Assembly (NCBI RefSeq): GCF_009914755.1
Contig: NC_060947.1
Reading direction: 5' to 3' (one strand)
Origin: the human T2T-CHM13v2.0 reference genome, Homo sapiens
Length of the DNA: 64,000 nt
Below, in pieces: positions 1-64,000 of the stretch. Position 1 is the stretch's first letter. Each line of letters starts with the position of its first letter. Both the position numbers and the translations under genes were made by a program. The notes beneath the pieces were generated by a model. That model was not told the DNA's origin and made no database searches. It saw only the letters and a list, made by a program, of their open reading frames with translations.

Positions 1-1082
1 AGATATGTGGAGACATCTGCAGATAACTAAAGTATCTAGTGTAAGAAGAAAAATATTCTTCTTGATTCTAAAATGTTATTTCATGTTGGCATGATGTGTT
101 AGTACTGCAAATAACTGGTGGTACCTAGGGAATGAGTAAACTGGAGATCACTTGTGATATGTAGAATAATTAGTGGAATCCAGAGAATTACCTCATTTCT
201 TGTTGGAATGATGGGTTAGTATTAGAAATAACTAGGTATCCCTTGTGAAATATACAATTAGAAATAAGTAGAGAGAAGCAGAAAAACTTGTAGAAACCCA
301 GACCCTGGAAACACATTTTTTCAAATCTAAATTCTTTTTACTTGTGGAATAATGAGTGAATGGTATGGTTATGCAGTGGTACCTAGGTAATTGGACACAA
401 CCAGAGTAAACGTTTGACAGCAGGAATGTAACAAAGAATTAAAAAAGATTATTTATGAAAATTAATATTATTAACATAAAAATAAATTAATAATGAGCAA
501 TACCATAAAACAAGAAGTAAGTATCACAAACAAGAATACAAACATTATTTGGAAATCTGACTTTTATTTTTTTGTAATAGAGTGTTAGTATTATTGATAA
601 GTAGTGGTATCTATTTATTTAGAGGTAATGACTTAACTCAGTCAAGTAGACACATAAAATTAACCACCACAGTATGTAACTAGTTTAGTAGGGATAGTTA
701 GAGATAACCCGGAAATCTATTTGAATTCAGAAGTTGAAAAACCATTCGTCACACCCCTAATTCTTATCTCATATAGGAATACATATTTAGTACTATGGTT
801 AACTACTGGTCACAAGATTACTAGTTAACTACAGAGAACTGGTTGGAGCTAGAAGGTGGAAACCACAATCCTCACAACTGGGAATTCTTGATTAGAGTTC
901 CCTCTAATTAACTATACTACTGATACATTATTTCAACCAGAATTAAGAATTTCATGCTGAGTAGATTATGGTTCCACTTTTTAGCTTCAGCCAGTTATCT
1001 GTAGTTAACTAGCTAAGCTGTTACTACTAATTATCCATAGTAACAAATCCTTATTCAAACAGGAGATTAAGATTTAGGGTGG

Positions 1083-1360
1083 TAATCCCAGCACTTATGG
1101 AGGCCAAGGCAGGTGAATTGCTTGAGCCCAGGAGTTCGAGACCAGCATTGGGCAAACAGTGAGACCTCGTCTCTATAAAAAAATTTTTTTTAATTCGCCG
1201 GGCATAGTGGCTCCTGCCTGTCATCCCAGCTCCTCAAGAGACTGAGGTAGGAGGATGGCTTGAGCATGGGGAGTGGAGGTGGCAGTGAGCCGAGATGTTG
1301 CCAGTACACTCCAGCCTGGGCAACGGAGTGAGACTCTGTTTCAAAACCAACAAGCAAACC
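1083..1360 (+). mobile_element. Old Alu (AluJ-like), 5'-truncated
   Basis: Alu dimer sequence; TSD AGATTTAGGGTGGTA on both sides. Confidence 0.85.
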
Positions 1361-1593
1361 AAGATTTAGGGTGGTATGAAACAGTTTTTCAACTTCCAGA
1401 TTCAAGCAGATTTTCTGGTTATTTCTGGCTATCCCTAGTAAAGTAGTTACCTCGCTACCAGTATTTGTCTATAGCACTAATACATGTTGCAAATATTAAA
1501 TTTAGTGTTGAGAAAAAATGTTTTTTCATTTTCCTGCCTTCAAATTATCGTTCTAGGTATATCTAATTATCTCTAATTAAATAAATAAATAGA

Positions 1594-2284
1594 TATTATT
1601 CCCAGAATCGAGCCGGGTTTGGCTGCGTTTTCTTGTGGCCCAATAAGGACAAACAGACAAATTAGGAAAGAAGGGAATTTATTGCTGTAACCGGATACAG
1701 GGAGAAGGTCAGAGATATTCCACCAGACCAACTCAAAGCGTTAAAATTTTCTTAGTGCTTACATAGGTTGGGGTTATGTGCCTATGTGCAGTATAGCATT
1801 TGCCTAAGTCTGTAGGTAACTAATTTTGTTTCAACTAGGTCAGAGGCAAAAAAATGCTTGCTAAGTCCGAGTATGCTGTGAGGGGCCCAGTGCCTTCAAG
1901 GCATGTCTATTGTGGTACTGGAGTGATTATTTCTGTCTTATCTCCTTTATAACTTGGCCCGGAGTACTGTCTTAGACTCTCCAATAAATCTGTTTGAACA
2001 GCTGCCTCTGTTACCTTGACTCGTCTCAGATTTCATCGACCCAAGACAGATCCTGGCACTAGGAATTTAAGGCTGTCTGCATTATTTTGACTTGCTCCAG
2101 GTTAGGGACAAGCTTATGCAAGGCTCCTACTGACCATGTGTTTCATTTCTAGCTTTGATGTCTGGACACCGATTTCCCTAGATTTAACTATTTGCTCAAT
2201 GTTAAGGCAGCTCTGTGGAAATTTATGTAACTGAAGTGTTATGCAGGCCTGTGTGTGATTGTCAGGGAGAATTGGCCTGCCACA
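1594..2284 (-). mobile_element. Solo LTR (ERVL-class, LTR47/LTR62-like; family uncertain)
   Basis: Minus strand begins TGTGGCAGGCCAATTCTCCC; near-TSD ATAGA/ATAGC (5 bp); interrupts the AT-rich array. Confidence 0.6.
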
Positions 2285-2908
2285 ATAGCACTATGTATCA
2301 ATAATATTACCTCATTGTTATTTTAAAATAAATGAAAGAATTAAAAACAAGTCTTTACTAACTTCCTGGTGTCGTATATTCATTCTGGTTATTTCTCTTC
2401 ACCTTTATTTAACTGATTACCTATGTAACACTAGATACCTGCACTACTCACTCATTATTCCACTATAGTAAGAAATTAGCTTTGACAAAAATGTGTTTTT
2501 TCAATTTTGGGCTACTATGTACTTCTCTATTTAACTGTACTTATGTCTAGGTACTCCCAGATATCTGTAGTATTAACTCCTTATTCCAACAAGAAATTAG
2601 AAAGTAGACTTGAGAAAATGTTTCTCATCTTCCTGCATTCAAATAATTATTCCACTTTTCACAAGCTATCAGTTTGCTTTTTCCCTAGCTACCATGACTT
2701 ACATGTAGTATTAACACATTATGCCAACAAGAAACGTGATGTCAGAATTGGGAAGAATGCTTTTTAGCTTCCTGGCTCATACTAGTCATTCTAGTTACCT
2801 CCAGTTATCCCTAGATACCTACTTTTTTAGGTATCACTACTTTTCTATAATTCTAAAGCAACAGTCCACCAAAGAATAAGGATCTAGTATATAAGACTGT
2901 GCGTTTCA

Positions 2909-3990
2909 GGCAAACTAAAATACACAAATGGGACTTCATTAAACTAAAAAGCTTCTGCACAGCAAAAGAAATAATCAACGGACTGAAGAGACAACCTGTT
3001 GAATGAGAGAAAATATGTGCAAACTGTTCATCTGACAGGGGACTAATATGCAGAATATACAGGGAACTCAAACAACTCAAGTGGAAAAACCCACAAATAA
3101 TCTCATTTAAAGGTGGGCCAAAAACATGAATAGACATTTCTCAAAAGAAGACATACAAAAGGTATACGAAAAACTGCTCGAATTCGTTAATCATCAGAGA
3201 AATGCAAATGAAAACCACAATGAGATATTATCTTATGCCACTCAGAATAGCTATTATTAAAATGACAATAAATAACAGATGTTACTGAGTATGCAGAAAA
3301 AAGGTAAGTCTTATACAGTGTTGGTGGGCATGTAAACTAGTATAGCCACTATGAATGACAGTGTAGTGATTTCTCAAAAAACTAAAAATAGAATTACCAT
3401 TCGATCCAGCAATCCCAACACTGGGTCTACCCAAAGGGAAAGAAATCAATATATCAAAGGGATACCTTCATTCGCATGTTTATTGCAGCACTATTCACAA
3501 TAGCAAAGATACGGAAGCAACTTGTGCTCATCAACAGCTGAATGGATAAAGAAAATGTGGTACATATATTCCACAGTGGAATAGTATTCAACCACAAAAA
3601 AGAATGAAATCATGCCATTTGCAGCAACATGGATGGAACTGCAGGTCATTACCTTAAGGGAAATAAACCAGGCACAAAAACACAAGTATCACATGATCTC
3701 ACTTATATGTGGGAGCTAAAAAATGTGGACACATGGAGGTAGAGAGTGGAAAAATAGATAACATAGAATGGAAAGAGTGGAGGGAGGGGGGATGATGAAG
3801 AGAAGTCGGTGGAAGGGTGCAAACATATGGTAAGATACAAGGAATAAATTCAATGTCTGATAGCAGAGTAGGGTGAATATACTTAACAAAAATATACTTG
3901 GGTGAGGGATACCCTAATACCCTGACTTGACACTATGCATTAAATACATGCAACCAAATTTATTCTGTATCCCCTAAACTGGTACAAGTA
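2909..3990 (+). mobile_element. L1 3' fragment (ORF2 end + 3'UTR, L1MA/L1PB-like) followed by Alu monomer 3998-4108
   Basis: Typical L1 motifs AAACTAAAAAGCTTCTGCACAGCAAAAG and ATTGCAGCACTATTCACAATAGC; flanking near-TSD AAGACTGTGCGTTTCA / AAAACTGTGCATTTCA. Confidence 0.85.
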
Positions 3991-4247
3991 CACATGTCTC
4001 ACGCCTGTAATCCAAGGTACTCAGGAGGCTGAGGCAGGAGGATTGGTTGGGTCCAGGAGTTCAAGACCAACTTGGGCAACACTGTCTCTAGAAAAGAAAA
4101 AAAAAAAACTGTGCATTTCAATTTTGACCACAAACGCATGTTCCAACTATCTTTAGTTACCTCTAGTAACCTCGTTGAATAAGTATCACCAGCTATCCAT
4201 AGTATTAGCTGATTATGATAACAAGAAACCAGAGGTTAGAGTGGTAA

Positions 4248-4585
<338 letters not shown>

Positions 4586-5379
4586 CGCCTTCAAATATTT
4601 TTTCTAATTACTTCTACTTAATTCAAATTTACTAGCGACCTACATACCACCAGATATCTGTAGTACAAACTCATTTTATCAAGGAAAGATAAGAATTTCG
4701 TCTTGTCGAGGATTGCTTTCCAGGTTCCAGGCTTCTCTGAGGTTTTCTAGTTATTTCTAGTTATCTCCAGTTCAGTAGTTACCATGTACTCCTGCTTATA
4801 TAGAACTAACTCATTATGCTAACAAGAAATAAGAAGTTGGTTATAGGAAGACGTTGTTCTCCACTCTCTGGCTTTATCTGTTATTGACATTTTACAGGTG
4901 TGACATTATTGAGTCACAGAGACGTTAAGTAACCTGGTCAAAGTCACCCACTTGGGAAATGTCCAGCGCTGGGATTTGAACCTATCTTGAGTACTATCCG
5001 TGATACAGAGGATGTTTGTTATCATGCTATATGCTATAATTTTCTTTTGTAATTAGTAGCTGTAATTATCGCTATTTAACTAGTTTCCTGTGTTCAAGCA
5101 GTTATCTCTAGGACTAACTGATTCCAACAACAGACAAAAATGTAGTGTTGAGGAGAATGGTTAACTTCCTGAATTCAACCACTTTTCTTCAGCATCCTGG
5201 TTTAAACTTCTTATTCTAGATAATCTCATTTATCCCTCGGTTACTAATGAGGGAGGTACCACTAGATATCTATGGCACTAATTCGATATTCAAACAAGTG
5301 AAGGAAATTTTGAGCTGAATGATACTTTATTTCTGTTTATCTCTAGTTAACTAATTACAAAAGAATAATAATTATAGCA

Positions 5380-5830
5380 TAATAGCAAACGTTATTGAGC
5401 ACATCCTCTGTGTCAGGGATGGTACTGAGGATGGGTTCAAATCTCAGCTTTGGACATTTTCCAAGTGAGTGACTTTAAGCGGGGTACTTAACATCCAGGT
5501 GACTCAATAACACTACCTATAAAATGACAATAATAGCACATCAATATGTACCAGTTTGTTAAGAGGATTACATGTGTTCATATAAACAAATCACTTAGAT
5601 CATTGCCTAGAACACAGTAAGAACCAGGTAAGTGTGAGCTACCATTAGTATCATCTCAATTAATCTCCACAACAGCTCCATGAGGTAGGTATTATTATAA
5701 CAGGTTTTACAGATGAGAAAAATGAAGCACAGGGAGAAAAAACCACTCCCCAGGTTAGCTAGGTAGCAAATGTCAAGCAAAGCCATGATGCAGATGCCAG
5801 CAGTCTAACTCCAGGGTCCCTGCCCTCATA
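5380..5830. mobile_element. MIR fragments (also 4895-5040; paralogs in B and C)
   Basis: MIR core TTTTACAGATGAGAAAA and GAGGATTA-type motifs. Confidence 0.6.
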
Positions 5831-6544
5831 AATCTAGGACATCAAACTCATCATTTGGGCCTATTTTTGCTTGGATGATGCTCAATTACGTACAAAACAT
5901 TTGCAAGAAGTGACTCAATTTAACTAAAAATTTTAAGTGAATACTAATTGATTGGTGGCCCGGTAGGTAACACTCACCGAAGGGGCACAGAAATGACTAC
6001 TGAAGCTTAGAAAGCACTGAAGCAAGTCATGGAAATCTCTCAGACACCACACAACTCCAATTCTGACAGATGTCCTAGCTGGGCTAAGGCACACCATGAT
6101 TAAAATCATTGTAGGTCTCTCACATAGTAACTGATCCCAGGCCAAATTTCATCTCAGAGTGTCTGGCCACGAGAAGGGTGAGGTCTACAGAACCCTGCAA
6201 GCGGCAGCCTGAGGAGGAGACGTCTTGGTTAATGTCAGGGAGAGTCTGTGGGGGTGAAATTCCTTGACAGCATTTTCAGAGTGAATTGTTCAACCAACCA
6301 TCTTGTAGCTGGTTTCCTCTCTATCCTCCTGGAACAGGAGAAAGGAGAGACTTACCTGTCTAGCACAGTGGGCGAAGTGAGTGGGTGTACCTTTATGGGC
6401 CTATGAAAATGGTTTATTTTATTAAATGGGTCTGATGGCAATGGTGTTTATCATGGCAAAAAAAAAAAAAAGGATAAATAATCCCAATATTCAGGAAACC
6501 AACTCATTCCAAGGAACAATTCTTATTTTTAATTAATTAATTAA

Positions 6545-6975
6545 TTAATTAATTTTTATTTATTTATTTTTTTAGAGCCAGGGTTTCATTGAGTCACCCA
6601 CGCTGGAGTGCAGTGGTGTGATCATAGCTCACTGCAGCCTCCAATGCCTGGGGTTAAGCGATCCCCCCACCTCAGCCTCCTGAATAGCTTGCACGACAGC
6701 GCATGACACCATGCCCAACTATTTTGTTTTTTATTTTTTTAGAGATGGGTTTTTTTCTATTTTGCTCAGGTTGGTCTCAAACTCCTGGTCTCAAGCGATT
6801 CTCCCGCCGAAGCCACAGGAGGAGCTAGTATTTACAGGCGCGCACAACCGAGCCCAGAATCGTACGGGGGCACGATTTTTAAATTTTTTTGTTTTGAAAT
6901 ACAGGGTCTCGCTCTGTCGCCCAGGCTGGAGTGCAGTGGCTGGAGTGCAGTGGCGTTATCATAGTTCACTATAAC
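6545..6975 (-). mobile_element. Old Alu plus Alu monomer fragment, shared by A, B and C
   Basis: Diverged Alu at the same position upstream of all three copies (B 18500-19450, C 33890-34310). Confidence 0.8.
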
Positions 6976-7699
6976 CCACATCCTGCATCGTCCTGAGGCA
7001 CACTTCTTAAGGGAAAAACATAGAGGTCCCAATCGGCCCTGGCTCTTTTTTATTTGACATTTATCAGTAGGGAGCAAAAGGTCAGAATGATAGTTCTAGA
7101 CAAAGAGTAGGAAATGAGAAGCAGGAGGAGGAGGATGGGTAACAGAAGTGGGTGAGGATGGAGGGAAGACGGGAGCTAACCCAAGTCCCCAGCGCCTGCC
7201 CAGCACAGTGAACACTGGCACTTCTGCAGAGGGCTTGCAACCTAAGGCGCCAGAGCCCAGCATAGCTTAGCAGACATTGCATGCTCCACAGTCGCGTCTA
7301 GCGCCAAAGGAAGGGCCACTTGCAGTGTAAGCCTTCTGGGATGCACTAAACACCAGGCAGGGTTCTATGTGTACTCTGACGTGGAGTACCTGGAGCTTTT
7401 GCAAGGGGCGTGTTAGGTTTCTTGCAACTTGCACCTGAGCATCCAGAGTGCTCTGCAAATCCCAGCCCCAAACTTCTGCTTCCACAGATCTCCTGGAGAG
7501 CGTGGCGCACTCAACTTTCTGGACATTGCTGCAAAAACCTAGCATGCAGCCTCTGACTTCATCATTTCATCTTAATTACGGTCCGATTCGCGGACTTTGG
7601 GTGGGAACAGACCAGAGCTAGAGAGACTCATCCATTAGTTACTAACTACCCAGAGGGGAGAGCAGTGCTGGCAGTCCAAATTGCAAGGTGCGCTGCCTT

Positions 7700-8900
7700 C
7701 AGCGTGCGGCGTCTTCGCCCTGGAGAAGCATTACGCTGGCCCGCCTGCCTCCAGGGCCACACGGAAACGTGTTCTGCAAACTTTCTCCAAGGGCTCGGGG
7801 GCTAGATTGTGTCTCGCTCCGCTGCCTCTCCCCCTGCCTCAATTTCGACTCCTGCCAGACAGCTCAGCCCCTCCCTCTGGCAGTCACCCCGCCCGGAGTG
7901 GGAGTGGTCAACGAAGCTGCAAAATGGATCGCAAGTCCCCACACACGTCCGACCCCTCCCCGCGCCCTGACCACGAACGCATCCCTGACTTAACCGCCAC
8001 ACTCGGGCCGTGAGCGCCTGCCAGCAGGGCCTTCCGCCACACACACACACACACACACCGCAAGCAGCGGCGACCAGGGCAGGAGCCCACTCCCCGCCAC
8101 CTGCAGGCGTCGGACCCGAAGTCCACGAGCCGGAACTCAGAGCAGGAGCCGAAGGACCCCAGCGCAGAATCCGTGGAGGCGCACGGCTTCATCCACCGCG
8201 CTCCCAGATGGGGTCCCAGCCCAGATCCGGCCACGAAGACACAGGCAACCCCGGCCTGGGTTTCCTGTTCCATGAGCTCCAGGAAGGCGACAGTCAGTGC
8301 TTGTCTGGGGACCCGGACCGGTGCTTTGGGGAACTCCCCCGGAGGGAGAGAGTTTGGGGAACTCTCCCGAGAAGGGAACTTTCCCGGAGAGGGGGGCGTG
8401 GACCGGACGCTGCTGCGCCTCCTCTCTCAGGCCGCGGTTCTATGCTGCCCTGTGCCCGCGCCAAACGCCCTGATCTCTCTCTGTCTCCTCTCTCAATCTC
8501 TCTTTGCCTTTCCTCCTTTCCAGATGCGAAGGCTGTAGGGACTTTGGTGACTGAAGCTGGAGGAGACGAGGAGAAGAAAATACGGTCCAAACCCGAGCAG
8601 GGAGCTGGAGCAGAAGAAGAAAGTCACTTCTGTGCGGGAGCTGCCGACCCCACGATCAAGGATAACCAGAAGCGCGGCGGTGGCGACCAGGAGCCCTCGC
8701 AGCAGCAGCCTGAGGCTTCCAGCCCAGGACTCCTCCGCGGAGGAGCCACAACCCCAATATTAGCGGCGTCTCTTCAGCCCCAGTGCGTTCAGCAGGTTGC
8801 ACCTGAAGGAGCTAGACAGCATTTTCCCACGCTCTGAATATCTCGACGTGTTCGCTCGGTAAGCGGCTTGCTCTGGAGCTTCCCAGTTCCCAGGACTCTG
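7700..8900 (+). promoter_or_regulatory. CpG-rich promoter/5' region of copy A with (CA)n at ~8038-8058
   Basis: Dense CpG, GC-box-like motifs and a CA microsatellite upstream of the ATG; paralogous in B and C. Confidence 0.65.
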
Positions 8901-9739
8901 GGGCTCTTCCCTGGACGCCTTTGGCTCTACCCATGTCTCTTTACCAGGCTCCAGTGCCAAGAGCTATTTAGGGGGCTCAAGGCCACTGGCTCAGGGCCGC
9001 TCTTGAGCTGTGGGATGCGGGCGATAGCAACTGGGCATCAAGGTATTTTTCAAGCAGTATAGATACGAATCAAGTTAAATATTTGCATTAAAATTATTAA
9101 TCTTCGGGCTGGTGCTGTGGCTCATGCCTGTAATCCGAGCGCTCTGGGAGGGCAAGTCAGGAGGATCACTTGAGTCCAGGCGTTCAGGGCCAGGCTGACC
9201 AATATACTGAGACTTCATCTCTACAAAAAATTTTGTAAAATTAGCTGGGCATATTAGCAGCACGCACCCGTAATCCAAGGTGCTCTGGAGGATCGCTTGA
9301 GCCCAGAGTTCAAGGCTTCAGTGAACTGTGATCCGGCCACTGCCTTCCAGCCTGTGCTACAGAGCTAGACCCTGTCTCTAAAATTAGATACATAGATAAA
9401 TTACATGAATAGATGACAGATAGATAGAGATAGAAAAATCTTGAATCCTAAGTGTTTTAGCCCTCTCTGAAATTCTGCACACAAAGGAAAACAATCCCCT
9501 ACCTAATGCAAGCCTGGGGCTATTTTTAGGTATCACAGAAAAATGTGCAGGAGCAGTTGGGAGGCTAGACATTTTCAAACTGGTATGAAATGTTCATAGG
9601 TGTATTTCGTTTCATCCACAATTCCAAATACTGAATTTTTGTAGTTTTCTTTCCCAGAAAGCAGCTTGCAATCTGCATGGATGTGAGTGAAGCCGAAGTG
9701 GAAGCCAGTAAGCCTGATGAAAGCAATTGGTCAGAGTAG
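8208..9739 (+). pseudogene. RHOX/ESX1-like paired-class homeobox relic, copy A (RHOXF1P-type); exons 8208-8292, 8524-8858, 9658-9703(+33 nt to TAG 9737-9739)
   Basis: ATG 8208; donors GTCAGT (8293) and GTAAGC (8859); pyrimidine-rich CAG acceptors ending 8523 and 9657. Translation resembles ESX1/RHOXF N-termini (RSKPEQG, GGGDQEP..QQQ) and homeodomain helices 1-2 (AFSRLHLKELDSIFPRSEYLDVFAR|KQLAICMDVSEAEVE). The 46-nt middle homeobox exon is typical of RHOX/ESX1. Lesions relative to B/C: +1 nt near 8716-8722 and TAG at 8761-8763. Confidence 0.9.
9107..9382 (+). mobile_element. AluJ-like in intron 2, shared by all copies
   Basis: Orthologous diverged Alu at B 15580-16183 and C 31200-31478. Confidence 0.85.
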
Positions 9740-10908
9740 CCACTCTCTGAAACCTGCCTCAGTCCTTGAATACCTTTGTCCTACACATTCTCCAATTGGC
9801 CTGTTTTTGTTGCCTTTTCTATGTTTGCCAAGTGAGTTTTGAACTTTAGCGGGGGAATAATGGGATACATAAACCTTAGCCTATGGAAATTTCCCATTAC
9901 CAGAGGGAATATGCTTTCTAATGCGAAACAGAACTAAACTGTTACTTCTATTTCCTGTACAAGGTTAAGTGTAAATAAAGTTCCATTCCTTCTAACAATG
10001 GTATCCTTTAGAGAACACTTCTGTGTGGAGTTATGTTGGGACTGAGTCTGACTTGAGGAGTTTGCAAATTAATGCACCAAGGACCCATATTGTGAGAAGG
10101 TTCAACTGTATTTAAAATATTTAAACCAGGCTATGTTCTTAGCTAAATGACCAAATTTATAAATATTCAGGCATTGGGATAAGGGAATAAGTTACATACA
10201 GAAAGAACACATTATATGAGTAATTAATGTATGTTTAGTTTCACTGAGACTTATGGGGAGGACATAGCTTAAAAGTCCAAGTGCCTGGTAGTCCTGCTGT
10301 TGTTTTTAAGGGTCTGATGAAGCCATGTAGAAAGTGGCAGCCCGCAATTTTGATTTTCTCCAATACTTTTATTTGTAAGCCGGAATACACTGCTAATATA
10401 CTTGCATTACACTGGGGGTGTGGGGGGGCAGGTTTGCAAACAGGAAATTTGTTTAAAAATTGGAATAAAAAAGAACAATTTTGAAAAAGTTTTCACTTAA
10501 CTAAGAAGGGTGAAAAGGTTAAAGAAAAATTGCATACACTCAAATATATACCTTGAAGGTATGGCACAAATGGAGCTCTATGAGGGAATATTCTCTTTAG
10601 GAATTTCTGACAACTAAGAAGTTTTTTTTATGTTACTGTTTTAAACTGGTGGGTTTTATGTAATTTGTTTGGTGGTGGGGTGGGGCACGCTCAATTTAGA
10701 CCAGGTTCTTACCTGTGCTAATTTGAAATGGTTTTTCATTTTCCCAGGCAGTGGTGATTAATTTGTAAGTCATGAGATCAAGAAATTACTAAGATTACTT
10801 CAGTATTATTGACTGAGTATATTTTCAAAACAAAGAGAAAATCCAGGATTAGGTTATGAGCAGTGCTGTGCAGTTCATGTGAGTGCAGTGATGGGCCCCC
10901 CATGACTA

Positions 10909-11266
<358 letters not shown>

Positions 11267-12023
11267 TTTCAGAGGATGAATGGCCCCTTAGGCATCCTTT
11301 ACGAAACCTGATTAAAGATCCAGCCTGCTCCTATTGATGTAGTTACTTCAGACTGAAGATGGGCTTTTCAAACGGGGTTGCAGTGTGTAAAGATCCGGCC
11401 ATTGCACTCCAGCCTGGGTGACAGAGTGAGACTCCGTCTCAAAAACCACAACAAAAAAGAAACTTTAGAAAGCAAAACCCCCAATTTTTTTGATTACTAT
11501 AGAATGCAGAAGCTCCTGGACTCTTCCCGAGATTGTGTTCATAACTTTTCAGCTGAAACTAACATCTGTGAAGACCATCTATCTTGGGTGAACCTATTTT
11601 CTGGTAACCAGTGTTAAATATTTTTTAATAAATAAAAATTTTAAACTTGTATTAGAACAGTTAATTTCTCGTCTTTGCCTTTTTTCCTTTTTTAATATGT
11701 TTTTAAAATCCCTTTTGAGAGATGAGATCTGAATATGTTGCCCAGACTGGTTTTGAACTCCTGAGCTCAAACAATCCTCTCACCTCGGTTTCCAGAAGTG
11801 CCGGGATTACAGGCCTGGGCGATCACACCTGGCCTGGTTGTTGCCTTTGCAATATTTGAAGTACATTTTAAAATACATGCGTTTTGTGGGATTACTTTTA
11901 AAAGAACTCTCTGTTTTGAAATTTAGATTGAGTGGAAACTATTATCTAAAGCATTATTTTTTACTATTTCCTCTGCCCCACGCCTTAGTTCTTCTGGAAC
12001 TTTGAAGAACTAGAGAGACATTA

Positions 12024-12379
<356 letters not shown>

Positions 12380-12676
12380 TCACTATTCTTTTCCTGAGCA
12401 TGAAAAAAATGTTCTGTTAGTGTGTGTCAAATTGAATGTTAGTGTTTACTGCATGATTTGTGTGGAGTATTTCTTTGGCTTCCAATTGCAATATGGCAAA
12501 ACCATGTGCTCAACTGGGACAAAGGCTAGAAGAGGTCAGAACTCGGTCTGATGGTGTCCTGTGGCTTTTATTTCTATAGATTCTGTAGTTCTGTTTAGAG
12601 GGTACCTACAGCATTGAGGAAGCTGATGTTTAAAAAGAACAGGTGCCACCTTGGGAAATAAGAAATGTTGGTTTCT

Positions 12677-13305
<629 letters not shown>

Positions 13306-15243
13306 TTATCTTAGTAATCACTTCATAGTGCAGCCTTGGTGCTCACAATTAACCACTTTTAATAGCCAACGAGAAGTCTTGCATTGCTAGAGATTGCTCA
13401 TAAGCAAAGGCTGTATTGAGAAGAACTTAATGTTTCTTTAAAAATGGGCCTGGCTTCCTTCACCCTCCCATTTTTGTTTTTGTTGTTTTCTACTCTGGTA
13501 GTTGCACAGGAAGAAGACACCATGATCAAATGACTGCCTATTCCAGTGAATGATGAGTCTAGATTACTGCTCAGGGGACCATCTCCTTGATTCCAGTGCC
13601 AATAACCCCAAAGATGCCCTTTCTATTTTTAATTAGCAGGAATTCGAGATCTCTTAAGGATGAAGAGAGCAACAAAATACATTGGACAGTGTGATTGTCC
13701 GTTTTGAATTGGGGAAGGTGCAATAATATGCCTTCTGGGCTGGGGATGGGGGAGAAAAGGGAGAACAGCTTCATTCTGGCTTTGGTGGAGTCTCATCTCA
13801 TGATTCTTCTGAAGCAGCAGGACCTTTGGGCCAGAATGACTCCTATTCCCCTGTGTCCCCCACAAAAAGGGAGGGCGGTGGACAGAATTTGGAGCATGTC
13901 GAATCAATGCTTAGCTGTTGCCTTCCCATAAATACTGAGTAGCCGCTTAGGAAGCTTCCCCTAGAGTCCGGAGTTGGGCATGGATGTCCCTATTAACATT
14001 GATGGGTCCCTATTCTGTCTGAAAAAAAGGGCCAAACTAGTTCTAAATTCACTAAAAGTCACCCGCACCAGCTCTGCAGCTCCTTTCCATCACTGCCCTC
14101 ACACAAACTGCAGAGCGAGGCTCATAACCTCATCCTGGATTTTGTTTTCGTTTTGGAAAATTCTCTCTTAATAAAACTTAAGTAATCTTAGAAATCTTTT
14201 GATCCCATGACCTACAAATTAATCATCACTGCCTGGGAAAATGAAAACGTATTTCAAATAAGCACAGGTAAGAATCTGGTTTAAATTGAGCGTGCTCCCC
14301 ATCACCAAACAAATTTCATAAAACCCACCTCTTTAGACAGTCCCATCAAAATAATTCCTTAGTTGTTAGAAATTCCTCAAGAGAATATTCACTCATAAAG
14401 TTCAATTTGTGCCATTTCTTCAAGGTATATATGTAAGTGTATGCCATTCTTCTTTAACCTTTTCACCCTTCTTAGGTGACTGGAACCTTATTCAAAATTG
14501 TTCTTGTTTGTTCCAATTTTTAGGCAAATTTCCAGTTTGCAAACCTGTCTCCCCCCGCCCCCCACTGTAATGTGCGTATATTAGCAGTGTTTTCAGGCTG
14601 ACACATCGAAGTATTCCAGAAAATTACAATTTCAGGTAGCCACTTTCTACATGTCTTCATCAGACACTTCGAAAAAATAGCAGGACCACCAGGCACTTGG
14701 ACTTTTAAGCTATCTCCTCCCCATCAGTCTCAGTGAAACTAAACGTACTTAATTACTCATATAGTGTGTTGTCTGTGTGTGTGACTTAGTCCCTTAACCC
14801 AATGCCCGAATATTTATAAACTCACTCACTGAGCTAAGAACCTAACTTGGTTTAAATATTTTAAATACAGTTGAAGCTTCTCACATCGTAGCTCTTTGGT
14901 GCATTAATTTGCATACTTCTAAGTCAGACTCAGTCCCAAGATACCTCCACACAGAAGTAGTCTCTAAAGGATACTATTGTTAGAAGGAACCGAACTTTGT
15001 TTATTCTTAATTTTGTACAGGAAATAGAAGTAGCAGTTTGGTATGTATAGTTTTATTTTTCCATTAGAAAGCATATTCCCTCTGGTAATGTGTAATTTCC
15101 ATAAGCTGGGGTTTCCTTATCCCATTTTTCACCCTCTAAAGTTCAGAACTCACTTTGCAAACATAGAAAAGGCAACAAAAATAGGCCAACTTGAGAATGT
15201 GTAGGACAAAGGTATCAAAGGACTGAAGCAGGTTTCAGAGTGG

Positions 15244-17251
<2,008 letters not shown>

Positions 17252-17402
17252 CTGAGAGCGCGGTGGATGAAGCCCTGCGCCTCCGCGGATTCTGCGCTGG
17301 GGTCCTCTAGCTCCTGGTTCGAGTTCCGGCGCGTGGACTTCGGGTCCAACGCCTGCACGTGGCGGGGAGCCGGCTGCTGCCCTGGTCGCCTCCGCTGGCG
17401 GG

Positions 17403-17448
<46 letters not shown>

Positions 17449-18846
17449 CGGACGGAAGGTCCTGCTGGCACGCGCTCACGGCAGGAAGGTGGCGGTAAAG
17501 TCAGGGGCGAGCTCCTGGTCAGGGCGCGGGGAGGGGGTCGGGCGTGCAGGGAACCCGCGCTCCAGTTTGCGGCTTGGTTGACCACTCCCAACCCGGGTGG
17601 GGTGACTGCCAGGAGGAAGGGGCCAAGCTGCCTGGCGCCAACAGATTGGGGCAGGGGAAGGGGCGGAGGAGCTAGACCCAATAGAGAAAGTTAACAGAAC
17701 ATGTCTCTGTCCAGCCCTCCAGGCACGCGGGCTTGCAGAATGCTTCTCCAGGGCGAAGGCGCTGCAAGCTGAAGGCAGTGCACCTTGCGGCGTGGGTTCC
17801 TGGCACCACGCTGCCCTCTGACTAGTTGGTGACTAATGCATGAGACTCTCTGGTTGTGTTCCGTTCGCACTCAAAGTCCTCGAATCGGACCGTAATTAAG
17901 ATGAAATGATGAGGTCGGAGGCTGCATGCTAGGTTTTTGCAGCAACGTCCAGAAAATTGAGCACGCAACGCTCTCCAAGGGGGTCTGGGGAACCCTGAGT
18001 TTGGGCCTGGGTTTGGCAGACCGCTCCGGATGCTCAAATGCAAGCTGCAAGAAACCTAACACGCCCCTTGCTAACTAATTACTCCACCTCAGAGTACAAG
18101 CGTAGAACCCTGTTCGGTGTTTAGTGCATCTAAGAAGGGTTACACTGCAAGTGAATCTTCCTTTGGCTCTAGACGCGACTGCGGAGCATGAAATGTCTGC
18201 TAAGCTATATTCTGCTCCAGAGCCTCAGGTTGCAGGCCCTCTGCAGAAGCGGGAGTGTTTCGTGTGCTGGGCGGGCGCTGTGGACTTGGCTTAGTTCCCG
18301 CCTTCCCTTGCTCGTCATCACCTTCTCTTACCCACCCTCCTCGTCCTCCTCCTGCTTTCCCTTTCCTACTCTTTGTCTAGAATTATCTTTCAGACCTCTT
18401 GCTCCCTACTGATAAATGTCAAATAAAAAAGAGGCAGGGTAGATTGGGAGCTCTATGTTTCTCCCTTCAAGAAGTGTGCCTCAGAACGATGAAGGCTGTG
18501 GGTTACAGTGATCTATGGTCGCCCCACTGCAATCCTGCCACTGCACTCCAGCCTGGGAGAAAAAGAGAGACCCTGTACCTTAAAAAAGAAAATGGTTCCT
18601 CGGGATGATGCTGGGCCCGGTGGTGCGTGCCTGTAATCCTAGCTACTCCAGGAGGCTGAGGCGGGAGGATCGCTTTAGCCCAGGAGTTTGAGACCAGCCT
18701 GAGTAACACAGCAAGACCCCCATCTCTCAAAAAATAAAAAACAAAAATAGCGGGACGTGGTGGCACGCACCTGAAGTCTAAGCTACTCACCTAGCTGAAG
18801 CGGGAAAATCGCTTGAACCTAAGCGTTGGAGACTGTAGTGAGCTAT

Positions 18847-19379
18847 TTTTACCAGCGGAGGCTGTTCAGTTTGTTGGCGTTTTGAACAAAGAATTGGACA
18901 AAACTCGCAAGGAAACAATGAAGCAACAAAAGCAGAGATTTATGGAAAACGAAAGTTCACTCCACAGGGTGGGAGCAGGCCTGAGCAGCCACTCAAGGGC
19001 CCCGATACAGAATCTTCTCGGGTCCAAATACCCCCTAGAAGTTTCCCATTGGCTACTAGGTGTTCACCTTAGGTAAATGAAGTGATGACTGGCAATCAGT
19101 CTAAATGGTTGTGGAAAGCAACCAATCAGAGGCTGAAGTGAAGTCACAAAGTTCCATTCCTCTGCAAAGGTCTGATTGGTTCCAAAAAGCAACCAATCAG
19201 AGGTACTTTTAATTTCCCGTCTGCCCAGCAGATAAGGTGGGGGTTTGCAAAGGGAGTAGCCACAGGTGCTTTTGTTACTTAGGCGTGGGAAGTTAGGGCT
19301 TTCCTTTCAATTTAGTTCTAGGATGTCAGCCTGAAACGGCATTAGGTTCACTGCTTCCAGACCCTATTCTCCTGCCTCA
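18847..19379 (-). mobile_element. MER51-like solo LTR (ERV1) inserted in an Alu, private to B
   Basis: Minus strand starts TGAGGCAGGAGAATAGGGTCTGG; 4-bp TSD CTAT (18843-18846, 19380-19383); multiple CCAAT boxes. Confidence 0.85.
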
Positions 19380-21398
19380 CTATGATCACACCACTGCACT
19401 CCATCCTGAACTACAGACTGAGACCCTAGCTGTAAAACATAAAACAAAATAAAAAATAAGAATCAGGCCTTGGAATGAGTTGGTTTCCTGAATATTGGGA
19501 TTATTTAGCCAATTTTGGCCTTCAGAACCACCACTGTCATCAGGCCTATTTAATAAATTAAACAATTTTCATAGGCCCCTAAAAAGAACTGGGACCCCCA
19601 CTCACTTTGCCCACTCTGCCTGACAGATAAATCTCTCCTCTCTCCCATTCCTGGATGGTAGATAGGAAGCCAGCTACAGAATGGTTGGTTGACCAATTCA
19701 CTCTGAAAAAGCTGTCAAGGAATTTCACCCACAGACTGTCCCTGACATTAACCAAGACGTCTCCTCCTCAGGCTGGATCTTGCAGGGTCCGGCAGACCTC
19801 ACCCTTCTCATGGCCAGACACACTTTGATGAATTTTCGCCTGGGATCAGTTACTATGTGAGAGACCTACAATGGTTTTAATCATGGTGTGTATTAGCCCA
19901 ACTCGGATATCTGTCAGAATTGGAGTTGTGTGGTGTCTCACAGCTGAGATTTCCATGACTTGCTTCAGTGCTTTCTAAATTTCAGTAGTCATTTCTGTGT
20001 CCCTTTGGTGAGTGTTACCTACCAGAGCACCAATCAAAGTAGTATTTACTTTAAAATTTTTAGTTAAATTGATTCACTTCTTGTAAATGCTACGTACTGA
20101 ATTGAGCCTCATCCCAATAAGCATAGGCACAAATGATGGGTTTGATGTCCTAGATTTATGAGGGCAGGGACCCTGGAGCCAGACTGCTGGCATCTGCATG
20201 ATGGCATTGCTTGACATTTGCTAGCTAGCTCACCTGATGAGTTGCCTTTTCTCTCTGTGCTTCAATTTTCTCATCTGTAAAATGAGGTGATAATAATATC
20301 TACCTCATGGAGCAGTTGTGGAGATTAATTGAGATGATACCAATGGTAGCTCACACTTACCTGGTTCTTACTGTGTTCTAGGCAATGATCTAAATGATTT
20401 GTTTATATGAACACATGTAATCCTCTTAACAAACCTATATACACATTGATGTGCTATTATACGTCATTTTACAGGTGGTGTTATTGAGTCACCAAGGTGT
20501 TAAGTATCCTGCTCAAATTCACTCACTTGGGAAATGTCCAAAGCTGAGATTTGAACCCATCCTCTGAGTATTATTCCTAACAGAGAGGATGTGCCCAATG
20601 ACATTTGCAATTATGGTATAATTATTATTCTTTTGTAATTAGTTAACTAGAAATAAGCAGAAATAAAAGTATCATTCATCTCAAAATTTCTTTCACTTGT
20701 TTGAATATCGAATTAGTGCCATAGATATCTACTGGTACCTCCCTCATTAGTAACCGAGGGATAAGTGAGGATATCTAGAATAACAAGTTTAAACCAGGAT
20801 GCTGAAGAAAAGTGGCTGAACTCAGAAAGTTAACCATTCTCCTCAACACTGCATTTTTGTTTATCGTTGGAATCAGTTAGTCCTGTAGATAAGTGGTTGC
20901 ACACATGAAAATAGTTAAACAAATCCCAGCTCTGGACATTTCCCCAGTGGGTGACTTTGAGCAGGTTACATAACATCTGTGTGACTCAATAACATCACAC
21001 CTGTAACATGTCAATAACAGATAAAGCCAGAGAGTGAAGAACATCTTCTTCCTATAACCAACTTCTTATTTCTTGTTAGCATAATGAGTTAGTTCTATAT
21101 AACAAGGGGCACATAGGTAACTACTGAACTGGAGATAATGAGAGATAACTGGAAAACAGAGAAGCCTGGAACCTAGAAAGCAATTTTCAACAAGACAAAA
21201 TTCTTATGTTTCATTGATAAAATCAATTTGTACTATAGACATCAAGTGGTAGGTAGGTCAATAGCAAATTTAAGTAAAGTAGAAATAATTAGAAAATAAC
21301 TTGAAGGTATGAATCTGAAAAATCAGGATTTACCACTCTAACTTCTGATTTCTTGTTATAATAATGAGCTAATACTATAGATAACTGGTGATACGTAT

Positions 21399-21753
21399 TG
21401 ATGTGGTTTGGCTCTGTGTCCCCACCCAAATCTCATCTTGAATTGTACTCCCATAATACCCACATGTTGTGGGAGGTACCCGGTGGGAGATAATTTGAAT
21501 CATGGGGGCGGTTTCCCCCATACTGTTCTCGTGGTAGTGAATAAGTCTCATGAGATCTGGTGGTTTTATCAGGGGATTCTGCTTTTGCATCTTCCTCATT
21601 TTCTCTTGCGGCTGCCATGTAAGAAGTGCCTTTTGCCTCCCACCATGATTCTGAGGCCTCCCCAAACACGTGGAACTGTAAGTCCAATTAAATCTCTTTT
21701 TCTTCCCAGTCTCAGGTATGTCTTCACCTGCAGCATGAAAATGGACTAATACA
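21399..21753 (+). mobile_element. THE1 (MaLR) solo LTR, private to B
   Basis: TGATGTGGTTTGGCTCTGTGTCCCCACCCAAATCTC...GACTAATACA. Confidence 0.9.
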
Positions 21754-21848
21754 CCTCTTTAATGAGGTTACAAGAGGTAACTAAAGATAATTAGGACATG
21801 CATTTGACGTCGAAATTGAAATGCACAGTCTTAAAAAATTGTTTTTCT

Positions 21849-22174
<326 letters not shown>

Positions 22175-22829
22175 TCACTATGTTACCCAAGCTGGTCTTG
22201 AATTCCTGGGCCCAAGCAATCCTCCTGCCTCAGCCTCCTGAGTAACTTGGATTACAGATGTGAGACATTTGTATTTGTACAAACTTATGGGATACATGAG
22301 GAATTTAGTTGCATGAATTTAATGCATAGTGTCAAGTCAGGGTATTAGGGTATCCATCATCCAAGTACATTTTTGTTAAGTATACTCATCCTACTCTGCT
22401 ATCAAACATTGAATTTATTCCTTCTATCTTACTGTATGTTTGCACCCTTCCACCCACTTCTCTTCATCATCCCCCCTCCCTCTGCTCTTTCTATTCTATG
22501 TTATCTATTTTTGCCCTCTCTGCTTCCATGTGTCCACATTTTTAAGCTCCCACATATAAGTGAGAACATGTGATACTTCTCTTTTTGTGCCTGGTTTACT
22601 TCCCTTAAGGTAATGACCTGCAGTTCCATCCATGTTGCTGCAAATGGCATTATTTCATTCTTTTTTATGGCTGAATATTATCTCTTCCTGAGAGGCCTTA
22701 GACTGAGCCAATATTTAACGCTGGCTACAAGAAAATAGGTTCACCCAAGATAGATGGTCTTTGTAGATGTTAGTTTCAGCTGCAAAATTATGAACCAGTC
22801 TCGGGAGGAGTCCAGTAGCTTCAGCATTC

Positions 22830-23340
22830 AAGGCCCCAGATACAGAATCTTCTCAGGTCCAAGTACCCCCTAGAGGTTTCCCACTGGCCACTTGGTGTCC
22901 ACCTCATGTAAATGAAGTGGTAGCCTGCAATCATTCTGATTGGTTGCTTGTCACAACCAATCAGAGGCTGAAATAAAGTTACAAGGTTCACAGCCAATCA
23001 GAGGTGAATGTGAAGTTACAAAGTTGCACTTCTATGCAAAGTAAGACTTGGCCCACAATCAGTTTGATTGGTTGCAGACAGCAATCAATCAGAGGCTGAG
23101 GTGAAGTTACAAAGTTACACTCCTACGCAAAGGTCCAAATGGTTGCAAAAAGTACCAGTCACAGGTACTTTCAACTTCCCATTGGCCCTGCAGAAAAAGT
23201 GGGTTTTGCAAAGGGTGTAGCCTCTGGTCCTTTTGTTATTTAGGCATGGAAAGTTAGGGTTTTTGTTTCAATTTAGTTCTAGGAAGTAAGCGTGGAACGG
23301 CCTTAGGTTTTCTGCCTCCAGACCTTATTTTCCTGCTTCA
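22830..23340 (-). mobile_element. MER51-like LTR, 3'-truncated
   Basis: Similar to 18995-19379; minus strand starts TGAAGCAGGAAAATAAGGTCTGG; tandem CCAAT units. Confidence 0.8.
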
Positions 23341-23795
23341 GAAGGGCTGAAAACTCAAGGATCCCACCCAAGCAGAAGCACTGGGTCATTTTACCTTTAG
23401 GAAAATTAATCAACCTCCCTTGAAGGTATTCGGTATCCTTGTGTCCACGCTTTCTGGCCTTGAGAGGTTGATGCACTTTGTACCCTCTTCACAAATGGCC
23501 AAGTATGCTTCCTCTGCAACAGCCCTCATTTCCCCCAATATTTTTGCAAAGCCAAGTCAGCCAACCAACAGTACAACCCGTGAGCAAAAGCCAGTTCTGT
23601 GCTTGTGTTAAATTAACGTTTTTAGGAAAGCAGGCTAACAGCTTGGAAACTGTCATGATGCAATGCAATTGGTATTTGTTTTGAAATATGTAACTTATGG
23701 TTTGCCTCAATAAATATCACACTTGCTCCTTCTCAGATATCAGCACAGAACTATGGGACAGGGACCCTCACTTCAGTGGTATAAACAAAATTTAA

Positions 23796-24290
<495 letters not shown>

Positions 24291-25559
24291 TGAAGGGTAG
24301 ATCTTAAGGTGAATGTGTGAATTCCTAACATTTACATGCCAGTGTTTTAGATTCTGGGAATACAAAAGATACCTCGTACACACATTCTTGATTTTACAAT
24401 CAAGGGACACGAGAGATTGAAGTGGTGACATTCAGGCATAGACACCATAACTGATTTACCTAGACTCATCCCAAGCACAGCATCCAGACTAAATTAGAGC
24501 CACTATGAGAAGTGCAGGTTTGGAGCGTGACTTTTTCCTCTGATAGGCCCAAGAATTTTGGTTTAAGAAAAAAAAAAAAAATAGAGGCAGGGCAGAAGGC
24601 AAGGAAGAATCTCTGTCCATTTCATTTTTGAACGAGGGGCAAAAAGATGAAACAAAAGATGTTTTAAAATCAGAAGTGGAGAAGAAGGCTGTGGAAACCT
24701 AGTGGAGAGAGGAATCCATGGGAATGACAGAGCCCAGAGCTGTTGTTCACTTTTAGGGAGCTGTGTGGTAACGGGGAGCTGGGAGTAGGGCATCCACTCA
24801 GTGTTAGCCAGTGGGGCACAAAAAGATGGTTGTGGTCAACTGGGTTTTATAGGAGAAAGGAAAACAGAACTCAGGTTCATATACAAATGGATTTCTAATG
24901 TCTCCTTCCACAGCCCCCATTACAAGGTCAAGCAGTAGGGCCTGTCTTTTCTCTTTTTCTCTCTCACCTACCTGCCTTTTAACTCAGTTGGTCTTCTTAA
25001 GGGGCTTACCAGGATTGAAACATTGATTAAGAAGGAGTGAAAGTCAGGACTGGGAGGGGCATCTCACAATGTGACTGGCCCTGGCGCAGGTCCCTAAGCC
25101 TAACACCCCAGGAAACATCCAGGATTGTCCTATTTCTTCATTTGATCAGAAGATATTTCCAAGAATGTCCAATTAATTCTATGCGCCTACTCACCACATC
25201 AAAACTGCAATTCCAACAGGGAGTCAGAAAAATTTTGAAAGGTGTTAACTTGGTTCTTCCGCTGTTTGTTTAGCATAGAGACTTGGACTTCTGAGGTATC
25301 CATAACCAAATCTGTCCTTCCCCGAGATGGATTATGATCCAGAGATATTGCATAGTGATATATTAAGCTGAATCTTTAATTCAGCAAACCAAGATAGGGG
25401 GTTAGTTCTGGATAAAAATTAAGCAGATTAAACCATTGGGTATGGACCAAATATTTCTCGTTTGTTCTTTTACCTGGACCAATTAGATGGATTCCTTTTT
25501 CATTGCTACAAACTGTCATTTTTGCTATTCATTTATTCATCCATTTATTCCCTGTTGTC

Positions 25560-28090
<2,531 letters not shown>

Positions 28091-29315
28091 TTGGAGGCCA
28101 GTTCTTATTGGTAAAATATTTTAGGAAACTTAATGCTGTACCCCCTTGCCTTCCGTTCTGTTTTGGATTATGCTTATTGCTTTGTTTCTCTCTCCTCCCA
28201 TTTTTAATATTCTTTAAGGGTTTTTCCAGCTCCTGGATATGAGTCTAGTGAACAAACTGCACTAAGTATCTGCTGTTAACGCTATGCTTGGTAATAGGAT
28301 GAAGAAATGTCAGTATCCTGACAGTGGACCATTGGGGTGTCTAGCTGCCTCTACTCCCTCTTCATTAGGAATAGTGTCACCCTGGTAGTGGTGATAGTTG
28401 AGCAAGGTATATGGTGGGCCCCATTTAGAGTTATAGGGTGGGAAGGCCCCCCATTTGAAAAGGCCATCTTCAGTCTGAGGTGACTACATCAATAGGAGCA
28501 GGTTGGATTTTTAATCAGGTTTCCTCAAGGATGTCTAAGGGGTCATTCATCCTCTGAAAACTTTTTTTTTTTTTGAGACAGGGTCTTGCTCTGTTACCCA
28601 GACTGGAATGCAGTGGCACAATCTCGGCTCACCTCTCGGGTCCAGGCGATCCTCCTGCCTCAGCCTTTGTAGTAGCTGGGGCTACAGTGGTATCCCAGCA
28701 CGTCTGGCTAATTTTTGTATTTTTACCATGAGGTTTCACCATGTTGGCCAGGCTGGTCTCAAATTCCTGGCCTTAAGTGATCCACCGGCCTCTGCCTCCC
28801 AAAGTGTTGGAATTACAGGCATGAGCCACTGGGCCCAGACTTCATCCTCTGAAAAATCTTGAAACTGAAAAGGATGGTCTGAAAAAAAAGCTTGGTCATG
28901 GGGGGCCCAGAGAGTTTGTGGCTTGTCTAGCTGGGACAGAATAGTCCTGATGCCCTGGATATTGCCTTGATATTTTAGCCTGCAGAGTTAAGGAAAATTT
29001 GGCCAAACTAGGTCTAAATTCACTAAAAGTCACCAGCACTAGTTCTGCAGCTCCTTTCCATCACTGCACTCACACAAACTGCAGAGCGAGGCTCATAATC
29101 TCATCCTGGGTTTTCTTCTTGTTTTGAAAAAATACTCTTAATAAAACTTAAGTTATCTTAGTGACTTTTTGATCCCATGACCTACAAATTCATCATCACT
29201 GCCTGGGAAAATGAAAAACTATTTCAAATTAGCATAGGTTACATTCGGGTCTAAATTGAGCGTGCCCTACCCCACCAAAAAATTTCATAAAACCTACCAG
29301 TTTAAAACAGTAACA

Positions 29316-29630
<315 letters not shown>

Positions 29631-30531
29631 ACCAGTAATACCAAAAACTCCTTAGTTGTTAGAAATTCCTCAAGAGAATATTCCCTCACAAAGCTCAATT
29701 TGTGCCGTATCTTCCAGGTATATATTTGAGTGTATGCAATTCTTTTTTAACCTTTTCAGCTTTCTAAGGTGAGTGGAACCTTATTCAAAATTTTTCTTGT
29801 TTATTCCAATTTTTAGGCAAATTTCTAGTTTGAAAACCTGCCCCCCCACACCCCCACTGTACTGCAAGTATATTAGCAGAGCATTCACGCTTACAAATCA
29901 AAGTATTCCAGAAAATTTAAATTAAGTGCTGCCACGTTCTGCATGGCCTCATCAGACACTTAAAAACAACAGCAGGACCACCAGCCAAGAGTACTTTTAA
30001 GTTATGTCCTCCCCATCAGTCTCAGTGAAACTAAACATACATTAATTACTCATTTAGTGTCTTCTCTCTCTGTGTAACTTACTCCCTTTCCCCAATGCCT
30101 GAATATTTATAAATTCAGTCATTTAGCTAAGAAGGTAGCCTGGTTTAAATATTTTAAATACAATTGAAACTTCTCACATCCTGGCTCCTTGGTGCATTAA
30201 TTTGCGTAGTTCTTAAGTCACACTCAGTCACAACATAACTCCATACAGAAGTGTTCTCCAAAGGTTACCATTGTTAGAAGGAATTGAACTTTATCTTAAT
30301 TTTGTATAGGAAATAGCAGTAGCAGTTCAGTTCTGTTTAATTTTATTTTTCCATTAGAAAGCAAATTCCCTCTGTTAATGGGAAATTTCCACAAGCTAAT
30401 GTTTACATATCCTACTTTTCACCCCCTAAAATTCAAAACTCACTTCGCAAACATAAAAAGGCAACACATACAGGCCAATTGGAGAATGTGTAGGACAAAG
30501 TATCCAAGGTCTGAGGCAGGTTTCAGAGTGG

Positions 30532-32566
<2,035 letters not shown>

Positions 32567-32791
32567 CTGGGAGCGTGGTCGACGAAGCCGTGCGTCTCCG
32601 CGGATTCTGCGCTGGGGTCCTCTGGCTCCTGGTCCGAGTTCCGGCGCGTGGACTTCGGGTCGGACGCCTGCAGGGGACAGGGAGTGGGCTGCTGCTCAGG
32701 ACGCCTCCGGTGGCTGTGTGTGTGTGTGTGTGTGACAGAGAGAGAGAGAGAGAGAGAGAGGAGAGGGAGAGAGAGAGAGAGAGAGGAGAGG

Positions 32792-32827
<36 letters not shown>

Positions 32828-35800
32828 CTTGCTGGCACGCGCTCTCGGCCGGGCGTGGCCGTAAAGTCAGGGGCGCGCTCCTGGTCAGGCGCGGGGAGGT
32901 GGCGGGCAGGTGTGGGGAACCGCGCTATATTTTGCGGTTTCCTTGACCACTCCCACCCTGGGCGGGGTGAGTGCCAGCAGGAAAAGGCTGAGCGGTCTGG
33001 TGGGAACCTATTTGGGGCAGGGGGAGGGGCGGAGGAGCGAGACCCAATCTAGCTCCGGAGCCCTTGGAGAAAGTTTGCGCAACACGTCTCTGTCCAGCCA
33101 TCCAGGCAGGCAGGCAGGCCAGAATAATGCTTCCCCAGGAGAGAGCCGAGGCAAGCTGAAGTCAGTGCACCTAGCGGTGTGGGCTCCCGGCACCACTCTC
33201 CCCACTGGGTAGCTGGTGACTAATGGATGAGCCTCTCCAGTTCTGTTCTGTTCCCACCCAAAGTCCGCTAATAGGACCGTAATTAAGATGAAATGAAGAG
33301 GTCGAAGACTGCATGCTAGGTTTCTGCAGCAACATCCAGAAAGTTGAGGGCGCCACACTCTCCAAGGGGTCTGCGGAAGCGGGAGTTTGGGGCTGCGATT
33401 TTCAGGGCACTATGGATGCTCAGATGCAAGCTGCAAGAAACCTAACACGCCCCTTGCAAAAGCTGCAGGTACTCCACGTCAGTGTACAGGTATAGAACCC
33501 TGCCTGGTGTTTAGTGCATCTAAGAAGGCTTACACTGCAAGTGTCCCTTCCATAGGCTCTAGATGAGACTGCGGAGCGTGCAATGTCTGCTAACTATGCA
33601 CCGCTCCCACGCCTTAGGTTTCAGGCTCGCTGCAGAAGCGCGAGTGCTCCATGTGCTGGGTGGGCACTGTGGACTTGGGTTAGTTCCCACCTTCCCTTGC
33701 TCCTCATCCCCTTCTGTTACCCACCCTCCTCGTCCTCCTCATGCTTCTCCTTTCCTACTCTTTGCCTAGAACGATCATTCTGACCTTTTGCTCCTTAATG
33801 ATAAAATGTCAAATAAAAAAGAGCCAGGGCAGATTGGGAGCTCCACGTTTCTCCCTTCAAGAAATGTGCCTCAAAACGATGAATCTGTGTTCAGTGAGCT
33901 ATGATAGCGCCACTTCACTCAAGCCACTGCACTCCAGCCTGGGCGACAGAGTGAGAACCTGTACCTCAAAAAAAAAAAAAAAATTGTGCCCCCAGACGAT
34001 TCTGGGCCCGGTGGTGCGGACCTGTAATCCTAGTTACTCCTGACGCTTTTGCAGGAGATCCTTTGAGCCCAGGAGTTCGAGAGCAACCTGAGCAACATAG
34101 AAAGACCCCCATCTCTAAAAATATAAAAAATAAAAATAGCTGAATGTGGTGGCATGCGTCTGTCATCCAAGCTACTCAGGATGCTGAGGCTGGGGGATCG
34201 CTTGATGCCAGGCATTGGAGGCTACAGTGAGCTATGATCACACCACTGCACTCCAGCCTGGGCGACTCAGTGAAACCCTGCTTAAAAAAAAAAAGGAAAA
34301 GAAAAGAAATAAAAGTAAATTTAAAAAAATTAAATTGTTCCTTGAAATGAGTTGGTTTCCTGAATATTGGGATAATTTATCCAATTTTTGCATAACCACC
34401 ATTGTCATCAGACCCATTTAATAAAATAAATCAAACCATTTTCATAGGCCCTTGAAAGTATGCCCACTCACTTTGCCCGCTGTGCCAGAAAGATAATTCT
34501 CTCCTTTCTCCTGTTCCTGAGAGGGCAGATAGGAAACCAGCTACAGGATGATGGGTTGACCAATTGACTCTGAAAAAACTGTCAAGGAATTTCACCCCCA
34601 CAGACTCTCCCTGACATTAACCAAGATGTCTCCTCCTCAAGCTGCCTCTTGCAGGGTTCTGCAGACCTCACCCTTCTCGTGGCCAGACACCCTGTGATGA
34701 ATTTTGGCCTGGGATCCGTTATTATGTGAGAGACTTACAATGATTTTAATCATGGTATGTATTAGCCCAGCTATGACATCTGTTAGAATTGGAGTCCTGT
34801 GGTGTCTCACATCTGAGATTTCCATGACTTGCTTCAGCGCTTTCTCAGCTTCAGTAGTCATTTCTGTGCTCCTTTGGTGAGTGTTACCTACCGGAGCACC
34901 AACCAAGGTAGTATTTACTTTAAAATTTTAGTTACATTGATTCACTTCTTGCAAATGTTATGTTCCTTATTGAGCGTCAGCCAGGTAAAAATAGGCACAA
35001 ATGATGGGTTTGATGTCCTAAATTTATGAAGGCAGGGACCCTGGAGCCAGACTGCTGGCATCTGCATTACGGCATTGCTTGTCATTTGCTAGCTAGCTAA
35101 CCTGGTGAGTTTGTTCTCTTGTGCTTCAATTTTCTCATCTGTAAAATGGAGTAATAATAATACCTACCTCATGGAGCTGTTGTGGAGATTAACTGAGATG
35201 ATACTAATGGTAGCTCACACTTACCTGGTTCTTACTGTGTTCTAGGCAACGATCTAAGTGATTTGTTTATGTTAACATATTTAATCCTCTTAACAACCCT
35301 ATACACACGTTGATGTGCTATTACTGTCATTTTACAGGTGGTGTTATTAAGTCACGGAGATGTTAAATACCCTGCTCAAAGTCACTCACTTGGGAAATGT
35401 CCAGAGCTGGGATTTGAACCCATCCTCTGAGTACTGTCCCTGACACAGACGACGTGCTCAATAACCTTTGCTATTATGCTATAATTAGTGTTCTTTTGTA
35501 ATTAGTAAACTAGAGATAAACAGAAATATATGTATCATTTAGCTCAAAATTTCCTTCACTTGTTTGAATATCGAATTAGTGCCATACATATCTAGTGGTA
35601 CCTCTACTCTGTTAATTACTTCTTTTACTGTGCAGAAGCTTTTTAGTTTAATAAATGCCATTTGCATATTTTTTTGCCTGAAATGCACAGTCTTATTTAC
35701 TATATCCTTATTCTTTGTTGGAATGTTGCCTTAGAACTATAGAAAAGTAGTGATACATTAAAAAAAAAACATAACTAAGTGTCTAGGGATAAGTGGAGAT

Positions 35801-37180
35801 AACTGGAATGACTAGCATAAGCCAGAAAGCCAAAAAGCATTCTTTCCAACTCTGACATCATATTTCTTGTTGGCCTAATGTGTTAATGCTATACATAAGT
35901 CATGATACCTAGGGAAAAAGTAAACTACAGACAGCTTGCGATAAGTGGTATAATTAGTTGAATCCAATAAGATGAAAAACATATTCTCAAGTCTACCTTC
36001 TAATTTCTTCTGGAAATAAGGAGTTAATAATACAGATATCTGGGAGTACCTAAAGAACTAGTTAAGTAGACACAAGTAAAGTTAAATAGAGAACTACATA
36101 GTAGCTCATTATATAAAACCCATTTTCCCCAAATCTAAACCCTAACCACTCCTAACCCCTTAGTATTTGCAGAGTATATTAAAAAACACAGATATATTGA
36201 AAAACACAGCAGGCAAGGGTCTCTGCCTTTGCTTCAGGCTCTCAGAGAGATGAGAGTTATTATTCCTGGCAGATTGTAGCAACAACCATCCAGGTGTATG
36301 TAAAGAACATTCTTGCAAATGTGTGTAATCTCCTCTGATCTAACATCCTATGGGTAGGTGGAGATGAGGCAAGAGGAAAAGACTACAGTAGCAAATCATT
36401 TCATTTGGATACTTAATAAATTAAGTAAACTACTAAATTATTTGACCAGCTTGCATTTGTAATTATATGCCAAAAAGTATGCTTTTTTATTTTATATTGA
36501 AATCATATTTTTTTCTTTGGAGAAGAATGGAATTGGTGGTGAAGTGTCACAAAGTCTGAAATTTACCTGTGAACGTTTCAGCAAAAAGCAAAGAAGCAAA
36601 AGCACATGCACACATAGCTATAGAAAGAAAATATAGCAAAATGTTAACAAAGTTTGAACCTACTTGGTGAGTATACCAGTGTTACTGTTCATTCTTTAAA
36701 GTTTTCTGTATGTTTGAAAATTTTCATTAACAATTTTTAAAAAATAAATGGAAGGTTTCAACAAAGTACATAAACCCAAAAGCCTTACACTTAACATCTA
36801 AGGCTCAAATAGCAACGAAGTTTGACTTCTACAATAAACAATAAAGACCCTTGGCTTTTATTTCACTAAAGTATTGCCACATTATAAGCATTGCCTTAAA
36901 ACGTCTGCTCTCAAAAAGACATTTGGGGTTATATGGCAAAAGTGTCAAAGCAAGGCACTGAAAGACCAAAGAACTCCATGTAAAGATTATCCTAAACCGA
37001 ATTGCCTTGGGATTTCTAAAAGTACTGCAAACACTACCCAAGGCTGATTTTGTCCACGTCTAGCGATTTCCCCACCTCCGTCCTTGGATGCCGGCATTCC
37101 AAGTGGCTCACAATATCTCCCAGCCAAACACACTGAAATTCTTAGACTTAAGACAAGTATGCCACAGAGCAGCCTTCTGA

Positions 37181-38560
<1,380 letters not shown>

Positions 38561-40619
38561 TAAATCTATACTGCCTTACATTTTTGGATTTTGTTTTCCA
38601 TTGACAAAAACATTAGAATCGATTTTTCCAAAGCACTTTCTTTTCTCCTATAAACTTTAAAGTAGGTTTAAGATGTGCATACTCAAAAATCATATGCTTA
38701 TGATTCTTTAAATTCTTTAAAAAACAAAATTCTGAAATAATTTTTACACCTTACAGTTCAGCTTAAAAGTACATCTGTTGCAGTAACAAAGCATTCAACC
38801 AGCACTTTCCTGACAAGTGTTACCATAAGCTACATAGGCTACAACTGTGTTTAAGCACTTTTATTATTTCACAGGAGTTATTATGAGCTGCCAGTTCTCC
38901 TATTTGCACAGTTCATTCACACTTTTTAAAGTAGTTTCATATTCACCATTTTATTTGCCCCTCTCAATTGCCCCCTAAAGGTGAGGCACCCAGGAGACTT
39001 CTCATTCCTATTTTAAAGTTGTGGAAACCAAAGTAGGACGTAAGCTAGTTACCACACTGGGCCCACAATTCAAGTCTCATGAGCCTGCAATTCATGCCCA
39101 CCAACTGCCGCTTCATCCCCTTAAGCTATCTTTCAGGGCAAAGAGAACTCTAACTAAAAGGATACAATAGCTTGATTGCCAAACCTGCAGCGACGACTTC
39201 TGTCAAAATATTTACCCCTTGTGGCCCTTGGAAGATAATGTGCTAAGTGAACTGTAGAGTTAAGATAGCAAGGTGTGGGGCAATACTGACACCCACTTGC
39301 AGATAGGTCAGAAAATTTCTGTTGTGCAACATTCACTCCAACACATAGTTCACTTGAGCATTATCATGATCCAGTTATCTGGCTTGTTTGTGCACCCTGG
39401 TTGATGCAAAGGAGAACTCCCACATAGTTCTCTAAGTATAATTATAGCAAATGTACAACATTTGATTAACATGGCAATTGATTCTATTCATGACCCTCAG
39501 TCACTGCTGGCTGCTGGGAAAAGACTGAGATACAGAATGATTTTAAAGATCAATAAAATTCTTCTCCTTAAAAAAAACTCATTAAAAAAGTAAACAAAAT
39601 CTTCCATTTCCTAAATTAGAGGCAAAAAGACTTAACTATGGTTCACCTTGTTCTCTCAAGCTTTTACTATTAAGCTCAGTTTAACTTCCTTCAAACAGCA
39701 ATCACTTGTGTCATACCCCGCAGTTAATTCACAATGTCCAGTTTCTTCCATCATCATAACTGGGACTTCATGTCCTGGGAGACAGGACTTAACCAGTTTA
39801 AAGACTTTGATGTCAGTGTAGTGGTCCAAAGGCATTCAGATTATAATAATGTATTGCAATAATTATCGAGCAGTTACTAAATATCAGACTTCCCTGTATT
39901 ATTTTATATATATCCTAAATTAATCCTCAAAAATCCATCAGGCAGGCACTGTTATATCCACTACTTGACAAGAACTGAGGCACAAAGGGTAAGAAAACTG
40001 CTTAAGTTCACATAGCAACAAATGGCCAATGAAGGACTTGAGCCAGGGCCTTAACGTCAGCCACTACACCAAAACTGCCTAGTCCTCAACTATAATCCCA
40101 GATCAATCATTAAACGAATCACATGACCTTGGGCCAGTCATTTCATACCTCTAGGCCTCCACTGTAAAAAGAGACGCACTAGGTGAGCTTTCACGTGCTT
40201 TCCTGCTTTTAACGTTCTGCCAATCTCTGCCTGGATTGCTCCCCTCCAGAATAAGTGCTGTAACTGCTAAGACTAAAATTTCTCAGTCACTGTGAGTTCC
40301 TGTTCTAGTACATTCCTCTCACTCTTCAGGGTGCTAGGGTCCAGTCTTCACTTTGGGTTTTATTTTCAAATACTCAACTGCAATGCTAATCCTAAATATT
40401 CTCTCTCGGTCTAAGATCACCTTTCTCTACTACTAGGGGTAAGCAGGACCGACCCCACTCCACACTTTTACCCCATTACTCCAGCCCACATGGCAGCTGC
40501 CCAGGCAGCCCAGAAGGAGGCCTAAGAAAGCCCTAGAAGCAAAGCCATAAGAATAAGTCAGTTTTCCTAGAGGTCAAACAAGGCTGTAGGGCACCTGCCA
40601 AGCCTCCCGATCTCGTTGG

Positions 40620-42085
<1,466 letters not shown>

Positions 42086-42120
42086 TCCCTGTCACCCTTT
42101 TGACAGCCCTTACTTCCTAC

Positions 42121-43509
42121 TATGTTCGCAATTGGTGGGTTCTTGGTCTCACTGACTTCCAGAATGAAGCCGCAGACCCTTGCGGTGAGTGTTACAGTTC
42201 TTAAAGGTGATGTGTCTGGAGTTTGCTCCTTCTGATGTTCAGACATCTTCGGAGCTTCTTCTGGTGGGTTCAGGGTCTCACTGGCTTCAGGACTGAAACC
42301 GGAGACTTTCAAAGTTGAGTGTTACAACTCCTAAGCCAGCGCATCTGAAGTTGTTCCTTCCTCCCAGCAGGTTCGTGGTCTCGCTGGCCTCAAGAGCGAA
42401 GCTGCAGACCTTCGCGGTAAGTACCACAGCTCATAGAGGTGGTGCAGATCCAAACAATAAGCAGCAATAAAGTTTATTGCAAAGAGGAAAAGCGCAACAC
42501 TTCCACACTATGAAACATTACCAGACCAGATTACCACTGCAGGCTCAGGCAGCCTGCTTTTATTCCCTTATCTGGCCCCACCCACATCCTGCTGATTGGT
42601 TCATTTTACGGAGAGCTGATTGGTCTGTTTTACAGAGAGCTGATTGGTCCGTTTTGACAGGGTGCTGATTGGTGCGTTTACAATCCCTGAGCTAGACGCA
42701 AAAGTTCTCCAAGTCCCCACTAGATTAGCTACACACAGAGCACTGATTGGTGCATTCACAAACCTTGAGCCAGACACAGGGTGCTGATTGGTGTATTTAC
42801 AATCCCTTAGCTAGACATAAAGGTTCTCCAAGTCCCCACTAGACTCAGGGCCCAGCTGGCTTCACCCAGTGGATCCCGCACCTGGGCGGCAGGTGGAGCT
42901 GCCCACCAGTCCCGCGCCGTGTGCCTGCACTCCTCATCCCTTGGGCGGTGGATGGGACTGGGTGCTGTGGAGCAGGAGGCGGCGCTCGTCGGGGAGGCTC
43001 GGGCCGCACAGGAGCCCACGGTGGAGGGGGGCTCAGGCATGGCAGGCTGCAGGTCCTGAGCCCTGCCCCGCGGGGAGGCAGCTGAGGTCCTGCGAAAATT
43101 CGAGAGGTCCTGCGAAAATTCGAGTGCAGCGCCGGCGGGCCGGCGCTGCTAGGGGACCCGGCGCACCCTCCACAGCTGCTGGCCCGGGTGCTAAGCCCGT
43201 CACTGCCCGGGGCCAGTGGCGCTGGCCGGCCGCTCTGAGTGCGGGGCAGGTTGAGCCCACGCCCACCCGGAACTCGCGCTGGCCCGCAAGCGCCTTACGC
43301 AGCCCCGGTTCCTGCCCGCGCATCTCCCTCCACACCTCCAGGCAAGCTGAGGGAGCCGGCTCCAGCCTCGGCCAGCCCAGAAAGGGGCTCCCACAGTGCA
43401 GTGGCAGGCTGAAGGGCTCCTCAAGCGTGGCCAGAGTGGGCGCCGAGGCCGAGGAGGCGCCGAGAGGGAGCGAAGGCTGCAGGGGCTGCCAGTACGCTGT
43501 CACCTCTCA
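42121..43509 (-). mobile_element. LTR12 (ERV9) solo LTR
   Basis: Minus strand starts TGAGAGGTGACAGCGT and ends GACCAAGAACCCACCAATT; tandem CTGATTGG (CCAAT) repeats; TATA-like AATAAAAGCAGGCTG near 42557-42563; 4-bp TSD CTAC (42117-42120, 43510-43513). Confidence 0.95.
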
Positions 43510-44288
43510 CTACCTTGCATGGATGGTGGAGCCATAGTGATTGGGTGACCATCCTGGCCTCACTGCCTGCTGTGTGACCTTGGCTTTTCTAATAATGTTC
43601 TTTGAGTATTTCAGATTTATCTCTGAGGTGAAATGTGCTTAATGAGGCCCCTGGAATCATTCTAAGACCCTTGTCCTTAGAAAGAAGCTAATGATCCTCT
43701 CAGTGTGTGGCTCGGAGGAAGTGACAAAATCATGACTTCCTGACATGATAAATGGTCCGCTGTTCTGTGGTCCAGCTTTCCTTTCAATGCTCAGTTGCTG
43801 GGCTGAAAAGACAACCATATTGACTCTAGAATGTCAGTTACAATGTCTGTCCTCACAAGGGAAGTCATGATCAAACTGAAACAAGCAAGGTGTTCCCATG
43901 CTAGATGCCAGAGACAGGTTTACCCGTGGGTGAATGATGCAGTTCTTGTCCATGGTATAGGATGGGATGGTGTGGTGTCAGGGGAGGGGGCAAGAGGGGC
44001 ACTGGAAGTAAGAGAGTGGGAGAAGAGGAGGGGTCCCTGTCAAATTCCCCTCAATCCTGAGAGAGACACTTAGGAACAGAGTGTCTCTGCTCCCTCTGGA
44101 TATTCCCGTGTATATTTTGAAGCCTGGGAGGCAGGATGGAGGACATCCTGCTGATGCCTGAAGGATGGCAAAGCAGAATAGAAGGATGCTCCCTTAACCC
44201 CATGACCGAGCCTCTGAATTAACCAGCTCCAGTGTTTAACCTATCTCTGGACTTATTTATTTTTTTATTTTAATTTCAACTTTATTAA

Positions 44289-44624
<336 letters not shown>

Positions 44625-46302
44625 TGACAGTCTTTATCTAAAACACTGCAGCTGATCGCACACAAGAAAGCCCACCTGGGGAAAGTATTGGCCTCCCTGA
44701 TTGGTGAACCATTTTTGCCAACAGCAGCAGGACAGAAAACATGAGAGTTGTCACAGAGACACAAATATGCTGAAATAAATAAAAAGATATCCCATGTTCA
44801 TGTATTAAAAGACCTGATAGTGTTAAGATGGCAATACTGTTTAATTTGATCTACTCCCCAGATTGATTCAGTGAAATCTCTCAAAATCCCAGCTAACGTC
44901 ATTTGGAAATTGACAAGCTGATCCTAAAATGTACTTGAACACTGAAGTGACCAAGAATTGCCAAAATAATCTTGAAAAAGTTAAACATTTAGAAGACTCA
45001 CACTTCCTGATCTTAAAACACACTACAGAGCTACAGTAATCAAAACAATGGGATACTACCATAAGGATAAGCATATAGACCAATGGAATAGAATTTAGAG
45101 TCCAGGAATACACTCATATATGTATGGGTAATTGATTTTCAACATGGGCATTAAAGCCATTCAATGGGGAAAAATAATCTTTTTAAGAAATGGTTCTGGG
45201 AAAACTGGATATCCACATGCAAAAGAATGAAGTTGGACCCTGTATAACACCATATACAAAAATTAATTCAAAAGGAATAAAAACTTTAAGAGCTAAAACT
45301 ATAAAACTCTTAGAAGAAAATATAGATGCAAAATTCATGACCTTTCTATAGTCAATGGATTCTTAGATATGACACCAAAAGCACAAGCACAGAAGAAAGA
45401 TAGATAAACTGGACATCATCAAAATTTAAAACTTGTGTGCCTCGATGGACACTATTGGCAAAAAGTGAGGAGGCAAACCACAGAGTTGGAGAACAATTTT
45501 GCAAATCACACATCTGATAAAATATATCTAGAATATGTAAAGAATGCTTAAACTTGATAATAAAAAGACAATCCAGTTAAAAAGGGGGCAAAGGATCTGA
45601 ATAGACAGTTCTCTACAGAAAGTATACAGATGCACAATAAGCACAAGAAAACCTGTTCAGTATCATTAGCCATAAGGGAAATACAAGTTAAAAGCACAAT
45701 GAAGTGCCATTTCATATCCACTAGATGGCTATAATAAGAAAGACAGATAATACCCAGTGTTGGTAAGGATGTGGAAAAATTGGGACCTTCCTACACTACT
45801 GTGTATGTGATGTTGAAAAGCAATTTGGTGGTACCTATCAACATTTATACATTTAAAGATTTTTTAAAGCACTTTGCAAAAATAAGTAAAAGAACTTTGC
45901 TTTCCCTTAGCCATTCCACTCCTGAGTAGTATCCTACAGAACTACTCACATATATGCCTAAACAAGGCATGTACTATATTTATTGCAGCAGAATTGGAAA
46001 GTTTCAGTTAGACAGGAAGAATGTTTTAGAAATTTATTGCACAGCATGATGACCACAGCTAATAATAATGTGTTGTATGTTTCAGAATTGGTAAGAGTAT
46101 ATTTTAAACATTCTCATCACAAAAAATAAGTAGGTGAAGTAATGGATATATTCATTAGATTGATTTATTCTTTCTACAATATATACATGTATCAAAACAT
46201 CACATTTTACCCCATAAATATATACAACTGTTATTTGTCAATTAAAAAATTTCAACACAAATTAATATTAAAAATAAAATAAATTGTAACTTAAAAAAGG
46301 AA

Positions 46303-46460
46303 TCCTAGGGCGGCCCTCCTGCCCACCCTCTTTCTCCCGTCCATCTGTCTGATTCTCTTAGACTTCGTGTTCTTTTTTCTGTCTTAATCTCAACTTGTTT
46401 TTAAACTAGATTGCTTTGAGAAGATGACTAAATAAAGTTTCCTTTTGATTAAAAAAAAAA
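46303..46460 (+). pseudogene. 5'-truncated retrocopy of an unidentified mRNA 3' end
   Basis: AATAAA 46431-46436, A-tail 46451-46460, TSD AAAAAAGGAA, TT|AAAA endonuclease-type site. Confidence 0.65.
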
Positions 46461-46599
46461 GGAAACATCCCAAGTGTTCACTAACAGAATGACCTATGGA
46501 GAATAAACTAATAGGAGAATAAACTAATTCATAGTTCTTTCCTTATGAAACAACTATGGAATACCATACTACAGTAAAATAATGATATAGACTAGGGTT

Positions 46600-46797
46600 T
46601 GTGAAACTGATATTTTAGATTGTATAGTTCTTAGTTGTGGGTGGCTGACTTGTGTGTTGTAAAATGTTTAGCCCTATCGCAGGTCTCTATCAGTAGGTGT
46701 CAGTAGCACTCTCTCACCGCAGCTGTCTCAACCAAAATGCCACTAGATTGCCAAATGCTGAGGGGGTAGCAAACTAGTCCTTAGTTGAGAACCACTG
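46600..46797. mobile_element. MER20-like hAT DNA transposon
   Basis: Terminus GTTGAGAACCACTG; internal AGATTGCCAAATG, CAGTAGCAC. Confidence 0.7.
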
Positions 46798-48324
46798 ATG
46801 GTAGCCTTATATTTACTGATGTGAAAAGAACTCCAAGACGTTTTGTTAAATAATAATTTAGAAATAGCCAGGTATCTCTTTGATGTACCAATTTCATTTC
46901 CTTTGAATAAATACCCAGAAATGGAATTGCTGGATCATATGGTAAGCTTCTTATTTAAAATTTTTGAGAAACCTCCAAGCTGTTTTCTATAATAGCTGTA
47001 CTTATTTACATTCCTATTGAAAATGTACAAGAATTCCCATTTCTCCACACCCTCACCAACACTTGTTATCATTTGATTTTTTAAATAATAGCCATTCGAA
47101 TGGGGGTGAGATGATGTTGCATTGTGGTTTTGATTTGCATATCCCTGAAGATTAGTGATGTTGAGCACCTTTTCGTATACCTGTTGGCCATCTGTATGTC
47201 TTTGGAAAAATGTCTACTCAGGTCCTCTGCCCATTTAAATTTTTTTAATTATTATTTTTGCTATTGAGTTGTATGAATTCTTTATATATTTTAGATACTG
47301 GCTCCCTTTTGAATATATAACTTACAAATATTTTCTCCCATTCTGCAGGTTGCCTTTTGATTTTGTTGATGATTTTACTGACTGTGCAGAAACTTTTTCT
47401 TGCCGTGTAATGGTGATACTCATTTCACAATTGATATGTATATCAAAACATTATGTTTAACATCTTAAATATATGCAATTTTTGTTTGTAGATTATACCT
47501 TAATAAAGCTGGGAAAAAAGAATGAAAATGATATGTGCAGGATGATTCAAATTCTGTTTTTAAAAAACTATATATTTGTATTGGTAATATGATTATGTAT
47601 GAGGATACAAAGGAAAAATGTCAAGGATACATACTAAATTGAAAACAATGGTTACCTCAGGAGAGAGGGCTAGGATTGCATGAGTGTTCATGCATGTTGA
47701 AGGTGTGGGGTAAGGAGAAGAGGGGCCTTTGGTTTTACTGCTTGAATTGTCAAAGTTTACCAAAAATGTGCATTCATAGATTACTTATATAATTTAAAAT
47801 GTAGTTAAATAAACTTATGGAAAGCATTTTGTAGAGAGTAGGTCACCAAAGAAGCCTACACTCTTACTATATCAGCTGCCAAAAGAGATTTGGATGAGTG
47901 CTTAATTGTACTTAGCTCATGATTTAATCCTCAAATACCTATAATGTGCAATTTCTGTTAGGGACTGAAATGATTATGTCATTTCTTTTACCAATCAGTT
48001 ATAATCTATATTTAATATAATGTCAGATGATTCTATGGAATTTAGAAATGGAAAAAAACTGGCATTTAAAATTATAGATATAATGTACATCAAAAACCTA
48101 TCACTGTGACTAGCACTTAATACTTCATAAATGGTACTTGCTAATATTGTTATACATGTTAGTATGTTCGAAAACATTGTTCCTTCAGCATTCACTAGAA
48201 TACAACAAAAGTTTTATTTTTTTCTAGTTTTTTATCTGAATCCTATAGTGTTTACAATTCCAGTTAGGACACTTTTAAAACTGAGATCACACTTTCAACA
48301 TTCATTCATCCTGTATGGTATTTA

Positions 48325-49294
48325 ACAATAGAGTAAAAAAGTAAAAGCTCAAATTATTACAAGTTAATTGATGTTTCCTATAGTCAAATGCCACGAAAAG
48401 GGAGGTGAAGAATTTGGACCCTAATGCTGATTCTGACCAACTCTCATTCTTTCTGGTCATTTTGTCAATCTGTAAGTCAACAGAGCAGAAACAGCTACCA
48501 TTATTTATTTATTAAAAGAGTGTAGTTGTCACTTGGAATAAGGAGTTGCATGTTCAGTGCTAAAGGTAACCAGATAATATGAAGATCTGTAACCAGATAA
48601 TATGAAGATCTGAAAATGTATAACTACTGTAAAGATAGTGATATTCCATGTATATACAGCAATTCCACAGATGACATCAGGGTCTAGTAAGTAAGAAAAA
48701 ATCATTTTTGATATTGATATTTTATCCAATTTAACATTTGTTCTGATGCTGACTTTAAACACACCTGCACTGTGTGATTTATGTTGTCCTCATCATACAA
48801 GGCAAGGTTTACAGAAGGAGGGAGGTGGCTTTCATGCTGAGAGTGATACTCTTTTATTGTACTACTCCATGTTAATTAGGCAATGACTTGTTACATGACA
48901 AACTTCATGTAATACAGCCTCTAGTCTTTATTTTGTGCTTCACAGATCTCATTTCTCTGGAAAGGAAGAAAGAGAACGAGTAGTTGTATTTCTATTACAG
49001 ACAGTCAGGGATATAGAAGACTATTAACAACATTACTAAGTCTATTACTAAATCTGTCAATGTGTAGTTCTGATATCTTTCCACTTTGCCTTCGGAGGAG
49101 AAATTACACACTAAGTTTATGTCCTTAGATGAATTTCACAGCTGAATAGTGAGGGACTGCAAAATAACCGGTGAAAATGAGAGTTGGTCAGAATCAGCAT
49201 TAGGGTCTGAATTTTTCACCTTTCTTTATGGTATATGCTATGGAAAATATCAATTAACTTGTAACTTGAGCTTTACCTTTTTACTCTATTGCTA
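48325..49294. repeat. Inverted repeat, ~140-bp arms (48325-48464 / 49159-49294)
   Basis: GACCCTAATGCTGATTCTGACCAACTCTCATT (48417-48448) is the exact reverse complement of 49176-49207; similarity extends outward to CAATAGAGTAAAAA / TTTTTACTCTATTG. Confidence 0.85.
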
Positions 49295-49579
49295 GGAGTG
49301 AATCATATTACAACTATTTGAAGCTAGAAGACTGTAGTGGTGCTGTGTATCTTGGATTTCTCTTGATTTTTTGCAAGTGCAGTTAGCCAGAAGGTTTTTT
49401 TATTTTTTATTTTATTTTATTTTATTTTATTTTATAGCAGTTCTGACTGATGTGGTCCAGCTACCCTCAGAGCCACTGACCTTGGGCCAATATGTTGCCT
49501 ACTCTTAAGTATTTTGAAATACTGCATGGAAAAAAATGTCATTTATTTGGTTGTATTACTATATTTAATTAGTTGAATA

Positions 49580-52096
<2,517 letters not shown>

Positions 52097-52163
52097 TGAA
52101 CTTACTTGGGACAAGAAACCACTTTATGCCTCCCATATTCATTCTTTTGGAATGGTAATGTCT

Positions 52164-55170
<3,007 letters not shown>

Positions 55171-55509
55171 GACTAGGCTGGGCACAGTGGCTCATGCCTG
55201 TAATCCCAGCACTTTGGGAGGCCAAGGTGGGCAGATCACGAGGTCAGGAGTTCAAGACCAACCTGGCCAACATGGTAAAACCCCATCTCTACTAAAAATA
55301 CAAAAATTAGCGGGGCATGGTGGCAAGTGCCTGTAATCCCAGACACTTGGGAGGCTGAGGGCATGCCCAGCCGATGCTACACTTTTAAACAGCCAGATGT
55401 CATGATTACTCACTATCATTAGAACAAAACTAGAGGGGAAATCTGCCCCTATGATCTAATCGCCTCTCACCAGGCCCCATCTCCAACACTGGGGACTACA
55501 ATTTGATAT

Positions 55510-58390
55510 GCCTTTGCAATATCAATTGCTGCATACCAAGTTCTCTCTGTTTTGGGCCTCTGTAATAGTCACAATGTCAGGTACTGCTGGTGCCAAAGGT
55601 GGTATTACGCATTGAGCTGCCTAAAATCAGTGGTAAGTCTCCAAGAAACCAAGGTCTTGTGCACAGGCCAGATGGGGCTATTGAATGGAGAAACAGTCTC
55701 ATGAAACATTTTGGCTTCCTTAAGCTCAGCAATGATGGCAATTATTCTTTTTCTCCCCTAGGCAGCTGACATTGTTTTTTGGGAAACAACAGTACTAGGT
55801 GTTGGTCATCAGATGGGTCCATGGTCTTCTATATTTCTCACTAAGATGGCCATAACTATTGCAATTCCTGTCAGGGCTTGGAGGCAAAGGCAAGTGGGGC
55901 TGCACATGGAAAACACATCACTGCCAATATTTCATTCAGTAGTGGGGGCCATGACAACGGAGGTTAGTAGGAGCCCAAAGTCAGAGAACACGATCTGTTT
56001 TCTCCTCATCTTGATGCAAGGGTTTGTGGGGATCACAGTCACCTGTGTACTGGTATCTAAAAGGCCTAAGAAGTGCAATTCCTCTCCACTGTTCAGTTGA
56101 ACTCTAACCTTGGCATAGGGCCTCTGGGTCCCCTGAGTACAGAAGGATCTTGTTTATAACCCCTAAAATCTTTGGATTTTTGTTTGTAACCCCTAATCTT
56201 GTTTATATTTGAAAGCTGAGTGTCAGAGCAAAAGTTGCTCAGGATCTCTGATTTGTCTCCAAATCCACCAGGAGAGGTGGAAGGCCATCACTGTGCAGAC
56301 TCTAGCGGGACCACTTATCAAATCCCCATGGCCTGGTACTTGGCCCTGAATTTTTTAGTGGGGAGCCCATCAATCTGCTTTCGTGGTTCCATTATTGAGT
56401 AATCAGACTCAGAGATCTCTTTGGGAAGGCCCTTGCCCAGACAGTCCAGAAGAGGGCACTCAAGTACTATTTTTATGCTCCCTTTTTGGAGGGGAGGGGT
56501 CAAATTTTGCTATTTTATCGGAAGCCATTTCTTCTGTGCCTGAGAATTTCTGAGTTAAGATCTGGATCACACTGCAGATTGATGGACTTGACCTCAGGAG
56601 GTGGCTTAATTGGGCTTGACAACAAGCAGGAGCAGCATGAACAAACCCGTAAATCTAAGTCTGGTTAATCTTCTCATCTACCGTTCCCACTCCCTCGTAG
56701 TAGACCCAAGAGACCACCAGGAGGGCTGCAGGACCTCCATAGTCTCTGCGAAGGTGGTTGAGACATGTTTTTCAGTGACTAGGTACTCATTATGTGTGGA
56801 CCAAATCTGTCAGAGACCAAATAGTACCCAGCTGAGGAAAGAGATGGTCGTTGGTATACATACACTCTCATCTCCCCACCTTGCTCCTCCTCCTCAGAGA
56901 AAGTGGCCACTATCAAGGCACTATGGAGGAGGGGGTCTGTAGTGATGTACCCCTCAAGGAGCCACTTTCCTTTATGAAGTTTATTTAACAAGATTACCTT
57001 TTTCGTAATGGAAGCAAACTAGCCAAGTCTCTGTGGTTTCTTCCCCTAAGCAAGTCTTCCTTCTGGCTTGGCTGCTGGGCATTGACCCTATCTAGTGAGA
57101 TCACTGGACAAAGTGATTCTAAAGAGCTCTACATTATTTTTATTAGAAGCATGAGTCTCAGTAACATGCTGCATGGCATGTTGTCCGTCAGCCCCAGGGA
57201 ACTGCTTAGATCTAGGAATAGTTTTGGGGTACAGGTCAGTTTACAGGGTCTCCAACGACTTCTGGCCCCATCATCAGAGAACGGTGTCCAGGGAATTGTT
57301 TCTGTGGCTTCTTAGAGCCCCTCTGCTGGATCTCTTATTTGATCCACTAGGTTATCTCAGCCGAGGTGATGGGGATAAACAGGAGGACCGATGGTTACCT
57401 TGGAACCAAAAGCTTTTATAAACAATTTTCTATCATCCTCCAAGTATACCCTGTGACTTACAATAGCAATTCCTGAGACCTGCTGGCATGGCTGGTAAAG
57501 TGCCACGTGAGGTCTGCTAGCACTTCCCAGGACTCACTGGCAGAGTGCCCGGTCAGATCCTCTGACTCTGGCAAATAATCCATTAGCATCCTCCAGGAGT
57601 GCCCTGCAAGGTCTGCTTACACCCATCATTAGTGAATTGCCCCACGAGATTTTCAGGCTCTTTGCTCTTCAGAAACGACATTGTGCATAATCAACTACCC
57701 AGCTTGCCATTCCAATTTTTCAAGAGCTCAGCTGAGCTAGAGAGAGCTGAGCTGCTGGGTGTCAGAGTAGTCGATTAAGACGAGTCAAAATAAAAGTAAC
57801 AGTCAGACTTTAATAACTGCCTTTGATAGTATAAGCAAGGGACTGAACCAGAAAAAGTACCGACTCCTCCATTATTCCATTTTTCCACATGGGGTGGCTC
57901 CAACAGGGGTCTGACCACAGATGCAGGGCATCATCATCTCACTGTTAAGGGAGCCCTGAACAAGAGGCTCCTGCCATTTTATGGACCCAGGGGCAGGAGG
58001 AGGTGACAGGGAAGGGCTAGGAGTAGAAAAGTACTGAGTACTGAGTCAGCTTGAAGAAAAAAATATTTTTAGGCATCCCCCACTCCCACCATGGCAACAA
58101 GAGGTCTTAGCTCAGGTGCTTGAGAAAGGCCTCTGCCAAAGGCTCCTGATAAGGCGGACTCCAAATGGAGGCATCTGGTCTAGGAATGCCGACATGTGTG
58201 AGAGCATGATCAGTTCGGGACGTCTGAGTCCTTGACTGCAACTCCATTCACAGACTGCAATGCACGGCTGTGCATCAGGTCTGATGTGGGGAGGGCACGT
58301 CCCCCCATGATCCCTGCCAGGTAAAGCTTTTGTAATTGCCTATGGCGAGGCCTGAAAGATCACCCATAGGTTTTTGGCCAAGAGTTGAAT
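55510..58390 (-). mobile_element. Degenerate class III (ERVL-like) provirus: LTR ~57760-58390, gag, protease, RT 5' part
   Basis: Minus-strand translations: protease RPYAKVRV...FLGLLDTSTQVTVIP (~56030-56125); RT SPFNSPIWPVHK...WRLTTDFRQLN...PLAPAVPDIV (~55570-55700); gag-like PRKQIDGLPT. Stops and frameshifts present. Confidence 0.8.
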
Positions 58391-58913
58391 TCACTCTCTC
58401 CAGTGGTCCTAGCACTTCCTGTGAGAGGTCTTGCTGTCATTGTCTCTAAAAGCATGAAACAAAGGAAGTCAGATCTCTGCCCCTTTGGAATGCAGCTACT
58501 GTGGGGCTACGTGTTTCTAGTTTCCATTACAGAAATACTGAATCCACCCGTGCCCCTACCACACCCACACCGGGAACTCAGGAGAAGGGGAGGCAGGGCT
58601 GTGGTTTCTGGCCTGCTGTGGCACTAGAAGGTTCATAGCGGTGAGTCTGATCGGCTTTCTGGGTGTCAGACCAGACGGAAGAACCAAAGCCAGTCACCAT
58701 CATCAGTAGTATTCTAGCTCTGGAGCTTACGTGTTCACCAATGACAGTGTCTGCCCAAATCTTCCTTCTGGCTTGGCTGCTGGGCATTGACCCTACCTAG
58801 CGGAAGCTTAGGACACACCTATCCCTGGAATTCTGGGCAAATTCTCCCAGCTCAGGAGAGTGGTGGGCTGTTTTTGGTTCCTCTGCTTTTTAAATTCTAT
58901 CTGTTATGGTTAG

Positions 58914-59352
58914 TATCAGGCCTCTGAGCCCAAGCTAAGCCATCGTAACCCCTGTGACCTGCACGTATACATCCAGATGGCCTGAAGCAAGTGAAGAATC
59001 ACAAAAGAAGTGAAAATGGCCGGTTCCTGCCTTAACTGATGACATTCCACCATTGTGATTTGTTCCTGCCCCACCTTAACTGAGCAATTAACCTTGTGAA
59101 ATTCCTTCACCTGGCTCCAAACCTCCCCCACTGAGCACCTTGTGGCCCCTGCCCCTGCCCATAAGAGAAAAACCCACTTTGATTGTAATTTTTCACTACC
59201 TACCCAAATCCTATAAAACAGCCCCACCCACCCCTATCTCCCTTCACTGACTCTCTTTTTGGACTCAGCCCGCCTGCACCCAGGTAAAATAAACAGCCCC
59301 GTTGCTCACACAAAGCCTGTTTGGTGGTCTCTTCACATGGACGTGCATGAAA
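58914..59352 (+). mobile_element. LTR7-family (HERV-H) solo LTR
   Basis: TCAGGCCTCTGAGCCCAAGCTAAGCCATC...CCTATAAAA (TATA ~59213)...GTGCATGAAA; near-TSD GTTAG/TTTAG. Confidence 0.9.
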
Positions 59353-59637
59353 TTTAGTCCCTTAATCATCATCACTGTGGAAGGTAATGTTTATTAAACA
59401 CCTACAGCATGGCAGGCCTTGTTCTGAGTGTTCTACTTGAATCTCTTCATTTCATCTTCTTTTCAGCCCTATGAACTAATTACTGTGAAAATTCCATTGT
59501 ACAGATGAGGCTCAGAAAGCTAAAACAACCTGCCTAAAGTCACAAATCCAGTAAGTGGCAGATCTGTGACTTGAAACCCTCTGTCTGCATTGAGAGTCTC
59601 TGTTCCTCCTATTTAGCCACACTGACTCCCATACTTC

Positions 59638-60321
59638 TGAAACCGCCTTTGCAAAATTATGACTAAGACAGTGAAAGAGATTTAACTTAACCAACTCCAT
59701 TTTGCTTCTAACCTCCAAGCTGTCCTTGTTCATTCCTGGGCGTAGGCCCAACTAACCTTGGAGAAAAACTTAGTTTATAGTTTGAACAAAGATGGTAATA
59801 GCCTTTCCCAAAGCAGACTTCCTTCTTGCCTGGGAACTAGATTGCCTTTGTAGGACCAACATTGGCCACAAGACTAGAAATTATAGTTTAGGAGTCATGC
59901 AGCTGGAGGCTACAAGATTCTAACCCTTCCTAAACTGCTCCTAAGATCAGTGGTTGAGATATTTTGTAAACCCTGCACTTGATGGATCAGCTGGCACCAC
60001 CCAAATGGATAAACTGGCTCATCTGATCTTGTGGCCGCCACCCAGGAACTGACTCAGCACAAGAAGACAGCTTCGACTCGCTATGATTTCATCTCCGGCC
60101 AATCAGCACTCCTGGCTCACTGGCTTCCCCCCACCCACCAAGTTATCCTTAAAAACTCTGCTCCCTGAATGCTCGAGAAGACTGATTTAGGTAATAATAA
60201 AACTCCAGTCTCCCACACAGCCGGTTCTGCATGAATTACTCTTTCTCTATTGCAATTCCCCTGTCTTCATAAATCGGCTCTGCCTAGGCAGTGGGCAAGG
60301 TAAACCCCTTGGGCAGTTACA
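59638..60321 (+). mobile_element. LTR8 solo LTR (MIR at ~59380-59630 upstream)
   Basis: TGAAACCGCCTTTGCAAAATTATGAC...GGGCAGTTACA; TSD CTTC. Confidence 0.9.
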
Positions 60322-60662
60322 CTTCCTCCTCCCACCCCAGTGCCCTGACCCCTCCATGCCATCTCAGCAGCATGATGTTTACATATGGGTCCTAGATTTG
60401 TGTAGTGTTTTCCAGGCAGCAAGCTTAGTATTTCTTCCTGGATACAGAGGACATTCAACGAAGCACTTCCCTTTCTGTATTGCAATTAAGACCAATTGTC
60501 TTAAGGTGGGAAACTACTCCACATACAAAGCATAGTGGTTAAAGGCAGGGGTTCTGATACTTGGAGATGTCAGGGACTAATAAAGTTAATAAAATTGGGT
60601 CCTGACATAGGTTATTATCTTTTTATTTCACTAATTAAGGACATTTAAAACAACACCATTTA

Positions 60663-61681
<1,019 letters not shown>

Positions 61682-63555
61682 ATCCTCTCTCAAAATATTT
61701 AATAACAGAAATAATATCTAAACCTTGTAAAGAAAGATTACAATGTGGCAGGTTCTGCTCTCAGTCTTTCAATGAAATATCTGATTCAATCCTCATAAAA
61801 ATCCTGTTCAGTAAGCTTGTTATCCCCATTTTATAGGCAAGGAAATTGAAGAAAAAGAAACAATATGTAAATTGCTTCTGCCTCTGCTGATAACCATTAT
61901 AGTTAGCATACTATAATATACTGTCTCTCTCTTTCATAAAAGACAAGAGTAACCTTTAGGCCCACAAGGGAGGCCCTGATCTCAGAATTTAGGAATAGCC
62001 AAGTAAAACACAGACACCTCTGAGTTTGAGCCTTGGGAAAATGAGCATTGTGTCTGTTTCCTGAAATTTAAGATGAAAACACTAATATCTGTTGTGAGGA
62101 GTAAATGACAACATATACCGAGTATTTACACAGTAACTGGCACATAAGAACCTCCGAATACATACCAGCTGTAAGGCTTATTGTCACTCTTCCTCCTTGC
62201 ACAGCCCTATGAGTTCATCTCTTGCTGGGAAGGAGCTGAGTATGGATACTACAGACTGGTCCTGTTATTGAGGTCAGATAAATTTGATGTTCCTCCTTCC
62301 CTCACTCTCTCCCATTTCCTCCTCCTTGACCGAACTGAAACGGGCAGAAATATTTGGGCTTTACTTCCCATTGGTTGAAATTGTTGCTATAACAGCATTC
62401 ATAAGCATTCTTTCTGGGAACCCTGGGTAAGAGCTGCTTAAAGACTTCTGAGGCTTCTTCAGCTACTGCTGCTGGTACTCCAAACAAGGATCTGATCATT
62501 CATGTATCAGAGTTTGTTAGGAATGGGGACTGTCTACAAAAAAAAGTACCTACAGTGGTTCTCCCCATTCATCACCAAGACCCCACACTTGACCATGCTC
62601 CCAGCTCTTTCTGCCCATTCTGCCTACCTAGCATCTCATTAGGAAGGTACAGATAAAAAAAGAGCTAGAAAAGGTCATTGGGAGGATCAAGAATGATTTG
62701 TCCCCACAGATATGTAAGGATAAAATCCTAGTATTTTCCTTCTCCCGTTGGAACACAGGGCTCCATGGAGAAAGTTCTAAAGAGGGTCTTCCCATGGACA
62801 AAGACTTCGCCTTAATTGCTTGGTGTTGGCGGTCATGATTTTGACTCCTGGTTAATTCATCAAGAGCCATTTTGCCAAAATCCAAGTCACAGAATGACCA
62901 AGTGAACAAGTGAGCCATTCTTGGAGCAATCAAGTTGCCAATGACTAGTTCATGCAAGCTTAAGAAATTAACTGATTTACAAAACACTTTGTTGTTTTTG
63001 CAGAGTTTACTACAATTTACTCTGAGTGAATGGGCATGGCATAAGGGCTATGGAGAGCCAGTTCTATAATGTTCTGTGCCTTCAGACATATCCTCTCCCA
63101 TCGGTCGGTCTTTCCCCAGTCTGGAATGGGCAGTTTCAGGAGACTGTTTTCCCCCAGTAGATGACCCTCTCTCCCATCCCCAACCCACAGCTACAGCAAC
63201 AGGAACTTAGCTGAAGCCATCCAGCTGACGCCCAAGACCATTCCAGTCAATGAACTAAGGACAAGCGTATGAGTGTCCCCCCACCCCCATCCCAACCCCA
63301 TGCTCCAGACCTACCCTCATGGCCACTGAGTGGGACACTGGAAACTTTGCCTTCCTGAGAGAACGGGGCTCTCTCTGAGAGTGGAAACATCTCTGTTGTC
63401 TTGGCTCCCAGACTGCTGCCACCACAGTGCAACCACCCAAAGCAAAGGGAATCATGGAAGCTATTTCACGTATGCTGACAAAGCCCTGCCCCAGTCCTAG
63501 GGGACCTCCCACCAATGTGAAGAGGTGTGTGTGTGTGTAATACAATTGTGGGGGC

Positions 63556-64000
63556 TTTTTTCTTTTTTTTTTTTTATTGTACTTTAAGTTCTAGGGTACA
63601 TGTGCACAACATGCAGGTTTGTTACATATGTATACATGTGCCATGTTGGTGTGCTGCACCCATTAACTCGTCATTTAATATTCGGTATATCTCCTAATGC
63701 TATCCCTCCCCCCTCCCCCCACCCCACAACAGGCCCCGGTGTGTGATGTTCCCCTTCCTGTGTCCATGTGTTCTCATTGTTCAATTCCCACCTATGAGTG
63801 AGAATATGCGGTGTTTGGTTTTTGGCCTTGTGATAGTTTGCTGAGAATGATGGTTTCCAGCTTTATCCATGTCCCTACAAAGGACGTGAACTCATCATTT
63901 TTTATGGCTGCATAGTATTCCATGGTGTATATGTGCCACGTTTTCTTAATCCAGTCTATCATTGTTGGACATTTGGGTTGGTTCCAAGTCTTTGCTATTG
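63556..64000 (-). mobile_element. Young L1PA 3' end (continues beyond window)
   Basis: Poly-T then TACTTTAAGTTCTAGGGTACATGTGCACAAC..., CCCTCCCCCCTCCCCCCACCCC. Confidence 0.95.

What the first reader, a model, noticed from the sequence alone, without database searches (positions are those of the whole stretch)
9658..9979. Triplicated RHOX/ESX1-like gene appears to have encoded a homeodomain lacking helix 3, with a conserved replacement C-terminus
Seen: in all three copies the position of the exon-3 donor reads GAA|GCCAGT (GC, not GT). The frame continues GCC AGT AAG CCT GAT GAA AGC AAT/C TGG TCA GAG TAG (ASKPDESNWSE*; A 9704-9739, B 15279-15244, C 30567-30532). These 36 nt differ by one synonymous base across three otherwise visibly diverged copies. 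AATAAA follows ~190-240 nt later (A 9974; B 15057/15005; C 30347). I found no WFxNRR exon downstream of any copy. Known: RHOX/ESX1 homeoboxes have a 46-nt middle exon, with helix 3 in the next exon. Inference: the ancestral transcript ended in an extended exon 3, giving ~166 aa (85+334+46+33 nt) with helices 1-2 only, a non-DNA-binding homeoprotein that could act as a cofactor or dominant negative.
Basis: partly seen in the sequence, partly recalled or inferred. Interest (0 to 1): 0.85.

Follow-up and report, generated by a model that had tools for sequence, protein, structure and literature searches.

The report
Shared dead splice site in RHOXF1 pseudogenes
Three old copies of a human X-linked RHOX homeobox pseudogene share one broken splice site, and the short "new tail" that follows it is former intron that looks conserved for ordinary reasons, not a selected protein ending.

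Summary
Copies A (RHOXF1P3, +), B (RHOXF1P2, -) and C (RHOXF1P1, -) each carry the 46-nt RHOX middle exon. It is followed by GAA|GCCAGT instead of the family's CAG|GTCAGT, then 11 in-frame codons and TAG. The three copies differ at 1 of these 36 bases. No WFxNRR exon exists in the window.

The donor was lost before the triplication, and the majority consensus of the copies is an open 166-codon frame. So the ancestral locus could only have encoded helices 1-2.

The "conserved C-terminus" is not evidence of function:
- The 36 nt are CpG-free. Once CpG columns are removed, equally conserved windows occur at about ten places in the repeat unit (permutation P = 0.93).
- Conservation runs past the stop codon (44 of 48).
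- The same stretch is conserved as intron in ESX1, RHOXF1 and RHOXF2B (25 of 34, against 25 of 46 for the exon).
- A spectrum-matched test shows no significant coding constraint since the triplication (P = 0.074).
- Each human copy is broken by its own lesions.

Copy A's only published product, XCP (132 aa), ends in exon 2. Ordinary pseudogene decay is the best reading. A once-functional protein without helix 3 remains possible (about 0.15).

The parts
9658..9703 (+). Copy A (RHOXF1P3 / LOC124908537) exon 3, the 46-nt homeobox middle exon (helix 2)
   Evidence: It shares its acceptor and length with the ESX1, RHOXF1 and RHOXF2B exon 3.
9704..9739 (+). Copy A: former intron 3 read through. It runs from the dead donor GCCAGT over 11 codons (ASKPDESNWSE) to TAG at 9737-9739.
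   Evidence: It is homologous to intron sequence in the four other family members.
9740..9790 (+). Copy A: non-coding continuation of the same conserved block beyond the stop codon
   Evidence: A, B and C are identical at 44 of 48 columns. ESX1, RHOXF1 and RHOXF2B are identical at 28 of 39.
15280..15325 (-). Copy B (RHOXF1P2) exon 3
15244..15279 (-). Copy B read-through of 36 nt. It carries the single difference, AAC for AAT.
30568..30613 (-). Copy C (RHOXF1P1) exon 3
30532..30567 (-). Copy C read-through of 36 nt. It lies inside RefSeq exon 30613-30472, whose donor GTATGT at 30471 is specific to C (A has GTTTTT, B has ATTTTT).
   Evidence: and the hub's gene table.
8208..8837 (+). Copy A present-day ORF (exon 1 from ATG 8208 to 8292, exon 2 from 8524). 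It gives 132 aa and stops at 8835-8837 after an A-specific extra base near 8721. Its length and a quoted peptide match published XCP.
   Evidence: Papers PMC13099652 and PMC8062694 (passages).
16590..16924 (-). Copy B exon 2, with B-specific indels of +8, -4 and -3. The B start codon position 17251 reads ATC.
31940..32273 (-). Copy C exon 2. It has no indels, but it has one C-specific TGA and a TG|A split codon at the exon 2/3 junction. The C start position 32566 reads GTG.
28095..28153 (-). Relic of the 3' part of intron 3, found downstream of copy C only. The helix-3 coding sequence that should follow about 100-140 nt later is not recognisable.
   Evidence: blastn E = 0.007 with RHOXF1; nhmmer E = 0.0022. 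A and B have no homologue of C 27550-28449.
24531..24574 (+). Orphan relic of a helix-3 exon: acceptor, then TTTTGGTTTAAGAAA, which reads FWFKK. It lies on the strand opposite to B and C, about 15 kb downstream of A.
   Evidence: E = 0.026; local alignment z = 8.9 to RHOXF2B and 5.9 to RHOXF1, but 0.3 to the region downstream of C.

Best explanation
These are the three annotated RHOXF1-like pseudogenes (RHOXF1P3, P2 and P1). They are old copies (82-85% identical) of one RHOX/ESX1-family gene.

Before the copies arose, that gene lost the splice donor of its 46-nt homeobox exon: CAG|GT became GAA|GC. Exon 3 could then no longer be joined to the helix-3 exon. Any transcript runs on into former intron 3, where the frame meets TAG after 11 codons. 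The "replacement C-terminus" is that read-through.

Its near-identity among the copies has two ordinary causes. The stretch has no CpG, and CpG sites account for much of the visible divergence. It also lies inside a block flanking the micro-exon that is conserved in every family member, where it is intron. After the triplication the copies decayed independently.

Shown: donor loss before the triplication, intron homology of the tail, independent lesions in each copy, and no exceptional conservation.

Inferred: that the ancestral truncated product had no selected function.
For: - Three-way alignment: 4715 ungapped columns, 76.6% identical in all three copies, pairwise 82-85%.
- Donor: 3 of 3 copies read GTGGAA|GCCAGT. 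The other 4 of 4 (ESX1, RHOXF1, RHOXF2B and a relic beside RHOXF1) keep G|GTCA.
- The 36 nt align to intron in those four. Among ESX1, RHOXF1 and RHOXF2B they are identical at 25 of 34 columns, and the next 51 nt at 28 of 39. The exon itself scores 25 of 46.
- In A, B and C the conservation continues past the stop: 44 of 48, then 49 of 56 non-CpG columns. Tail versus flanks gives Fisher P = 0.22-0.39.
- Three-way identity is 0.467 at CpG-affected columns and 0.804 at the others. Permutation gives P(best 36-window >= 35) = 0.93 and P(best 84-window >= 79) = 0.15.
- Every ORF lesion is specific to one copy.
- Nonsense changes: 3 observed, 3.7 expected. Synonymous changes: 33 observed, 26.6 +/- 4.1 expected, one-sided P = 0.074.
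- The A and B repeat units end 1.2-1.7 kb after exon 3 and hold no exon-4 homologue.
- The hub's RefSeq models read through the GC site.
- The published protein of copy A (XCP, 132 aa) comes from exons 1-2 only.
Against: - The majority consensus of the three copies is an uninterrupted 166-codon frame with no shared frameshift or stop. So the frame was still whole when the copies formed.
- Naive NG86 dN/dS between copies is 0.36-0.59, and 0.17-0.38 in helices 1-2.
- The spectrum-matched test leans the same way (P = 0.074).
- Exon 2 is somewhat better kept at non-CpG sites than the unit average (223 of 259 = 0.861 against 0.804).
- The tail has 1 change where the CDS-wide rate predicts 5.1 (P = 0.034, uncorrected).
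- The block changed a good deal on the stem leading to A, B and C (A versus ESX1: 24 of 36) yet hardly since. That is the reverse of what simple relaxation after donor loss predicts.
- No other primate genome could be examined.
Confidence: 0.7

Rival explanations
1. After donor loss, the ancestral primate gene persisted for a time as a functional 166-aa protein. It had the RHOX N-terminal region, helices 1-2 and the tail ASKPDESNWSE, and it acted without DNA binding, for instance as a cofactor or dominant negative. The human copies died later.
For: - The consensus frame is open and all lesions are copy-specific.
- There is a weak excess of synonymous change (33 against 26.6, P = 0.074).
- NG86 dN/dS is 0.17-0.38 in helices 1-2.
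- Exon 2 non-CpG identity is 0.861 against 0.804 for the unit.
- The tail's only change is synonymous.
- The hydrophobic core positions of helices 1-2 are kept in the consensus.
- The N-terminal region can act without a homeodomain in copy A's product XCP (PMC13099652, passages).
Against: - Nothing reaches significance once the mutation spectrum is matched.
- The tail is no better kept than the non-coding sequence after its stop codon.
- The same block is conserved as intron in functional paralogues.
- An open consensus frame is also expected if the duplications simply followed donor loss quickly.
- None of the 3 human copies is intact.
Confidence: 0.15
2. Gene conversion among the three copies recently homogenised a short tract around exon 3. 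On this reading the near-identity reflects neither constraint nor low mutability.
For: - All three pairwise identities rise together around exon 3 (0.87-0.95 in A 9529-9832, against 0.82-0.85 overall).
- In the tree of this block the tips are short (A 0.025, C 0.041).
- A and B form a large inverted repeat, a setting in which conversion is common. That last point is established knowledge, recalled.
Against: - It needs at least two conversion events covering the same roughly 90-300 nt.
- Inside that tract the 46-nt exon still differs at 8 of 46 columns.
- The upstream flank shows similar identity (about 89% pairwise) without invoking conversion.
- After CpG removal, no excess conservation is left to explain.
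Confidence: 0.1
3. The GC site, or the GTAAGC 4 nt downstream, worked as a splice donor and joined exon 3 to a helix-3 exon. The ancestral protein would then have had a complete, or a frame-shifted, homeodomain.
For: - GC-AG introns exist (recalled).
- CCA|GTAAGC matches the intronic donor consensus at +1 to +5, judged by eye against a recalled consensus.
- A relic of the 3' end of intron 3 lies downstream of C.
- An orphan FWFKK relic lies at 24531-24574.
Against: - The GC site has A at -1 and C at +3, whereas working GC donors usually need a near-perfect remainder (recalled knowledge, not scored here).
- The +4 donor would shift the frame by one base.
- No RefSeq model in the hub's table uses either site.
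- The A and B units lack exon 4.
- C's exon-4 coding sequence is unrecognisable.
- The orphan relic is on the opposite strand to C and is unrelated to C's downstream sequence (z = 0.3).
Confidence: 0.05

Closest known systems
RHOXF1P1, RHOXF1P2, RHOXF1P3 (annotated human RHOX pseudogenes)
   Same: They are the same loci. The hub's table places them at 27876-32710 (-), 15280-16880 (-) and 8550-9700 (+). The literature counts three human RHOX genes plus three pseudogenes (PMC10531175 and PMC4584094, passages).
   Different: The passages I read do not mention the shared donor loss, the open consensus frame or the tail. My three literature searches and look-ups turned up no description of them.
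XCP, the 132-aa protein of lncRNA1456 / RHOXF1P3 (PMC13099652; peptides in PMC8062694)
   Same: It comes from copy A and shares the start codon and the N-terminal residues up to the extra base near 8721 with the ancestral frame. It is described as nuclear and as lacking a DNA-binding domain.
   Different: XCP ends in exon 2 at 8835-8837, because an A-specific extra base near 8721 shifts the frame. It contains no homeodomain helix and never reaches exon 3 or the tail.
ESX1, RHOXF1, RHOXF2/2B (functional PRD-class homeobox genes)
   Same: Exon 2 is similar (tblastn E = 7e-13 to ESX1 and 8e-11 to RHOXF1). The 46-nt exon 3 and its flanking intron block are shared (68-74% identity over about 250 nt).
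   Different: The functional genes keep a GT donor and a helix-3 exon: VWFQNRR, VWFKNKR and IWFENRR. In the tree of the exon-3 block, A, B and C form their own clade (support 100) and do not nest with RHOXF1.
Homeodomain proteins that do not bind DNA, such as HOPX, and truncated homeobox isoforms (recalled, not tested)
   Different: As I recall it, HOPX keeps all three helices and is conserved and intact. Here helix 3 is missing and no intact copy is known.

Membership tests
RHOX/ESX1 homeobox gene family (as gene or pseudogene) | Exon 2 encodes a RHOX-type N-terminal region and homeodomain helix 1 | tested here: met
   tblastn with the ESX1 and RHOXF1 exon-2 frames hits all three copies. The best value is E = 7e-13 in C. 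The best RHOXF1 values are B 6e-11 and C 8e-11. Pfam Homeodomain is only weak on the 31-32 aa fragments: E = 0.23 for B, nothing for A.
RHOX/ESX1 homeobox gene family (as gene or pseudogene) | 46-nt middle exon in the same phase, between homeodomain positions 31 and 46 | tested here: met
   The alignment of 7 sequences shows the same acceptor and the same length.
RHOX/ESX1 homeobox gene family (as gene or pseudogene) | Helix-3 exon (WFxNRR type) downstream on the same strand | tested here: not met
   The pattern has 0 matches. nhmmer and blastn find only an intron relic downstream of C and an orphan relic on the other strand.
Functional protein-coding gene | Intact reading frame in the present genome | tested here: not met
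   0 of 3 copies are intact. A has one extra base and a TAG. B has three indels and ATC at the start. C has two TGA codons and GTG at the start.
Functional protein-coding gene | Purifying selection on the frame since the triplication | tested here: inconclusive
   NG86 gives 0.36-0.59, but the spectrum-matched permutation gives P = 0.074. Variable sites by codon position are 35, 24 and 41 of about 164 each, chi-square P = 0.065.
Functional protein-coding gene | Intact orthologues in other species | not testable with these tools
   No primate or other mammalian genome is held. PMC13099652 states only that the locus is conserved in primates, judged from the ECR browser.
GC-AG intron | GC at +1/+2 with otherwise strong donor consensus, and use in transcripts | tested here: not met
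   The site reads GAA|GCCAGT, with A at -1 and C at +3. No model in the hub's table has a junction there. The consensus requirement is recalled knowledge.
Selected coding extension (new C-terminus) | Conservation confined to the frame and higher than in neighbouring non-coding sequence | tested here: not met
   The tail scores 35 of 36 and the sequence past the stop 44 of 48, Fisher P = 0.39. The block is also conserved as intron in the paralogues.

The most novel reading that the evidence does not exclude
A distinct RHOX lineage, as old as the ESX1/RHOXF1/RHOXF2 splits, gave up helix 3 in an early primate. It then persisted, and was triplicated, as a nuclear protein that does not bind DNA. 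That protein was built from the RHOX N-terminal region (the part that survives in XCP, which binds PHF8) and homeodomain helices 1-2. Its death in the human lineage came later. Intact versions might still exist in other primates.
Probability: 0.15. Interest if true: 0.6.

Novelty: already known. Interest (0 to 1): 0.25.

Why it matters
As it stands this is ordinary decay in three annotated pseudogenes. Three small points are of use:
- It explains why copy A's published protein XCP resembles homeobox proteins but has no DNA-binding domain.
- It shows that the three copies were already cut off from helix 3 when they formed.
- It points to an intronic block next to the 46-nt RHOX exon that is better conserved than the exon itself in ESX1, RHOXF1 and RHOXF2B. 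This block may matter for splicing of that micro-exon.

If the bolder reading were true, it would be a case of a homeobox gene turned into a cofactor that does not bind DNA, then amplified on the primate X chromosome.

Tried and rejected
- **Naive dN/dS** (NG86, 0.36-0.59). I do not accept it as evidence of selection. Three-way identity at CpG-affected columns is 0.467 against 0.804 elsewhere, and a test that re-deals the observed changes among sites of the same base and CpG class gives only P = 0.074.
- **Conserved RNA structure** as the reason for the block. RNAalifold energy is weak (-11.74 kcal/mol over 318 columns). Pair counts exceed shuffles (9 pairs with double changes against 5.1 +/- 1.3; 3 of 500 shuffles reach it), but the structure was derived from the same 7 sequences. 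Single-sequence MFE z-scores are -1.0 to +1.35, and the exon-intron helix appears in 1 of 7 folds. Left open, not adopted.
- **Segments 11380-11660 (-) and 22680-22960 (+)** as exon-4 relics. They are homologous to each other (89%) but do not align to intron 3 or exon 4 of the family.
- **Rfam** on 9400-10100. One sub-threshold match (BLV_package, 22.7 bits against gathering score 70, E = 0.018), taken as chance.
- **Pfam** on the helix-1 fragments is too weak to use.
- **Loss of the basic N-terminal arm** as a sign of death before the triplication. Rejected, because functional RHOXF2B lacks it too.
- **Whole-genome DNA searches** found no further copies. The exon-3 block gives 5 places and exon 2 gives 3 places. 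The tool scores only the best candidates.

Full report
**What is there.** Each copy has a polypyrimidine tract and AG, then a 46-nt exon: A 9658-9703 (+), B 15325-15280 (-), C 30613-30568 (-). After it comes GAA|GCCAGT, then 11 codons (ASKPDESNWSE) and TAG. B differs from A and C at one base, AAC for AAT, both Asn. The AATAAA positions are also right. A self-comparison of the window shows that the copies are parts of large repeat units: A about 3581-11377 (+), B about 22681-14087 (-), C about 36138-28449 (-). A three-way MAFFT alignment of the gene parts has 4715 ungapped columns, of which 76.6% are identical in all three. Pairwise identities are 82.8% (A-B), 84.8% (A-C) and 81.7% (B-C). The hub's table names the copies RHOXF1P3, RHOXF1P2 and RHOXF1P1. 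Whole-genome DNA searches found no further copy of exon 2 (3 places). The exon-3 block matched five places: the three copies, ESX1, and a relic beside RHOXF1.

**The family context.** From the window's own genome I fetched ESX1, RHOXF1 and RHOXF2B. All three have the 46-nt exon and a helix-3 exon further on, beginning VWFQNRR, VWFKNKR and IWFENRR. Translated exon 2 of ESX1 and RHOXF1 matches the three copies about equally well (best E = 7e-13 and about 6e-11). In a tree of the exon-3 block the three copies form their own clade (support 100) and do not sit inside RHOXF1. "RHOX/ESX1-like" is therefore a fair label.

**The donor.** In an alignment of seven sequences, ESX1, RHOXF2B and the relic read GTGCAG|GTCA, and RHOXF1 reads GTGCGG|GTCA. 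A, B and C all read GTGGAA|GCCA. Three derived changes (-3, -1, +2) are shared by all three copies, so the donor was lost before the triplication. The sequence after it aligns base for base with the intron of the other four genes. The "replacement C-terminus" is former intron read in frame. Read the same way, ESX1 stops after 4 codons and RHOXF1 after 8 (read off).

**Is the tail conserved because it codes?** Four results say no.
1. *CpG.* The tail contains no CpG. Columns touched by a CpG in any copy are identical in all three only 46.7% of the time, against 80.4% for the rest. After dropping those 537 of 4715 columns, 98 of 4143 windows of 36 score at least 35, at about ten separate places. 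In a permutation, 93% of shuffles reach 35 of 36 somewhere.
2. *The stop codon is not a boundary.* The next 51 nt score 44 of 48 and the following 60 nt score 49 of 56 non-CpG columns. The intron before the exon scores 104 of 117. Tail against flanks gives Fisher P = 0.22-0.39.
3. *The same block is conserved where it is certainly intron.* Among ESX1, RHOXF1 and RHOXF2B, the homologue of the tail is identical at 25 of 34 columns and the next segment at 28 of 39. The coding exon scores only 25 of 46.
4. *The single change, though synonymous, carries no statistical weight.*

**Was the truncated frame ever under selection?** The majority consensus of the three copies is an open frame of 166 codons from ATG to the tail's TAG, with 7 columns where all three differ. 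All lesions are private to one copy:
- A has one extra base near 8721 and a TAG.
- B has +8, -4 and -3 indels, and ATC at the start.
- C has two TGA codons and GTG at the start.

That is also what one expects if the duplications followed donor loss quickly.

NG86 dN/dS between copies is 0.36-0.59 overall and 0.17-0.38 in helices 1-2 (codons with gaps or stops excluded). This method is biased by the strong CpG and transition excess here. As a control, I re-dealt the 91 observed changes among sites of the same base and CpG class, skipping the start codon and codons with an ambiguous consensus. That predicts 26.6 +/- 4.1 synonymous changes against 33 observed (one-sided P = 0.074), and 3.7 nonsense changes against 3 observed. 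Variable sites by codon position are 35, 24 and 41 of about 164 each (P = 0.065). This is a lean towards constraint, not a demonstration.

**Helix 3.** There is no WFxNRR anywhere in the window. The A and B units end 1.7 and 1.2 kb after exon 3 and have no counterpart of C 27550-28449. Downstream of C, on the right strand and in the right order, lies a relic of the 3' part of intron 3 (28153-28095; blastn E = 0.007, nhmmer E = 0.0022). The coding sequence that should follow is not recognisable: local alignment z is 3.4-4.9 and equals the best of 200 shuffles. RefSeq's RHOXF1P1 exon 4 (27950-27876) sits just beyond that point.

A second and clearer relic lies at 24531-24574 on the + strand. It has an acceptor followed by a stretch reading FWFKK (nhmmer E = 0.026; z = 8.9 to RHOXF2B and 5.9 to RHOXF1). 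It is on the opposite strand to B and C, about 15 kb from A, and unrelated to C's downstream sequence (z = 0.3). I treat it as an orphan.

**Transcripts and protein.** The models in the hub's table read straight through the GC site. A's terminal exon is 9658-10841 or 9658-11266. C's exon is 30613-30472, with a C-specific GTATGT donor. AATAAA is common here, with 146 matches in the window on the two strands together. The B/C site at 15057/30347 is missing in A.

Copy A is the published lncRNA1456 / RHOXF1P3. It encodes XCP, a 132-aa nuclear protein translated from exons 1-2, described as lacking a DNA-binding domain and binding PHF8 (PMC13099652, passages). Mass-spectrometry peptides cover 89% of the ORF (PMC8062694, passages). 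The frame from ATG 8208 through the 8292/8524 splice is exactly 132 codons, contains the quoted peptide HEDTGNPGL, and stops at 8835-8837. XCP therefore ends before exon 3, and its last stretch is out of frame relative to the ancestral protein.

**What is in print.** Reviews count three human RHOX genes and three pseudogenes and place a primate expansion at about 79.5 My (PMC10531175 and PMC4584094, passages). The passages returned by my searches and look-ups do not mention the shared donor loss or a tail.

**Verdict.** The mechanical part of the inference stands: donor lost before the triplication, frame open at that time, read-through into the intron. The best explanation is ordinary pseudogene history, with the apparent conservation caused by the absence of CpG and by an old conserved intronic block beside the micro-exon (confidence 0.7). 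A once-functional protein without helix 3 remains possible (0.15) and needs primate orthologues to settle.

**Limits.**
- The ancestor is approximated by a majority consensus under a star-tree assumption.
- All alignments are MAFFT alignments of human paralogues only.
- Splice-site strength was judged against a recalled consensus, not scored.

Noticed in passing
Outside the window: L008 about 1790-3050 (+), equal to window coordinates about 137790-139050: A fourth RHOX/ESX1-like relic lies head-to-head with RHOXF1. It has an exon-2-like stretch (tblastn E = 1.5e-6 to ESX1) and an exon-3 block with an intact CAG|GTCACT donor. It is not in the hub's list of neighbouring genes.
   Followed up: partly
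24531-24574 (+), with context 24392-24700: An orphan helix-3 exon relic. It has an intron motif about 140 nt upstream, an acceptor, a 9-nt insertion, then FWFKKK running into a poly-A tract. No exon 1-3 partner is found on that strand nearby.
   Followed up: partly
A 9612-9850 and homologues: L005 1400-1660 (-), L007 3820-4100 (-), L009 3905-4165 (-): The intron flanks of the 46-nt exon are conserved across ESX1, RHOXF1 and RHOXF2B, more strongly than the exon itself (25 of 34 and 28 of 39 against 25 of 46). This may be a splicing element for the micro-exon. The RNA-structure tests were inconclusive.
   Followed up: partly
3581-10894 (+) with 22681-14087 (-): Copies A and B form a large tail-to-tail inverted repeat. 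Their far-upstream flanks are about 89% identical, clearly more alike than the CpG-rich promoter and exon 1-2 part (65-71% three-way identity).
   Followed up: partly
11502-11622 (+) and 22829-22710 (-): A 121-nt segment is 89% identical between the two places. It lies just downstream of A's unit and just upstream of B's unit. This fits a former tandem arrangement in which A later lost about 5.6 kb that C retains (28449-22829).
   Followed up: no
about 8721 (+): A single extra base specific to copy A creates the out-of-frame C-terminal part of the published XCP protein. The homeodomain frame behind it also carries an A-specific TAG.
   Followed up: yes
18846-19380 and 22825-23340: B has about 530 nt that A lacks. 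Part of it (18990-19379) recurs in direct orientation at 22825-23340 (82%). It is probably an inserted repeat and was not identified.
   Followed up: no
30471 (-): The donor used by RefSeq RHOXF1P1 (GTATGT) is specific to copy C. A has GTTTTT and B has ATTTTT at the same place.
   Followed up: yes
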